From contig CABUQZ010000007.1 in assembly GCA_902493795.1 (NCBI GenBank), positions 4,401-68,400 on the forward strand: a stretch of DNA of 64,000 bases, read 5' to 3'. The first letter of the stretch is position 1; the number at the start of each line of letters is the position of its first letter. Origin of the DNA: an uncultured Clostridium sp. Its GTDB lineage: Bacteria > Bacillota_I > Bacilli_A > RF39 > UBA660. The notes beneath the pieces were generated by a model, which saw only the letters and a program-made list of their open reading frames with translations, did not search any database and was not told where the DNA came from. This document shows, piece by piece, positions 1 through 64,000 of this stretch. Made by a program: the position numbers and the translations under genes.

Positions 1-1
1 T

Positions 2-118
2 ATTGCTAAATTCTATGAAGGAAATGTTTGTTCAAAAGAAAATAACAAATGTGAAAAAACATGTTTTGCACAAACTGTAGAAGGAAAAATATACGACTTA
101 GCAGAATATATTGGATAA
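2..118 (+). CDS. C-terminal fragment of an unidentified protein (start lies upstream of the window)
   Basis: Frame is open from the window edge to TAA 116-118 (..IAKFYEGNVCSKENNKCEKTCFAQTVEGKIYDLAEYIG*). A hairpin terminator follows. Confidence 0.3.
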   Translation: MAKFYEGNVCSKENNKCEKTCFAQTVEGKIYDLAEYIG

Positions 119-120
119 TT

Positions 121-142
121 AAAGCACTTAATAGTGCTTTTT
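121..142 (+). terminator. Rho-independent terminator
   Basis: AAAGCACT-TAAT-AGTGCTTT hairpin followed by T residues. Confidence 0.6.
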
Positions 143-276
143 ACTTTGTTTACATTTTTACTTTTTAATAATTATTGCAATTTATATATCTATCTTTTAA
201 AATACAATTAGAAAAATATAATAAATAAACATTAATAATTTTTTATTTCAATTTTCCGTAAATTTCATAATATAAA

Positions 277-696
277 ATGGGTGGTAAATTGAATTTTGAA
301 ATAATTGATTCTAATAACTTTAAAGTAAAAATTAACTCATCAAATAAAATATTAAATGAGTTATCAAAAGAAGATAAGATAAAAAGAATAATGTTAGACT
401 TAAAGAAAAAATATTCTTTTAATATATATGGATTATATGAAGTTGATATATATAACGTAAATAATTTTGTAACAATTTTTATTTTTAAAAGAAAAGATGA
501 AGATGATTACTTATACAAAACTATAGAATTAAAGATTAATGAGCATAAATATGTACCCAAAATATCAGTAGATGATTTTGCGTTGTTGAAAAAATATAAT
601 AAAAACACAGGAGAAAACAACAAAATACTAAGTGATATAGTAAAAAAAGATGATATCTATAAACTATGTGAGCATTACACGATTGAACCTTTTTAA
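277..696 (+). CDS. hypothetical protein, 139 aa
   Basis: Complete ORF with ATG start in a gene-sized gap upstream of der. I recognise no motif. Confidence 0.5.
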   Translation: MGGKLNFEIIDSNNFKVKINSSNKILNELSKEDKIKRIMLDLKKKYSFNIYGLYEVDIYNVNNFVTIFIFKRKDEDDYLYKTIELKINEHKYVPKISVDDFALLKKYNKNTGENNKILSDIVKKDDIYKLCEHYTIEPF

Positions 697-749
697 TTTA
701 CTTTATAATAAATTTATGATATAATTTAGCAATGTTGTGGGGTGATAAC

Positions 750-2054
750 ATGAAAATACCAACAGTAGCACTAGTAGGAAGACCAAATGTAGGAAAAAGT
801 ACAATTTTTAATAAATTAGTCGGTGAAAAAATATCTATTATTGAGGATACTCCAGGAGTAACAAGAGATAGAATTTATAGTGAAGCAACATATAAAGATT
901 ACAAGTTTAATGTTATAGATACAGGTGGAATAGATGCTTCATTTGATAAGTTTAACGATGTAATAAGAATGCAAGCAGAAATTGCTATAGATGAATCAGA
1001 CTTAGTTCTTTTTGTTGTAGATGGAAAAGAAGGATTAACATCTAACGATTTATTAGTTAGAGATATGTTAAGAAATAGTGGAAAAAACGTTATTGTAGTA
1101 ATTAATAAAATAGATAATAAGAAAACTGAAGAAAATATTTATGATTTTTATGAGTTAGGATTTGATTCATATATTCCAGTTAGTGGTGAACATGGAATTG
1201 GATTTTACGAATTAAGAGATGAAATTGTTAAAAACTTTGAAAAGAAAGAGTATTATGCTGAAGATAAAAGATTAAAGTTTTCTGTTATCGGAAGACCAAA
1301 TGTAGGAAAAAGTAGTCTTATAAATGCTATGTTAAATGAAGAAAGAGTAATAGTAAGCGATGTAGCAGGAACAACAAGAGATGCTATTGATACAGTAATG
1401 AGATATAACGATGAAGAGTTTGTTGTGATCGATACAGCTGGTATGCGAAAAAAAGGAAAGGTCTATGAAAACATCGAAAAATATAGCTTACTTAGAAGTA
1501 TGAAAGCAATAGATAGATCTGATATTTGCTTACTTGTTATAAATGCTGAAGAAGGAATTATAGAACATGATAAACATATTGCAGGTTATGTTCTTGAAAA
1601 GGGTAAAGGACTTATAATAGTTGTTAACAAATGGGATACAGTAGAAAATAATGATATAAAAGAATATTTAAAGAAAGTAAGAAATGAATTTCAATTCTTA
1701 TCATATGTTCCAGTTGTATTTGTAAGTGCCTTAACTAAAAAAAGAATTCATACAATTATGCCAGAAGTATTAAAAGTAAGTGAAAACATAAAAAGGGAAA
1801 TACCTACAAATGTTTTAAATGACGTAATAAATGAAGCTTATACATTAAATATACCACCATCATATAAGGGAAAACGATTAAAAATTTATTTCACTAATCA
1901 ATCAGGAACTAAACCACCAAAATTTACTTTCCATGTAAATAATAAAGGTTTAGTACATTTCTCATACGAAAGATACTTAGAAAACAAATTAAGAGAAAAC
2001 TTTGAACTAGAAGGAACACCAATAATCATTCAGTTTAAGAACAGGAGTGAATAA
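750..2054 (+). CDS. der: ribosome-associated GTPase Der/EngA
   Basis: Two tandem G domains (GRPNVGKST..DTGG..NKID and GRPNVGKSS..DTAG..NKWD) plus a KH-like C-terminus. ATG 750 has a GGGGTGA SD 5 nt upstream, so the ORF-track start at 732 is probably too early. Confidence 0.95.
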   Translation: MKIPTVALVGRPNVGKSTIFNKLVGEKISIIEDTPGVTRDRIYSEATYKDYKFNVIDTGGIDASFDKFNDVIRMQAEIAIDESDLVLFVVDGKEGLTSNDLLVRDMLRNSGKNVIVVINKIDNKKTEENIYDFYELGFDSYIPVSGEHGIGFYELRDEIVKNFEKKEYYAEDKRLKFSVIGRPNVGKSSLINAMLNEERVIVSDVAGTTRDAIDTVMRYNDEEFVVIDTAGMRKKGKVYENIEKYSLLRSMKAIDRSDICLLVINAEEGIIEHDKHIAGYVLEKGKGLIIVVNKWDTVENNDIKEYLKKVRNEFQFLSYVPVVFVSALTKKRIHTIMPEVLKVSENIKREIPTNVLNDVINEAYTLNIPPSYKGKRLKIYFTNQSGTKPPKFTFHVNNKGLVHFSYERYLENKLRENFELEGTPIIIQFKNRSE

Positions 2055-2055
2055 A

Positions 2056-2250
2056 ATGATATTTAATACTGATTTAAATGCTCAAAGAAACAATACTTAC
2101 ATCTCATCAATAAAGAATTTAGAAAAAGCTAAAGAAATACTTGAACAAAAATTTGCTAAAAAAGAAATAAGCAATGAATATTATATTCAAAAATGTAGAG
2201 AAATAGATAATCAGATAAACAAATGTAAAACAAATATTGGACAAGAATAA
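2056..2250 (+). CDS. small helical protein (64 aa) with one SHOCT-like KKEISNEYY motif
   Basis: ATG 2056 follows AGGAG (2044-2048) and abuts the der stop. The motif resembles the repeat unit of the next gene (KKISVEYYNKYL). Confidence 0.45.
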   Translation: MIFNTDLNAQRNNTYISSIKNLEKAKEILEQKFAKKEISNEYYIQKCREIDNQINKCKTNIGQE

Positions 2251-2272
2251 AACATCATTATGATGTTTTTTT
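2249..2272 (+). terminator. Rho-independent terminator
   Basis: AAAACATC-ATTAT-GATGTTTT hairpin followed by a T-run. Confidence 0.6.
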
Positions 2273-2339
2273 ACTTTGCTATTTTATAGATATAAAGGTA
2301 TAATTATCTTAGTAATAGTAGATCACTAGGAGGAATTAT

Positions 2340-4172
2340 ATGTCTAAAATAAAAGTAAATTATCAAAATGCTCAGACAACAGTTAATAGTGTAAAAACAT
2401 CAAATGATAACCTTAATGCTTTCTTTTCAAGCACTAGTGGTGATACTAAAAATATTAGTGATTTGATAAGCGGATTAAATATTACTTACTTTGATGGTAT
2501 GCACGATTATGTTGATAAAATGGTTACAAAAACTTCGGATTATTTAAAAGGAGCACAATATTATATTGATGGAATATCAGGAATGAATACTGATAAGCCT
2601 GGTGATTATGATGGTCCTACCTATGGTGGTAATTCAGATACTACGGCAACAGGAACTCAAGGTGATGGTGGGGCAGGAACTGTAGATACAGATGGTAAAA
2701 AAACTGAAATGCAAAGTGGAACTATGACTGGGGATTCACGAGATAGTGCTGTAAAGTCTTTACTTCAAGCTCAATTTGAAAATGGTAAAATGACTCAATC
2801 TACATATGATAGTGCTGTTGCAGCCGTAAATAATATTAATGGACAACTAGCAAATGGTAAGATGGGAGAAGATACATACGCAAGTGCAATTGCTACCATA
2901 AACAATATTACGAATCAACTAGCAAATGGTAAGATGGGAGAAGATACATACGCAAGTGCAATTGCTACCATAAACAACATTACAAATCAACTAGCAAATG
3001 GTAAGATGGGAGAAGACACATATGCAAGTGCAATTGCTACCATAAACAATATTACAAATCAACTAGCAAATGGTAAAATGGGAGAAGACACATATGCAAG
3101 TGTTATTGATACAATAAACAATATTACAAATCAATTAGCAAGTGGTAAAATGAGTGAAGAAACATACGGAAGTGTCATATCGCTAATAAATGACGTTACA
3201 AATCAACTCGCTAGTGGAAAAATGACTGAAGAAGCATACAAGAATGTTGTTTCATTGATAAATGAGATTACTTCACTTTTAGAAGAAGGAAAACTTACAG
3301 AAGAAGCTTATAAAAAAGTAGTAAAATTAGTAACAGATATTACTAAATTATTAGAAGCAGAAAAAATATCATTAGAAACTTATGAAAAAGTTGTTAACTT
3401 GGTAAGAAATCTATCTACATTATTAAAAGAAGGAAAAATATCATTAGAAACTTATGAAAAAGTTGTAGATTTACTTAATAACGTTACAGGGCTATTGTCT
3501 AATGGTACAATAGGTGAAATAACTTATGAAAAATTAATTTCAAGTATTAATAATGTCACAGAATTATTAAAAGCAGGATTAATTGATGAAGCAACATACA
3601 ATAGGACAATAGATATGATAAATTCTATGACGCAATTATTGCAAGAAGGAAAAATTGATGAAGCTACTTACGGAAAAATAATGGAATCTTTAAACAATGT
3701 CTCAAATGCTTTTGTAGATAAAAAAATATCTGTAGAATACTATAATAAATACCTAGATACACTTATAGAGTCAAATCAAGAATTCCTTGATGAAACTTGT
3801 ACTAAAGAAGAATTCGCTAGGAAAATGGACACTCAAAATAAAATTTATAGTCTTTTGGGTAATGAAGAGATACCTGAACAATTTACAAAAAATAATGTTT
3901 CTATAATGGATTTATCAGAAAAATTAGCTAACGAGAACAAGATAGGAAAAGAATTATCAACAAAAATAAATGAAACTTTAGGAAATGCTTCAACAGCATT
4001 ATTAAATGAAACTTTAACTGCAGAAGGATTTGGAACAATACAGGTCGAATTATATAATGGATTAACAAAAGGTGAATCATTTGATAATTTGAGAAGTTAT
4101 ATGGATTCCTTAGATAAATTATTTAAAACGGAAGGAAATAATAAATATGAAGTTGGTGAAACAAGCGAATAA
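2340..4172 (+). CDS. 610-aa modular protein with four parts: a WXG/LXG-like N-terminal helical region, a Gly/Thr/Asp-rich linker, about 14 tandem 24-aa SHOCT-like repeats, and a unique C-terminal region
   Basis: Strong SD (AGGAGG) 7 nt before the ATG. The N-terminus MSKIKVNYQNAQ resembles WXG100-type starts. The repeat unit is G-K-(M/I/L)-x-x-E-(T/A)-Y-x-x-(V/I)-(I/V)-x-x-(I/V)-N-x-(I/V)-T-x-(L)-L-x-x. Confidence 0.7.
   Translation: MSKIKVNYQNAQTTVNSVKTSNDNLNAFFSSTSGDTKNISDLISGLNITYFDGMHDYVDKMVTKTSDYLKGAQYYIDGISGMNTDKPGDYDGPTYGGNSDTTATGTQGDGGAGTVDTDGKKTEMQSGTMTGDSRDSAVKSLLQAQFENGKMTQSTYDSAVAAVNNINGQLANGKMGEDTYASAIATINNITNQLANGKMGEDTYASAIATINNITNQLANGKMGEDTYASAIATINNITNQLANGKMGEDTYASVIDTINNITNQLASGKMSEETYGSVISLINDVTNQLASGKMTEEAYKNVVSLINEITSLLEEGKLTEEAYKKVVKLVTDITKLLEAEKISLETYEKVVNLVRNLSTLLKEGKISLETYEKVVDLLNNVTGLLSNGTIGEITYEKLISSINNVTELLKAGLIDEATYNRTIDMINSMTQLLQEGKIDEATYGKIMESLNNVSNAFVDKKISVEYYNKYLDTLIESNQEFLDETCTKEEFARKMDTQNKIYSLLGNEEIPEQFTKNNVSIMDLSEKLANENKIGKELSTKINETLGNASTALLNETLTAEGFGTIQVELYNGLTKGESFDNLRSYMDSLDKLFKTEGNNKYEVGETSE
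2778..3791 (+). repeat. In-frame 72-bp (24-aa) tandem repeat array, about 14 units
   Basis: Unit starts at 2844, 2916, 2988 and 3060 are almost identical at the DNA level (CAACTAGCAAATGGTAAGATGGGAGAAGA(T/C)ACATA(C/T)GCAAGTGCAATTGCTACCATAAACAA(T/C)ATTAC(G/A)AAT). Later units keep the period but diverge. Confidence 0.9.
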
Positions 4173-4252
4173 TTATCAACATAGTAGTTATCACCACTTG
4201 TTGTCAATAGACAATAAAATCCGATAATTATTGTAAAGCGTTGTTAAGTTTG

Positions 4253-4282
4253 TTGACAATAAATGAATGTAAATAATATAAT
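4253..4282 (+). promoter_or_regulatory. sigma-A-type promoter for the small-protein operon
   Basis: TTGACA (4253-4258), 18-nt spacer, TATAAT (4277-4282), about 25 nt before the ATG at 4308. Confidence 0.5.
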
Positions 4283-4307
4283 TAAATTAAAGTAATAGGA
4301 GGATTAT

Positions 4308-4676
4308 ATGACATATAATACTAAGATAAATTATAAAGTTTTTTACAACTTCGAAGAAGTAGCAGCTGGTGGAAGTGGTGGAGAATGGGAACTTTCTATT
4401 GATCCTGATGGACTTGAGGCTGCAGCAAAAGAATACACAGACGCAGCATCAGCATATGGTTCAGCATTAAATGAGCTTAAAAAAACCTTAGACAGCGCCT
4501 TAAATATATGGGATGATAAATCGAAAGATACTTGGACACAGAAGGTAAAAGATGCTAGAGATAATTTGCAAGCAGTATGTGATGCAATGGATTTAAATAG
4601 TAAAATACTAAAAGAAATTTCTGATGCGGCTTCTGCAACAGAAAGTAGCGTTTCTACAGGAATTAGTAATATTTAA
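4308..4676 (+). CDS. WXG100-like small helical protein, type A (pair 1)
   Basis: 122 aa. AGGAGG SD. It shares KI(N/K)YK-F---EE, a (I/V)D-D-L block and a central W-D-(D/N)...(W/F)--K turn with the ORF at 5208. Confidence 0.5.
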   Translation: MTYNTKINYKVFYNFEEVAAGGSGGEWELSIDPDGLEAAAKEYTDAASAYGSALNELKKTLDSALNIWDDKSKDTWTQKVKDARDNLQAVCDAMDLNSKILKEISDAASATESSVSTGISNI

Positions 4677-4691
4677 TAGGAGGAAAAGACT

Positions 4692-5108
4692 ATGGCAATG
4701 AAAGTAAGATATACAGAACTAGGAAGATATGGAGCTAAAATAGGAGTAGATTTGGAAAATTTAACAACTGCCTTAGAGAAAGCAAAAAGTGCTGGAGAAA
4801 ATGCTATTGCAGCAGGTGGAGGAGCAGGAACTGGAGTTGGAAGTGCAATTCAAAGTTCAATTGCAAGCTTTCCTGTAGACCAACATGGTAACGCAGTAAA
4901 AGTAATAGGTGAATTGCAAGCAGCGTTAGAAGGGGTTTCTAAAACTTATGGTCAAGCAGATTCTGATTTGATTAGTCAAATTAATGCAATAAAAGCAAAA
5001 GCTGATGCTTTAGTAGCTGCTCAAAACGGTGGTGGAGGTGCTACATCAAGTGGTACTTTAGGTGGCAGTGCGTCTGTTTCTAGTAACTTTACAAAAGCAG
5101 CATATTAA
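4692..5108 (+). CDS. WXG100-like small helical protein, type B (pair 1)
   Basis: 138 aa. Start MAMKVRYTEL resembles EsxA/YukE-type starts (MA--I-V-pEEL). C-terminal YGQADSDLISQINAIKAKA is shared with the ORF at 5588 and contains YxxxD. The tail is Gly-rich. Confidence 0.5.
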   Translation: MAMKVRYTELGRYGAKIGVDLENLTTALEKAKSAGENAIAAGGGAGTGVGSAIQSSIASFPVDQHGNAVKVIGELQAALEGVSKTYGQADSDLISQINAIKAKADALVAAQNGGGGATSSGTLGGSASVSSNFTKAAY

Positions 5109-5162
5109 CAACCACTTTTTAAAATTCTAATATCAAAGCTTAATTAACAAAGTTATATCAAA

Positions 5163-5193
5163 AAAGCACATAACAGAAATATGTGTCTTTTTA
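5163..5193 (+). terminator. Intra-cluster hairpin plus T-run (possible attenuator between pair 1 and pair 2)
   Basis: AGCACATA-ACAGAAA-TATGTGTCT followed by TTTTT. It covers the ORF-track start at 5181, which argues for the ATG at 5208. Confidence 0.4.
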
Positions 5194-5207
5194 AAATAGG
5201 AGGAGTT

Positions 5208-5585
5208 ATGTTCTCTTTAAATAATAAAATTAAATATAAAGAGTTTCATCATGTTGAAGAACCTATTATGTCAGATGGAAGTTCCGATAGTAGCAGTATT
5301 TTGAATGTCGATACTGATATGCTTGCAACCTATGGAACATATCTTAAAAATCTTAAGACAACACTTGATAATTCACTTGATAGTCTAGAAACTCAAATGG
5401 CATTAATTACAGAAGGATGGTCTGATAATGATGGTGCTGCCTTTCAAACAAAATTTTCAAGTTTTGTTAAAGAATCTAAAAAAATATCTGATGAAATGAG
5501 TGGACTTGGACAATATGCAACAACAGAAGCTTCAAAATATGATACCATCTTAGAAGAAAGCGTCAGAATGATGGGTGAGGATTAA
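5208..5585 (+). CDS. WXG100-like small helical protein, type A (pair 2)
   Basis: ATG 5208 lies behind AGGAGG. It is a paralog of the ORF at 4308 (KIKYKEFHHVEE; LNVDTDML). The central EGWSDNDGAAFQTKF resembles the W-x-G..F turn. Confidence 0.5.
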   Translation: MFSLNNKIKYKEFHHVEEPIMSDGSSDSSSILNVDTDMLATYGTYLKNLKTTLDNSLDSLETQMALITEGWSDNDGAAFQTKFSSFVKESKKISDEMSGLGQYATTEASKYDTILEESVRMMGED

Positions 5586-5587
5586 AT

Positions 5588-5917
5588 ATGGCAAATATTT
5601 CAGTTAGTTCAAGTAAAGTGAAAGCAACTTTAGCAACAATAGATACAACATATCAAGCTTTAGAAACGACTCTAAAAGAAATGGAAAAATCCAAAGATAA
5701 GCTTTCACAGTTTTGGAGTGCTAAAGAGGCTACAGCTTTTTGCGTCAAACTATCTCAGTTGTCAACGCACGTACAATCTTTCAAAGATAAATATAATTCT
5801 TTTGTTGCATTTATAAACGATGTGCTTGATACATATAGTACATCTAATACAGACTTAATATCGACAATTAATTCAATTACAGCAAAAGCTAAATCTGAAG
5901 AAACTAGTACTCAATAA
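5588..5917 (+). CDS. WXG100-like small helical protein, type B (pair 2)
   Basis: 109 aa, starting 2 nt after the previous stop. Central QFWSAKEATAF at residue ~43 resembles EsxA NWEGQAFSRF. C-terminal YSTSNTDLISTINSITAKA is paralogous to the ORF at 4692. Confidence 0.55.
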   Translation: MANISVSSSKVKATLATIDTTYQALETTLKEMEKSKDKLSQFWSAKEATAFCVKLSQLSTHVQSFKDKYNSFVAFINDVLDTYSTSNTDLISTINSITAKAKSEETSTQ

Positions 5918-5927
5918 TTTGTAAATT

Positions 5928-5963
5928 ATGAATAAGAAAAATTAATTCTTATTCATTTTATTT
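5928..5963 (+). terminator. Rho-independent terminator
   Basis: Perfect 11-bp stem ATGAATAAGAA / TTCTTATTCAT followed by TTTTATTT. Confidence 0.75.
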
Positions 5964-5990
5964 GACATAAGAAATAAAAAAAGATAAAAT
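5962..5990 (+). promoter_or_regulatory. sigma-A-type promoter
   Basis: TTGACA, 17-nt spacer, TAAAAT, immediately after the terminator and upstream of the 464-aa gene. Confidence 0.5.
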
Positions 5991-6028
5991 CAACTTATAA
6001 ATAATAGAAAAAACTATTGGAGAATAAT

Positions 6029-7423
6029 ATGGCCACAGAATCTGAAATTAAAAATTATAGTACATTATTATCTGATACAAAAATACAAGGATTAAAGAAT
6101 GTTAAACAAACATATGTTAATCAAATTTCCCAAGCAAAAACAGATTTGGACAAAGCCGATTTTACAGATTGGGATGATTCAGTATCAACTAAATTTAAAA
6201 ACCATTATGATGCTTTAAAAACAAATTATTCAACAATTGCAACCGATGTAGGAGATGGATCAAATTTAGATACCCTTATTACATTAGTTAGTGGACTAAA
6301 AACGAAGTGTGATGAATATTTAAATTATCTCAATGAATACAATTCGATTTCAACAGGTGTCTATTTTTCTGATGAAAAATTGAAAAAAGAATATAATGAT
6401 TATAAAAATGGTACAAAAAAATATAAAGACTTGTCACAGAGTGTTAAAAATGCAATAAATAATAACAACAGTAAATTAAAAAGAAAAGAAACATTGGAAG
6501 GATTAATGGATTCTTGTTCTTCAACAATAGATACAACTTTATCTAATATTAAATCAATTACTTTTAATGCATCAAGTGAACAAACAGCAGGTATCCAAAC
6601 GGACTTCACTGAAGAAACAGTTCCACAAGACAATGGGCACTTAACATCTGAACAGGTAAAAGGACAATATCAAAGTAGTAAACAAAAACTTGATGACTTG
6701 CTTGCAACACTAAATTCAATAGATTTAAATTCACCAGATGCTTTTGAGAAAATAAATGCATTATATCCAGAAATTATAAATGTATTTCGTGAGTATTCTG
6801 ATGCATTATTTTTAATGTACTTAAAAGGAGAGGTATCATATAATGAGTATGTAACTTTATCTAACACAGAGAATATGACAATTGTTGAAGGTATGCAAAA
6901 TAAAAATGCTTATAGGTTACTAGAAACTTATTCAAATTCACAAAATCAAGATAGTTTGAATTCTTGGTATAATCAAAATGATGAATATAGGACTTTTGCA
7001 GAGCGATTCAACAATAAAGGTTGTTCAAGCCAAGAATTTTTGCAAAATGTTCCACCATTGAGTGCTTTGAGTCAAGAAGGAGCTATTCTTGATTATAATA
7101 GTGTGGAATCCGCTTCTCAGTATGCTGTTGCTTCTTTAGTAGAACTTCTAGAGAATGGTTATACTGGTGACGTAGATTTAATAGCAGATAATTCAACTAA
7201 CGACACCTTTTATAGTTTTAACAATAAAGCAGGAGACACATGGTTGTGGTCAGGTTTTATGGATAGCGCAAAATATATAAACAATACATATGTTGACCAC
7301 TATTACAATAATGGTGGAGCTTTTAATGGTAACAATAATACAACTACACAGGAAGGTGGATCAGGAACACATACATCACAAAGTGGCGAAGTACACGGTG
7401 GTGGAGTTGGTAGAGAATATTAA
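6029..7423 (+). CDS. 464-aa protein with a WXG/LXG-like N-terminal helical domain and a Gly-rich C-terminal tail (candidate secreted effector)
   Basis: ATG 6029 lies 7 nt after GGAG. The N-terminal region has FTDWDDSVSTKFKNHY (W-D-D..F turn, as in the type A proteins). The protein ends ..QEGGSGTHTSQSGEVHGGGVGREY. I recognise no enzymatic motif. Confidence 0.45.
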   Translation: MATESEIKNYSTLLSDTKIQGLKNVKQTYVNQISQAKTDLDKADFTDWDDSVSTKFKNHYDALKTNYSTIATDVGDGSNLDTLITLVSGLKTKCDEYLNYLNEYNSISTGVYFSDEKLKKEYNDYKNGTKKYKDLSQSVKNAINNNNSKLKRKETLEGLMDSCSSTIDTTLSNIKSITFNASSEQTAGIQTDFTEETVPQDNGHLTSEQVKGQYQSSKQKLDDLLATLNSIDLNSPDAFEKINALYPEIINVFREYSDALFLMYLKGEVSYNEYVTLSNTENMTIVEGMQNKNAYRLLETYSNSQNQDSLNSWYNQNDEYRTFAERFNNKGCSSQEFLQNVPPLSALSQEGAILDYNSVESASQYAVASLVELLENGYTGDVDLIADNSTNDTFYSFNNKAGDTWLWSGFMDSAKYINNTYVDHYYNNGGAFNGNNNTTTQEGGSGTHTSQSGEVHGGGVGREY

Positions 7424-7533
7424 CTAATATTAAAGTGAAATAAAAATTAAAGTACATAGAAAATACTATAATAATAAATTATTTACTTATACATAAATAG
7501 GAGAATAAACAAATCAAAATAGGGGGAATTAAT

Positions 7534-7830
7534 ATGGCACTACAAATAACAAATATAGAGGATTTAAAAAGTTCTCAAGCGTGTATTCTTGAAGCAAAAA
7601 CATCTTATGATGAAATATTAACAAAGTTAAGAAATGCTGTTGTAGATACAGAAAACTACTGGAATGATACAGACTCTTATCAATATAGAGAAAAACTATT
7701 AAATTTAATTGACAATGAATTATCTAATGTGTCAAATGAATTAGAATTCGAGTCATCATTTTTAAAGAAAACTTATTTAACACTTGAAGATGCTAAAACT
7801 CAAGTAAAAAACAGGTTAAATGGTGAGTAG
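7534..7830 (+). CDS. WXG100-like small helical protein, type B (pair 3)
   Basis: 98 aa. GGGGGA SD. Start is MALQITNIEDL. W (ENYWNDTDSYQY) lies near the middle of a predicted helix-turn-helix. Confidence 0.45.
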   Translation: MALQITNIEDLKSSQACILEAKTSYDEILTKLRNAVVDTENYWNDTDSYQYREKLLNLIDNELSNVSNELEFESSFLKKTYLTLEDAKTQVKNRLNGE

Positions 7831-7841
7831 GAGAAAAAAAT

Positions 7842-8219
7842 ATGAATGAAAATAAAATTGTATCAAATAATTCACTAGATGTAGATCCAGATAAATTACA
7901 AAACTTAGTTAATATAATAAATAAAAGTGTTACAGATTTAAGAAATGCTAAAAGTAAAGCAGATGAAGCATGGACAAGGTGTGAATCATCCTTAGGAGCA
8001 ACATTTACAAAAACAATCAATGAAAGAAAAATTAAAACAAATGACTCATTCAATAATGCTTTAAGTGAACTAGAAAATAGTGCAAATGTCTTGAATAGTG
8101 TAACAAGTATTTGGAAGGAAACAGAGTCTGAGATTTTAAGATCTTCTAATTCGATAGATGACTATATCTTAAATGTTAGCAATAAAATAGCATCAACATT
8201 TAATAATTTAAAAAAATAA
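7842..8219 (+). CDS. WXG100-like small helical protein, type A-like (pair 3)
   Basis: 125 aa. LDVDPDKLQNL matches the (I/V)D-D-L block of the ORFs at 4308 and 5208. A central ADEAW turn is present. Confidence 0.4.
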   Translation: MNENKIVSNNSLDVDPDKLQNLVNIINKSVTDLRNAKSKADEAWTRCESSLGATFTKTINERKIKTNDSFNNALSELENSANVLNSVTSIWKETESEILRSSNSIDDYILNVSNKIASTFNNLKK

Positions 8220-8227
8220 CAAAAATT

Positions 8228-8257
8228 AACCTCTTACATATAATTATGTAGGAGGTT
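8228..8257 (+). promoter_or_regulatory. Hairpin whose 3' arm contains the SD of the spoVIF-like gene
   Basis: AACCTCTTAC-(10 nt)-GTAGGAGGTT, a 10-bp stem with one G-U pair, followed by TTTTAAATG (start at 8262). Confidence 0.5.
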
Positions 8258-8261
8258 TTAA

Positions 8262-8501
8262 ATGTTTAAAGATTCTTTATTCAAAAAAATAGAAAGTAAG
8301 ACAAATGTAAGTAAGGAAACAATATTGTCTTTAGCAGATAAATTACAAAAATCAGATATGAAAGATGAAAAAGTTTTAGGGGAGCTAATCGATGATTTAT
8401 CAGCTTTAACAGGTAAAAATGTATCAAAAGAAAAGAAGGAAAAAATAATTAATACGATTGTAAATGATAATGTTCCAAAAAACATTGATAATATGGTCTA
8501 A
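8262..8501 (+). CDS. spoVIF: stage VI sporulation protein F-like (SpoVIF/YjcC family)
   Basis: 79 aa. The FKKIESKTNVSKETILSLADKLQKSDMKDEKVL..LIDDLSALTGKNVSKEKKEKIINTIV pattern matches the family as I remember it. Confidence 0.6.
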   Translation: MFKDSLFKKIESKTNVSKETILSLADKLQKSDMKDEKVLGELIDDLSALTGKNVSKEKKEKIINTIVNDNVPKNIDNMV

Positions 8502-8546
8502 AAATGTGATATAATACTCCTATAATAATATGATAGGAGAAAAGAT

Positions 8547-9119
8547 ATGCAAAATGATTTAAAAAATAATCAAGAACAACAAAACAAATTACAAAATAAA
8601 GAACAAAAAAGACAAAAAAAAGATTATAGAAATGTAATGATAGTTTCTCTTCTAATTGTAATGTGCTTTATGTCTGTTAGTTATGCAGTACTATCTACAA
8701 AAATAGAAAATAATAAGATAATAACATTTGTAGCTCCACAATATAACGATATTAGTATATCAACTATATCTAGTGTAACAACTAAAGGAAATGGAATGGA
8801 CGTAAAATCATTTATAAGTAATAAAAATGAAGTAACTTTATATCCAAGTATCACTTCAGAAGAAGACGAAGTTACATATACAATAAATGTAGTAAATAAT
8901 GGAAATACTGCTACTCCATTAAAAAGCATTAATGTTCGTGGAAATAATGATGAACACTTAACTTATAGCATAAATAACTTAAACGCTGGAGATTTATTAT
9001 ATGCAAAAGAATCACATATGTTTACTATCACTGTTAAATATAATGAAGAATATACTGGTGATTTAAATTATGATGAAGAAAATGTATCAGAAATCATTTT
9101 AAGTCTTAATTATAATTAA
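8547..9119 (+). CDS. membrane-anchored hypothetical protein (N-terminal Q/K-rich segment, one TM, extracellular domain)
   Basis: 190 aa. TM segment VMIVSLLIVMCFMSVSYAVL. No recognised motif. Confidence 0.45.
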   Translation: MQNDLKNNQEQQNKLQNKEQKRQKKDYRNVMIVSLLIVMCFMSVSYAVLSTKIENNKIITFVAPQYNDISISTISSVTTKGNGMDVKSFISNKNEVTLYPSITSEEDEVTYTINVVNNGNTATPLKSINVRGNNDEHLTYSINNLNAGDLLYAKESHMFTITVKYNEEYTGDLNYDEENVSEIILSLNYN

Positions 9120-9122
9120 TAA

Positions 9123-9147
9123 ATGAGCAGAAATGTTCATTTTTTTA
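9123..9147 (+). terminator. Rho-independent terminator
   Basis: ATGAGC-AGAAAT-GTTCAT followed by TTTTTTT. Confidence 0.5.
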
Positions 9148-9177
9148 ACAAAAAAATTATAATGACAAGAGGTATAT

Positions 9178-9879
9178 ATGAGAATAGGTTTATTTGATTC
9201 AGGAGTAGGTGGTTTAACTGTATTAAAGTCATTTTTAAAGTATCATCCAAACAATGAATATATTTATTATGGGGACACTTTAAATGTACCATATGGGGAT
9301 AAAACCAAAGAAGAATTATATAATTGTGTTACCAATATAATAGATTATCTAAAAGAAAAGAAAGTTGACATAATTATAATTGCTTGTGGGACAGTAAGTG
9401 CTAATTTATATGATAGATTAAAAGAAGAAATAGATATTCCAATTTATAGTATTATTAGTGAGGTAAAAGATTATATAAAGTTAAAACAATATAAAAGAAC
9501 ACTGGTTATGGCAACCAATGCTACAATTCAAAGTCACGTTTTTAAAAATGAATTAGATAATAATGTAATAGAAGTTGCATGCCCAAAGTTAGTACCAATC
9601 ATAGAAAGTGGAGATTATTCTAATTTAGATGAAGTACTAAATGAGTATTTGAAAAATGCGAATAATACTGATTCACTGATATTAGGATGTACTCATTACC
9701 CTATAATCAAAGAACAAATAAAAAATAAAATAGAAAAAAATATAGATATTATAGATTTAGGTGAACTGCTTGCTAAAAAAATTGAAGTAAAAGATTCTTT
9801 TAAAAGAGTAGATTTATATTTTAGTAAGAAGACTGAAAATCTCGATAGAAATGTAAACAATATCTTAAAAGATATGTAA
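9178..9879 (+). CDS. murI: glutamate racemase
   Basis: DSGVGGLTVL, IIACGTVSA and LGCTHYP (the two catalytic Cys motifs). At 233 aa it is slightly shorter than typical. Confidence 0.85.
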   Translation: MRIGLFDSGVGGLTVLKSFLKYHPNNEYIYYGDTLNVPYGDKTKEELYNCVTNIIDYLKEKKVDIIIIACGTVSANLYDRLKEEIDIPIYSIISEVKDYIKLKQYKRTLVMATNATIQSHVFKNELDNNVIEVACPKLVPIIESGDYSNLDEVLNEYLKNANNTDSLILGCTHYPIIKEQIKNKIEKNIDIIDLGELLAKKIEVKDSFKRVDLYFSKKTENLDRNVNNILKDM

Positions 9880-9965
9880 ATAGAATGTAATAAAAAGACA
9901 AATTTATTGAAATACTTAGATTAATTGACTATAATTTTATTAAGAATAGGGAAAGGAGAACGTTT

Positions 9966-10607
9966 ATGGAAGAAAAAGTACCTAATGAGGAAGTAAAAGA
10001 AGCTCCAAAAAAGAAAAATAATGGAATGTATCTTGTTGTAGCTGCAGTATTATTTATTTTGGTTGGTGTAGGATTAATCGTAACAGGAAATAATAAAAGC
10101 TTTTTAAATAATGATGAAAAAGAGAAAGAAAAACAAGATGTTGTTGATGAACCTAATAAAGGAAATAAACCAGCTGAATTAACTGATGAAGAAGTAGAAA
10201 AAATATTAAAAGATCAAAAAGAAAAAGAATTAAGCACTGAAACATGGAACATTGGTATGGCTAATATAGTAGCTAAAGGTGATAATAATTCATATTTGGT
10301 ATTATACGAAGAAATGTTAGAAGATGGAACAGTTACTGTTAAACAAACAGTTGTTGTAATGGAAAATGGAGAAGGAAAAGCTGAATTACCAGGATGGGTT
10401 GAAGGAGAAAAAGATTTATCTGCATATAACTTTGTTAATGTAGATGAACCAACAACTCCAACAGAACCAACAACACCAACAGAACCAACAACACCAACTG
10501 AACCAACAACACCAACTGAACCAACAACACCAACTGAGCCAGCAACACCAACTGAGCCAACAACACCAGTTGAACCAACAGCTCCAGTTGAACAACCTAC
10601 AGAATAA
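9966..10607 (+). CDS. membrane-anchored protein with a C-terminal (T)EPTTP tandem repeat
   Basis: 213 aa. One TM (MYLVVAAVLFILVGVGLIVTG). C-terminal EPTTPT x8. Confidence 0.55.
   Translation: MEEKVPNEEVKEAPKKKNNGMYLVVAAVLFILVGVGLIVTGNNKSFLNNDEKEKEKQDVVDEPNKGNKPAELTDEEVEKILKDQKEKELSTETWNIGMANIVAKGDNNSYLVLYEEMLEDGTVTVKQTVVVMENGEGKAELPGWVEGEKDLSAYNFVNVDEPTTPTEPTTPTEPTTPTEPTTPTEPTTPTEPATPTEPTTPVEPTAPVEQPTE
10446..10589 (+). repeat. 18-bp in-frame tandem repeat (GAACCAACAACACCAAC(A/T)), about 8 units
   Basis: Seen directly. It encodes EPTTPT units and generates the spurious ORFs 10214..10624(-) and 10444..10635(+). Confidence 0.9.
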
Positions 10608-10627
10608 TAGAAAAATGAAAGCAACTT

Positions 10628-10657
10628 TTAATTAAGTTGTTTTTTTGTGTATAAAAT
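10628..10657 (+). terminator. Rho-independent terminator
   Basis: AAAGCAACTT-TTAATT-AAGTTGTTTTTTT. Confidence 0.6.
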
Positions 10658-10704
10658 GATTTGTTATTCATATATTTAACTGAATAGTTAAGAAAGAGGT
10701 ATAT

Positions 10705-12180
10705 ATGGATAAACAAGAAATAATTAAGAATATTGCAACAAGAACAGGTGGAGATATTTATCTAGGAGTAGTAGGAGCAGTTAGAACTGGTAAAAGTACC
10801 TTTATAAAGAAAGTTATAGAGTCTTTAGTAGTGCCAAATATAAAAGATGAATATGAAAGAAAAAGAGCATTAGATGAAATTCCACAAAGTGCAAGTGGAA
10901 AAACAATTATGACAATTGAACCTAAATTCGTTCCAAATAATGCTGCCAAAATTAATATTGATGACTTTTCCTGTAACATTAGATTAATTGATTGTGTTGG
11001 TTACTTAATTAAAAATGTTAAGGGTTCAGAAGACGAAAATGGGCCAAGAATGGTTAAATGTCCGTGGTATGACGAAGCAATCCCTTTTGCAGAAGCAGCA
11101 GAACTAGGAACAGAAAAAGTAATTAAAGAACATTCGACAATTGGAATAGTAATTGCAACAGATGGTTCAATTGGAGATTTTGATAGAAGTGACTACTTAG
11201 AAGCTGAACAAAGAGTAGTTAATGAATTAAAAGAAATTGGAAAACCATTCATTGTAATTTTAAACTCTACTCACCCAATGCTTCCAGAAACTGAAAGATT
11301 AGCAGATAATTTAAAAGAAGAATATAAAGTACCTGTTATTCCTATGAATATTGATGCAATGAAAGAAAAAGATATCTATGATATTTTAAAAGAGGCGTTA
11401 TACGAATTCCCAATTCTTGAAATAAAAGTTAATATGCCTGAGTGGATCGCTATATTAAGTTCTAATAATCCTGTTAAGAAAAGCTATATTGACTCAATTA
11501 GAAATAGTGTAGAAGAAGTTGATAAATTAAGAGATATCGAAAAAATAACTAATGGCCTTTTAGATAACCAAAATATTTCAAAAGCCTATATTAGTGAAGT
11601 TGACCCATCAACTGGAATAGTAACCATAAATCTAGAGTCACCTAGTGAATTATATAATGATGTATTAAAGGAAATTATCAAAGTAGATGTAAAAAATAAA
11701 GCAGAGCTTTTACAATTATTTCAAGATTACAGCGAAGCAAAAACTGAGTATGACGAGATTAAATATGCTCTTAAAATGGTTAAACAAACAGGTTATGGTG
11801 TAGCGTCTCCTTCACTTAAAGATATGAAACTAGATACACCAGAAATTATAAAACAAGGAAATCGTTTTGGAGTTAAGTTAAAAGCAGTCGCCTCATCTAT
11901 TCACATGATAAGAGTAGATGTAAACTCCACATTTGAACCGATTATTGGAAGTGAACTCCAAAGTAAAGAACTAATTAATTACTTAATGAAAGATTATGAA
12001 ACAAATCCACAAAATATCTGGAAAAGCGAAATATTTGGAAGAAGTCTAGATGTGATCGTTCAAGAAGGTATTCAATCAAAACTATCTTTGATGCCAGAAA
12101 ACATAAGATATAAACTATCTCAAACACTTACAAAAATAGTAAATAAAGGTTCTAATAATTTAATTGCAATTGTTATATAA
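10705..12180 (+). CDS. spoIVA: stage IV sporulation protein A (spore coat morphogenetic ATPase)
   Basis: The N-terminus ..IATRTGGDIYLGVVGAVRTGKSTFIKK (Walker A) is near-identical to the SpoIVA consensus. Length is 491 aa, and hup lies downstream as in B. subtilis. Confidence 0.95.
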   Translation: MDKQEIIKNIATRTGGDIYLGVVGAVRTGKSTFIKKVIESLVVPNIKDEYERKRALDEIPQSASGKTIMTIEPKFVPNNAAKINIDDFSCNIRLIDCVGYLIKNVKGSEDENGPRMVKCPWYDEAIPFAEAAELGTEKVIKEHSTIGIVIATDGSIGDFDRSDYLEAEQRVVNELKEIGKPFIVILNSTHPMLPETERLADNLKEEYKVPVIPMNIDAMKEKDIYDILKEALYEFPILEIKVNMPEWIAILSSNNPVKKSYIDSIRNSVEEVDKLRDIEKITNGLLDNQNISKAYISEVDPSTGIVTINLESPSELYNDVLKEIIKVDVKNKAELLQLFQDYSEAKTEYDEIKYALKMVKQTGYGVASPSLKDMKLDTPEIIKQGNRFGVKLKAVASSIHMIRVDVNSTFEPIIGSELQSKELINYLMKDYETNPQNIWKSEIFGRSLDVIVQEGIQSKLSLMPENIRYKLSQTLTKIVNKGSNNLIAIVI

Positions 12181-12290
12181 AATGTGTAAAATTCGTTGAA
12201 AAATAAATGAAATATGTTGATTTTGTAAAGAAAGTATGGTACTTTGTATATGTAAGCATATAGTGCTTAAAAAATGGAGGTAATATTATA

Positions 12291-12563
12291 ATGAAAAAGG
12301 CTGAATTAGTTGAAGCAATTGCTAAAGAAACTGGATTAACAAAAGCTGACGCAACTCGTGCTTTAGAAGCTACTTTTGAAGTAATTACTAAAGCATTAAA
12401 GAAAGGTGAAAGAGTACCTGTTGCAGGATTCGGAACTTTCGATGTTTCTAAGAGAAAAGCAAGAGAAGGACGTAATCCACAAACTGGAGAAAAAGTTAAG
12501 ATTCCAGCAAGAAAAGCAGTTACATTCAAAGCAGGAACTGCATTAAAAGAATCAGTAAACTAA
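12291..12563 (+). CDS. hup: DNA-binding protein HU
   Basis: 90 aa. MKKAELV..., [22 protein letters not shown] (HU arm). Confidence 0.95.
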
Positions 12564-12564
12564 T

Positions 12565-12586
12565 AAAGAGCATAAAGCTCTTTTTT
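12565..12586 (+). terminator. Rho-independent terminator
   Basis: AAAGAGC-ATAAA-GCTCTTT followed by TTT. Confidence 0.7.
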
Positions 12587-12630
12587 CTTTAATTTATTTT
12601 TAAATTTGTTATAATTAATTTGGTGATAAA

Positions 12631-13725
12631 ATGTTAAAAAAAGCTCTAAGAGTATTAAATCAAATAGAAGAAAATGGTTATGTCGCTTATATAGTAGGAG
12701 GATTTGTAAGAGACTATGTTTTAGGTATAAATTCATTAGATGTCGATATAGCAACATCAGCAACACCTAAAGATATACTAGAAATATTTAAAACTTCAGT
12801 TCTTCCCAAAGAAAAGTATGGCTCAATAACTTTGTATATAAAAAATGATAGATTTGAAATAACTACATTTAGAAAAGAAATAAAGTATTTAAATAATAGA
12901 AAACCAGTAGAGTTTGAATATATAAACAGTCTTTTAGATGACTTACAAAGACGTGACTTTATAATGAACACTTTATGTATGGATAAAAATGGTAATATCA
13001 TAGATCTATTAGGTGGAAAAAGAGATATTGAAAATAAAATCATTAACACAGTGGGAGACAGCAACTACAAGTTTTCTCAAGACTCTTTAAGAATATTAAG
13101 AGCCATAAGATTTGCAACAAATTTAAATTTTAGATTAAGTGATGAAGTAAAAAGTGCTATAATAAAGAACAAATCTCTATTAAGAAGTTTGTCTTATAGT
13201 AGAAAAAAACAAGAATTAGATAAAATATTCTCAAGTACAAATTCAAAATATGGAATAAGTTTAATCCTTGAATTAGGTCTTGATAAAGAACTAGAACTAT
13301 ATAACCTAGATAAAATAAATCCTACTAATGACATAATAAGTATCTGGTCATCTCTTGAAATGAGTACTTCTTATGAACAAGAATTTACAAGTAGTGAAAA
13401 GATAATTCTAAAAGATGTCAAGAAAGTATTAAGCACAGGTATAAACAATAGAACATTATATAAATATGGGTTATATGTTAACCAAATAGCAGCCAATATA
13501 CTAGGACTAGATAAATCAAAAGTAGTAGGTATTTATGAAAATTTACCAATTAAATCAAGAAAAGAAATAGATATAACTTCTGAAGAAATAAAAAATATAT
13601 TAAACGTAAAACCAGGTCCATTATTTAAAGAATTATATAATGATTTGGAAGATAAAATAATAAATAATATAATTAATAATAGTAAGGAAGAAATAGAAAA
13701 GTACATTTTGAAAAACTATAAGTAG
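12631..13725 (+). CDS. cca: CCA-adding tRNA nucleotidyltransferase (poly(A) polymerase family)
   Basis: GGFVRDYVLG, DVDIAT and RRDFIMN head-domain motifs. 364 aa. Confidence 0.8.
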   Translation: MLKKALRVLNQIEENGYVAYIVGGFVRDYVLGINSLDVDIATSATPKDILEIFKTSVLPKEKYGSITLYIKNDRFEITTFRKEIKYLNNRKPVEFEYINSLLDDLQRRDFIMNTLCMDKNGNIIDLLGGKRDIENKIINTVGDSNYKFSQDSLRILRAIRFATNLNFRLSDEVKSAIIKNKSLLRSLSYSRKKQELDKIFSSTNSKYGISLILELGLDKELELYNLDKINPTNDIISIWSSLEMSTSYEQEFTSSEKIILKDVKKVLSTGINNRTLYKYGLYVNQIAANILGLDKSKVVGIYENLPIKSRKEIDITSEEIKNILNVKPGPLFKELYNDLEDKIINNIINNSKEEIEKYILKNYK

Positions 13726-13737
13726 GGGGAAACTTAT

Positions 13738-14418
13738 ATGAAATATGGAAAAATATCAGATATAATTAAAAGTGAAAATATAACTATACCTTTATATATT
13801 TACAAAGAATATCCTAATTTAAATATAAATTTAGAGACTTTCCTTTTCCTAATGTATTTATATTCTAAGGGAAATAAAATACCATTTGATATTCATAAGC
13901 TTAGTGAAGAGTTTTTTTGTGATGTAAAAAAGATTCTTGAATACATTGATACATTACAAAAAAATAAATTAATAGAAATTAAAGTTCTTAAAAATGATAA
14001 GAATATAATGGAAGAGTTTATTTATCTTGATTTCTTTTATGAAAAAATATTACTTAAAGTAGTAGGAGATACAGTAGAAGAAAGTAAAAAAGAAGATGAA
14101 GAAGATAATGTTTTCTCTATACTTGAAAGAGAAATAGGAAAGCAGTTATCTCCTATGGAAATAGAAATTGTTAAAGCATGGAAAGAAAGTAATTATTCTG
14201 ATGAAATGATTAAAGAAGCCATTAAGGAATCTGTTATTAATAATGCTACAAGTTTAAGATACATTGATAAGATCCTTTATGAATGGGCTAAAAGAGGAAT
14301 TACTACAAAAGAGAAAATAGAAGAAAATAGAAAAAACTTTAGACAAAGAGAAAAAGAAAAGCCTAAAAATATTAAACCTTTTGATTATGACTGGTTGGAT
14401 GATGATGACGATGACTAA
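13738..14418 (+). CDS. dnaD: DNA replication protein DnaD
   Basis: C-terminal DnaD-type domain (LSPMEIEIVKAWKE..ATSLRYIDKILYEWAKRGITT). dnaD-nth adjacency as in B. subtilis. Acidic tail. Confidence 0.75.
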   Translation: MKYGKISDIIKSENITIPLYIYKEYPNLNINLETFLFLMYLYSKGNKIPFDIHKLSEEFFCDVKKILEYIDTLQKNKLIEIKVLKNDKNIMEEFIYLDFFYEKILLKVVGDTVEESKKEDEEDNVFSILEREIGKQLSPMEIEIVKAWKESNYSDEMIKEAIKESVINNATSLRYIDKILYEWAKRGITTKEKIEENRKNFRQREKEKPKNIKPFDYDWLDDDDDD

Positions 14419-15025
14419 TATAATAGAAAGTTACCTAGATGAATTGTACCCTAATCCTCGCTGTGAGCTAAATTATACAAAAGACTATGAATTACTCATT
14501 GCAGTCGTTTTAAGTGCCCAAACGACCGATAAAAGGGTAAATGAAGTGACAAAAGTATTGTTTGATAAATATGATACTTTAGAAAAACTATCTGAAGCTA
14601 ATATAGAAGATATAAAAGAGATCATAAAACCTATTGGAACATTTAATAAAAAAAGTATATTTGTAAAAGAAATAGCCAAATACTTATTAGAAAATTGTAA
14701 TGGTAAAGTACCAAATGATGAGAAAGTATTAACAAGTATCCCTGGAGTTGGAAGGAAAACAAGTAACGTAGTAAGAAGTAACTTATTTGATTACCCCGCA
14801 ATAGCAGTAGATACTCATGTAACAAGAGTATCCAAAAGATTAAAGCTTGCTAAAGAAAATGATGACGTATTAACAATTGAAAAGAAACTTATGAAAAAAT
14901 TTCCTAAATCTTCATGGTCTAAACTACATCATCAGTTAGTATTATTTGGAAGATATCACTGTACAGCAAGAAATCCTAAATGCCTTGATTGCAAATTAAA
15001 AGAAGAATGTAAAAACAATAAATAA
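14411..15025 (+). CDS. nth: endonuclease III
   Basis: HhH-GPD (LTSIPGVGRKTSNVV) and a C-terminal 4Fe-4S motif Cx6Cx2Cx5C (CTARNPKCLDCKLKEEC). ATG 14411 overlaps the dnaD stop. Confidence 0.9.
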   Translation: MTNIIESYLDELYPNPRCELNYTKDYELLIAVVLSAQTTDKRVNEVTKVLFDKYDTLEKLSEANIEDIKEIIKPIGTFNKKSIFVKEIAKYLLENCNGKVPNDEKVLTSIPGVGRKTSNVVRSNLFDYPAIAVDTHVTRVSKRLKLAKENDDVLTIEKKLMKKFPKSSWSKLHHQLVLFGRYHCTARNPKCLDCKLKEECKNNK

Positions 15026-15061
15026 AATACTCATATAATTTTAGTAATGAGTATTTTTTTC
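15024..15061 (+). terminator. Rho-independent terminator
   Basis: AAAATACTCAT-(12 nt)-ATGAGTATTTT followed by a T-run. Confidence 0.75.
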
Positions 15062-15093
15062 TTTTCACATACTGTGTATAAATATAATATTAT

Positions 15094-16032
15094 TTATAAG
15101 TCCTTTTCTGTTTCTTTTACTATGTAAATAGGTCTTTTTTTTGTTTCTAAATACATCTTGGCTAAATATTGTCCTATTATTCCCATACATAGTAATTGCA
15201 CACCACTTGTAAATAATAAGATACACACCATACTAGGCCAACCACCTACAGGATCACCGTATAAAAGAGTTTTTGAAACTACTACAATAATTCCAATAAA
15301 AGATATCAAGCATACAATTACTCCTAATATTGCAGATAATGAAAGTGGAAAAACAGTAAATGATACAATTCCTTCGATAGCATATTTGAATAATTTCCAA
15401 AATGACCATTTTGTTTCTCCAACTACTCTTTCGATATTTTCGTATTCTAACCATTTTGTTCTAAATCCGACAAAACTAAATAGTCCTTTTGAATAACGAT
15501 TATATTCTTCTAAAGAAACAATTGAATCTACAACTTGTCTTGTCATAAGCCTATAGTCACGTGCCCCATCAACCATTTCGATATCTGACATTTTATTTAT
15601 AATTTTATAAAACATTCTTGCGAAAAAACTTCTTATAGGTGGTTCACCTTTTCTATTAACTCTTCTTGTACCAACAGAATCATAATTCTCTTCTTTTATA
15701 AGTCTATACATTTCTGGTAATAAAGATGGTGGATCTTGTAAATCAGCATCCATTAAAGTTACATAATCTCCTTTTGAATACTTTAATCCAGCATACATAG
15801 CAGCTTCTTTACCAAAATTTCTAGAAAAAGATATAAAACGAACTCTTTTATCTTTTCTTGCAAAATCTTTAATTATATCAAGTGTTCTATCTTTTGAACC
15901 ATCATTAACAAAGATATATTCAAACTCTAATTCTTTCATTTTATTGGCAACTTTATTCATTTCTACATAAAATAATTGCAATGCTTCTTCTTCATTGTAA
16001 CAAGAGACAATTACGGATAACTTCTTTTTCAT
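15094..16032 (-). CDS. GT2 polyprenyl-phosphate glycosyltransferase (GtrB/CsbB-like)
   Basis: SVIVSCYNEE, DGSKD and DADLQDPP motifs, with two C-terminal TM helices. ATG at 16032 forms an ATGA overlap with the upstream gene's stop. Confidence 0.8.
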   Translation of the reverse strand: MKKKLSVIVSCYNEEEALQLFYVEMNKVANKMKELEFEYIFVNDGSKDRTLDIIKDFARKDKRVRFISFSRNFGKEAAMYAGLKYSKGDYVTLMDADLQDPPSLLPEMYRLIKEENYDSVGTRRVNRKGEPPIRSFFARMFYKIINKMSDIEMVDGARDYRLMTRQVVDSIVSLEEYNRYSKGLFSFVGFRTKWLEYENIERVVGETKWSFWKLFKYAIEGIVSFTVFPLSLSAILGVIVCLISFIGIIVVVSKTLLYGDPVGGWPSMVCILLFTSGVQLLCMGIIGQYLAKMYLETKKRPIYIVKETEKDL

Positions 16033-17549
16033 AAAACCTCCCTGAAAAAAATAATATTGTATTTCCATTTTGTATTTTTAAAGACTAATTTAATATCTTC
16101 ATCGATTTTGTAGTATTTTTTATATGTTTGTATATGGTAATCATCTTCTGGAATAAGACCCCAAGTGATTTTTTTAGGCAAAGTGTATATCACAATCTCG
16201 TTATTTACTTTATTTTCTAATTGTTCTCTAATGCTGTTTTCTTGAAAAATATTAAATCTATAAACGTTGTAATACAAAGTTAAATAAACAAAACATATAA
16301 CTGGTATTACAAGAAATAATCCTTTATTTAATTTGCTTTTAATCTTTTCTGGTACTAAATCATCAAAAATATATAAATAAGCTAAGGTTAAAAATATAGT
16401 TGTAAATAGAGTTGTCCTACCACCCCAAATTGGAACAACAATCATAACTAAATTAGCAGATAATCCAACTGTAATAAATAATAAATATTTTATCAATTTT
16501 TCATTTTTCATATATTTTTTTATTAACAAGTAAACACATAAAACAAAATATAGTGACCAAAAAATTATAACAAATACATTTTTATGATTTATTAAGATAG
16601 ACAAAACATTAATATCGAAATTATTTAACATATAAATAATTGCTAAAAATATTGATATATAATTTATAACTCTAAATATTAAATTTTCTCTATTTCTTTT
16701 ACCAATAATTAATAAATTTACAATAGAAATAATTAATACTAGATAATAATTCCTAATAAAAGTGTAATTAATAAATCTTACATATCCAATGATCATTTTA
16801 AATAAAAAAGAACCACTAGAATAAACATCTTTATCAGTCTGTGCTCTTTGAGCACTACCAGGACTTACAAGCATCAATAAAAGTCCTAAAGAAGATAGTA
16901 TTAAATTACAAAGTAATAATTTATTAATTTTTTTGGTTTTAACATATTCAAATATATTTAATAACAAATTTAAAAAGACAAATGCAATAGCTATATTTTC
17001 AACAAACATAGTCATAGCTAATGAAAATAATCCTAATATCAAATAGATATACCATTTATAATTAGTATTTTTGGTTATGTATTTGAAATAAATATATAGG
17101 TATATAAATGTTAACAATGTTGGAAACATATAAGTAATACTACCAGCAACCCAAAGAATAGATTGTGTAAAAATTGTATTTTCCAGTAATAAAAAGGTAA
17201 GAAACATCATTAGGTATATTAACCTTTTATTTTTAACTTTAATTAAATTACCGCTAATATATATTGATAATGTAATCAATAATGATAAAATGATATTAAA
17301 TAAAAACTTATGACAAGTTAAATTATATATAAGAATTCGACTTACTAATCTTCCTTCCCAAGAAAAGTACATATCAATTGACTGAACTATCCTATGATAA
17401 AAATCATTGTTTTTCCCAATCAAATAATTTCCCCAGTCATCACCTGTTAATGGCATAAGAAATGATATGGTACAAAAAAATATAAATATAAGTGTAAAAA
17501 AAATTATTTTTCTTTTGTTTTTCATTAAATTACGTCTAATCAATCTCAT
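16029..17549 (-). CDS. polytopic GT-C-like membrane protein (candidate extracytoplasmic glycosyltransferase)
   Basis: 506 aa with at least 12 hydrophobic segments. N-terminal PLTGDDWGNY motif. Paralog of 42117..43586. Translationally coupled to the GT2 gene. Confidence 0.55.
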   Translation of the reverse strand: MRLIRRNLMKNKRKIIFFTLIFIFFCTISFLMPLTGDDWGNYLIGKNNDFYHRIVQSIDMYFSWEGRLVSRILIYNLTCHKFLFNIILSLLITLSIYISGNLIKVKNKRLIYLMMFLTFLLLENTIFTQSILWVAGSITYMFPTLLTFIYLYIYFKYITKNTNYKWYIYLILGLFSLAMTMFVENIAIAFVFLNLLLNIFEYVKTKKINKLLLCNLILSSLGLLLMLVSPGSAQRAQTDKDVYSSGSFLFKMIIGYVRFINYTFIRNYYLVLIISIVNLLIIGKRNRENLIFRVINYISIFLAIIYMLNNFDINVLSILINHKNVFVIIFWSLYFVLCVYLLIKKYMKNEKLIKYLLFITVGLSANLVMIVVPIWGGRTTLFTTIFLTLAYLYIFDDLVPEKIKSKLNKGLFLVIPVICFVYLTLYYNVYRFNIFQENSIREQLENKVNNEIVIYTLPKKITWGLIPEDDYHIQTYKKYYKIDEDIKLVFKNTKWKYNIIFFREVL

Positions 17550-17780
17550 ATTTGATTGTTCTCTTTCTACGGCATTATATTGATAATAAAAACAATAAAG
17601 GATGTTATAATATTACCCATTAATTAAAAAAATGACGTCTTTTTCATTACATATTAATTATAAGAACATTATACACTATTTGATTATTAAAGTCATTATG
17701 TAAATAGTTAAGAACTCTAAGTATATTTTTTAATATATTAAAGAAGAATAAATGATTGCTTAAAATAAATATATTTTTTT

Positions 17781-17812
17781 GGAACTTTTTTGCAAGTTTT
17801 AAGGATTATTAT
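17781..17812 (+). promoter_or_regulatory. possible ECF-type autoregulated promoter
   Basis: GGAAC at 17781-17785, about 45 nt upstream of the sigma-factor start. The -10 element is not confidently identified. Confidence 0.25.
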
Positions 17813-17828
17813 ATTGTAGGTGATAATT

Positions 17829-18371
17829 ATGACTAGTCGACTAGACCTATATAAGTTTAATGATATATATGATGAAACACATTTAGATTTATTTAAATAT
17901 GTTATTATTAAGTGTCATAATATTAATGATGCAAAGGATATTATTCAAGAAACCTATTTAGAGTTATGGAACATAATAAACAAAAAGGAATTAAGAGATA
18001 TTAATATTAAAAGTTATCTTATAGGTATTGCCAATAATAAAATAAAAAAACACTATACTTTACTTCAAAAAATAAAAACAGTTTCTTTGTTTGAAACTAC
18101 CGATAAAGATATAGAATTAATTGACACAATAGAAGATAAGATAGATATTGATGATATTATTATTAAACAAGACAATTGGAATACAATATGGAAATATATC
18201 AAGAGCAAGAAAAACCAAGATATTCCCAAAGTATTTTATCTATATTATAAATTAGAATTAAGTATTAAAGAAATTTCTAAAGAATTAAAATCAAGCGAAT
18301 CATACGTAAAACATTTAATTTATAGAACCTTGAAAGAATTACAAGATAATTTTGAAAATGGGGGAAAATAA
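17829..18371 (+). CDS. ECF-type RNA polymerase sigma-70 family factor
   Basis: Region 2 (DIIQETYLELW) and region 4 HTH (LSIKEISKELKSSESYVKHLIYRTLKEL). ATG 17829 follows AGGTGA. Confidence 0.75.
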   Translation: MTSRLDLYKFNDIYDETHLDLFKYVIIKCHNINDAKDIIQETYLELWNIINKKELRDINIKSYLIGIANNKIKKHYTLLQKIKTVSLFETTDKDIELIDTIEDKIDIDDIIIKQDNWNTIWKYIKSKKNQDIPKVFYLYYKLELSIKEISKELKSSESYVKHLIYRTLKELQDNFENGGK

Positions 18372-19065
18372 AGTGACTAATAAAGAAAAGTTAAAAAGTG
18401 TAATTGAAGAAGATATTGATGAAAAAAAATATTACAATGAAATAATTAAAAAGATAGAACAAAAAGAAAAAATAAAAAGGAATAATATATGGAAATACTC
18501 TTTGGTATCAATTTGTTTAGTAGCAATAATTAGTGGAATAATTTTTATAAACTTAAAAAATGATAATATTGTATTAAATGAAAATTCTAATGTCGAAATA
18601 AAACTTAATATAAATAATTTAGATAAAGTAGGTGCTTCAATGTTAGATATCGATGTTAAAGAAATACAAACTAAAGGATCAAATGCTTCATGGTTAGATG
18701 TTTTGAAAAATGACATTATAATTCCTAAAGATTTAACTAAATTTAATAGCTATAGTATTTATGTAAGAAAAGATAAAATGAGTGAATATAACATTTTAAA
18801 TTCTTATGTTTATAATTATTCTAATGAAAATAAAGATAAAAGTATTCGTATAGCTTTTTCAAGTATCAATAAACCTATTAGAGATTATTATTTTTCTGAT
18901 AAAGAAAGTAATATAACAAACATAAATGGTACAGAGTTAAAAATTTTTAAATACAATACTCTATATTTTACAGAATTTAGTTATAAAGGTTACAATTTTG
19001 ATATTGAAACAAATAATATAAGTGAAAAAGAATTATATAAGTTATTACTTTCGATTATAAAGTAA
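18358..19065 (+). CDS. putative anti-sigma factor (single-pass membrane protein)
   Basis: It overlaps the sigma gene stop. Architecture is a short cytoplasmic N-terminus, a TM (IWKYSLVSICLVAIISGIIFI) and an extracytoplasmic domain. The start is ambiguous (ATG 18358 or GTG 18373). Confidence 0.5.
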   Translation: MGENKVTNKEKLKSVIEEDIDEKKYYNEIIKKIEQKEKIKRNNIWKYSLVSICLVAIISGIIFINLKNDNIVLNENSNVEIKLNINNLDKVGASMLDIDVKEIQTKGSNASWLDVLKNDIIIPKDLTKFNSYSIYVRKDKMSEYNILNSYVYNYSNENKDKSIRIAFSSINKPIRDYYFSDKESNITNINGTELKIFKYNTLYFTEFSYKGYNFDIETNNISEKELYKLLLSIIK

Positions 19066-19152
19066 TGTATAATATATATATAATTAAGTAATACAAAAAA
19101 TAGACAAATATTACTTTAAAGCCAGTATAATAATAGGGAAAGGTGATGCGTA

Positions 19153-20379
19153 ATGAAAAGACTAATATTAAGTATAATCTGTTTTCTTTTACTTATAACT
19201 CGAGTAAATGCCTTAGAGCTTAGTAGTAAACATATCGTTTTATACAATTTAAATGATAATGAGATAGTATATGAAGAGGGGAAGGATGAAAAAACAAGTA
19301 TTGCAAGTCTAACTAAGATTATGACAACTTTAGTAGCTATTGAAAATATTCCTGATTTTAATGAAACAGTAACAATAAAAAGTAGTATGTTTTATGGACT
19401 GGAAGAAGCAAATGCCTCTGTTGCAGGACTAAGACACAACCAAAAAGTAACCTATAATGATTTACTATATGGATTGTTTTTACCTAGTGGAGCAGATGCT
19501 GCTAGAGCTCTTGCAATCACGTTAGCAGGAAGTGAAGAGAAATTTGTTGACTTGATGAATCAAAAAGCAATAGAATTAGGCTTAAAAAACACTCATTTTG
19601 TAAACTCAACAGGATTAGATGCTGAAAATCATTATTCCACTGTAAATGAAGTAGCAATCATATTGAAATATGCATATCAAAACAAAAAATTTAAAGAAAT
19701 ATTTGAAGCTGAAACCTATACCTTTTCAGATAAAACCTTAACAGTAAGAAGTACCTTTCGTAAAACTGCAAAAAACTCTGGAATTGATACATCATATATA
19801 AAAGGAGCCAAAACCGGATATACTTATGAAGCAGGAAGATGCTTAGCATCTATTGCTTACGATGAAAAAAATCAAATCACTTATTTATTGGTAACCACAA
19901 ATGCCGAAGGAACACCTAATCATATTAAAGATGCCAAGAATGTTTATGACTACTATTTTGATAATTATAAATATCATAATTTAGTTGATAAAAATGATTT
20001 ATTAGTAACAATTCCTACAAAATACTCAAAAACAAAAAAAGTAAATTTTTATGCAAAAGAAGATATTAGCAAGTATTTGAGTAATGATTTTAAAAAGGAA
20101 GACGTTACCGTTAAGTATGTTGGAGAAAAAATAATAACTCCTAAAATGAAAACTGGAACAAATCTAGGTACAATTGACGTAATTTATAAAGGAGAAGTAG
20201 TTGAAACGATTAACATTTCTCTAGAATCTAAGATACAATTTTCACTTACTGAATTTTTACTAGCTCATAAGATAACAGTAGTATTAGTTGTTTTGGTGAT
20301 TTTTGCAATTTTAATGATAAGAATAAAGTTAAATAAAAATAAAAAGAAATCATTAAAACAATGTAAGAGAAATAAATAA
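19153..20379 (+). CDS. D-alanyl-D-alanine carboxypeptidase (S11, PBP5/DacB-like) with a C-terminal membrane anchor
   Basis: Signal peptide, SxxK (SIASLTK) and KTG (AKTGYT). The SxN position reads LPSGADAA (Ala where Asn is usual). Confidence 0.8.
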   Translation: MKRLILSIICFLLLITRVNALELSSKHIVLYNLNDNEIVYEEGKDEKTSIASLTKIMTTLVAIENIPDFNETVTIKSSMFYGLEEANASVAGLRHNQKVTYNDLLYGLFLPSGADAARALAITLAGSEEKFVDLMNQKAIELGLKNTHFVNSTGLDAENHYSTVNEVAIILKYAYQNKKFKEIFEAETYTFSDKTLTVRSTFRKTAKNSGIDTSYIKGAKTGYTYEAGRCLASIAYDEKNQITYLLVTTNAEGTPNHIKDAKNVYDYYFDNYKYHNLVDKNDLLVTIPTKYSKTKKVNFYAKEDISKYLSNDFKKEDVTVKYVGEKIITPKMKTGTNLGTIDVIYKGEVVETINISLESKIQFSLTEFLLAHKITVVLVVLVIFAILMIRIKLNKNKKKSLKQCKRNK

Positions 20380-20415
20380 TAAATAAAATTACTCATATAA
20401 TTTAATGGTGATTAT

Positions 20416-21153
20416 ATGAGTAATTTTTTATTAAGCTTTATTATTACAATGTTATCTGGTTTTGCTACACTTTTAGGCTCATTAATAATTTTTGTAAAAA
20501 CAAAGCATCATAGTAAAATAATAGGAATAAGTCTTGTCTTTTCTGCTAGTATTATGCTATTTGTTTCATTTTTTGACTTAATTCCGTCATCTTTTAAATT
20601 GATAAATAAGTTTTATGAACTTCTTCCCACATTAATGCTACTTTTTATATATTTAATATTTGGGGGAGTTTTAGTAAATATTATAAGTAGTAAAACACCA
20701 AAAAATAATAATTTATATAAAATAGGGATAATATCTATGCTTGCTTTGATGCTTCATAATATACCAGAGGGAATAATAACGTTTACATCTTCAACTAAGG
20801 ATTTTAACCTAGGAGTATCTATTGCTATTTCAATAGCACTTCACAATATACCAGAAGGAATAGCAATAGCAGTACCAATTTATTATGCTAAAAACTCTAA
20901 GAAAACAGCTTTTATTTATACTTTGATTGCTGCAATATCAGAGCCATTTGGAGCATTTATAACCTATTTATTTATATCTCAAATTAATGATTATTTATTT
21001 GCTTTAATTCTTTCTCTTACAGCAGGAATAATGATATATTTATCAGTTTGTGAACTTTTAAAAGAGTATTTTAATAACTATAAAGATTGTAAAGTATTTA
21101 AATATTTTTTTCTAGGAGTTCTAATAATGATTTTAAGTAAAATTATTTTTTGA
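20416..21153 (+). CDS. zupT: ZIP-family zinc transporter ZupT
   Basis: Two HNIPEG motifs and about 8 TM segments. 245 aa. Confidence 0.8.
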   Translation: MSNFLLSFIITMLSGFATLLGSLIIFVKTKHHSKIIGISLVFSASIMLFVSFFDLIPSSFKLINKFYELLPTLMLLFIYLIFGGVLVNIISSKTPKNNNLYKIGIISMLALMLHNIPEGIITFTSSTKDFNLGVSIAISIALHNIPEGIAIAVPIYYAKNSKKTAFIYTLIAAISEPFGAFITYLFISQINDYLFALILSLTAGIMIYLSVCELLKEYFNNYKDCKVFKYFFLGVLIMILSKIIF

Positions 21154-21180
21154 TATAATTTTGGTGTTAGGAGTAAAAAT

Positions 21181-22494
21181 ATGAAAGAAATAATAAAATA
21201 CTTTATAAAGATGTTATTATCTACATTTGGAGTATTATTGCTTATCGATTTAGCGATACTTAGTTTTGGAATAACTTTATTTAACTTTAAATATGGAACA
21301 GAAGCAATTCTAGAAACAATAATGCTTGCAATTATTTTGATAGTACTTAAAAAGTCAAATAATCTAAATATACTTGTAAAAAAGAAAGAAAAAACACTTC
21401 CTTCACTAAAATATGGTGGAATTCTATTATTAATTATTGCAATACTATTTTTATCAAATGTTGAGGGTGCAGTTGGTGCAAGACCAGGAAATATACTTAA
21501 TTTAATATTATATTGTATATTAATTGGTATCTCAGAAGAATTATTATGTAGAGGATGGATTCAAAATAGTTTTCTAAAACGTTTTGGTAAATCAGAAAAA
21601 GGAGCTTTTTTATCTATATTATTTGCTTCTTTAGTATTTGGGTTTATTCATATTACTAATGTTTTTGCAGGTAATACTATTCTAGAAACAGTAGCTCAGA
21701 TCTTGCAAACAACAAGTTTGGGTTTCCTACTAGGTATGATTTACTATAAATCAGGTAATATTTGGACACCAATAATTTTGCATGCAACATATGACTTTGC
21801 CATAATGACAGCAGAAGTGGGAGCTTTTAAAGATTGTGTAATACTAGATGATCCAACATTTTCATCCACACTAGCAACATTTTATTCAACTTTAATTTTA
21901 ATTTTATTGTATATAGTACAAGGACTAAAAGTATTTAAATGGGATGAAGAAAACAAAGTAAGAAATAGAAAATATAACATTGCATTAGTTGTTTTATTTA
22001 TGGCTACATACATTCCAATAGGTGATAGCAAGAGTGTAAGAGTATGCTATAACTATGAAAGTAAGAAAATAAATGAAGACTATGAAATATCATACATATA
22101 TAAAGATAAATATTCGTTTACTGATGAAAATAATAATACTATAACTTTAAATGTTGATGATGAAAATAAACTAACGATAAAAAATGAAACGACAAATGAA
22201 AGTACAACAATAGAATATATATCAAGTTATAAAGTAATAAAAAAAGATAACAATTATAAAATATTAATGGAGCAAAACGATGGTACTTCAACAAAGCTAT
22301 TATATCTAGAATCAAATTTAAATGAAATAAACAATTTAAATGAAAACATAAAAAAACTAGATGCCCCATACGCAGTGGAGTTAGGATATATTGAAACATT
22401 AGAAAGTAATGAACAATATTTTATAATAAGAACAGATTTAAATGATATATTTATTATTGAGGATGATAAAAATATTTATTTACTAAAAAGATAG
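21181..22494 (+). CDS. CPBP (CAAX) family intramembrane metalloprotease with an extra C-terminal soluble domain
   Basis: SEELLCRGW (EExxxR), FGFIH and HATYDF motifs. The C-terminal ~170 aa is non-membrane. Confidence 0.7.
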   Translation: MKEIIKYFIKMLLSTFGVLLLIDLAILSFGITLFNFKYGTEAILETIMLAIILIVLKKSNNLNILVKKKEKTLPSLKYGGILLLIIAILFLSNVEGAVGARPGNILNLILYCILIGISEELLCRGWIQNSFLKRFGKSEKGAFLSILFASLVFGFIHITNVFAGNTILETVAQILQTTSLGFLLGMIYYKSGNIWTPIILHATYDFAIMTAEVGAFKDCVILDDPTFSSTLATFYSTLILILLYIVQGLKVFKWDEENKVRNRKYNIALVVLFMATYIPIGDSKSVRVCYNYESKKINEDYEISYIYKDKYSFTDENNNTITLNVDDENKLTIKNETTNESTTIEYISSYKVIKKDNNYKILMEQNDGTSTKLLYLESNLNEINNLNENIKKLDAPYAVELGYIETLESNEQYFIIRTDLNDIFIIEDDKNIYLLKR

Positions 22495-22506
22495 TAAGAC
22501 AAAATA

Positions 22507-22545
22507 AAAATGCTTAAATTAAATTAAATTAAGCATTTTTTATTT
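22507..22545. terminator. Bidirectional terminator between convergent genes
   Basis: AAAATGCTTAA-(11 nt)-TTAAGCATTTT flanked by A- and T-runs. Confidence 0.75.
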
Positions 22546-22548
22546 TTA

Positions 22549-25413
22549 TTATGGAGTTTCTGGCTCAACTGGTTCTTGAACAGGAGGTGGAGAATTATCT
22601 ACAATTGTTACCTTCCTTGTTAAAGTTCTATCGTAACTAGTTCCATATGTTAATCGATAAGTAATTGTATATTCATTAGCTGAATCAGTACTTATATTTG
22701 CTATATTATTACCATTATTATCTTTTATCGTTACTGTAACATTAGGAGTAACAGCAACTCCATCTTTAGTTAATGATACATCTTTTGCGCTAGGATTTAA
22801 ATCAACAGCGTTAAGACTATCACCAACATTATATGTTGTAGTGCTATTTGCATTTAAATAAGCTTCATATTTTGAATTATCTTTATATTCTATTTTATCA
22901 GTAGCACCTAAGCTATCAACAGTAGATACATTTTGGTATCCAGCTGATACTCTATAAACACCATTAGGATCAGCAACATTTTTAATTGTAAATTTATTAT
23001 CAGTAGTAAATCCTAAATAAACGCTTCCTTTGAATATCTTATATCCTAAAGCTCCATAAGAACCTGATAAATCTTCTTCAGGATTAGGTATACGATTCCA
23101 TGTTAATGTAACTACTTTAGTGTTTTCATCATAACTTGCTTTAAAGTTAGTAACATCTGGAAGTTTTTGGTAAGCAGCAGATACTTCTTTTGGTTCAGTT
23201 CCTTTAGCAAACCATTCATATACTATTTTATTTGATGGAGTGTATTGACTAGGTAGTTTTAATGGTTTATTTACATCATCAGAAATTTCAACTCCAACTT
23301 TTATAACTGAATTAGGAACTGCAAAGTCTTGACCATTCTTTTTGAAAATCTTGCTTCCTAAAGCATTGAATAAGTTCTTTCTGTTTCTAAGAGCAGCAGA
23401 TGTATTAGACCAATATTTTGAACTTATTGGTTCATATCCATACCATAATGATATAACTGTTTCAGGGTCATAACCAATAATCCATGCATCGTTTATTGCA
23501 TCATCACCTAAGTGATATTTATATTTTGTAGCAGCAGTATAGTTTGTTGTACCAGTTTTAGCAGCAACGTTAACACCTTGAACTTTACCAGCACCACTTA
23601 ATCCGTTAGTTACAGCAGTTTTTAAGCAATCTGTAATCATAAAAGCAGTTGATGTTTTCATAACCCTAGTTCTAGTTGCGTCGGCAACAACAATTTCACC
23701 AGTATCTCTAAATTCAATTTTAGAAATTGTGTATGGTTCAATATATTCTCCGCCATTAGCAAACGCTGCATAAGCACCAGCCATTTCTAGTGGATTAGAT
23801 CCATTAAATGATCCAATAGAGTAGGCTTCATGTAAATATTTTGATTCTTCAGAATCCTTTTCAAGAGTAATTCCAAGGGACTTAACAAAGTTATAAATAA
23901 ACTTATTATCTACTTGTTGGAAAGCTTTCAAGGCAGGAACATTTCTTGACTGAGCAAGAGCAGTTCTAAGAGTAATTATTCCCATATGACCTCTATCTGA
24001 GTTTCTTATTTCCTGTCCTGTACTATAGTAGTACCTTGAGTCATCAAATAGTTTAGCAGTTGACCATCCTAGTGACTCCATACCAGGAGCGTAATCAAAT
24101 ATTGGCTTAGCAGTAGATCCTATCTGACGTTTTGTCTGTGTTGCATAGTTAAACTTCATATTACCTGTTTGGTTACGTCCTGCTCCAATTGCAGTAATTT
24201 TTCCTGTTTTAGCTTCAACTACAGCAATACCAGCTTGAACTTCAGGATTATCCCACTTGTATGTCTTACCACTCATAATATCATCTACTACAGTTTGATA
24301 AGCTGGATTCATATTAGTGTATATCTTCATTGATGTAGTATGTGGGTTTGCACCATACTTCTTTTGAGCCTCTTCAACTACTGTGTTTAAATAAGACCAA
24401 TATTTTTGAGTCTCTTTTTGTGGATGAAGTAAAGAAGTAACTGGAACTCTTTTTACAATTTCAAGTTCTTCTTTAGTAATATATCCATGTTTATACATTA
24501 AATTAAGTACTGTTGCACGTCTTTCTTCGGCAGCTTCAGGATGCTTAAATGGATCGTATGTATTAGGAGCTTGGAACATTCCAATAAGTGTTGCTGATTC
24601 TGCAATATTTAATTGATATGCATGTTTATTAAAATATTCCATACTAGCTTGCTCAATTCCATAAGCATTATTTCCTAAAAAGTGGTTGTTTAAATAAAAT
24701 TCAATAATTTCTTGCTTAGAGTATTTATTCTCTATTTTAAATACAGCCATATAAATATCAGTAAATTTACGACTAATTCCTGCAAACCCTTCAGTTACAT
24801 CAGCTTTATCAGCGTTGTAACTGTTTTTTGCAACCTGCATTGTTAGTGTTGAAGCACCACCGGCATCTCTTTTACCTAAAGCCTGTTTAAGTGAGGCAAC
24901 TAAAAATCTAGGAGCATCAAAACCATTATGTTGGAAAAATCTTGAGTCCTCAGTTGCAATTAACGCATCAACAAGAGACTCATTTAATTGCTCATATTTA
25001 ATAATCTCACGTTTTTGAGTACCAAGTTCTGCAATTTCAGCTCCAGTACTATCGTAAATAATAGTTGTCTGTGTCATTGTAAGTATATCTTCATTAAATT
25101 CAGGAGCATTTTTAACTATGTAATTTAAAAACCAAGCAACACCACCAACTCCTGCAATAGCACAAAGTAAAATAAAAATTGCAATACAGTTAAGAGTTAT
25201 TCTAACCCATTTCTTTTTTTTCTTATTCTCAAGTACTTTAGAAATCCAAATGATAAATAAAATTCCTAAAATTAGAATCAAAGTGAATAAAAAATTCATA
25301 AATATTAAACCCAAAACTAAAGTAATAACTAAAAATATTCCAAGTAGTTTAACATTAGGTTTTAAATGAATTTTTGTATTAATCGTATTTTTCTTTTTCT
25401 TAGTCTTTGCCAT
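22549..25413 (-). CDS. ponA: class A penicillin-binding protein 1A (glycosyltransferase/transpeptidase)
   Basis: N-terminal TM, GT51 motif EDSRFFQHNGFD, and transpeptidase motifs STAKP, SRN and KTGTT. The C-terminal extension ends in a Pro-rich tail. Confidence 0.95.
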   Translation of the reverse strand: MAKTKKKKNTINTKIHLKPNVKLLGIFLVITLVLGLIFMNFLFTLILILGILFIIWISKVLENKKKKKWVRITLNCIAIFILLCAIAGVGGVAWFLNYIVKNAPEFNEDILTMTQTTIIYDSTGAEIAELGTQKREIIKYEQLNESLVDALIATEDSRFFQHNGFDAPRFLVASLKQALGKRDAGGASTLTMQVAKNSYNADKADVTEGFAGISRKFTDIYMAVFKIENKYSKQEIIEFYLNNHFLGNNAYGIEQASMEYFNKHAYQLNIAESATLIGMFQAPNTYDPFKHPEAAEERRATVLNLMYKHGYITKEELEIVKRVPVTSLLHPQKETQKYWSYLNTVVEEAQKKYGANPHTTSMKIYTNMNPAYQTVVDDIMSGKTYKWDNPEVQAGIAVVEAKTGKITAIGAGRNQTGNMKFNYATQTKRQIGSTAKPIFDYAPGMESLGWSTAKLFDDSRYYYSTGQEIRNSDRGHMGIITLRTALAQSRNVPALKAFQQVDNKFIYNFVKSLGITLEKDSEESKYLHEAYSIGSFNGSNPLEMAGAYAAFANGGEYIEPYTISKIEFRDTGEIVVADATRTRVMKTSTAFMITDCLKTAVTNGLSGAGKVQGVNVAAKTGTTNYTAATKYKYHLGDDAINDAWIIGYDPETVISLWYGYEPISSKYWSNTSAALRNRKNLFNALGSKIFKKNGQDFAVPNSVIKVGVEISDDVNKPLKLPSQYTPSNKIVYEWFAKGTEPKEVSAAYQKLPDVTNFKASYDENTKVVTLTWNRIPNPEEDLSGSYGALGYKIFKGSVYLGFTTDNKFTIKNVADPNGVYRVSAGYQNVSTVDSLGATDKIEYKDNSKYEAYLNANSTTTYNVGDSLNAVDLNPSAKDVSLTKDGVAVTPNVTVTIKDNNGNNIANISTDSANEYTITYRLTYGTSYDRTLTRKVTIVDNSPPPVQEPVEPETP

Positions 25414-25987
25414 TTTTTCCTCCTAAGATATTATCAATAATTTTTAAATAGTCCAGTCTAGGATTATATGATATATCTACCAAATATCCTTTTTTTTCAA
25501 AATATTCATATGGAATAGATTTTCTATCATTTTCTTTTAAAAAACTTATTAAATCTTCTCCCATTAATATGTAATTCTTATCAAGATGAACAAATCTAAC
25601 AATTAAAAATCCTATTCCACCATTTTCTACTACATGTTTGATATGAAGTATTTGATGTTTATGTATATTAGCAAGTGGAAAAGATGTTTTATTAGTCGTT
25701 TCTTTTGCTTCAAAATCAATATATAAGCCCCTATAAAGCCCATTATAATCAGTAGTAGATGGCTCTTTAAAAAAAGCTTCTTTAATCGTCATACTATTAT
25801 TTTTATAATCAACTTTAGTAACCTGTATAGGAGTAGGTTTTTTATAAATATATGCAATACCTTTATCAATATAATATTGATTAGTTATATTTATATCTTC
25901 CTCTAAACCCATACCTCTATTATCGAATCTTATATAGTTATCACTGTTGTATCTTTTAATCCCTTTTGGGTAGTTCACTAAAATCAC
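25400..25987 (-). CDS. recU: Holliday junction resolvase RecU
   Basis: 195 aa. It overlaps the ponA start by 14 nt (recU-ponA operon as in B. subtilis). FDNRGMGLEEDIN and YIDFEAKET blocks are present. Confidence 0.85.
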   Translation of the reverse strand: MILVNYPKGIKRYNSDNYIRFDNRGMGLEEDINITNQYYIDKGIAYIYKKPTPIQVTKVDYKNNSMTIKEAFFKEPSTTDYNGLYRGLYIDFEAKETTNKTSFPLANIHKHQILHIKHVVENGGIGFLIVRFVHLDKNYILMGEDLISFLKENDRKSIPYEYFEKKGYLVDISYNPRLDYLKIIDNILGGKNGKD

Positions 25988-26141
25988 CTAGATATTTCTA
26001 CATATCTTTAATAATTATACTATACATATTTATATTTTTCTATAATATTTAATCATATTTCATATTATTTTTCATATTGTTATATTTGACAAACAAGCGA
26101 TTTTATATGATAATATAAAGAGTAAGGGATTGGTGATATAG

Positions 26142-26486
26142 ATGTATCAAGAACAATTCAATTTATCTCCTAAAGATATTTTAGAAAAAGAATTTAAAAT
26201 AGACACAAGAGGGTATAGATTAAAAGAAGTAGATCAATATCTAGACCTTATAATTAGTGATTATGAACAATTCTTTAAAATATTGAAAGATAAGGATAAA
26301 GAAAAAGAGGAGTTACTTAATGAGATAATGTCTTTAAAGCAAGAAAACAGAAATTTGAAGACTAGTCTAGAGATTGCTAAATCAGCAGATGATGATGGTA
26401 ATGATTCAGGAAAGACAGTATCAAATGTTGATATTATGAAAAGATTATCTCAACTTGAAAAAATAGTTTACGGAAAAGATGAATAA
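26142..26486 (+). CDS. gpsB: cell-cycle protein GpsB (DivIVA-domain)
   Basis: FKIDTRGYRLKEVDQYLD DivIVA-like N-terminal domain followed by a coiled coil. rnpB follows, as in B. subtilis. Confidence 0.85.
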   Translation: MYQEQFNLSPKDILEKEFKIDTRGYRLKEVDQYLDLIISDYEQFFKILKDKDKEKEELLNEIMSLKQENRNLKTSLEIAKSADDDGNDSGKTVSNVDIMKRLSQLEKIVYGKDE

Positions 26487-26842
26487 TACTTAGGGCAAAC
26501 GCTATATATGAGTATATAGAGGAAAGTCCATGCTCACAGAGTCTGAAATGACTCTAGTGTTCGTGCTAAGGGAGAAAGTAACCTTAGGTAGCAAATTAGC
26601 TTTTGCTAACGGCGACGAATTAATCTAAGTCTTTGATATGATTATAGTAGTCATAAAGTGTCAAAGTGACGAATAAACTGGAAACAGTGGAAGTGGAACG
26701 CGATAAACCCCGCGAGTGAGAAACTCAAATATTGGTAGAGGAGCTCTAACAAAGGAATTTTAACAGAGTTAGGGACTAGGTAACTAGTAGATAAATGTTT
26801 GCCACCTAGTAATAGGTACAGAACATGGCTTATTAAGTATTA
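26487..26842 (+). ncRNA. rnpB: RNase P RNA, type B (Firmicutes)
   Basis: Universal blocks GAGGAAAGTCCATGCTC (5') and ACAGAACATGGCTTA (3'), plus AGTGGAACGCGATAAACCCCGCGAGTGAGAAACTCAAAT. P1 pairs TACTTA (26487-) with TAAGTA (-26839). Confidence 0.95.
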
Positions 26843-26869
26843 TTTTTATTTATTTTAATAGAGGTGTTT

Positions 26870-27376
26870 ATGAAAGAGCTTGGTGAATATTTAAAAGAAA
26901 CAAGAATAAACAACGGTGTAAGTATTGACGAAGCTGCACAAGACTTAAATATAGATGATTTTTTATTAGAAAGTATTGAAGATGGAAACACAAGAACATT
27001 TAAAGATGTTTTATCGATGAAAGAAAAAATTAAAAGTTATGCTAAATATTTAGGGTTAAAGCCTGAAGAAGTAATAGATGAATTTAATGATTATTTATTT
27101 GAAAAGACATCAAAAATTTCTTTGCAGGACATACTTGATGCAGAAAAAAATGCTAATAAGAATAATGGTACAGAAAGAAAAAAGATATCATCACCATATA
27201 CTATTATAAAACCTAGTAAAAAAGACAGAAAAAGCATATTGATTTTAATTGGTATGATTCTACTTTTGATGTTATTTGTTATATTAGTCTTTAATATAAT
27301 AAGACCAAAGAAAAATACAATTACTAAAGAATTAAAATATAAGTTAGAAGGTGAAAAATATGAACTTACCGAATAA
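26870..27376 (+). CDS. RodZ-like HTH membrane protein
   Basis: XRE-type HTH (ETRINNGVSIDEAAQDLNI) and one TM (ILILIGMILLLMLFVILVFNII). Its position before pgsA-recA matches B. subtilis ymfM/rodZ. Confidence 0.6.
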   Translation: MKELGEYLKETRINNGVSIDEAAQDLNIDDFLLESIEDGNTRTFKDVLSMKEKIKSYAKYLGLKPEEVIDEFNDYLFEKTSKISLQDILDAEKNANKNNGTERKKISSPYTIIKPSKKDRKSILILIGMILLLMLFVILVFNIIRPKKNTITKELKYKLEGEKYELTE

Positions 27377-27962
27377 ATTAACAATCGCAAGATTGATTTT
27401 GTCGCTAATCATAATAGTTATATTATGTCTTCCATTTCATCGTTTTGGAATAGATATTCCAGAAGGACCTGTAATCGAAGGTATAGCATTAAAATGGGAA
27501 TTTATTGTTTCTGGTGCTATTTTTATAATTGCTAGCCTAACAGATTTCCTTGACGGACATATTGCAAGATCAAGAGGACTTGTTACAAACACAGGTAAAA
27601 TGTTAGATGCAATTGCAGATAAAGTGCTTGTTAATTCTGTACTAATCATTTTAGCAGCAAAAGGAGAAATAAACGCTGTAATACCGGTAGTAATCGTAGT
27701 ACGTGATATCATTGTTAACGCTATAAAGATGGAAGCAGCTAGCAAAGGAAAAGTAGTAGCAGCAATTGGAAGTGGAAAAATTAAAACAGCTACTTTAATG
27801 ATTGGAACTATTTTAGTATTCTTTGGTAATATGCCATTTGAAATGTGGGGATTTAATGTAGCAGAGTTCTTCTTATGGTTCGCTACAATAATGTCAATTA
27901 TATCAATGATTCAATATTATAATATAAATAAAAAATTAATAATTGATGAAAATAGTAAGTAG
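27360..27962 (+). CDS. pgsA: CDP-diacylglycerol--glycerol-3-phosphate 3-phosphatidyltransferase
   Basis: CDP-alcohol phosphatidyltransferase motif DGHIARSRGLVTNTGKMLDAIADK. Polytopic. Confidence 0.9.
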   Translation: MNLPNKLTIARLILSLIIIVILCLPFHRFGIDIPEGPVIEGIALKWEFIVSGAIFIIASLTDFLDGHIARSRGLVTNTGKMLDAIADKVLVNSVLIILAAKGEINAVIPVVIVVRDIIVNAIKMEAASKGKVVAAIGSGKIKTATLMIGTILVFFGNMPFEMWGFNVAEFFLWFATIMSIISMIQYYNINKKLIIDENSK

Positions 27963-27970
27963 TAAAAAAT

Positions 27971-27998
27971 GAATTTCTGTATAGAAGTTCTTTTTTTT
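27971..27998 (+). terminator. Rho-independent terminator
   Basis: GAATTTCT-GTAT-AGAAGTTC followed by T8. Confidence 0.7.
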
Positions 27999-28027
27999 AG
28001 CATAAAAATACGTAAAAAACACATAAT

Positions 28028-28041
28028 CAAACAAATGTTCT
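28028..28041 (+). promoter_or_regulatory. candidate LexA (Cheo/DinR) box upstream of recA
   Basis: CAAACAAATGTTCT matches the Firmicute consensus CGAACRNRYGTTYC at 12 of 14 positions. It lies just upstream of the -35. Confidence 0.4.
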
Positions 28042-28049
28042 AAAAAGTA

Positions 28050-28078
28050 TTGATTTTTTGATTTTTATAGTGTATCAT
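28050..28078 (+). promoter_or_regulatory. recA promoter
   Basis: TTGATT, 17-nt spacer, TATCAT. Confidence 0.45.
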
Positions 28079-28113
28079 TAATTCATAAGTAAATATGTGG
28101 AGGAAATATTAAT

Positions 28114-29130
28114 ATGGCAAATATAGATAAGGACAAGGCTTTAGAACAAGTATTGAGTGAAATAGAAAAACAATTCGGAAAAGGTTCTATAATGCGTCTT
28201 GGTGAAAGTAAGCACATGGAAGTAGATACTTGCTCAAGTGGATCTTTATCACTTGATATAGCATTAGGTGTTGGAGGATATCCAAAAGGAAGAATTATAG
28301 AAATATATGGACCAGAATCAAGTGGTAAAACTACTTTTGCATTGCATGCTATTGCTGAAGTTCAAAAAACTGGAGGAAGAGCAGCATTTATTGATGCAGA
28401 ACACGCTCTTGACCCTTCTTATGCTAAAAATTTAGGTGTTAATATAAATGAATTATTGCTTTCTCAACCTGATACTGGAGAACAGGCATTAGAAATATGT
28501 GAAGCATTAGTAAAAAGTGAAGCAGTTAGTATAATAGTTATAGACTCAGTTGCAGCTTTAGTACCACAAGCAGAAATAGATGGAGAAATGGGAGATGCTC
28601 ATGTAGGACTTCAAGCAAGATTAATGAGCCAAGCTCTAAGAAAACTATCAGGTGCTATAAGTAAAACAAAGACAATATGTATTTTTATAAATCAATTAAG
28701 AGAAAAAGTAGGGGTAATGTTTGGAAACCCAGAAACAACTCCAGGTGGACGTGCCCTAAAGTTTTATTCAACAATAAGACTTGAAGTAAGAAGAAGTGAA
28801 CAAATTAAAGTTGGTGATTCTATTACAGGAAGCAAAACTAATATTAAAGTAGTAAAAAACAAAGTAGCACCACCATTTAAAACAGCAGTAGTAGATATAA
28901 TGTATGGAGAAGGTGTATCTAAAGAAGGAGAACTAATAGAACTTGCTGCAAATGCAGGAATAATCGAAAAGAGTGGTGCTTGGTTTTCTTATAATGGTGA
29001 AAAAATAGGTCAAGGAAAAGAAAATGTTAAACTTCTTTTGAAAGAAAACAAAGATCTATGTAAAGAACTTGAAGAAAAGACAAGAGATTACTATGGAATA
29101 GGTAATACTAAAAAGACTAAAGAAAAATAA
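28114..29130 (+). CDS. recA: recombinase RecA
   Basis: GPESSGKTT Walker A plus [20 protein letters not shown] and FINQLREK blocks. 338 aa. Confidence 0.98.
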
Positions 29131-29135
29131 TATAT

Positions 29136-29166
29136 AAGATATAGCGAAAGTTATATCTTTTTGTTT
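29136..29166 (+). terminator. Rho-independent terminator
   Basis: AAGATATA-GCGAAAGT-TATATCTT followed by TTTTGTTTT. Confidence 0.7.
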
Positions 29167-29309
29167 TATAAAAATATTTATATATAAGAAAATTACTAAG
29201 TAATAATTTAGGTAAAATAAATAGCTGTAACTATTAAGAAAAAACAAACTGATGGTATCAAAAACGATAAAAAAAACTTAATTTTTAATCTTTAGTTTTA
29301 TAAAAAAAA

Positions 29310-29338
29310 TTGACATTGTTTATTAAAGCACCTAAAAT
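29310..29338 (+). promoter_or_regulatory. rny promoter
   Basis: TTGACA, 17-nt spacer, TAAAAT. Confidence 0.5.
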
Positions 29339-29407
29339 AGAATTAGTGATATTAATTATATTTATATAATAAATTTAATAATGTGACTAAGAAAATGGAG
29401 GAAGAAT

Positions 29408-30958
29408 ATGGAAATTATTTACTCTATTTTGCTAGTTGTGGTTGGAATATCAGTTGGTTTTATAATTACTCATTTAGTTAACAATTCAAAAATTAATAAT
29501 TCTAACAAAAAAGCTGAAGAAATTATAGAAAAAGCAAAAAAAGAAGCTGAAAAAGCTAAAAGAGACTCATTATTTGAAGCAAAAGAAGAAATTCATAAAC
29601 TAAAATTAGAAAACGAAAAAGAAGCAAAAGAGAAAAAAGAAGAGTTAAAAGTATCTGAAGATAGACTTATCCAAAGAGAAAATAATATGGATAAACGTGA
29701 TGAGTTATTTCAAAAAAGAGAATTAGCTCTTGATGAAAAAGAAAAAAGTATCATAGAGTCTCAAAAAGATATCCAAGCTGAATATGCAAAAATAGAAGAA
29801 CTAAAACAACAAGAATTAGAGCAATTAACAAAAATAGCTAAGTTACCAAAAGAAGAAGCAAAAAAATTGGTAATGAAAAAAATTGAAGAAAGCATGTCAA
29901 AAGAAATATCTGAGTATATTAAAGAAAGAGAAGATGAAGCTAAACTTGAAGCTGATAAAAAGGCCAAAAATTTAATAGCTATTTCTATGCAAAGATATGC
30001 TGCAGATATTGCAAATGAACAAACTGTAACAGTCGTTAATCTTCCAGATGATGAAATGAAAGGAAGAATAATAGGAAGAGAAGGAAGAAACATAAGAACT
30101 ATTGAAGCAATAACTGGTGTAGACTTAATTATTGATGATACACCTGAAGCTGTAGTACTATCAAGTTTCGACCCACTAAGAAGAGAAATTGCAAGAGTAA
30201 CTCTTGAAACTTTAATAAAAGATGGAAGAATACATCCAACTAGAATAGAAGAATTATACGATAAAGTATGCAAAGAAATGAAACAAAAAATCATTGAATA
30301 TGGAAATGATGCTTTGTTTGAATTAGGACTTACAAAAGTTGATCCTGAATTAATTGAAATAATAGGAAAATTACATTTTAGAACAAGTTATGGACAAAAT
30401 GCTTTACAGCATTCAATTGAAGTAGCACATTTATCTGGATTACTTGCTAGTGAATTTGGAGAAAATGTTCAACTTGCTAAAAGAGCAGGTCTATTACACG
30501 ATATAGGAAAAGCAATTGATCATGAAATTGAAGGAAGCCATGTAGAAATAGGAATTGATATTGCTAAAAGATATCATGAAAATGATGTAATTATTAATTC
30601 AATTGCATCTCATCATGGAGATACAGAAGCAAAATCAACAATAGCAGTTATTGTAGCAATAGCTGATGCCTTATCTGCATCTCGTCCAGGAGCAAGAAAT
30701 GATTCATTAGAAAATTATATTAAAAGACTTGAACAACTTGAAAATGTTGCCAATGATTTACCTGGAATAGATAAGACATTCGCAGTTCAAGCTGGAAGAG
30801 AATTAAGAGTTATTGTTAAACCTGAAGAGGTTGACGATTTAGGTGCTCATAAGATTGCAAGAGATGTAAAAGATAAGATTGAATCTACAATGCAATACCC
30901 AGGAACAATAAAAGTAACAGTAGTTCGTGAGACAAGAGCACAAGAAGAAGCAAAATAG
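29408..30958 (+). CDS. rny: ribonuclease Y
   Basis: N-terminal TM, K/E coiled coil, KH ([12 protein letters not shown]) and HD (LLHDIGKA). 516 aa. Confidence 0.95.
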
Positions 30959-30986
30959 TAAATAAAGAATAATTAGAGGTGGAAGT

Positions 30987-31601
30987 ATGAAAAAAATTAG
31001 AAATTTGTTATTAATTATATTATTTATTTGTCCGTTTATTGTAAAAGCTGATGAGATTGATTTAGATTATTCGTACGATAGATTTGCCAAATTAGGAGGA
31101 GAGGCTCAATATTCTTTCTCAGTAGGAACAGGTGAATATGAATATTATATAGAGTATGATCCACAATATCTCAAGTTTGAAAAATACGAAGGTTTTTCTT
31201 ATTCTCATATATGTGGCGGTAGACAAGATAATATAACAGCAAAAGACAATAATGGAAAGATAACAATAAAGGGAGAAGAAGATGGTTGTAATTCTGGAAT
31301 AACATTATTCTTTACACCATTAAAAGAAGGAACAACTAAATTGGAAGTTTCAGAAGGAAATATAAAATTTTCTGGAAAGCGAATTGATATATCTACTGAG
31401 ATAATTGATGGAAACAAAAAGTGTGAAACATGTCCAGACGTAAAAGAATGTGAGAAATGTACAGCTGTAAACGAAAGTTCAAATAGTTCTAGTAATAACA
31501 TAGTTTTGTATGTTGTATTAGGAGTGCTAGTTATACTAAACATTGTTACGTTAATCTTTACTTTAAAATCAAATAAATTAAACAAAAAGAGCACTGAATA
31601 A
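30987..31601 (+). CDS. secreted protein with a C-terminal TM anchor, possibly containing a cohesin-like module
   Basis: Signal peptide, YSFSVGTGEYEYYIEYDPQYLKFEKYEG..ITLFFTPLKEGTTKLEV, a Cys cluster (CETCPDVKECEKC) and a C-terminal TM. No terminator separates it from rny. Confidence 0.4.
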   Translation: MKKIRNLLLIILFICPFIVKADEIDLDYSYDRFAKLGGEAQYSFSVGTGEYEYYIEYDPQYLKFEKYEGFSYSHICGGRQDNITAKDNNGKITIKGEEDGCNSGITLFFTPLKEGTTKLEVSEGNIKFSGKRIDISTEIIDGNKKCETCPDVKECEKCTAVNESSNSSSNNIVLYVVLGVLVILNIVTLIFTLKSNKLNKKSTE

Positions 31602-31615
31602 TTAGTGCTTTTTTA
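31587..31615 (+). terminator. Rho-independent terminator
   Basis: AGCACT-GAATAATT-AGTGCT followed by T6, overlapping the stop codon. Confidence 0.65.
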
Positions 31616-31620
31616 GTTTT

Positions 31621-31660
31621 AAAAAAGGAAGTCATTTTAGGCTTCCTTAATTTTTTTTTA
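31621..31660 (-). terminator. Terminator for rnj
   Basis: GGAAG-(10 nt)-CTTCC hairpin flanked by A/T runs. On the minus strand it is followed by T6. Confidence 0.55.
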
Positions 31661-31661
31661 A

Positions 31662-33335
31662 CTACTTTTTAATATCCAAGATTACTGGTAAAATTATTGG
31701 TTTTCTTCCCGTTAGTTCATAAATAAATGGGAATAAATCAGCAGTAATTTGGCTTTTTATATCGTTAAAGTTAACATTTCCTTCTTTTAATTTATTTACA
31801 ATTATTTTTTCTGCTTCACTTTCAATTTGTTTTAGTAAAGCTTCGTTTTCATTTACAAGAACGAACCCTCTTGTTGTAATATTTGGGTGTATTAATAATG
31901 CTCTGTTTTTCATATCGATGTTTGCAATAACAACAAGTATTCCATCGCTTGCCATAATCTTTCTATCTCTTAAAACTGCACTATTAATTTCTTCTAATCT
32001 GTTGCTATCTATAAAGACATCGCTAGCAATAACAGGAACATCTTTTGTTATTACATGATTATCTAAACTTAACACATCACCATTTTGAAGTACAAATGTA
32101 TTTTCTTTTGGAATATCACAATCAATAGCAAGATTTGCATGATTCTTAAGCATTCTATAATCTCCATGGAAAGGCATAAAGTACTTTGGCTTAATAAGTC
32201 TTATCATCAACTTTAATTCTTCCATATTAGCATGTCCTGATGAGTGAATATCTGATAAAGATTGAGTAGTGTATACTTTAACACCTTGAAGGTATAACTT
32301 GTTAATAGTATGCCCTATAGACATAGCATTACCAGGAATAGGAGATGAAGAAAATACAACAACATCATCAGGTCTTAACTTAATTTGCTTATGTGTTCCA
32401 TTTGCAATACGAGAAAGTGCTGCAAGTGGTTCTCCTTGAGATCCTGTACAAAGTATAGTAACTTCTCCAGGTTTTAAGTTGTTGGCTTCATCAGCATTGA
32501 TTAAAATATCAGGGTGATCAATATAACCACCTTCTATAGATATTTTTATATTGTTTTCCATACTTCTTCCAAATACACATAATTTTCTACCATGATTGTA
32601 ACAAGTTTCAACAATATGTTTTAATCTATAAATATTAGATGCAAATGTTGCAATAATCATTCTTTGAGTAGTATGTCTATCAAAAATATCATTTAAGGCA
32701 TTATCAACTTTCGCCTCACTCATACTTATTCCTTCGTTTAAAGCGTTTGTTGAATCGCTTATTAAAAGGTCGACTCCATTTTCTCCAATTCTTGCCATCT
32801 TGTGTAAGTCTGCCATTGGTCCAATAGGAGTAAAGTCAAACTTAAAGTCTCCTGTTGTTACAATATTTCCATCTGGTGTTTTAACAAGTATTCCATGAGA
32901 ATCTGGAATAGAGTGGGTAGTTCTAAAGAATTCAACCTGAATATGATTAAACTTAACAACTGTAGTATCATCATATGCAAATAAATTATCGTATCTTATA
33001 TTTTTATCTTGTAATTTTAAACTAATTAATTCTTTGGCTTGTTTCGGTGCATAAATAGCTGGTAAATCAATTGATTGAACCAAAAATGGTATAGCACCTA
33101 TGTGGTCTTCATGACCATGTGTAATAAATAGTGCTTTAACTTTATCTTGATTATTTTTTAAAAAAGTAAAATCAGGTAAAACATAATCTATACCTAATAA
33201 CCCAGCATCTGGGAAACTAATACCAGCGTCAATAATAATAATCTCGTCACCATGCATTACACAATACATGTTTTTTCCGACTTCTCCCAAACCACCTAAA
33301 ATAATTATTTTAGTATCGTTTGTTTTTTTGATCAT
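31662..33335 (-). CDS. rnj: ribonuclease J
   Basis: Metallo-beta-lactamase HGHEDHIG, beta-CASP architecture and a C-terminal domain. 557 aa. Confidence 0.9.
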   Translation of the reverse strand: MIKKTNDTKIIILGGLGEVGKNMYCVMHGDEIIIIDAGISFPDAGLLGIDYVLPDFTFLKNNQDKVKALFITHGHEDHIGAIPFLVQSIDLPAIYAPKQAKELISLKLQDKNIRYDNLFAYDDTTVVKFNHIQVEFFRTTHSIPDSHGILVKTPDGNIVTTGDFKFDFTPIGPMADLHKMARIGENGVDLLISDSTNALNEGISMSEAKVDNALNDIFDRHTTQRMIIATFASNIYRLKHIVETCYNHGRKLCVFGRSMENNIKISIEGGYIDHPDILINADEANNLKPGEVTILCTGSQGEPLAALSRIANGTHKQIKLRPDDVVVFSSSPIPGNAMSIGHTINKLYLQGVKVYTTQSLSDIHSSGHANMEELKLMIRLIKPKYFMPFHGDYRMLKNHANLAIDCDIPKENTFVLQNGDVLSLDNHVITKDVPVIASDVFIDSNRLEEINSAVLRDRKIMASDGILVVIANIDMKNRALLIHPNITTRGFVLVNENEALLKQIESEAEKIIVNKLKEGNVNFNDIKSQITADLFPFIYELTGRKPIILPVILDIKK

Positions 33336-33422
33336 AAAATTTTATAAACTCCTTTCATAATATTAAAGAACTAACTAACAAATTATACTATGAAAAGTAA
33401 TGTTTGTCTACATTTTTCACGC

Positions 33423-33463
33423 AAAAAAAAGATAGAGTAGTTTACTATGTAAACCATCTATCT
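33423..33463 (-). terminator. Rho-independent terminator of the surface operon
   Basis: Minus strand: AGATAGATGGTTTAC-ATAG-TAAACTACTCTATCT followed by T8. Confidence 0.75.
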
Positions 33464-33470
33464 AATAATG

Positions 33471-35798
33471 TTATGGATTTAAACTAGGTTCATTTCTATC
33501 TTGTGAAGGTGCTTGAATTTCTGTTGATTCTTCGTTGCCACTAGAACCACTAGAACCACCAGAACCTTCCTCTGTGCTACCACTAGATTCACCAGTATTA
33601 CCAGTATTTCCACTAGGATTATCTCCAGAGCTACTACCTGTATTACCACTAGACTCACCAGTGTTTCCACCGGTATTACCAGCTTCTTCTCCGCCACCTT
33701 CAGAAGAATTTTTTTCTTTAGCAATTGTAAATGACATCGATAAGCTCTTATCAAGCATTTCTTTTACTGTAGTTCCTTGAGGAACTGTCTGTTCCATAAT
33801 AGTTCCTTCTTTTTCTGTTGAGCTTTCTACATAAGTGGATTTACCAGTACTTATCATATTAGAAAATCCATTTGCCCAAGCAAGATACTCATCATAAGTT
33901 TTACCAACAAAATTAGGAACAATGCAAGCCTTGTTTAATTCTTCTTTAGTACAATCTACTTTAGTAGGGGCACTAGCTTCATTTTTAACAACTTTTAAAG
34001 TTATTGTCCTGTCAGCTATTAAATCGATTCTTTTGCTTTCTGGATAGTTTTGACTAATAATAGTACCATTTGATTTGCTTTTGTCTACAACATATTCTGG
34101 ATTTAATTTAACTCCATTTTGATTTGCCCAAATTTGAGCTTCAGAATACTTCATACCAACTAAATCTTTAACAAGTTTATATTTAACAGTACCATAATAT
34201 CCTTTTCCTATTACAGATGTTTCATAATTTTCTCCTAATTTATATGAGAAAGATTTAATTAGTTGAGGCTCAACTCCACTTAAATTATCTTTCATAGCTT
34301 TTTTAACAGCATTAAGACTCTTTGTATTTAAAATATAATCCCAAAGAACTAATCCACTTCTTTCATCATAAATCATTTGACCAGTTCCATCTAAATATAG
34401 TTTTTGAATAGATAAAACTTTATCACTTGAAGAAGATATTAATACATCTTTCGCTATATTGTAGAAAGATAAAATTGTATCTTCACTCATATTAGTATCA
34501 AAGTTTTTAGATATAACATCTAATAATTTCTCTAAATCATCAATAGAGGAGAAGTTTTTCATTTTATCAAGTATAGCTTGAATAACTTCTTGTTGATGTT
34601 CAGATCTTACAAAGTCACTTCTTTCTCCATAAGTCCATCTTTTTGCACAGTATTGTGAATTACTTTTTCTATTTCTTGCAAATGCTAAAGCTTTTTCACC
34701 ATCTAATCTTTGTCTTCCTTTTGTAATGTATATTGTGTGCTCATCAAATCTTCTATGACTATCTTGTTCACACATATCATAAGGAACATCTACTACTATT
34801 CCATCAAGAGCATTAACTAAATCAACAACTCCTGTGAAGTTTATCTTCATATAATAGTCAATTTTAATATCTAAAAAGTTTTGAATAGTGTTTATAACAC
34901 ATTTAGTTCCATTAGCTGCAGAGTGAGTTATTTTATTATCTACATTTTTCATACAAGAAATAGGTACATAACTATCTCTTGGAATACTTAACATAGTAGC
35001 ACTCATTGTAGAAGGATTAAATGTTACAACAATTAATGAATCTCCATTAAATGAATCAGCATGTTGTAATCCACTAACAGTTGAATCAATACCAATTAAT
35101 AAAACAGTAAATGGTTCTGATACATCTTTAGAACTACCACTTAAATGAACTTCTTCTTTAGTAACTTCCTTTTTCGTTGTATCTACAATTACAAGTTTAC
35201 TACCAATATCTTCAAATTCTTCTCTTGTGCTATAGACATCAACGAAATTAGTTGGTAAGAAAGCGTAATCAATTTCCTTGTTATAAAGATCAAGAATCAT
35301 CTTTGAATCACTTTCGTAATCTACCATTTTATTATTTTTATCTAAAGAATACTTTTTAATAATATCTTCAGATAGATTTTCTATATCTCCATCAGCACTT
35401 ATTCCAATTTTTTTATCTTTCAATGTTGATAGATTAACATCTTTATTTTCTTTTAAGGATACCAAACTAGTAGAGTAGACTACTTTTTTGTTTAAACCTG
35501 AAAAATAAGAATATATTTTATTTAGATTGTAACCTAGAAATATAAATAAAATTGAGAATACAATCAACACACCTGAATAAGCATACCTTTTTTTCTTTTT
35601 CTTCTTCTTATTGTTTGTACTTAAAAACATTTTAGCAAGAATCAAAATATCGATTAATACTATAACACCAATTATTATATATCTTATAAGTGTTTCAATC
35701 TTATTAAACAATAATATAGACTGAATTAGATATATAGATGTAATGATAAATATCACTGCAAATATACTACTGTAATGTATTTTTACTTTTTTCTTCAT
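33471..35798 (-). CDS. LytR-CpsA-Psr (LCP) family phosphotransferase with PASTA-like modules and a Gly/Ser/Asn/Thr-rich tail
   Basis: N-terminal TM helices. LCP core (FTVLLIGIDS, DSLIVVTFNP, SIPRDSYVP). PASTA-like modules VKDLVGMKYSEAQIWANQNGVKLN and VPNFVGKTYDEYLAWANG. 775 aa. Confidence 0.75.
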   Translation of the reverse strand: MKKKVKIHYSSIFAVIFIITSIYLIQSILLFNKIETLIRYIIIGVIVLIDILILAKMFLSTNNKKKKKKKRYAYSGVLIVFSILFIFLGYNLNKIYSYFSGLNKKVVYSTSLVSLKENKDVNLSTLKDKKIGISADGDIENLSEDIIKKYSLDKNNKMVDYESDSKMILDLYNKEIDYAFLPTNFVDVYSTREEFEDIGSKLVIVDTTKKEVTKEEVHLSGSSKDVSEPFTVLLIGIDSTVSGLQHADSFNGDSLIVVTFNPSTMSATMLSIPRDSYVPISCMKNVDNKITHSAANGTKCVINTIQNFLDIKIDYYMKINFTGVVDLVNALDGIVVDVPYDMCEQDSHRRFDEHTIYITKGRQRLDGEKALAFARNRKSNSQYCAKRWTYGERSDFVRSEHQQEVIQAILDKMKNFSSIDDLEKLLDVISKNFDTNMSEDTILSFYNIAKDVLISSSSDKVLSIQKLYLDGTGQMIYDERSGLVLWDYILNTKSLNAVKKAMKDNLSGVEPQLIKSFSYKLGENYETSVIGKGYYGTVKYKLVKDLVGMKYSEAQIWANQNGVKLNPEYVVDKSKSNGTIISQNYPESKRIDLIADRTITLKVVKNEASAPTKVDCTKEELNKACIVPNFVGKTYDEYLAWANGFSNMISTGKSTYVESSTEKEGTIMEQTVPQGTTVKEMLDKSLSMSFTIAKEKNSSEGGGEEAGNTGGNTGESSGNTGSSSGDNPSGNTGNTGESSGSTEEGSGGSSGSSGNEESTEIQAPSQDRNEPSLNP

Positions 35799-35822
35799 AT
35801 GTCCTCCATCAAAAAAAGAAGA

Positions 35823-37424
35823 TTATTTGTTTTTTCTTTTTTGAATTTTCGAAATATCTCTTTTGATTTTACCATCTTTTTTCTTTTTTTTATCACTTTC
35901 TTTATTATTTATTTCATTTTCTTCGATATTTAAATCATTTTCGATATTTTCTTTTTCATCTAGTAGTTCTATTTTTTCATTATTTTCTTCATCTTCTTTT
36001 TCACTTTCAACTAAATCTTCATTTTCTTCTTCTTTTAGTTTACCACTTAAATCGTCAAGATCTTTAGTTTCTTCTACATCGTATATTTTATTTTTTTTAG
36101 CTAATTCTTCATCACATCTATTTGGAAATGCGATACATTTATTTTTCTTTCTTTTTTTATTTCTAATTGTTGATACTAATAAAACCAAATAAGTAATTAT
36201 TAATAGCCCTCCAAGACCAATTATAACGTAAAGAGATTTATTGTTTTTTATATTTAATTCATTAATCTTATCGATTGGTTTGGTATTAAATCTCTGTATA
36301 GTTCTTTCTTTCTCATCATATTGATATAAATGTTCTTCACCAGTTGATATATTAACTGCATTTATAAGGTAAAACCCATCATTTATTCCTTGTGCTTTAT
36401 AAGCAGTTACTTCTTCTTCATCAATTTTTATTTTAGTTTCTTGATATCCTGTTGGAATATCATTTGTATTAGTTATTGTTACTATAAGTGAATCAAAGTT
36501 AAAGTCTTTATATGGTGAATAATTACCATTATCATATGAATAAAGAGCGATATTTCCAGATGCATCTTTTAAACCAACGAGTGTAGTGTTTGTTTTTTCA
36601 TTAACAAATGCAGGAACATCTTCTTGATCTATTTTTATTGTTGATTCTACAAAGTTGCTGTTTGGATTTTTTATTAATTCTTTTTTTCTTACAACATTGA
36701 ATGTTTGTCCCTCTTTTTCTACAACGATAGGTTTTAATTCTTTTACTGTTACATTTAATGTATAAGTTTTAGAACTTCCATTTTGAGCAGTTACTTTAAT
36801 GTTTATTTTGTTAACTCCTTCAACTAAAGAGTGCTTTCCAAGGCCTGACACAGAAGATTTAGAATCTTCAACTGCTCCAGTAACATTGATTGATCTAATA
36901 TTATTTTCAAGTTCTAATGAATAGTTAACAGTATTTTTATTAAAAGCAGGGGATATCTTATATCCATCAACTCCCAATTTGGATAAGTTATTATTTTTAC
37001 TATAAGATCCTTCAAGTTGAGCTTGCGTTATTATATTTAATGTTTTAGTTTTATTAGAAAAACTTAATGGTTTTAGATTTGTATCATATGCTTCATTTAC
37101 CTTAAAGGTTATGTTTGCATTTCCTTTAGCTTTGGCTCTAAATTTAAAAGTCAAAGTATATGAAGTCTTTCCATAATAATTATCTGTAATATCATTAAGA
37201 GTTCCACTTACATGGGTAAGTTTACTAGAATCGTATGTTACCGAGTAATTAACTGCCCCAATTGGTGTAGAACTAGATAACTTAACAGAAAATGTAACTG
37301 TATTTCCTACAACTGCTTGGCTAGTACTTAAATATGCCGTAACGTTAAGCGTTGCTGCATAACAGATAATGCTTCCTGTAAAAAACATTACAAGTGATAA
37401 TATTAATAGTTTAATTTTTTTCAT
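35823..37424 (-). CDS. membrane-anchored cohesin-domain protein with a cadherin-like beta-sandwich module and a K/E-rich cytoplasmic tail
   Basis: Signal peptide. Cohesin-like LNVTAYLSTSQAVVGNTVTFSVKLSSSTPIGAVNYSVTYDSSKLTHVSG..GNANITFKV. Cadherin-like NNLSKLGVDGYKISPAFNKNTVNYSL..KTYTLNVTV. C-terminal TM followed by a charged tail. Confidence 0.6.
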   Translation of the reverse strand: MKKIKLLILSLVMFFTGSIICYAATLNVTAYLSTSQAVVGNTVTFSVKLSSSTPIGAVNYSVTYDSSKLTHVSGTLNDITDNYYGKTSYTLTFKFRAKAKGNANITFKVNEAYDTNLKPLSFSNKTKTLNIITQAQLEGSYSKNNNLSKLGVDGYKISPAFNKNTVNYSLELENNIRSINVTGAVEDSKSSVSGLGKHSLVEGVNKINIKVTAQNGSSKTYTLNVTVKELKPIVVEKEGQTFNVVRKKELIKNPNSNFVESTIKIDQEDVPAFVNEKTNTTLVGLKDASGNIALYSYDNGNYSPYKDFNFDSLIVTITNTNDIPTGYQETKIKIDEEEVTAYKAQGINDGFYLINAVNISTGEEHLYQYDEKERTIQRFNTKPIDKINELNIKNNKSLYVIIGLGGLLIITYLVLLVSTIRNKKRKKNKCIAFPNRCDEELAKKNKIYDVEETKDLDDLSGKLKEEENEDLVESEKEDEENNEKIELLDEKENIENDLNIEENEINNKESDKKKKKDGKIKRDISKIQKRKNK

Positions 37425-37435
37425 TTGTTAACCTC

Positions 37436-39553
37436 CTAACCCTGACTGATATTAGTTTGTTTTAAAATATGTTTTTTAACATATAGTAAATCAAGAGTAT
37501 TAATAGTTCCATCTTTGTTAACATCAGCAGCTTGCTTATATGCTCCAGTTAAATTAAATTGTTTTAATATACTTTTTTTAACGTTTAGTAAATCAAGTGT
37601 ATTTATAACACCATCACCATTTATATCTCCATATATAACTATTTCGACTACTTTGGTATTTCCATTACTTGAAACAGTTACTTTATCACCAGTTACTACA
37701 ATTCCAGTAGTTTTAGGTTTATTATTTCTATCTGTAATATTTACTGTAACAGTAGGAGAGTTTTTAAGTATATTATTAATTACTGTATTAACACTTGTTC
37801 CTAAAGTTATTTTTGAAATGTATTGTCCTTTATAGTTATATCCAGATTTTTTAATTACATCATCTAAATTTACTACAATAGGTTCATCTGGTGTAATTGG
37901 TGTATCAGGAGTGTCAACATTTTCTCCTGGTTCTTCATCTTCGATAGGTGGAGTAACAACTTCATCTGGTTTCTTTCCTCTAATAATAGTTAATGAATAT
38001 GTTCTAACACTTTTATTTTGTGCTGTAACAACAACGTTAGCAATAGTTTTCTCATCAGTTAATGGAATACTTCCAACACCAGATATAGTAGCTTTTGAAT
38101 TAATACTTGTTGCACTTATCTGAACAGATTCAGCATAAGGAATATTAATTGTATAATTTGACACTTCGTTATTAAAGTTTGTTACAAGCGAATTATTTAC
38201 TTTTAAATCTTTTAAATAGTTATTTGGATTTCCTAAATTTGGTAATTTAGTACTTTCAGGCATTCCTTCAAAAACTGGAATAACAAATACGAAATCTTTT
38301 TCTATTAACCCAAATTTATTATATGAGTTATATGCAGAAACAGCAGGGGATGTTAAGGCATCTACATTAGTTGTGTACTGATGCCAATTTGGTTTTGTGG
38401 CATTTATTGATACATTAAATTTTTGAAAATAAGAAGTTTGCTGTCCACAGTTTACGTAACGTTCTGATACAAATGTTGATCCTTCAACGATTGCTTTTTG
38501 AGGTGTGTTCCAATTACTACTTTTAGCATATTTAAGTGACATTAACTTAGGGTTAGTTGATGAAGAAGCACCAATATTAAAGAAGTTATAATATCCAGTG
38601 TAATTAACTCCATCAGATAACACTCCAGCTTTTCCATTACTACATATATTATTAGTAGAAGTTCCAACTTCTTGTTTAACTAGTGAAGCAAGAAATATTG
38701 GAGAAACTTTGCTTCTTTCAGCTGCTTCCATAAAATAACTAGTATATTGTTTTAAGAAATCAGAAGAAAGAGTGTTTCTAGTAACATCACTTGTTTGATA
38801 TGTAGGATGATAAAATAATTCTTCAAACATAAAGATGCTTTTTTCTGTTAAAAAGTTTCTAGGATCAAGAAAATATGAAACAGTTTCGCTATTTGCTTGA
38901 TACCAATAATCACCATCATGTCTAATAAAAGTATCTGTATCATGATTGTAATCTGGCTCTAGTGTAGATAAATAACCTTCATACCCATTAGCAGCATCTG
39001 TTGGTGAAACATGATATAAATTATTCCCTGACGAATTTTGATACTCTAAAGTCTTTGACCAAGACTCTTTTGTTTTAATACCTTTAAATATCCAAGTAGG
39101 ATGCTTTTTGTGTAATTCTTTTAATTTTACTTTATAGCTTTCTGGAAATCCTTGAGAATTTAGATAAGCATCAAACTCTTCATCTGTCATTGCTGCCATC
39201 TGTTCTCCAGTTTCGCTAATTTCTGGAGATGGATTTTCTACTTCGGGCACATCAACTGTCTTAATATCGACAATAAAAGTTGAACATACATAACCCTGTA
39301 TATTATCAGCAGATTTAATTTTAACCCATTTATCATCACAACCATTACCACTTTCCGCATATTCAAGTATTGTAACAATTGAGTCGTGCTCTGCATTACC
39401 GATTTTTTCATAGTTAGTTCCAGGATTACTCCTAATTCTTAAACTAGGTACAGCGTCAACTCTTCCTACAGTAACTTGCACTGCGTAACTGTGTCTTGGA
39501 AGAAGTGCTAATGAAAACACGATAATAAACAAAATTGTTTTACATTTTTGCAT
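37436..39553 (-). CDS. secreted SH3b + GH73-like N-acetylglucosaminidase + cadherin-like module + C-terminal dockerin
   Basis: Signal peptide. SH3b-like (LRIRSNPGTNYEKIG..VKI..GYV). GH73-like block (SPIFLASLVKQEVG..GYYNFFNIGA). Dockerin duplicated Ca-binding loops DINGDGVINTLDLLNVKKSIL and DVNKDGTINTLDLLYVKKHIL. Confidence 0.7.
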   Translation of the reverse strand: MQKCKTILFIIVFSLALLPRHSYAVQVTVGRVDAVPSLRIRSNPGTNYEKIGNAEHDSIVTILEYAESGNGCDDKWVKIKSADNIQGYVCSTFIVDIKTVDVPEVENPSPEISETGEQMAAMTDEEFDAYLNSQGFPESYKVKLKELHKKHPTWIFKGIKTKESWSKTLEYQNSSGNNLYHVSPTDAANGYEGYLSTLEPDYNHDTDTFIRHDGDYWYQANSETVSYFLDPRNFLTEKSIFMFEELFYHPTYQTSDVTRNTLSSDFLKQYTSYFMEAAERSKVSPIFLASLVKQEVGTSTNNICSNGKAGVLSDGVNYTGYYNFFNIGASSSTNPKLMSLKYAKSSNWNTPQKAIVEGSTFVSERYVNCGQQTSYFQKFNVSINATKPNWHQYTTNVDALTSPAVSAYNSYNKFGLIEKDFVFVIPVFEGMPESTKLPNLGNPNNYLKDLKVNNSLVTNFNNEVSNYTINIPYAESVQISATSINSKATISGVGSIPLTDEKTIANVVVTAQNKSVRTYSLTIIRGKKPDEVVTPPIEDEEPGENVDTPDTPITPDEPIVVNLDDVIKKSGYNYKGQYISKITLGTSVNTVINNILKNSPTVTVNITDRNNKPKTTGIVVTGDKVTVSSNGNTKVVEIVIYGDINGDGVINTLDLLNVKKSILKQFNLTGAYKQAADVNKDGTINTLDLLYVKKHILKQTNISQG

Positions 39554-39837
39554 ATTTCACCTCCATAATTTTCCAACATAATTATATAATATTAGACATT
39601 ATCTAGTCCATAATATCAATAGAATATGGGAAGACTACCATAATTATTAGACATTAATTGACAAAAAATGGTATACACAAAAAAATAAATGCTACTTAAA
39701 AGCATTGAATAAGAAAAAATAATAAGATATAATCATATTAGAATAAAAAATAATAGAGTTAGTGAAACATGCATTTTACAAGTAAATTAAATAAATAAAT
39801 AAACTATAATTTTTTATAAGTTGGATGGAAAGTGAAT

Positions 39838-41028
39838 ATGGAAAATAGTAAGAAAAACAAAAAGACACCAAGCAAAATACAAAACAAGAAAAAAATAACT
39901 ATACAACCAAAAGATGTTAAACAAGAAAAAGAAGAAACAAAAACACCTAAAGTAAAACGCGTTGTAAAAAGAAAAAATATTGATCCAAAAAATCTAATTA
40001 TATTACTAGGAGTAATAGTTTTACTAATAATCTTCTTAATCGTGCTTTTTAATTCTAGAAATAAAGATAATGCTCTTGATGTTTTAGAGGAAAAAGGAGA
40101 CCAGATTGATTTAACAGAAAAAGAAGATTTTGCACCAGAAAAATTTCTTAGAGACTACATAAAATGTCATAACGTAGAGCAAAAAAATATAGTCTATTAT
40201 GATATCCCAGAAAAACTAGCATATGCTGTACAGGATTCTGAGTTTAACAAACAGTATTTTGAAAAGGGTAAAAATGTAAACTACTCTATAGTAGCAAATG
40301 TTTTCTACAATATATCTGCTGACGATTTAATTGATAAATATCAAGAAATAACAAGTGAAAATGAGTACATTAAAAGTTCGTATTCAATTTTAAAAAGCAA
40401 AGAAAATAATGTAAAGATATTGAAGTTTGATTATGTAAATAATGTAAAGAATGAACCCGAATTGTTATACACTGGTCAAGAAATATATTTTGTCTTAGAA
40501 ATAGATGGAGGAGATACTTTCTCTCTAGAATATAAATTGATTGATCAAAAAATGTCTGATAGATTATTAAATGAAATAGCAAATGGAATTGAAGTAGATA
40601 ATAATAAAGGAAATTATTTGGTATTAACAAAGAATAATAGTGTTTTAACGGGTTCATTGAAATCTATCGATAGATATTACTATGAGTTATATAATTTTAA
40701 TATCAAAATAGATGCTGATAAATATGTTGAAGTAGAAGATTCAAATAATTCATACAATCAAACAACATTAAAAAACAAAGAAAATAATGAAATAGTAACA
40801 ATAAAAACTTCTTACAACAACTTAAGTACAATAAAAAAATCCATAAGTAATGTTATAGAAACAAAAGTAACAATTAATAATAAAGAATTTACAAAACTAT
40901 ACAATAATGAAAAAACACATTATATATACATAACAGATAATAAAAATACATATGAAGTTATTTTGAATACAAATGGAAAATCTAAAATTGAGGATTTTAC
41001 TAATTTTACAGTAGAAAAAGTAGATTAA
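39838..41028 (+). CDS. membrane-anchored hypothetical protein (K-rich N-terminus, one TM, large external domain)
   Basis: About 396 aa. TM LIILLGVIVLLIIFLIVLF. No recognised motif. Confidence 0.45.
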   Translation: MENSKKNKKTPSKIQNKKKITIQPKDVKQEKEETKTPKVKRVVKRKNIDPKNLIILLGVIVLLIIFLIVLFNSRNKDNALDVLEEKGDQIDLTEKEDFAPEKFLRDYIKCHNVEQKNIVYYDIPEKLAYAVQDSEFNKQYFEKGKNVNYSIVANVFYNISADDLIDKYQEITSENEYIKSSYSILKSKENNVKILKFDYVNNVKNEPELLYTGQEIYFVLEIDGGDTFSLEYKLIDQKMSDRLLNEIANGIEVDNNKGNYLVLTKNNSVLTGSLKSIDRYYYELYNFNIKIDADKYVEVEDSNNSYNQTTLKNKENNEIVTIKTSYNNLSTIKKSISNVIETKVTINNKEFTKLYNNEKTHYIYITDNKNTYEVILNTNGKSKIEDFTNFTVEKVD

Positions 41029-41034
41029 CGAAAT

Positions 41035-41062
41035 GATAGTCTTTTATGGCTATCTTTTATTT
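41035..41062 (+). terminator. Rho-independent terminator
   Basis: GATAGTC-TTTTAT-GGCTATC followed by TTTTATTTT. Confidence 0.55.
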
Positions 41063-41149
41063 TATTTAAAAATTTGGTAAAATATTTATATATATCTTTA
41101 TTGATAACAACTTAAAGTATATAATAATTATTTAAAAAGAGGTGTTACC

Positions 41150-41629
41150 ATGGAGAAGAAGAAAAAAGTATTATTTATTTCTTCAACTGGAGGGCATTTA
41201 TCAGAATTAATGAGACTTTCTCCTATGTTTGATAAATATGATTATTTCATTATAACGGAAAAAACAAAATCTAATTTAGGACTTAAGGATATATATCCTA
41301 ATAGAGTCGGTTATTTGGTATATGGCACTAAAAGAAGAATATTAACTTATCCATTTAAACTTTTGTATAATTCGTTTAAAAGCTTGTTTTACTTTATTAA
41401 AATAAGACCACAAGTAGTTATAACAACAGGAACACATACTGCTGGGCCTATGTGTTGTATTGCTAAACTTTTTAGAAAAAAAGTAATATATATAGAAACA
41501 CTTGCAAATAGTAAGACAAAAACAGCAACAGGAAGATTAATTTATCATATTGCAGATTTATTCATTGTACAGTGGGAAGATATGTTAAAACTCTATCCTA
41601 AAGCTAAATATGGAGGGTGGATTTACTAA
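41150..41629 (+). CDS. Alg14-like glycosyltransferase subunit (PssD/Cps14F family)
   Basis: 159 aa. VLFISSTGGHLSELMRL N-terminal motif. Paired with an Alg13-like gene through a TAATG overlap. Confidence 0.65.
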   Translation: MEKKKKVLFISSTGGHLSELMRLSPMFDKYDYFIITEKTKSNLGLKDIYPNRVGYLVYGTKRRILTYPFKLLYNSFKSLFYFIKIRPQVVITTGTHTAGPMCCIAKLFRKKVIYIETLANSKTKTATGRLIYHIADLFIVQWEDMLKLYPKAKYGGWIY

Positions 41630-42108
41630 TGATATTTGTAACACTAGGAACTAATGATGAAAGTTTTGGAAGATTATTAAAAGCAATAGATAAAGAAATA
41701 GAGAAGAAAACGATAAAAGAGCGAGTAGTTGTACAAGCTGGATGCACAAAATACGAAAGCAAAAATATGGAGATATTCGATCTTATTCCAAGAGATGAGT
41801 TCGATAAATTAATAAGTGAATGTGATTTATTAATAACGCATGGAGGAGTAGGAAGTATCTTAACAGGTATTACTAAGGGTAAAAAAGTAATTGCAGTACC
41901 ACGTCTTGCTAAATATAAAGAACATGGTAATGACCACCAACTACAAATTGTGGAAAACTTTAGTAAAAAGAAGTATATCTTAGCAGTTAAAGATATGAAT
42001 AAATTAGGAAAAATAATAGAAAAATCTAAAACGTTTAAACCACAAAAATTTGTAAGCAATACAAATAATATAATAAATATGATAGAAGACTATATCGATA
42101 ATCTTTAG
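41629..42108 (+). CDS. Alg13-like glycosyltransferase catalytic subunit (GT28 C-terminal domain, PssE/Cps14G family)
   Basis: MIFVTLGT start and ITHGGVGSI motif. ATG 41629 overlaps the upstream stop. Confidence 0.65.
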   Translation: MIFVTLGTNDESFGRLLKAIDKEIEKKTIKERVVVQAGCTKYESKNMEIFDLIPRDEFDKLISECDLLITHGGVGSILTGITKGKKVIAVPRLAKYKEHGNDHQLQIVENFSKKKYILAVKDMNKLGKIIEKSKTFKPQKFVSNTNNIINMIEDYIDNL

Positions 42109-42116
42109 GAGATTTT

Positions 42117-43586
42117 ATGAAAGAAAAACTAGAAACAATAACATTTAAACATAATGTAACCTTGTTTACTTTTTTCCTTTTCTTTTTTCTATGTCTATTA
42201 TCACCAATAAGTGGAGATGACTGGAAAAGCTACATAATTGGAAAAGAAGGGTTAATGGAATGCTTTTCTAACATTGACTTCCAAGATGGGAGAGTATTAA
42301 GTGGCTTCTTAATAAATTTCTTGTCTTATAACAAGATTTTATTTAATTTTATATTTGCTTATTTAATGGGGCAATTTGTTAGAATATGTAACGATTTAAT
42401 GGGAAATGTTAAAACGAAATACTTGTATTTATATCCAGTAATTGGAGTTTTACTAGTAAGTACATTTATGTTTTCTTATAACTATATGTCTGTAACTAGT
42501 GCTATAGCATACACATTCCCAGTAATACTATTCTTTATGTATTTTTATCAATTGCTAAAAGATGAAGAAATAAATAAATTATCAATGTTAAAACTTTTGT
42601 TAATGGCAACATATATTTCTTTATCTTCCATTCATATAGCAATAACATTTTTTATAGCAAATTTAATATATTTTATAGCAGATGTAAATAAAAAAATTAA
42701 TGTTAAAACATTTATAATTCTTACAGTAGAATTTTTGCTAATATTAGTAAGTATGAGTTTTATCGATTACACTATTGTTTATACAAACTACAATGATATT
42801 TTAGGAAATATAAGTTATTTAATAGATAGAGTATTTTCAAATAACATAATACTAATTATTATAGGAGCAATTCCAATAAACTTTTATTTAAATGAAAAAT
42901 TAAAAGAAAATACTTATAAAAGGGTAGTAATAACATTATTTGATATGATTTTAGTATTCTCTTTAGGATACAATTTCTTCTATTATTCCCCAGTTAACTT
43001 AAATTTAGTTCTTAGTAAGTATAGTGGAATATTTGCAACTGAAAACTGGTATTATATTTTATATTTCTTAACATATATGGTACTATTTGTCTTAAGTATG
43101 AACTATTATATAAAGAATAGGAAGTTACATAAGACACTAAACATATTTACAACATCTAGTTTAATTCTTATGATATTTCTTATAATCTCACCAATATTTG
43201 ATAAAGGAAACATAATCTTCATCATATTTACAATAATACTTATCTCATGCATACTAGCAAAAGAAATGAATACAAAAGTTTATATTAAAATAGTAAAACT
43301 AACAGTTATTTTGTTAACTATATATTATGTATCAATGTTTGGAATAATAAAGTATATAGATAAAACAATAACTGATTACATAGAAGAACAGCTTAATACA
43401 ACTGAAACAAACATAGAAGTAAAGGCAAATCCATTATATTTAGTATGGAGATATAACCCAGTTGATTACTTCCAAATAAAAGATTTTAAGAAATTTTATG
43501 AAATACCAGAAACATATACAATAGAAGTAAAATATTTTGGAATATTTGAAAAAATAGAAAAGAAAGTAAAGGATAATGATTTTTAA
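42117..43586 (+). CDS. polytopic GT-C-like membrane protein, paralog of 16029..17549
   Basis: 489 aa with many TM segments. It carries the same N-terminal motif (PISGDDWKSY versus PLTGDDWGNY) and a similar C-terminal soluble tail (..FKKFYEIPE.. versus ..YKKYYKIDED..). Confidence 0.55.
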   Translation: MKEKLETITFKHNVTLFTFFLFFFLCLLSPISGDDWKSYIIGKEGLMECFSNIDFQDGRVLSGFLINFLSYNKILFNFIFAYLMGQFVRICNDLMGNVKTKYLYLYPVIGVLLVSTFMFSYNYMSVTSAIAYTFPVILFFMYFYQLLKDEEINKLSMLKLLLMATYISLSSIHIAITFFIANLIYFIADVNKKINVKTFIILTVEFLLILVSMSFIDYTIVYTNYNDILGNISYLIDRVFSNNIILIIIGAIPINFYLNEKLKENTYKRVVITLFDMILVFSLGYNFFYYSPVNLNLVLSKYSGIFATENWYYILYFLTYMVLFVLSMNYYIKNRKLHKTLNIFTTSSLILMIFLIISPIFDKGNIIFIIFTIILISCILAKEMNTKVYIKIVKLTVILLTIYYVSMFGIIKYIDKTITDYIEEQLNTTETNIEVKANPLYLVWRYNPVDYFQIKDFKKFYEIPETYTIEVKYFGIFEKIEKKVKDNDF

Positions 43587-43714
43587 GTCACTATTCTTTT
43601 TTTTTACTTCATCTATATTTCATAAAATATTGAAACTTTTCATAAGTTTCTTTTTTCTTTGTTAAAAATGTTATATAATAATATTACAACAATAAGAAAG
43701 GATGATATTTATTT

Positions 43715-46700
43715 ATGTATAAAATAATGGATGGAAATGAAGCCTGTAGTTATGTAGCTTATAATTTCTCAGAACTTGCAGGAATATATCCTATAACACC
43801 AGCATCTCCAATGGCAGAATATACTGATAAATGGGCAGGAACTGGTAAGAAAAACTTTTGGAACGATGAAGTTAAAGTAGTAGAGATGGAAAGTGAAGCA
43901 GGAGCTATTGCAACAGTTCATGGAGCTTTACAAAATGGAATACTTGCAACAACTTTTACTGCCTCTCAAGGACTTTTATTGATGATTCCAAACATGTATA
44001 AAATAGCAGGAGAATTACTTCCATGTGTTGTAAATGTAGCAGCACGAAGCCTAGCAACTCATGCTTTATCAATACTTGGAGATCATCAAGATATATATGC
44101 AACTCGTGCAACTGGATTTGCCTTTTTAGCATCAAGTTCAGTTCAACAAGTAATGGATTTAACAAGTGTAAGTTATCTTTCAACTTTAAAAGGAAGAGTG
44201 CCTTTTGTTAATTTCTTCGATGGATTTAGAACAAGTCATGAACTTCAAAAAATAGAATTACTTAACCTAGATAAAATAAAACCATTAATCGATAAAAAAG
44301 CTTTAAGTGAATTTAGAAAAAGAGCTTTATCAATTAATAATGTAACTCGTGGAACTAATGAAAATGATGATATTTATTTCCAAATTACAGAAGCTCATAA
44401 CAAGTATTATGATGCTTTACCTGATATCGTAAATGATTATATGGAAGAAATATCCAAAATAACAGGAAGAGATTACAAACCATTTAATTATTATGGAGCA
44501 GAAGATGCTACAAAAGTAATAGTAGCTATGGGATCTGGTTGTGAAGTAATTAAAGATACTATCGATAAAGTAGGAGATAAAGAAAAAATTGGATTAATAG
44601 AAGTACATCTATATAGACCATTTAGTAGCAAATACTTATTAAATGTTTTACCAAAGACAGTAAAAAGTATTGCAGTTTTAGATAGAACTAAAGAAAATGG
44701 AGCTCATGAACCACTATACCTAGATGTAGTAAGTGTTATTAAAGAAGCAAATCTTGATATTAAAGTAATTGGAGGACGTTTTGGATTATCTAGTAAAGAT
44801 ACTACTCCAGAACAAATTTATGCTGTATATAAATTCTTAGATAACAAAGATAATTTCAATGGATTTACAATTGGTATTACAGATGACGTTACAAACTTAT
44901 CACTTGAGCCAGTTGACTTTGGTTACAAATCAAGTACTCATGAAATTTTAATTTGGGGATTTGGATCAGATGGAATGGTAAGTGTATCTAAAGACTTATT
45001 AAAAATCGTTGGAAATAACACTAATGCCTATGCTCAAGGATATTTTGAATACGATTCTAAAAAATCAGGTGGAGTAACAAGATGTCATTTAAGATTAGGA
45101 CAAAACGAAATAAGAGAAGCTTTCTATGTTAAAACACCAGCTTTAGTAGTATGTACAAAGGACACATACCTAAAAAAATATGAAATGCTTGATACTATAG
45201 AGGAAAATGGAACATTCATTTTAAATACTTCAAAAAGTAAAGAAGAAGTACTTCTTTATATGACTAATCATGATAAGAAGATTTTAAAAGACAAGAATAT
45301 CAAATTCTATATAATAAATGCTAATGATTTAGCTCGTTCTGTAGGACTAGGTAACAAAATAAATACAATTATGGCAACAGTAATCTTTAAAATTGGTAAA
45401 TTAATTGATTTTAACTTTGCTATAAATGAAATTAAAAAATCACTAGAAACATTATTTACTAACAAAGGAAAAGAAGTTATTGAAAAAAATATTAAAGCAA
45501 TAGATAAAGCTTTAGAAACTCTTGAACTTGTTAATAAAGATGATATTAAAGTAACTGATGAAATTGAAAATAATGAAGAAAAGAGTGTTTTTGATCTTAT
45601 CATTGGAAGAAAGGGTAATGAATTAAAAGTTAGCCAGTTAGAAGAGTATGTAGATGGTACATTCCCAGGTGGAAAGAGTAAATATGAAAAACGTGATATG
45701 ACAGATATTCTTCCTTGCTATGACCCTAGTAAATGTATTATGTGTAACCAGTGTGCTTTTGTCTGTCCTCATGGAGTAATAAGACCATATTTACTTGATG
45801 AAGATGAAGAAAAGAAAGCACCACAGGAAGTAAAAGATAAACTTCAAGATGCTTTAATAAAAGATCAAAAATTAAAATTCACAATAAGCGTTAATATGGA
45901 TCAATGTACTGGTTGTGGTTTATGTAGTAATGTCTGCCCAGGTAAAAAAGGTGAAAAAGCAATCACTATGAAACCTACAGGAGAAGTTAAAAACGATGCT
46001 ACAGTAAAAGCTTCAGAATACTTATATAATGAAGTTAAAGAAAAGAAACCAATGAACGTAAACACAGTAAAAGGAAGCCAATTTGCTAAACCAAAAATAG
46101 AATTCCCAGGAGCGTGTGCTGGTTGTGGAGAAACACCATACTTAAAACTATTAACTCAATTATTTGGTGGAGAATTAGTAATATCTAATGCCACTGGATG
46201 TTCATCAATTTATGGAGGAAGTATTCCAGCAACATCATATAATATTCCATGGGCTAACTCATTATTTGAAGATAATGCAGAATTTGGTTATGGTATAGCA
46301 CTAGCTGATAAACTTCATAAAGAAAGAATCAAAAAAGTAATTTACAATAACTTAAAAGCAATTCCAGATGAATATAAAGAAATAGTATCTTCTTACTATA
46401 AACATTGTGATTATGAATCAAGTTGTCTATTATATGAATCAGTTAAAAATATTAAATTAAGAGAATTAACTGAATTAAAAGAATTCATTAAAACTAAATC
46501 ATTCTGGATAGTAGGTGGAGATGGATGGGCATATGATATTGGATACAATGGACTAGACCACGTTCTTTCTAACAAAGAAAATGTTAATATTCTAGTACTT
46601 GATACAGAAGTATATTCTAATACAGGTGGACAATCATCTAAATCTAGTAAAGTAGGAAGTGTTGCTAAGTTTACTTCAACAGGAAAAACAGTTGCTAAAA

Positions 46701-47137
46701 AAGATTTAGCTAAAATGGCTTTATCTTATCCACATGTATATGTTGCAACAATATCTTTAGGAGCAAACCCAGTTCAAGCAATTAAAGCCTTCACAGAAGC
46801 TAAAAACTATAATGGACCATCTATTATAATTGCCTATGCTCCTTGTATAGCTCAAGGATTAAAAGTAGGTATGGGAGACTCAATTGGAGAAGAAAAACGT
46901 GCTACAGAAGCAGGATACTTCCCAATATTTAGATATAATCCAGAAACAAAAGTATTCTCATTAGATTCTAAAGCAGATTTCTCTAAATACACAGAGTTCC
47001 TTGAAGGAGAAACAAGATATGCATCTTTAGGAAAAGTAAATAAAGATGAAAAATTAAACTTATACGAACAAAATAAAGCTAATGCTGAGGGTAGATATAA
47101 ATACTATGAATCCCTTGCAAATAAAGAAAAAGAGTAG
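43715..47137 (+). CDS. nifJ: pyruvate:ferredoxin (flavodoxin) oxidoreductase
   Basis: 1140 aa single-chain PFOR. Two 4Fe-4S motifs (CIMCNQCAFVCP, CTGCGLCSNVCP) and a TPP site (GGDGWAYDIGYNGLDH). Confidence 0.95.
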   Translation: MYKIMDGNEACSYVAYNFSELAGIYPITPASPMAEYTDKWAGTGKKNFWNDEVKVVEMESEAGAIATVHGALQNGILATTFTASQGLLLMIPNMYKIAGELLPCVVNVAARSLATHALSILGDHQDIYATRATGFAFLASSSVQQVMDLTSVSYLSTLKGRVPFVNFFDGFRTSHELQKIELLNLDKIKPLIDKKALSEFRKRALSINNVTRGTNENDDIYFQITEAHNKYYDALPDIVNDYMEEISKITGRDYKPFNYYGAEDATKVIVAMGSGCEVIKDTIDKVGDKEKIGLIEVHLYRPFSSKYLLNVLPKTVKSIAVLDRTKENGAHEPLYLDVVSVIKEANLDIKVIGGRFGLSSKDTTPEQIYAVYKFLDNKDNFNGFTIGITDDVTNLSLEPVDFGYKSSTHEILIWGFGSDGMVSVSKDLLKIVGNNTNAYAQGYFEYDSKKSGGVTRCHLRLGQNEIREAFYVKTPALVVCTKDTYLKKYEMLDTIEENGTFILNTSKSKEEVLLYMTNHDKKILKDKNIKFYIINANDLARSVGLGNKINTIMATVIFKIGKLIDFNFAINEIKKSLETLFTNKGKEVIEKNIKAIDKALETLELVNKDDIKVTDEIENNEEKSVFDLIIGRKGNELKVSQLEEYVDGTFPGGKSKYEKRDMTDILPCYDPSKCIMCNQCAFVCPHGVIRPYLLDEDEEKKAPQEVKDKLQDALIKDQKLKFTISVNMDQCTGCGLCSNVCPGKKGEKAITMKPTGEVKNDATVKASEYLYNEVKEKKPMNVNTVKGSQFAKPKIEFPGACAGCGETPYLKLLTQLFGGELVISNATGCSSIYGGSIPATSYNIPWANSLFEDNAEFGYGIALADKLHKERIKKVIYNNLKAIPDEYKEIVSSYYKHCDYESSCLLYESVKNIKLRELTELKEFIKTKSFWIVGGDGWAYDIGYNGLDHVLSNKENVNILVLDTEVYSNTGGQSSKSSKVGSVAKFTSTGKTVAKKDLAKMALSYPHVYVATISLGANPVQAIKAFTEAKNYNGPSIIIAYAPCIAQGLKVGMGDSIGEEKRATEAGYFPIFRYNPETKVFSLDSKADFSKYTEFLEGETRYASLGKVNKDEKLNLYEQNKANAEGRYKYYESLANKEKE

Positions 47138-47151
47138 AAATACTCTTTTTT
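47127..47151 (+). terminator. Rho-independent terminator
   Basis: AAAAGAGTA-GAAA-TACTCTTTTT overlapping the nifJ stop. Confidence 0.65.
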
Positions 47152-47168
47152 GATGCACAAAATCTCCA

Positions 47169-47206
47169 TTTTGTCAAATTGACAAAAAATTAAACTTTGC
47201 TAGAAT
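47169..47206 (+). promoter_or_regulatory. Promoter with an overlapping perfect 19-nt palindrome
   Basis: TTTTGTCAA-A-TTGACAAAA (47169-47187) contains the -35 TTGACA (47179-47184). A 16-nt spacer precedes an extended -10, TGcTAGAAT. Confidence 0.5.
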
Positions 47207-47222
47207 ATTTCTACATAGGGAG

Positions 47223-48218
47223 ATGATGTCATTGCAAGACATAAAAAATTTAAAAGTAAACCTGGAAAACAAGATATTAGAAAGTGATCAAGTTATGATA
47301 ATGCCTCATAAAAGTGCAGATTTTGATGCTATTGCATCATCTATAGGTATGTCACTAATATCACAAGAACTAAAAAAAGATAATCACATAGTGATAGGTG
47401 ATGCAATATATGATCTTGATCATGGAGTTCAAAATATAATAGAAGATATAAAAAATAGTCATTCTATAATATGTGTTGATGATTATGAAGGAAAGAAAAC
47501 AAAAGATACGCTTAATATACTATGTGATGTTAATAAACCAAAATTGACATATGTTCAAAACTTTGACAAAGATCATCTAGCAATAATAGATCATCATGAC
47601 AAAGATAGTGAAACATTTGATGCAGCAATTGAGCACATCGATACAACAGTATCAAGTACTTCAGAGATGCTAGTGTGCCTTTTAGGAGCATATAAAATAC
47701 ATATACCAGCTAATATTGCTAATATTCTATTAACTGGAATATTGTTAGATACTAATAGATTATCTAAAAATGTATCAAGAGATACAATGAAAGCAGTTAC
47801 TAAGTTGCTTGAAAAAGGTGCTTCTATGGATAAAGCTGGAGAGTTTTTTACTGAAGACTTCAATAGCGATAGAAGAGTTCAAGAACTAGTAAGTAGTACT
47901 AAGTTTTTAAATTATACAACTGCAGTAATAAAAGCAGGAGAAGATAAAGAATACACAAAAGAAGAACTAGCTAAAGCTGCTGATTATTTACTTCGCTACA
48001 AAGTGGACGCTGCATACGCAATAGGAAATATTGGAAATGGAATAATATCAATAAGTGCAAGAAGTAAAGAGTCAGTTAATGTTGGTGACGTTATGAGAGA
48101 ATTAGGTGGAGGAGGAAATCAGTTTTCTGGAGCTACAAAACTAGAAGGAACAACAATAGAAGAAACTGAAAAAAAACTACAAAAAATAATTCTTCCATAT
48201 TATAGTGTTAAAAAATAA
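47223..48218 (+). CDS. DHH/DHHA1 family phosphoesterase (NrnA/GdpP-like catalytic core)
   Basis: DFDAIAS, IIDHHD (DHH) and GGGGN (DHHA1) motifs. 331 aa. Confidence 0.7.
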   Translation: MMSLQDIKNLKVNLENKILESDQVMIMPHKSADFDAIASSIGMSLISQELKKDNHIVIGDAIYDLDHGVQNIIEDIKNSHSIICVDDYEGKKTKDTLNILCDVNKPKLTYVQNFDKDHLAIIDHHDKDSETFDAAIEHIDTTVSSTSEMLVCLLGAYKIHIPANIANILLTGILLDTNRLSKNVSRDTMKAVTKLLEKGASMDKAGEFFTEDFNSDRRVQELVSSTKFLNYTTAVIKAGEDKEYTKEELAKAADYLLRYKVDAAYAIGNIGNGIISISARSKESVNVGDVMRELGGGGNQFSGATKLEGTTIEETEKKLQKIILPYYSVKK

Positions 48219-48246
48219 AAAAACTGTTCCAACGCGAACAGTTTTA
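48219..48246 (+). terminator. Rho-independent terminator
   Basis: AAAACTGTTC-CAACGC-GAACAGTTTT. Confidence 0.75.
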
Positions 48247-48252
48247 AAATGC

Positions 48253-48356
48253 AAAAAAATAGAAGTGCCTCCCCCTGAGAAGGCACCTCATAAAAAGAAT
48301 AAAAAGGGGTTGGCTAGTGTGATACTAGCGACCAATTCGCCAATTACGAATTGGTG
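48253..48356 (-). ncRNA. candidate small RNA (~100 nt), family not recognised
   Basis: On the minus strand it has its own promoter and three hairpins: ACCAATTCG-TAATTGG-CGAATTGGT, GCTAGT-ATCAC-ACTAGC followed by CCCCTTTTTT, and a terminator GTGCCT-(10 nt)-AGGCAC followed by TTCTATTTTTTT. No credible ORF. Confidence 0.45.
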
Positions 48357-48362
48357 ATTTCT

Positions 48363-48391
48363 ATCTTAATCTAAAGGTCAATTTTTGTCAA
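48363..48391 (-). promoter_or_regulatory. promoter of the candidate sRNA
   Basis: Minus strand: TTGACA (48391-48386), 17-nt spacer, TAAGAT (48368-48363). Confidence 0.5.
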
Positions 48392-48484
48392 GTAAAAAAA
48401 ATATTTTTTTAATTAAATTTACTTTTTAAAAAAATAAATATATATTATAAGTACAAAGAAAAAGAAAAGGAGGATAGTTTTTAA

Positions 48485-48919
48485 GTGAGAAGTAATAGTT
48501 TGTTTATTGGAATTATCGGGACTGTTGCTGCTTTTATTACTGCAGCTAATGTCAAAAGTTTAGGAACAAACATCAGTATTACTAATCAAAAAGATGATAG
48601 CATAATAGCTACAGAAACAAGTATACCTAAAAAAGATCAACTATTAGGAACATACGTGGCAAAAAACGATAAGAATACTAAATTAATTTTAAAGAATGAT
48701 GGAACATATTCTTTAACAATTGATGTTTGTGAGGACTATTTATTATTAACGGGAAAGTATGAACTAAGAGATTCTAATTTAAAACTTCATAATAATTCTA
48801 AATATCACGAAGATTTAGATGGAAATGAAGAGTTATCATTCACTATATTAGATGAGAACACAATCATATCTAATGAAAGACTAGTTTGTACAACACAGGA
48901 AACATTGTTTGAAAAATAA
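48485..48919 (+). CDS. hypothetical exported or membrane-anchored protein
   Basis: 144 aa, GTG start after AAGGAGG, N-terminal hydrophobic segment. Confidence 0.45.
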   Translation: MRSNSLFIGIIGTVAAFITAANVKSLGTNISITNQKDDSIIATETSIPKKDQLLGTYVAKNDKNTKLILKNDGTYSLTIDVCEDYLLLTGKYELRDSNLKLHNNSKYHEDLDGNEELSFTILDENTIISNERLVCTTQETLFEK

Positions 48920-48980
48920 CAATGTTTTTTTCTTTAAAAAAAAGCAAAAGTGTGGTATAATACACTGCAGAAAGTGAGTG

Positions 48981-50984
48981 ATGTCGATGGATAAATTATC
49001 TAAAGTAAAAGGGGTAGGGCCAAAGACGGAATTACTTCTTAATAAGCTAGATATTTATAATATCGATGATTTAGTTACTCATTATCCTTTTAGATATGAT
49101 GTTCTAAGAAGAACAGATTTAAAAAGCATAACTAGCCCTGATCAAAAAATAGTAGTAGATGGAAAAGTAGAAAGTATTCCTCTAGTTATAAGATTTAGAG
49201 GTGGTACTAATAAATTAAACTTTAGGTTAAGTACATCATCAGGTATGGTAGGAGTATCTATATTTGGAAGAGCCTTTTTAAAGCAAAATTTACCAATTGG
49301 AGAAAAAATAATAGTAATAGGAAAATATGATTCCTCTAAAAATATAATAACAGCATCTGATATAAAGTTTGGTGTCTTAACAAATCAAGATAAGATTGAA
49401 TCTGTCTATCACTCAACTAGTGGCCTAACTCAAAAAAGCTTAACAACGATAATTAATAATGCCTTAATGACTTATGGAAACGTAATAAATGATAGCATTC
49501 CTAAATACTTATTAGATAAATATAACTTTTTAAACAAAAAGACAGCTTTAAATATTGTACATAATCCACCAAATTATGAGAAACTTAAAGAAGCAAGTCT
49601 TAGATTAAAATATGAAGAATTATTTGAATTTATGTTTAAAATAAACTATTTAAGAGAAACTAATAAGAAAGACAATGCTGGTATTGAAAGAAGAACAGAT
49701 AAAGATATAAATGATTTTATAAAAAATTTACCATTTGATTTAACAAATGACCAAAAAAATGCTCTAGATGAAATTATAAAAGATTTATCAAGTAACCAAA
49801 GAATGAATAGATTATTACAAGGAGACGTTGGAAGTGGTAAGACAATAGTAGCTATACTTGCAATGTATTATAACTATCTTTGTGGATATCAAAGTGCCTT
49901 GATGGCTCCTACAGAAATACTTGCTGTACAACATTACAATAATATTAAAGAGTTATTTAAAGACACAGGAATAGTAGTAGAACTTCTAACAGGAGCAATC
50001 TCTAAAAAAGATAAACAACCAATATATGAAGATTTAAAAAATGGAAGTATTAATATAATTATAGGTACTCATGCTCTAATACAGGAAGAAGTAGAATATA
50101 AAAATCTAGGTTTAGTAGTAACTGATGAGCAACATAGATTTGGAGTTAATCAACGATTAAATTTAAAAAATAAAGGAACAAAGCCAGATGTCCTTTATAT
50201 GAGTGCAACTCCAATACCTAGAACATATGCATTAACAATATATGGAGATATGGATGTTTCAATTATTAAGGAAATGCCAAAAGGAAGAATTCCTGTAGAA
50301 ACAAAAGTATTTAATAATAAAGAAACTAAAGAAGTATATCATTTGATGGAAGAAGAGTTAAAAAACAATCATCAAATATATGTTATTGCGCCATTAATAG
50401 AAGAAAATGAAGAACTTGATCTAACTAATGTTTATACTTTAAGAGATAAAATGAACTTAATATTTGGAAACAAATACAAGATAGATATAGTTCATGGAAA
50501 AATGAAACCTAAAGAAAAAGATCTTATTATGGAAGAGTATAAGCAGAATGTAGTTAACATACTAATAAGTACTACTGTAATTGAAGTAGGAGTAGATGTA
50601 CCAAATGCTACTATGATTGTAATATTTGATGCCAATAGATTTGGTCTTTCTACACTACATCAGTTAAGAGGAAGAGTAGGAAGAAGTTCTATAAAATCTA
50701 AATGTTTATTAATAAGTGATAAAGAAGATGAAAAACGTTTAGAAATAATGGAAAAAGTAACAGATGGTTTTGTAATAAGTGAAGAGGATTTTAAATTGCG
50801 TGGATCTGGTGATTTGTTTGGAACAAAGCAAAGTGGTGATATGACATTTAAAATGGCTAATTTAAAAAATGATTATAAAATACTTGTTCAAGCCAAAAAT
50901 GATTCTAAAGAGTATTTAGAAAGCAAAGAATACGATAATGATGAATTAAAACTAAGACTTATTAATTCAATAGGAACAGATTAA
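48981..50984 (+). CDS. recG: ATP-dependent DNA helicase RecG
   Basis: Wedge/OB N-terminus plus GDVGSGKT, DEQHRFG and QLRGRVGR helicase motifs. The start is ambiguous (48978, 48981 or 48987). Confidence 0.95.
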   Translation: MSMDKLSKVKGVGPKTELLLNKLDIYNIDDLVTHYPFRYDVLRRTDLKSITSPDQKIVVDGKVESIPLVIRFRGGTNKLNFRLSTSSGMVGVSIFGRAFLKQNLPIGEKIIVIGKYDSSKNIITASDIKFGVLTNQDKIESVYHSTSGLTQKSLTTIINNALMTYGNVINDSIPKYLLDKYNFLNKKTALNIVHNPPNYEKLKEASLRLKYEELFEFMFKINYLRETNKKDNAGIERRTDKDINDFIKNLPFDLTNDQKNALDEIIKDLSSNQRMNRLLQGDVGSGKTIVAILAMYYNYLCGYQSALMAPTEILAVQHYNNIKELFKDTGIVVELLTGAISKKDKQPIYEDLKNGSINIIIGTHALIQEEVEYKNLGLVVTDEQHRFGVNQRLNLKNKGTKPDVLYMSATPIPRTYALTIYGDMDVSIIKEMPKGRIPVETKVFNNKETKEVYHLMEEELKNNHQIYVIAPLIEENEELDLTNVYTLRDKMNLIFGNKYKIDIVHGKMKPKEKDLIMEEYKQNVVNILISTTVIEVGVDVPNATMIVIFDANRFGLSTLHQLRGRVGRSSIKSKCLLISDKEDEKRLEIMEKVTDGFVISEEDFKLRGSGDLFGTKQSGDMTFKMANLKNDYKILVQAKNDSKEYLESKEYDNDELKLRLINSIGTD

Positions 50985-51016
50985 AAAAAGAACTAGTTAT
51001 TTAGTTCTATTTTTTT
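50983..51016. terminator. Bidirectional terminator between convergent genes
   Basis: AGAACTA-GTTATT-TAGTTCT flanked by A7 and T-rich runs. Confidence 0.65.
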
Positions 51017-51816
51017 AATGTAAACGTTTTAAATATTTTAAAATATTCACTATTATCATCAGGACCTTCAATACCAATGTAATGAGTATTGCCATCTTCT
51101 GCTTCAAAGCACCAAACATATAGCCATATTTTATCTTTCTCATAATATCCTGATACTTGATATGCATTATAATTTGATATTTGAATTCTTGCTCCTTGAA
51201 GATCTTTTACTCCTTCTTTACTTAGCTGCGCTGCAACTGCTTTAGCGTAAGTTTCAGCACCTACCTCACTAGTTGCCATAGCATCTAGAGTAATAATATA
51301 TTTAGCATCTTCACTAGAATATTGCAATCCACGAACAGCATTAACATCTTGAAATTTAACCCATTCTTCAGGTATTTCAACATAACCTAAAGTGTTGTTT
51401 CCAACCGTTTTAGTTGTTTTTTCTTCAACAGGTGGATTTTCTTTAACGTCATTATTATCTTTTCCATCACTATCGCTTGTATTAATAATAATTATAGTAA
51501 CAATAATTACTATAACAAATACAATAAAAGCAGCAATACCAATTAAAGCAGTTTTGCTAAGGTTAAATGGCGTCTTTTTCTTTTTATTGTTGTTTTGATA
51601 ATTATATCCATAATTTTGATTATACTGTGGATATTGATTATTATAGTATCCATTTTGGTTATAATACTGACCATTTTGATTGTAGTATTGGCCATTATTG
51701 TAGTATTGTCCGTTGTAATAACCATTTTGGTTGCTATACTGTCCATTATAGTATTGACCGTTTTGATAAGGATAATTATTTTGATTATTCTTGTTACGTC
51801 TTCCCACACACACCAC
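51007..51816 (-). CDS. single-pass membrane protein with a Q/N/Y-rich low-complexity cytoplasmic N-terminus
   Basis: (NGQYYN)-type repeats, TM (LIGIAAFIVFVIVIIVTIIII) and an external domain of about 150 aa. The GTG start overlaps its SD, so the true start may lie a few codons downstream. Confidence 0.55.
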   Translation of the reverse strand: MVCVGRRNKNNQNNYPYQNGQYYNGQYSNQNGYYNGQYYNNGQYYNQNGQYYNQNGYYNNQYPQYNQNYGYNYQNNNKKKKTPFNLSKTALIGIAAFIVFVIVIIVTIIIINTSDSDGKDNNDVKENPPVEEKTTKTVGNNTLGYVEIPEEWVKFQDVNAVRGLQYSSEDAKYIITLDAMATSEVGAETYAKAVAAQLSKEGVKDLQGARIQISNYNAYQVSGYYEKDKIWLYVWCFEAEDGNTHYIGIEGPDDNSEYFKIFKTFTLKK

Positions 51817-51910
51817 TCCTATATTAAAAATATTACCACAATTATTAATAAGTTTCCATAAATATATAAAAAATATTTAAATATTTTACAAAGAAAAAAG
51901 AGCAGAGCTC

Positions 51911-52162
51911 TTATTTATTCTTAACTTTATTAAAAATTTGTTTAACTTGAGAAGCTTTTACATTGCTTACTTCATACCAACCATGCATAGTCATAGTATC
52001 ATAAGTATCAGCCTGATGAGTTAAAGTGTTAGATAATCCAGCATTTAAAAGTTCTCTAACATCTTGATTTGAACTTTCTAAAGTTCCATGAACATATACT
52101 TCTACAGTACTTTTTAGAATTAGTAAATAGTTATCCATTAATTGTTGATCATTCATTTGCAT
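51911..52162 (-). CDS. spore coat protein, CotF-like
   Basis: 83 aa. MNDQQLMDNYLLILKSTVEVYVHGTLESSNQDVRELL..THQADTYD..HGWY matches the Coat F pattern. Confidence 0.65.
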   Translation of the reverse strand: MQMNDQQLMDNYLLILKSTVEVYVHGTLESSNQDVRELLNAGLSNTLTHQADTYDTMTMHGWYEVSNVKASQVKQIFNKVKNK

Positions 52163-52340
52163 AGTCCTCCAATAAATTAATAAGCTCTACTTTGAAAGCA
52201 ATATGTTCATTAAGTTCTTCTTTCATAAATTCTTTTAATTCTTCATCTTGTAAATTATTTATTGTATCAGTTACTATTGCAATAATATTAGTTTCATGCC
52301 CAACGGCATCTTCTACATATAACAATTCTTTTTGTGTCAT
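52149..52340 (-). CDS. small spore-coat-associated protein (CotF-operon partner)
   Basis: ATG 52340 follows GGAGGA. MTQKELLYVEDAVGHE is typical of N-terminal Coat F-like partners. It overlaps the downstream gene by 14 nt. Confidence 0.5.
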   Translation of the reverse strand: MTQKELLYVEDAVGHETNIIAIVTDTINNLQDEELKEFMKEELNEHIAFKVELINLLEDYANE

Positions 52341-52413
52341 ATTTTCCTCCTCACAAGTATTATTTACAAGAAAAAAATTTTTAAACATAAAAAAAGAAAT
52401 ATTTTAAATATTT

Positions 52414-53076
52414 CTAATTGTTATAGTATTTTTTAACATCCTCATATATTCTTTCGATTTCATTAGTTGCATATCCAAATTCTTCTAACAATCCTAAAAG
52501 ATAATCTTCATTGTAATGCTTTACAATGTAGTTGACATACAAAAGCCATCCATCAAAACAGTTAGATCCGTATAAAATATCTTCTAATGAATAGTCAAAT
52601 TTAAGGGTAGAAATATCTTTCTGTTCACTATAATATTGGGCAATACCTTCAAGAATACATTTACAAGGTATTGGAAATTCCCTCAAATAACAATATTCAA
52701 AAGTTACAAAATGAATATATTCATGAAATAATGCTTTCAAATAATATGACATTACATTTAAAGAATCTTGTAATATATTTTTATGAGTTGTATTTTTGTA
52801 ATCACGAAGAGATAAATAATAAATATTTCCTTTATATGAAGTAGTTCCAACATTCCATTCTGGAATAGGGGAATCATTATTTCTTATCTTTTGTAATGTT
52901 TCGTCATATTCTTTTTTTGTAGGGATGATAAAGATATTTGCCTTTTTTTGAGGAACAAATCCAAATAATTTAAATATTGTTTTAGCATTATTATTAAGAT
53001 AGTTTTCAATAGATTTTACAAGTTCGAAGTCAGCTTCATCATATGAATAAATAGCGTAATTACCAATTAATTGCAT
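52414..53076 (-). CDS. hypothetical protein with an HExxH motif (possible zinc metallopeptidase)
   Basis: 220 aa. LFHEYIHFVT. Confidence 0.4.
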   Translation of the reverse strand: MQLIGNYAIYSYDEADFELVKSIENYLNNNAKTIFKLFGFVPQKKANIFIIPTKKEYDETLQKIRNNDSPIPEWNVGTTSYKGNIYYLSLRDYKNTTHKNILQDSLNVMSYYLKALFHEYIHFVTFEYCYLREFPIPCKCILEGIAQYYSEQKDISTLKFDYSLEDILYGSNCFDGWLLYVNYIVKHYNEDYLLGLLEEFGYATNEIERIYEDVKKYYNN

Positions 53077-53163
53077 ATTAAACCTCCGTTATTATATAAA
53101 GATTATATCATTATTAATAAAAAAATACTATTTAAATTATTGATAAACTTTTTGTTTAAATCA

Positions 53164-53192
53164 ATTGACATTTAGTTAATTCCATATTATGA
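53164..53192 (+). promoter_or_regulatory. sigma-A-type promoter
   Basis: TTGACA (53164-53169), 17-nt spacer, TATGAT. Confidence 0.5.
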
Positions 53193-53198
53193 TTAATG

Positions 53199-53303
53199 TG
53201 CATGATGATAAAACATTATGCGTTTCACTCTTACGGACTTAATGTGAGAGTGTATTCAACCAAAACCCCCTGAGCCGGTCCTTAATTGGGCCGGTATTTT
53301 TTT
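53199..53303 (+). ncRNA. candidate small RNA or leader (~105 nt) ending in a GC-rich intrinsic terminator
   Basis: Internal hairpin CACTCT-(15 nt)-AGAGTG. Terminator CCGGTCC-TTAATT-GGGCCGG followed by TATTTTTTT. No ORF. The locally GC-rich sequence stands out from its AT-rich surroundings. Confidence 0.4.
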
Positions 53304-53350
53304 GCCCCAATTTATAAGGGTTTGTAGGGGATAGAATCCGTGATTTTTAT

Positions 53351-53372
53351 TTTAGGTACGATTTAGGTACGA
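53351..53372 (+). repeat. Perfect tandem 11-mer TTTAGGTACGA x2
   Basis: Seen directly at the left edge of the island. Confidence 0.9.
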
Positions 53373-53453
53373 ATTTTCAATGTTTTTAAAGTCAAAACAA
53401 GGGTACTTTAATAAAAAATAGTATAATTATGATATAATTGTTGTGGTGATATA

Positions 53454-54230
53454 ATGCAAACTGAAAGAACTAAGGTTGATTGGTGCTTTAATAAAAAAGC
53501 TAAAGAGGTTGGATATTGGTATTATGTTAATGATTTGGTAACAAATATTTCTAAAAATGGAAACATTTATTCTTGCGATATAGATAAATATAATACTAGG
53601 GTTGAATTTTCCACTAACAGAAAAGAAGAAATTGATGACTTAGAGTGTAATTGTTCATTTTATGAAAATGAAGATAATTTTTGCCCACATGTTTATGCTT
53701 TAGTTTGCTATGCTTTTAAAGTACTTAAAAAATCAAGTGGATATAGTGTTAAATTATTAGAAAAGTATAAAAATATAAATATAAATAAAATCAAAAAAGA
53801 ATTTGATAATGGCAATATTGATTTAATGGATTTAGATATTTTAGGGTATAAATATGAAAGTTTGTTTCCTGATAGAAATAATGAACCGTTATTTGATAGA
53901 TTGGATGAATATATAGAGAGTATGCCAATGGAAGTGCTAGAAAAAGCTAAAAATCAAACTATTTTAGAAGGTGAAGATACAAGCATTTTAGACAAAGCTA
54001 TTAAAAATAAATTAGCGCAGCAAAAAAAATTAGAAGAACAAGAAAGACTAGAAAGAAAAAGAATGAGAAGAGCTATCTTTGCGGGATTTATAGATGGATT
54101 ATTTAATAGTAGTAAAGGTAGTAAACAAGAACAAATAAATATATATGAAAAAGATTATGAACCATATCAATTTGAAGAAGAAGAATTAGAAGAAGATGAT
54201 TATTATTATGAAGATGATAATGAAAAATAA
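53454..54230 (+). CDS. SWIM zinc-finger protein with a coiled-coil and acidic tail
   Basis: CNCSFYENEDNFCPH gives CxCx9CxH (nt 53646-53690). A K/E/R coiled-coil segment follows, and the protein ends EEEELEEDDYYYEDDNEK. Confidence 0.55.
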   Translation: MQTERTKVDWCFNKKAKEVGYWYYVNDLVTNISKNGNIYSCDIDKYNTRVEFSTNRKEEIDDLECNCSFYENEDNFCPHVYALVCYAFKVLKKSSGYSVKLLEKYKNININKIKKEFDNGNIDLMDLDILGYKYESLFPDRNNEPLFDRLDEYIESMPMEVLEKAKNQTILEGEDTSILDKAIKNKLAQQKKLEEQERLERKRMRRAIFAGFIDGLFNSSKGSKQEQINIYEKDYEPYQFEEEELEEDDYYYEDDNEK

Positions 54231-54284
54231 AATATGGTATAATTTTATTTTTTGTAGCATTATATAAAGAAATAAGGTGATTGT

Positions 54285-55226
54285 TTGAAGTCAAGTTGTA
54301 GATCATTAAAATTATCTATAGTATTAGGGGTATTTTTTATAATATCAACAATTATATTATCTATATTAAGTTTAAAATGTAGTAATGAAGTAATAGATAT
54401 TATATTAAATATTTCAATTGGGTTACTTGGAAGTACAATGGTGGCTTTATTGTTAAATATACCTGCGTATGATGTTTCAAAAAGGCAACTTTTAGAAAGA
54501 TTTTGGCACGAGAGTAGAAGGTTGATTTCAAGATTCAGCAAGATTGATTATTTATTTAATGAATATAATGAAGAAAATATAGTTAAATATATTAATGCAT
54601 TAAATAATAAAAAATGGACTGAGGTCTATAATCAATTAACCCCTGAAAATAAAATTGATTGTAAAGAAAAACAATACAAAAAACTTTTGGTAGATGAATA
54701 TATTTTAAATAATCCAGATTTAGAAAGTAAAATTTCAAAATCAGGATTAAAAACATTTGCTAATGAACAAGTGGATAAATATATAGAAAAATTCAGAAAA
54801 AAGGCTGAAATAGTCTTTAAACAATATATTAATTTAGCTAAAGAAAGCACAAAAGAAATGAATTTTATGTTGGGTGATATGCAATTTCTTTCTGGAAATA
54901 AACCTTATGAAAAAATTCATAAAAAAATGTATCAACCATTATTCGATATGCTTGATAAAATAAAAGAACAAAGTTATCATTTTAATTTATATTTAGAGGG
55001 TCATGGAAATGAAGCTGTATGTATAGAAAAAATTTTTGAATTACAAAAGCAATTGTTTAAATTAAAAATAGAAGAAAATGAAACTGTAAAAAATTATACT
55101 GTAATGGGAACTTTTAATGATAATATGTTGATAAATTTAGAAGAATTTAGAGCTGATATGTATAATATAGAACCTGAAAAACAAAATATACATCCTATAT
55201 TATTTAAAAGTCATAAAAAAAGATAA
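54285..55226 (+). CDS. 2-TM membrane protein with a ~240-aa helical cytoplasmic domain (candidate effector)
   Basis: TTG start after AAGGTGA. TMs are LSIVLGVFFIISTIILSILSL and ISIGLLGSTMVALLLNIPAY. Its stop abuts the integrase stop. Confidence 0.45.
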   Translation: MKSSCRSLKLSIVLGVFFIISTIILSILSLKCSNEVIDIILNISIGLLGSTMVALLLNIPAYDVSKRQLLERFWHESRRLISRFSKIDYLFNEYNEENIVKYINALNNKKWTEVYNQLTPENKIDCKEKQYKKLLVDEYILNNPDLESKISKSGLKTFANEQVDKYIEKFRKKAEIVFKQYINLAKESTKEMNFMLGDMQFLSGNKPYEKIHKKMYQPLFDMLDKIKEQSYHFNLYLEGHGNEAVCIEKIFELQKQLFKLKIEENETVKNYTVMGTFNDNMLINLEEFRADMYNIEPEKQNIHPILFKSHKKR

Positions 55227-56330
55227 CTATTCCAAGTTATCTATAATACTCACAACATTATCGAGGGCAGTACTGAACATATGAGAATATGTATTTAGTG
55301 TTTCCTCGATTTTTGTATGTCCTAAAAATTTGGCAACTAATGTAACATTAGCTCCATTGTTAATTAATAATGAAGCACATGAATGTCTAAAGTCATGTAA
55401 TCTTATTGATTTCAATCCAGCTTTGTTTGCTATCAAAGTTCTTCTATCATATATAGTGGTATCACTAATAGGTCTTGCGTCAGATACAACAAAGAAATCA
55501 TCGTTAAAGTTACAATATTCCTTTTTAGACTGCTCGTAGAGCATTTTAAGGTCGTTTAGAAGGACTTTTGTGATAGGAACAATGCGATAACTATCTTTTG
55601 TCTTTGTATCCGAAAATTCGAACTTCGTGCGGTTATTTAACTGGGTAATTTGTTTGTTAACAGATAATACCTTTTTATCAAAATAAATATCTTTCCAAGT
55701 TAAACCTTTTAATTCACCTTTACGTAGTCCACAATAATAAAATATTTCAAATACACATTTCCATCTAAGATCATCTTCACAAGAAATAAACTTCTTAAAC
55801 TCTTCGTAGTTATAGTAAGACATTTCTTTTCTTCTTTCGTTAGGATCTTGGAACTTTGTCATTTTATTATAAAAATTGTTAAAATTAAATCCATGCCATT
55901 TAACTCCAAAGTTAAGAATAGATCTAAGAAATTTATAAATATCATTTTTATATCGTAAAGATAAACCAGCTTTATTTATGTCTCTTTTCCATTGCTCAAA
56001 TTGCATAATGTTAAAATCTTTAATTTTTACGGGAAAGAAGCATTCAATATACTTTTCTTTATGATTATAACCACATAATGTAGTAGCTTTCATTATTTCA
56101 TCATTATGCATTCTAAATTCATCATATAGATCTTTAAACGTCATATTATTATCTTCAACCTTATCAGTAGAAGTAACCATAAACATTCTTTCAGCATCAA
56201 CAGCTTCTTTTTTAGTTGCAAACTTTTTTGATTTATATTGATCCGGTTTACCAAAAGAATCAGTATAATTTACTTTAAAATACCAACATCTACCATCTTT
56301 GGTAGCCTTTTTATCTTTATATATTGGCAC
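55227..56330 (-). CDS. int: tyrosine-type site-specific integrase
   Basis: C-terminal catalytic signature ..GLRKGE..(R), IRLHDFRHSCASLL (HxxR), LGHTKIEETLNTYSHM (H..Y). GTG start. 367 aa. Confidence 0.9.
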   Translation of the reverse strand: MPIYKDKKATKDGRCWYFKVNYTDSFGKPDQYKSKKFATKKEAVDAERMFMVTSTDKVEDNNMTFKDLYDEFRMHNDEIMKATTLCGYNHKEKYIECFFPVKIKDFNIMQFEQWKRDINKAGLSLRYKNDIYKFLRSILNFGVKWHGFNFNNFYNKMTKFQDPNERRKEMSYYNYEEFKKFISCEDDLRWKCVFEIFYYCGLRKGELKGLTWKDIYFDKKVLSVNKQITQLNNRTKFEFSDTKTKDSYRIVPITKVLLNDLKMLYEQSKKEYCNFNDDFFVVSDARPISDTTIYDRRTLIANKAGLKSIRLHDFRHSCASLLINNGANVTLVAKFLGHTKIEETLNTYSHMFSTALDNVVSIIDNLE

Positions 56331-56347
56331 AATTTACACGTCCTTTC

Positions 56348-56376
56348 TTGTGTAAATCCCCAATTAATGATATAAT
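56348..56376 (+). promoter_or_regulatory. extended -10 promoter facing away from int
   Basis: TTGTGT, 17-nt spacer, TGaTATAAT (56368-56376). Confidence 0.5.
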
Positions 56377-56382
56377 TATATA

Positions 56383-56486
56383 CGAGAAATCTCCAAAATT
56401 ATATTTATTATAATTATTAAAGTTTACCAGACTTTTTAATTAGGGATTTTTCATTTTGATCACTGTTCCAGCAGTGGTCTTTTTTT
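56383..56486 (+). ncRNA. candidate antisense sRNA (~100 nt) in the int-repressor intergenic region
   Basis: No ORF. It starts after the extended -10 promoter and ends at GATCACTG-TTCCAG-CAGTGGTC followed by T7. It is antisense to the int leader and carries the 20-mer TTATTAAAGTTTACCAGACT. Confidence 0.5.
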
Positions 56487-57138
56487 ATATATATTTTCTT
56501 TTAACTTGTACTACAATACCAATAATTCTTAAGGACTCAAGTTCTAGAGTTCCTTTTAAATAAGTTTTAGGTTGAATGTTATCACTCATATTAAGTGGCA
56601 TTACCATTATTCCATCATTAATATGTATTAACTTTCTTATTTTTGCATAATCACTATCTTTTTCTAAAACACAATAGAAACCATCTTTATCCATTTTTTT
56701 GCATTCTCTAATAATTAAGCAATCATCTTTATGAAATTCAGGATCCATAGAATTATCATTCATTATTAATCCAAAATAACTTTGATGATTCTTTATCCAT
56801 TCTGGAGGTATTAATTCTTCATCTATTTTAAATGCTTCGTTTTTTAAACACCAAACAGAATCTAAAAATAATTTTGAAAAAACATCAACTTTAACTACAT
56901 CATCATATAAAGCATCATCATCTTCATCAGTTATTTCTTCAATTAAATCAGATTTTTTAATATTAAAATAATCAGCAATTAAATTAATTTTTTCAACACG
57001 TGGGAATATTCTACCTGTGCACCAATCTGTTAGGGTAGTGTATGGAATATTTAAACCTTCAGCAAGTTGTCTTCTTGAAACTTTTCTTTCTTTCATAATA
57101 GCTTTAAGGTTATTTATAAATATATCTCTACTATTCAT
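56485..57138 (-). CDS. CI/LexA-like repressor (XRE HTH + S24 peptidase domain)
   Basis: HTH VSRRQLAEGLNIPYTTLTDWCTG. The S24-like C-terminal domain has DNSMDPEF (Ser) and a downstream Lys (AKIRKL). Confidence 0.8.
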   Translation of the reverse strand: MNSRDIFINNLKAIMKERKVSRRQLAEGLNIPYTTLTDWCTGRIFPRVEKINLIADYFNIKKSDLIEEITDEDDDALYDDVVKVDVFSKLFLDSVWCLKNEAFKIDEELIPPEWIKNHQSYFGLIMNDNSMDPEFHKDDCLIIRECKKMDKDGFYCVLEKDSDYAKIRKLIHINDGIMVMPLNMSDNIQPKTYLKGTLELESLRIIGIVVQVKRKYI

Positions 57139-57171
57139 ATTGTACCTCCTCTAATATAAGTATAACTTAAT

Positions 57172-57210
57172 TTACGAAAAGTTACAAGCAAAATTATGAA
57201 ACTTTCGTAA
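57172..57210. promoter_or_regulatory. operator-like inverted repeat in the repressor/cro divergent region
   Basis: TTACGAAAAGT-(18 nt)-ACTTTCGTAA. Confidence 0.5.
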
Positions 57211-57269
57211 TTTCTATTTACAATTAAAAATTTTTGTAATATTATTAAAATAGGAAGGAGGTTAAAATA

Positions 57270-57548
57270 GTGCAGGCTACGTTAAGAGCAATTCGTGTGC
57301 ACTTAAATATGAGTATTGATGATGCTGCTAAGAAAATAGGTATACCAACAAGTAGATTAAGAGCAATAGAACAACACAAGACAATGCCTAGAATTCCTTT
57401 AGTAAAAAAGATGATGGAAGTATATGATGTAGATATTGATAGTATCTTATTTAATAATAAGGAAGATATAATAAAATTGCATCAATCAAGAACACGAAGA
57501 AAATTTAGATGTAGTAGTAAAGAAGTAAATGAAGTATGTAGTAAATAG
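57270..57548 (+). CDS. Cro-like HTH protein
   Basis: GTG start 8 nt after AGGAGG. XRE-type HTH (LNMSIDDAAKKIGIPTSRLRAIE). Divergent from the repressor. An upstream promoter reads TTTACA-17-TATTAT (57217-57245). Confidence 0.65.
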   Translation: MQATLRAIRVHLNMSIDDAAKKIGIPTSRLRAIEQHKTMPRIPLVKKMMEVYDVDIDSILFNNKEDIIKLHQSRTRRKFRCSSKEVNEVCSK

Positions 57549-57593
57549 AATTTTATATCATGCAGTATCGATATATTTTTTTATAATTCTAAG

Positions 57594-57610
57594 TTACGAA
57601 AATATCGTAA
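57594..57610. promoter_or_regulatory. second operator-like palindrome
   Basis: TTACGA-AAATA-TCGTAA, with the same half-site as 57172-57210. Confidence 0.5.
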
Positions 57611-57658
57611 TTGAAGAGTCTGGTAAACTTTAATAAGAAAATAGAAGGAGATTTAAAA

Positions 57659-57922
57659 ATGAAAAGCAAAACAATAATTCAAGCTGATGAGATGCTGGAG
57701 ATACTAAATAAGCAGTGGGCTACAATACAAGATATAATGAAAATAGGTGCGTTAGGTAGAAATAAAGCTAGAAACATAAAAAATGAAATAGAAAGAAATA
57801 TAATAGATCAAGGATTAAAACTTCCTAATAATTTAGTTCCAATGGAAAAGGTAATTGAATACTTTAAAATTAATCTGGATTTTTTAGTAACAATTAATAA
57901 ATCAAAAAATGGCGAAATATAA
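57659..57922 (+). CDS. 87-aa protein, possible excisionase or DNA-binding accessory protein
   Basis: ATG 57659 follows AAGGAG. Its position (after cro, before the replication genes) and small basic helical sequence are consistent with Xis-like proteins. No motif was recognised. Confidence 0.35.
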   Translation: MKSKTIIQADEMLEILNKQWATIQDIMKIGALGRNKARNIKNEIERNIIDQGLKLPNNLVPMEKVIEYFKINLDFLVTINKSKNGEI

Positions 57923-58721
57923 TAAAGAAAAATATTATTATTTTATGTTAAAATCTAATTTCTTTGATAGTGATGTAATAAGATATCTACAACAAAAACA
58001 AAATGGATATGAAATGATAATCTTATATTTTAAATTAATATTTAAAGCTATAAATAAAGAAGGCAAATTAATTAAAAAAATAGGTAAGAAAAATATACCA
58101 TATACAATAGAAGAATTATCAATTGAAACAGGACATTCTAAAGAACTAATAGAAGATAGTATTAATTACTTTTTAGACACAGAAATGATTGAGAAAAAAG
58201 GTAATACATATTACATAGAAGATGCATTAGTATTAACGAATCAAACTACTGTAGGTGCAATGGAAATGAGAGAATATCGAGCTAAAAATAGTAGGGATAA
58301 ATGTAAGAAAAATTGTAAGCAAAAAGGTAAGACAAATATAGATATAAATAATAATAAATTAGAACTTATAACTAATAAAAAAGAATTAATAAAAAAAGAT
58401 GATAGTAAATATCAAGAAATAATAGATTATTTTAATTTTAAAACAAACTCAAAATATGTATTAATAGATGAATATAAAAAATTAATAGATAATATTTTAA
58501 ATAAATATACAACAGATGATATAAAAATAGTAATAGATAAAAAAACTTCAGAATGGATTAATAATCATAAAATGAGATCATTCCTTAGACCAGAAACATT
58601 ATTAGGTCCTAAATTTGAAAGATATTTACATCAAAAAATTGAACCAAAAACATTAAAAGATATTACAATGGCAGATATTCAAAAAGCAAAAGCTATAAGG
58701 GATGGTAAAGCAAATGGATAA
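57909..58721 (+). CDS. phage replisome organizer / DnaD-like replication protein
   Basis: N-terminal YYYFMLKSNFFDSDVIRYL..GYEMIILYFKL matches the replisome organizer N-domain. C-terminal YQEIIDYFNFKTNSKY..IKIVIDKKTSEW..FLRPETLLGPKFERYL matches the conserved phage C-terminal domain. Confidence 0.7.
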   Translation: MAKYNKEKYYYFMLKSNFFDSDVIRYLQQKQNGYEMIILYFKLIFKAINKEGKLIKKIGKKNIPYTIEELSIETGHSKELIEDSINYFLDTEMIEKKGNTYYIEDALVLTNQTTVGAMEMREYRAKNSRDKCKKNCKQKGKTNIDINNNKLELITNKKELIKKDDSKYQEIIDYFNFKTNSKYVLIDEYKKLIDNILNKYTTDDIKIVIDKKTSEWINNHKMRSFLRPETLLGPKFERYLHQKIEPKTLKDITMADIQKAKAIRDGKANG

Positions 58722-59145
58722 ATTGGATTTTGCAGAGGGAATGAAAATGCTTTCTTCTTGTTATCATAAAGATTTAAATAATGATGATTTTGTTATATGG
58801 TATGAAATGTTAAAAGATATCAATCCAGATGTATTTAAAAAGACAATAATAGAAATATGTAAAGAAAAATCATTTATGCCTACAGTACACGATATATTAG
58901 ATAAATCAAAGAATGTTAATAATAGTTATTATTTATCTATAATTGATAAAATGTATGATGATGGTTATTTTAAAAAGGGATATCAGGAATTAACAGATGA
59001 ACATGCAAATAGAAATTATGATAAAGCAATAAGATGGATAGAAAAGGGAATAATACCACAATTCTTATCAGATGACATGAATGAGTATATAAAATCTAAA
59101 ACTCAAATTAATAATAAAGAAACTTTAAGGATAGAATCATGTTAA
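58702..59145 (+). CDS. hypothetical replication-module protein (possibly a helicase-loader-like protein)
   Basis: It overlaps the upstream stop (alternative start ATG 58714). KEKSFMPTVHDIL is reminiscent of G39P-type loaders. This is a weak call. Confidence 0.3.
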   Translation: MVKQMDKLDFAEGMKMLSSCYHKDLNNDDFVIWYEMLKDINPDVFKKTIIEICKEKSFMPTVHDILDKSKNVNNSYYLSIIDKMYDDGYFKKGYQELTDEHANRNYDKAIRWIEKGIIPQFLSDDMNEYIKSKTQINNKETLRIESC

Positions 59146-59498
59146 GAACTTGTAACGTATGTGGTGGAATCCATCAAGAAGATAAGATGTGTAAAAGAAA
59201 ATATATAAGTAAAAAGAATAGTAAAGCTAATTCATTTAGAAATACTAATGCTTGGATAACAAAAAGAGAACAAATAAAAAGAAGAGATAAGTATCTCTGT
59301 CAAGTTTGTTTAAAGAACAAACTATATACATATAACAATTTACAAGTTCATCATATAATTCCAATAAATATTGACTACTCAAAAAGATTAGATAGTGATA
59401 ATTTAATAACATTATGCACATATCATCATAATCAAGCTGAAAAAGGATTAATAACTAGAGAACAATTATTAGAAACAATAGATCCCCCCGGGGAGTAA
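59139..59498 (+). CDS. HNH endonuclease
   Basis: CQVCLKN..LQVHHIIPI..DNLITLCTYHHNQAE, preceded by an N-terminal Cys pair (CNVCGG). Confidence 0.85.
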   Translation: MLRTCNVCGGIHQEDKMCKRKYISKKNSKANSFRNTNAWITKREQIKRRDKYLCQVCLKNKLYTYNNLQVHHIIPINIDYSKRLDSDNLITLCTYHHNQAEKGLITREQLLETIDPPGE

Positions 59499-59614
59499 AC
59501 AATTAAAAATAATATTTTTTTCTACACCCACAGCCCACCTAAATTCACACAATTATAAATTTTCCGTGAGTTTTTTGGAAAATAAAACAAATAAAAGAGT
59601 ATTAGTACAAACAC

Positions 59615-59938
59615 CTAATACTCAATTTTTTTAATTTCTAAAGAATTTTCATTAGTGATAATTAAAGCATATTTAACTCTTAATAATTTAAAAACCTCAG
59701 CTTTTACTTTTTCTTCATTTTCACCAAACATATTAATTAAATCTTTAGCAGAATTATAATGTTGTAAAAAAGAACCTTCATACATAGCATTTCTATAATA
59801 TGAATTTGCAATATAATAAGCAATGACTTCAGGCATAATATAGCTTTCAATATACTCATCATAATTATCTAAAAAGGGTTTTAATATAGCATTAAATTCT
59901 TCATCACTAATATCAGCATTAGTAGTCTTTCTAATCAT
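59615..59938 (-). CDS. hypothetical protein, 107 aa
   Basis: ATG 59938 follows GGAGGTG. It is the only minus-strand gene between hnh and hsdM. No motif was recognised. Confidence 0.45.
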   Translation of the reverse strand: MIRKTTNADISDEEFNAILKPFLDNYDEYIESYIMPEVIAYYIANSYYRNAMYEGSFLQHYNSAKDLINMFGENEEKVKAEVFKLLRVKYALIITNENSLEIKKIEY

Positions 59939-60105
59939 AGACACCTCCAATTTGTTGTATTAATCACTTAAATATTAAAAAATTACAAGTTATATTTAAC
60001 AAATTTTAAATTTTATTGGCTTAATTAGGCGTCAAAAGTCAATTTTTGTCAATTTTTATGTTATAATTATAAATGGAGAAAACTTTGTAATATGGAGGTA
60101 AAAAT

Positions 60106-61602
60106 ATGAATGAAACTGAATTAAAGAAGTTAGAAGATAGATTATGGTCTGCAGCAGATAAAATGAGAGGTGCAGTGTCAGTATCAGATTATAAATTTAT
60201 AGTATTAGGATTAATATTTTTAAAATATATTTCTGATTCATTTGAAGAAAGATATAAAGAGTTAGTAGAAGAAGGATATGGATTAGAAGAAGAAAAAGAT
60301 AGTTATACAGAAAAGAATATTTTTTATGTTCCTAAAAACGCTAGATGGAGTTATTTAGAGGAACATTCTAAGGATGATAATATTGGAGAAATAATTGATG
60401 ATGCGTTGACTTTAATCGAAAAAGATAATACTTCATTAAAAAATGTATTACCGAAAGATTATAATAGCCCAACAATGAGAAATGTTAACCTTGGAGAATT
60501 AATAGATTTATTTACAAATATTAAAGTTGGAACAAAAGATGCAATTGAAAAAGATATATTAGGAAGAATATATGAGTATTTCTTAGGACAATTTGCTAAG
60601 AATGAATTACAAAAGGGTGGAGAATTCTATACACCAGCATGTTTAGTTAGAACAATGGTTGAATGTATTGAACCATATCAAGGAAGAGTTTATGATCCTG
60701 CATGTGGTTCTGGTGGAATGTTTATTCAATCATTGAAATTTGTTCAAGAACATCAAGGAAATATTAATAATATCAGTATTTATGGGCAAGAAAAAAACCC
60801 AACAACTTGGAGATTGGCAAAAATGAATTTAGCTATTCGTTCTTTAAATGGAGATTTAGGAAAATATGCTGCAGATACATTTACTGAAGACTTACATAAA
60901 GATTTGAAAGCGGATTATATATTGGCTAATCCGCCATTCAATTTGGAATGGGATAGAGATAAAGTTGAAAAAGATCCAAGATGGAGATATGGTCTTGCTC
61001 CAAAAAATAATGCAAATTATGCGTGGCTTCAACACATGATATCCAAATTATCTCAAAATGGTAAAATGGCTTGTATACTTGCGAATGGTTCTTTGGCTGC
61101 TGGTTATGATGAAGCTAAAATAAGAGAGAGATTAATAGAAAATGATTTAATAGATTGTGTTATTGCAATGCCTACAAATTTATTTTATACAGTCACAGTG
61201 CCATGCTCTATATGGATAATTAATAGAAATAAAAAGCAAAAAGGGAAAACTCTATTTATAAATGCGCATAGTCTTGGCGAAATGGTTACAAGAAGACTAA
61301 GAGAATTAACTGATGAAGACATAAAGAAAATCTCAACTACATATCATAATTATGAGAATAATAATAACTATGAAAATATAAAAGGTTTTTGTTCATCTGC
61401 GACTATAGAAGAAATTAAAGGGAAAGGTTTTGCTTTAACACCAGGAAGGTATGTTGGAGTTGATGATACCGGGACAGATGATGTACCTTTTGAAGAAAAA
61501 ATGCAAAGAATTACAAGTGAACTATCTGAACAGTTCGAATTGTCTCATAAACTTGAAAATGAAATTAAAAATAATTTAAAAGCTATCGGTTATGATATAT
61601 AA
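60106..61602 (+). CDS. hsdM: type I restriction-modification system, methyltransferase subunit
   Basis: HsdM N-terminal domain (LWSAADKMRG..YKFIVLGLIFLKYISD). SAM motif I (VYDPACGSGGMF) and motif IV (LANPPFN). Confidence 0.95.
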   Translation: MNETELKKLEDRLWSAADKMRGAVSVSDYKFIVLGLIFLKYISDSFEERYKELVEEGYGLEEEKDSYTEKNIFYVPKNARWSYLEEHSKDDNIGEIIDDALTLIEKDNTSLKNVLPKDYNSPTMRNVNLGELIDLFTNIKVGTKDAIEKDILGRIYEYFLGQFAKNELQKGGEFYTPACLVRTMVECIEPYQGRVYDPACGSGGMFIQSLKFVQEHQGNINNISIYGQEKNPTTWRLAKMNLAIRSLNGDLGKYAADTFTEDLHKDLKADYILANPPFNLEWDRDKVEKDPRWRYGLAPKNNANYAWLQHMISKLSQNGKMACILANGSLAAGYDEAKIRERLIENDLIDCVIAMPTNLFYTVTVPCSIWIINRNKKQKGKTLFINAHSLGEMVTRRLRELTDEDIKKISTTYHNYENNNNYENIKGFCSSATIEEIKGKGFALTPGRYVGVDDTGTDDVPFEEKMQRITSELSEQFELSHKLENEIKNNLKAIGYDI

Positions 61603-61627
61603 ATTTTTGAATAATGATAGGAGTGAT

Positions 61628-62791
61628 ATGATGGAATATACAACATATAAAATATCTGAAATTGGAAATGTAATTACAGGAAAAACACCGCCAACAAAGA
61701 TTAAGGAGTTTTTTTCTGAAACACCAGATAAATATTTATTCATTACTCCAAGAGATATGAATATTGAATCAAAATATATATATTGTACAGAAAGATATTT
61801 AACTGATTATGTCACTGATAAATTTAAAAACATTATTATTGACGAAAAAAGCATATGCGTTAGTTGTATAGGAACTGTTGGGAAAGTATTTATTCCTTCA
61901 CAGTTGTCAATTACTAATCAACAGATTAACTCAATTACAAATATTAAGAGTTTTTGTGATTACAATTATCTATATTATTATTTGAAATGCAATTATAAAA
62001 AGATACAAGCAGTTGCAGGCGGAACTACTATGCCTATTGTAAATAAATCAAGTTTTGAAGATATAGAGGTTGAATTGCCAGATGTTATATATCAAAAAAA
62101 GGTTAGTAAAATTTTAGGAACAATTGATAGTAAAATAAAAATTAACAATGATTTAAATGCTAATATATATAATATGATGATAAATTTATTTAATAATTAT
62201 ATAGATAATTTGGAAACATATGATGAATCAACATTATCAGAAATAGCAAGTTATAAAAATGGATTGGCTATGCAAAAATTTAGACCTATTAATGAAGAAG
62301 GATTACCTGTAATAAAAATAAAGGAAATGAATTCAGGCATTTCATCTGATACAGAAAGATGTAGAACTGATATACCAAGTGACGTAACAATAAATGATGG
62401 TGATGTATTATTTGCGTGGTCAGGAACATTGTGTATGAACATTTGGTGTGGTGGTAAAGCCGGACTTAATCAACATATATTTAAGGTTACATCTGAAAAA
62501 TATCCTAAGTGGTTTTATTATTTTTGGACTTTAAAATATTTAAATAGTTTTATTGAAATTGCAGCAGGGAAAGCTACCACAATGGGCCATATAAAAAGAG
62601 AAGAATTAGATAAAGCAATCGTAAAAATTCCATCAAATGAGAGTATTAAAAAAATGGGAAATATATTTGAGCCATTATTTAAAGAATACATTAATAATAA
62701 TATTGAAAATAGACAGTTAACTGAATTAAGGGATAGTTTGTTACCGAAACTTATTAATGGTGAAATTGACTTAGATAATATTGAGGTATAA
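61628..62791 (+). CDS. hsdS: type I restriction-modification system, specificity subunit
   Basis: Two target-recognition domains separated by conserved helical spacers (..KKVSKILGTIDSKIKINNDLN.. and ..QLTELRDSLLPKLINGEIDL). ATG 61628 follows AGGAG. Confidence 0.9.
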   Translation: MMEYTTYKISEIGNVITGKTPPTKIKEFFSETPDKYLFITPRDMNIESKYIYCTERYLTDYVTDKFKNIIIDEKSICVSCIGTVGKVFIPSQLSITNQQINSITNIKSFCDYNYLYYYLKCNYKKIQAVAGGTTMPIVNKSSFEDIEVELPDVIYQKKVSKILGTIDSKIKINNDLNANIYNMMINLFNNYIDNLETYDESTLSEIASYKNGLAMQKFRPINEEGLPVIKIKEMNSGISSDTERCRTDIPSDVTINDGDVLFAWSGTLCMNIWCGGKAGLNQHIFKVTSEKYPKWFYYFWTLKYLNSFIEIAAGKATTMGHIKREELDKAIVKIPSNESIKKMGNIFEPLFKEYINNNIENRQLTELRDSLLPKLINGEIDLDNIEV

Positions 62792-62793
62792 AG

Positions 62794-63027
62794 ATGGATA
62801 AAAAAATATTACATATTGATTTTAATGAAAAACTACAAGAACAAGATACGGAATATCAAACATATGGATGTAGGCAAAAGAATCCCGATATCTGCTCCAG
62901 TAATGGAATGGAAAATATTTGCGCATTTGCTAGTAAAGATTGTATATGCAAGAAACCATCACGAGCATGGAAAAAACAATTTTTAAAACTTAAAGAAATT
63001 GGTTCTAAAAAAATAGGAAGTGATTAA
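62794..63027 (+). CDS. 77-aa Cys-rich protein nested between hsdS and hsdR
   Basis: It starts 2 nt after the hsdS stop and ends 1 nt before the hsdR ATG. It has six Cys (C-x9-C-x9-C-x6-C-x-C pattern) and a basic tail. Confidence 0.5.
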   Translation: MDKKILHIDFNEKLQEQDTEYQTYGCRQKNPDICSSNGMENICAFASKDCICKKPSRAWKKQFLKLKEIGSKKIGSD

Positions 63028-63028
63028 T

Positions 63029-64000
63029 ATGTTTACAGAAGAACAATTAGAAGATATGACAATGTCGTTGTTAGATAAGTTAAATTATGAATGTAAAAAT
63101 GGTTATAATATTGAAAGAGACTATCATAGTGTTTTTTATGATGATACATTATTTGATGATATAGCTAATATCAATAGAGATTTTACTGATGAACAAATTA
63201 ATGAAGCTATAAAAACTATTAAAAATTTAACTTATAATAACGTTGTAGAAGATAATAAAGAATTTACTAAATATTTATTACAAGGGGTACCGGTAGAAGT
63301 TAAAACTAATACTGGATATCAATATAAAAATGTTAAATTGATTGATTTTGATAATGTAGAAAACAATCACTTCCAAGCTATTAATCAATTTACTATTATT
63401 GAGTTTGAACAAAAAAGACCAGATATAATTATATTTATTAATAGTATTCCTTTAGTAGTAATAGAATTAAAAACTGCTACTAATGAAGATGTTAAGTTAG
63501 AAGATGCGTATCTTCAATTACATAAATATAGAGAAATATCTATACCATCGTTATTTAGATATAATCAATTTTTGGTTATAAGTGATGGTGTAACTGCTAA
63601 AGCAGGAACTATTACAAGTGCATATAGTAGATTTAGTGATTGGAAAAAAGTTGAAGATACAGATGTAGTAACAGAAAATATGCCAACACATGAAACATTA
63701 TTTAATGGAATGCTTAGAAAAGATAGATTGTTAGATTTAATTGGTAATTACATTTTATATAGTAATGATTCTAAAATTTTAGCACAATACCATCAATATT
63801 TTGGTGTTAAGAAAGCAATTAAATCTACTGTGACAACAGGTGCAAAAACAGGTAAAGCAGGAATCGTTTGGCATACTCAAGGTTCTGGTAAATCATTTAG
63901 TATGGTGTTCTATGCTGGTAATATGATTAAAATGTTATTAAATCCTACAATTTTAGTTGTAACAGATAGAAATGATTTAGATAATCAATTATATGAAACT
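63029..64000 (+). CDS. hsdR: type I restriction enzyme, R subunit (N-terminal 324 codons; continues beyond the window)
   Basis: My own translation gives MFTEEQLEDM..RPDIIIFINSIPLVVIELK (nuclease/PD-(D/E)xK region) ..GIVWHTQGSGKSFSMVF (helicase motif I) ..VVTDRNDLDNQ. The frame is open to the window end. Confidence 0.9.
   Translation, partial: MFTEEQLEDMTMSLLDKLNYECKNGYNIERDYHSVFYDDTLFDDIANINRDFTDEQINEAIKTIKNLTYNNVVEDNKEFTKYLLQGVPVEVKTNTGYQYKNVKLIDFDNVENNHFQAINQFTIIEFEQKRPDIIIFINSIPLVVIELKTATNEDVKLEDAYLQLHKYREISIPSLFRYNQFLVISDGVTAKAGTITSAYSRFSDWKKVEDTDVVTENMPTHETLFNGMLRKDRLLDLIGNYILYSNDSKILAQYHQYFGVKKAIKSTVTTGAKTGKAGIVWHTQGSGKSFSMVFYAGNMIKMLLNPTILVVTDRNDLDNQLYET

Follow-up and report, generated by a model that had tools for sequence, protein, structure and literature searches.

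RNA locks on immunity and early genes are textbook matter for a few Gram-negative phages, namely c4 of P1/P7, sar of P22 and the CI RNA of P4. Processing of the operon transcript that also carries its target gives rise to c4, which acts on the RBS of icd, a short upstream ORF with which ant is coupled. The sar RNA is transcribed from inside arc-ant and lies directly opposite its target. The immunity factor of the satellite P4 is the small CI RNA, which pairs with complementary sequences of the early leader and causes premature transcription termination. The CopA/tap-repA system of R1 and the Inc RNA/repY-repZ system of ColIb-P9 combine contact through a hairpin loop, the block of a leader ORF and a coupled downstream replication gene. 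To our knowledge, RNA locks are essentially undescribed in temperate elements of Firmicutes and are known mainly from phages of E. coli and Salmonella. The c4 RNA (ImmI) is a trans-acting RNA of ~77 nt that pairs around the RBS and blocks the synthesis of an early regulator (PMC12197685), and differences in its sequence define heteroimmunity between related phages (review PMC12197685). The sar RNA is a 68/69-nt antisense RNA that blocks the initiation of ant translation, alongside protein repressors (PMC12197685). No Firmicutes RNA lock of this kind is found among the entries of the 2025 phage-sRNA review (PMC12197685). In the prophages of S. pyogenes SF370, small RNAs whose genes are flanked by the integrase gene and by either the next gene or the repressor gene, such as Spy_sRNA779816 (89 nt) and the int4-repressor sRNAs, were detected by Northern blotting, with no function assigned (PMC4829319).

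We propose that the locus described here, part of a small phage-like island of a gut Firmicute in a 64-kb window (the whole stretch of DNA that was analysed), carries a trans-encoded antisense RNA that blocks the translation of the first early gene, as an immunity or maintenance lock beside a CI-like repressor; judged from the sequence, we consider this reading probable. It parallels c4/icd-ant in that, in related loci, a small leader ORF overlaps a homologue of the regulated gene, here named ORF87. Unlike c4, the RNA comes with a promoter and a terminator of its own, is situated next to the integrase gene (int), lies 0.25-1.3 kb from its target and is an inverted duplicate of the target leader; its hosts are low-GC Firmicutes, its target is not an identified antirepressor, and no Rfam match is obtained at E up to 1 (56200-57750). 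It also differs from sar, since the gene for the RNA is separate from the target and represents a diverged, inverted copy of its leader, and no Rfam similarity is seen. Similarly to P4, three related islands (L073, L086, L109) carry the RNA without a repressor gene, but homology to the P4 RNA is absent, and a translational block, unlike the termination of P4, is expected because the pairing covers the SD. The present element may itself be a satellite. As with CopA and Inc RNA, there is an overlap between ORF87, or the leader ORF, and the next gene, in an operon that includes the replisome-organiser gene; however, CopA and Inc RNA are cis-encoded, directly opposite their targets and fully complementary to them, in which the present RNA differs, and coupling is here a prediction. 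The likeness to Spy_sRNA779816 and the int4-repressor sRNAs lies in their reported size and position. The Streptococcus uberis phage Javan636 has a comparable int-adjacent unit with no early-leader complementarity, which counts against the proposed reading.

As the initial annotation had recognised, the + strand of the int-repressor interval holds an extended -10 element, about 100 nt free of ORFs and a canonical terminator. The promoter (56348-56376, +) can be read as a -35 TTGTGT at 56348-56353, a 17-nt spacer and the extended -10 TGaTATAAT at 56368-56376; it was overlooked by a consensus scanner because the -35 rule of that program demands 4/6 matches. The candidate antisense sRNA (56383-56486, +) would be ~104 nt long, its 5' end being predicted from the -10 and its 3' end placed at the T-run, and the segment contains neither an ORF of at least 40 aa nor an ATG. 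The intrinsic terminator (56458-56486, +) consists of a 9-bp stem with a 4-nt loop (hairpin 56458-56479) followed by T7. This + strand hairpin is the sole terminator-like site in the int-repressor gap, no T-run follows it on the - strand, and its own T-run shares two bases with the stop codon of the repressor gene (56485-56487). Having a promoter and a terminator of its own and lacking any ORF, the segment is predicted to be an independent transcription unit. Its minimum free energy is -25.9 kcal/mol (z = -5.4), and the covariance model (CM) R1 matches 56385-56487 with 76.7 bits. At gathering score, no Rfam family matched the sRNA in the window, where RNase P was the exception.

The + strand carries the 20-mer TTATTAAAGTTTACCAGACT at 56414-56433 and, at 57617-57636, the exact reverse complement of it. 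No further match occurs in the 64 kb, even with up to 3 mismatches allowed; at least two matches occurred in 0/100 shuffles (expectation 0.03), and distant relatives show the same arrangement with other sequences, which confirms that the inverted pair is real and not a product of chance. The far copy ends, as annotated, 10 nt before the GGAG at 57647-57650, and the ATG follows at 57659. The shared leader element of the initial annotation is present, but its extent had been understated: the two copies are similar without gaps over 39 nt at 85% (56414-56452 versus 57598-57636), and these ~39 nt are the core of an inverted duplicate of the whole leader. The duplex prediction that had been suggested for the sRNA and the ORF87 leader gives a total energy of -52.5 kcal/mol. 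It comprises a 29-bp helix between 57608-57636 and the core pairing segment at 56414-56442 (+), which holds the 20-mer and hairpin P3, and a separate 8-bp helix between an anti-SD segment near the 5' end of the sRNA, AAAUCUCC (56387-56394, +), and the SD GGAGAUUU (57647-57654), so that the complementarity abuts and covers the RBS of the target. The 20-mer is therefore the core of ~59 nt of complementarity which reaches the SD of the 87-aa ORF, and the extension of the pairing to the SD is a point absent from the initial annotation. The predicted target site in the ORF87 leader (57597-57655, +) holds the far 20-mer and the SD GGAG. Strong sites in the window are limited to this leader and the antisense strand of the sRNA itself, the leader being the only strong trans site. 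In the free RNA, hairpin P3 (56419-56425/56429-56435) exposes the loop ACC at 56426-56428, and the anti-SD segment is paired inside stem P1 (56384-56393 with 56443-56452); because P1 sequesters it, pairing with the SD would need strand exchange after the initial contact. The 20-mer was also considered as a promoter, with TGGTAAACT as an extended -10, and was rejected on sequence reading because neither copy has a usable -35 or spacing and the SD is too close.

The gene proposed to be regulated, ORF87 (57659-57922, +), encodes 87 aa and is a member of a conserved family with the pattern QWA..DIM..G..GRNKA..LVPM..V..YF.I, and an identical ORF87 is present on 214 contigs. The label 'Xis-like' that it had been given is not upheld, as neither sequence nor fold places it in the Xis, HTH_17 or Tn916-Xis families. 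No significant sequence-profile match was obtained in Pfam, NCBIfam, PHROGs or PDB; the AF2 model is confident and helical (pLDDT 87) with no significant fold match, the best Foldseek E values being 0.3 in PDB and 2e-3 in BFVD (an uncharacterised protein), with one 'excisionase' at E = 0.34. The last 14 nt of ORF87 overlap the start of the replisome-organiser gene (57909-58721, +; Phage_rep_org_N and Phg_2220_C domains), which, from this arrangement, may be translationally coupled to ORF87. Domain matches identify a tyrosine integrase (55227-56330, -; Phage_integrase and Arm-DNA-bind_4), whose SD AAAGGA (56346-56341) adjoins the -35 of the sRNA, a CI/LexA-like repressor (56485-57138, -; HTH and Peptidase_S24) and, divergent from the latter gene, a Cro-like HTH protein (57270-57548, +). 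An operator-like 17-bp palindrome, TTACGAAAATATCGTAA (57594-57610, +), is found just upstream of the far copy, and its sister (57194-57210) is situated between the repressor and cro genes; both have one mismatch to TTACGAAANTTTCGTAA, and no other site of the window has 2 mismatches or fewer. A search for att-type direct repeats at the island borders within the window found none. The gut island is abundant, with a conserved core flanked by changing defence genes, and its host is known from metagenomes only.

The RNA belongs to a family that extends well beyond the window. CM R1 yields one full-length match per locus in 36/96 sources (759 kb), including 8 matches from outside the training set, with no stray matches. 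In all 36 loci the unit is antisense to int and just upstream of it, the Int proteins being 39-82% identical. The motif TTGnnn-N14-TGnTATAAT precedes 33/33 distinct copies, though the spacer sequences differ, and in nearly all family members the -35 directly adjoins the SD of int. Every one of the 21 distinct RNAs folds singly into the same shape, with P1, P2, P3 and the terminator (z -2.3 to -6.1). RNAalifold on a MAFFT alignment recovered the terminator alone, and the inner helices were obtained by projecting the single-sequence folds onto the alignment; paired cells then amount to 78.7% and the covariation score to 0.277, whereas slid controls reach 36-55% and at most 0.13. Compensatory changes are seen in 7/10 pairs of the terminator stem (21 homologues); those in P1 and P3 are mostly one-sided, which counts against the structural case. 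On these comparative grounds, the unit from promoter to terminator constitutes a conserved gene for a structured RNA, and the RNA family is a new one, defined by comparative evidence alone, that is, by 36 loci and a covariance model. Unit and pair are both absent from loci of a more distant Int type and from L016 and L017, L063 has kept the RNA although the target is deleted, and the far copy is present twice, in tandem, in L008 and L010. Retention of the pair in the close relatives L001-L003 of the genome collection is uninformative on selection because their intergenic DNA is nearly identical to that of the window. In the viral collection, neither the exact 20-mer nor relatives of ORF87 were found, and DNA, Int and repressor searches gave no cultured phage relative. 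A promoter-pattern search of viral contigs was set aside, as it returned mostly the same contigs again and an unrelated short-hairpin family without the inverted pair.

The trans half of the first reading in the initial annotation, in which one sRNA represses both int and the early gene, is corroborated by a complementarity that is conserved, strand-specific, cognate-specific and covarying. The median duplex energy is -47 kcal/mol for the sense strand of the early region versus -26 for the opposite strand, and cognate RNA/leader pairs average -49.6 kcal/mol versus -24.0 for non-cognate ones, the cognate leader being ranked first for 17/19 RNAs. In the relatives the duplex terminates at -19 to +15 nt relative to the start codon, and most of them have an equivalent of the pairing between anti-SD and target SD. 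Each column of the P3 loop contains 3-4 different bases, with the Watson-Crick partner present in the target at 22/22, 22/22 and 21/21 loci, and 50 RNA:target columns show at least two Watson-Crick pair types. Such covariation would also follow from any process that keeps inverted DNA copies identical. Transition differences between the copies are G.U-compatible in 46 cases versus 23 A.C mismatches (p = 0.004), an excess of which coding-strand C-to-T mutation bias could be a partial cause. The complementarity is compensatory and cognate-specific, and L014 and L015 represent a natural swap: they are 95-100% identical outside the cassette and ~50% between the two copies, and both copies have changed together. 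The sequence of the pair is thus exchanged together with the repressor/cro cassette, of which RNA and target form the outer edges. The pair is also retained in the minimal islands without repressor or cro (L073, L086, L109), where ~250 nt with no gene separate the copies; int, the RNA, ORF87 and the replisome organiser are present there.

We propose that the strong extended -10 promoter would drive transcription of the int-repressor interval on the + strand into a ~100-nt non-coding structured RNA, whose central hairpin region would pair with 57608-57636 and whose 5' end would pair with the SD at 57647-57654. Since the two pairings would cover ~59 nt of the leader, ribosomes would be unable to load, and RNase III may also cut the RNA-leader duplex. 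The expression of the replication module would probably be lowered too, because ORF87 overlaps the replisome-organiser gene. It can be hypothesised that the RNA provides a second lock beside the CI-like repressor, since the pair edges the cassette and changes with it. We infer all of these from the sequence: the expression of the RNA, the block of translation, the extension of this block to the replication gene, and whatever influence the RNA may have on int. In a lysogen the RNA may seem redundant, because the operator-flanked promoter of the target may already be off.

Among the alternatives, the one that survives best, though we find it improbable, is that the RNA acts mainly in cis on int, by pairing with a read-through transcript or by head-on promoter interference, the match to the ORF87 leader being secondary. 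It is consistent with the unit being always next to int, with the close contact between the sRNA -35 and the int SD in nearly all members, with the lack of a - strand terminator between the repressor gene and int, and with the retention of the RNA in L063 despite the deleted target. However, it leaves unexplained a cognate, covarying and SD-reaching complementarity 0.25-1.3 kb away. The int RBS is moreover not covered by the RNA, which starts ~53 nt upstream of the int start codon, and overlap with an int mRNA therefore requires int transcription from further upstream, for instance as read-through out of the repressor gene. A search upstream of the RNA gave no conserved int-sense promoter; the TGGAGA-17-TATCAT of the window was rejected as a conserved element because the relatives carry TATCAC. 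Roles in cis and in trans are not mutually exclusive.

The shared protein-binding site of the initial annotation, by which both copies would be DNA sites of one protein (repressor, Cro, Int or ORF87) in the manner of lambda OL/OR, has a slim chance of being correct. The copies do flank the immunity cassette and change with it, the far copy is 7 nt from the operator-like palindrome, and the 20-mer core has a weak dyad, AAAGT-N7-ACTTT. Yet the similarity is ~59 nt long with the SD included, the near copy is part of a unit with promoter and terminator, and the pair survives in islands without repressor or cro, all of which disfavour this proposition. In every element the two copies agree exactly at the variable centre of the dyad, a match that would not be needed in a non-contacted spacer, and the excess of G.U over A.C differences is a further argument against it. 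The operator consensus TTAYGAAA-N-TTTCGTAA is matched by neither 20-mer copy and is missing at the near copy, beside which a decayed relic is found.

A type I toxin-antitoxin pair, with the RNA as antitoxin and the regulated ORF as toxin, appears very unlikely. It would suit at least 6 loci in which the target site is immediately followed by a small ORF (53-65 aa; basic N-terminus, hydrophobic helix), and L014/L015, where a 99-aa membrane-type protein is encoded in this position. However, the target is the soluble ORF87 family (82-87 aa) in the window and 11 other loci, the small hydrophobic ORFs (6-8 loci) overlap the downstream ORF87 homologue, an arrangement more in keeping with a leader ORF than with a toxin, and no small target ORF has a PHROG or toxin family match. 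Inversion of the repressor-cro segment between the copies, the last reading of the initial annotation, is scarcely credible in spite of inverted repeats with a perfect 20-bp core that bracket the switch next to a tyrosine recombinase gene, since neither the inverted order nor the diagnostic junction (...TATTATAA-[20-mer]-CTTCAATTACGA) occurs in any of 24 assemblies (the window, L001-L003, L062, L066, 10 further and other types with full-length CM matches; as consensus assemblies, compatible with a rare minority orientation), just ~250 nt of non-coding DNA separate the copies in L073, L086 and L109, and the far copy is tandem in L008 and L010.

With regard to the trans-acting lock that we favour, at least 13 natural specificity variants already equal compensatory-mutation experiments. 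The proposal offers a concrete and testable candidate function for the int-proximal small RNAs of streptococcal prophages, and the orthogonal RNA/leader pairs could find further use as translational regulators. It is possible, albeit doubtful at this stage, that the RNA is a true immunity determinant, that its ~13 or more classes correspond to heteroimmunity groups among gut Firmicute phages and defence islands, and that it is the sole maintenance repressor of the minimal islands. If this were true, the system would be the Gram-positive equivalent of P4 satellite RNA immunity, and the RNA might possibly silence a helper or a competitor with the same leader.

The window comes from the chromosome of a low-GC Firmicute. 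A class B RNase P RNA (26486-26837; 276.6 bits in an Rfam search of the window) identifies the host as a Firmicute-type bacterium, and MAGs carrying the label uncultured Bacilli or Bacillota are most closely related to the window. The 20-mer pair lies in a compact integrase module comprising int (55227-56330, - strand, with Phage_integrase and Arm-DNA-bind_4 domains), a CI/LexA-like repressor gene (56485-57138, - strand), a Cro-like HTH gene (57270-57548, + strand), ORF87 (57659-57922, + strand, 87 aa), a replisome organiser gene (57909-58721), a helicase-loader-like ORF and an HNH gene. The conserved island core of ~4.9 kb (55213-60071), near recG, is flanked on both sides by defence-type genes that differ among genomes (window 51007-55226 and 60106-64000; close relative L001 1357-3057 and 8211-9995; flanks of loci L143-L152). 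The window has Type I R-M hsdM/hsdS to the right of the core and unnamed ORFs to the left, and flanks in other genomes include GmrSD, a PemK/MazF-like fusion, HTH+M78, RVT_1, Abi_2, ADP-ribosyl-GH, N6_N4_Mtase and an AAA_11/12 helicase with DUF2726. The island looks satellite-like, with variable defence cargo.

The elements described in the initial annotation are all present. The near copy, AGTCTGGTAAACTTTAATAA, occupies 56414-56433 on the + strand and its exact reverse complement, the far copy, 57617-57636; the window holds just these two matches when up to three mismatches are allowed, two matches occurred in 0/100 shuffles, and the ungapped match between the copies reaches 39 nt at 85%. The + strand promoter (TTGTGT at 56348-56353, a 17-nt spacer, TGaTATAAT at 56368-56376) is followed by ~100 nt free of ORFs and of any ATG, and by a terminator composed of a hairpin (56458-56479) and T7. 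The pair is kept in three genomes with repressors 79-96% identical to that of the window and almost identical intergenic DNA; since such close relatives are uninformative, the comparison was anchored on the integrase. In viral contigs whose Int is only 38-52% identical, an inverted pair again occupies these two sites, one copy ~100-130 nt upstream of int and the other 1.1-1.3 kb beyond the first. The sequence of the pair varies from element to element (AATAAAAAGTCTGCAAAACTTTAAAAC in L005, TCTACGAAACTTTAAAA in L006, GTTAGTCTACCAAACTAAAC in L008-L010, TTTTAAAAAGTCTACGAAACTTTAAAAC in L012, AAAGTCCCACAAGACAAACAAACAAA in L015), yet the copies match within each element. A metagenome scan with an Int profile yielded 80 loci, 57 with enough upstream DNA; 12 of the 57 have an inverted match of at least 15 nt, versus 5 for the direct-repeat control, and shorter inverted matches occur at the same geometry in further loci. 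The pair was not found in loci of different layout (L016, L017 and a more distant Int clade). The early leaders of viral contigs L008 (3770-3820) and L010 (3775-3823) contain two tandem copies of the target core, ~30 nt apart. L006 and L011 belong to one 35-kb viral contig (IMGVR_UViG_3300009779_000003) with related integrase genes near both ends, which could stem from a terminal repeat or an assembly artefact, or from the presence of two elements.

On the strand antisense to int, every positive locus has TTGnnn-17-TGnTATAAT, then 92-116 nt and a hairpin with a T-run adjoining the stop codon of the upstream gene. Each folded independently, 21/21 distinct RNAs adopt one architecture: a closing stem between the 5' end and the segment before the terminator (P1), an AU-rich hairpin (P2), a hairpin holding the repeat core (P3) and the terminator. 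Folding z-scores range from -2.3 to -6.1 (-5.4 for the window RNA). With partners slid, paired alignment cells drop from 78.7% to 36-55% and the covariation score from 0.277 to at most 0.13. Compensatory changes affect 7/10 terminator pairs; variation in P1 and P3 is mostly one-sided. A covariance model, run on 96 sources (759 kb), gave exactly one full-length match in each of 36 and no stray matches; all 36 are antisense to int and just upstream of it, 8 lie outside the training set, and the promoter is present in 33/33 distinct matches, its -35 adjoining the int SD. These data establish the gene anatomy and fold of the sRNA unit, which has no match in Rfam and is a new RNA family, a member of no described one. 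An inverted repeat (ATTTACAC / GTGTAAAT, 56332-56339 and 56350-56357) flanks the int SD (56341-56346) and shares bases with the sRNA -35; relatives have another repeat there, with ATATCAC close to the int start and GTGATAT in the sRNA -10. The repeat might form a hairpin in the int 5' UTR or serve as a regulatory site. Seven viral contigs (L022, L025, L028, L036, L037, L052, L058) share the promoter pattern TTGTGnnAAT-N10-TGATATAAT, followed after ~40 nt by a conserved hairpin, AGCTTCCAT...GGGGGCT, and a T-run; this is a different candidate RNA of roughly 60 nt, with no inverted partner nearby.

Each RNA body was compared by RNAduplex with both strands of the early region of its own locus, the median duplex energy being -47 kcal/mol for the sense strand as against -26 for its complement. 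The predicted window duplex (-52.5 kcal/mol in total) is far longer than the 20-mer: a 29-bp helix (56414-56442 with 57608-57636) is joined by 56404-56409 with 57640-57645, 56448-56452 with 57598-57602, and AAAUCUCC (56387-56394) with GGAGAUUU (57647-57654), the latter being the SD of ORF87. No comparable pairing site exists elsewhere in the 64-kb window, save the sRNA's own antisense strand, and the end of the duplex in relatives falls from -19 to +15 nt relative to the start codon. In an all-against-all matrix the mean is -49.6 kcal/mol for cognate and -24.0 for non-cognate combinations, and the cognate leader ranks first for 17/19 RNAs, both exceptions falling within the same sequence group. 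In the model-registered alignment, 50 columns show at least two Watson-Crick pair types, and the three P3-loop columns, which use 3-4 different bases, have their Watson-Crick partner in the target in 22/22, 22/22 and 21/21 loci. DNA-level homogenisation of both copies would produce identical covariation, and transition differences between the copies were therefore compared: G.U-compatible differences outnumber A.C mismatches (46 vs 23, p = 0.004), which favours pairing on the proposed strands, although a coding-strand C-to-T bias could contribute. Being strand-specific, cognate, covarying and extended up to the SD, the complementarity supports the trans half of the initial main reading, the proposed repression of the gene behind the far copy.

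That gene had been called Xis-like, a label that is unsupported because the conserved family to which ORF87 belongs (82-87 aa, QWA..DIM..G..GRNKA..LVPM..V..YF.I) has no match in Pfam, PHROG, NCBIfam or PDB sequences, and the confident all-helical model of ORF87 (pLDDT 87, pTM 0.74) has no significant fold match in PDB or BFVD, with weak HTH-like matches only. ORF87 may plausibly be a small DNA-binding protein; an identical protein is on record from 214 contigs. In those loci where the ORF right behind the target site instead encodes a 53-65-aa hydrophobic or a 99-aa membrane-type protein, the overlapping next gene is an ORF87 homologue, so that ORF87 is the conserved downstream gene in 21/22 aligned loci (exception L075). 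In the window and the minimal island L073, the replisome-organiser gene begins before ORF87 ends, with an overlap of 14 nt.

Loci L014 and L015 share 95-100% identity on either side, but identity falls to ~50% over precisely the stretch bounded by the two copies. The pair therefore delimits an exchangeable cassette (cro, operators and the N-terminal half of the repressor gene) and is exchanged together with it. Operator-like palindromes lie at 57194-57210 and 57594-57610; the latter precedes the far copy by 7 nt, so that ORF87 probably also has an operator-controlled promoter. Three minimal islands (L073, L086, L109) consist of int, the sRNA, an ORF87 homologue, the replisome organiser and a 111-aa ORF, with no repressor and no cro and with the target merely ~250 nt past the sRNA terminator, which makes the RNA-leader pair independent of the protein switch. 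The region concerned is 4030-4356 in L073, 1840-2170 in L086 and 4020-4356 in L109; in L073 and L086 four GACAGT-type iterons stand between sRNA terminator and target leader, directly upstream of a TGTGTTAWAGT extended -10. L063 (metagenome contig ERZ1023658.392), an island deletion derivative without the equivalent of window 56770-59403, keeps int and an intact sRNA gene, and its target leader is gone.

An effect of the sRNA unit on int, initially proposed as repression in cis, is possible: the sRNA -35 adjoins the int SD, and the - strand lacks a terminator between the repressor gene and int. On the other hand, the int RBS lies outside the sRNA, and an int promoter could not be assigned. That both copies are a shared protein-binding site co-regulating the two genes is disfavoured by the length of the match, the position of the near copy inside a transcription unit, the exact matching of the variable centre, the persistence of the pair in islands lacking repressor and cro, and the fact that neither copy matches the operator consensus. 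Inversion of the repressor-cro segment is not supported, 24/24 assemblies showing one orientation with parental junctions, and a type I toxin-antitoxin system does not fit a soluble ORF87.

The sRNA resembles the P4 CI RNA and the leader-ORF-coupled plasmid copy-control RNAs. It would work like P1/P7 c4 and P22 sar (PMC12197685). Small RNAs encoded between int and a repressor gene are also known from Northern blots of S. pyogenes prophages, where they have no assigned function (PMC4829319). In Streptococcus phage Javan636, an S. uberis prophage, a similar unit at that same position (4733-4862: promoter, ~95 nt, strong terminator) is antisense to the int upstream region; unlike the sRNA described here, it has no clear complementarity to the early leader. 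The feature is real and a new variant of a regulatory mode already known. We conclude that the sRNA is a putative trans-encoded antisense RNA occluding the ribosome-binding site of the first early ORF. Expressed from its own promoter, it would pair with the leader, possibly with involvement of RNase III, and block translation of that ORF; by way of gene overlap or coupling, the replication module would probably be damped. The sRNA may constitute an RNA lock travelling with the immunity cassette.
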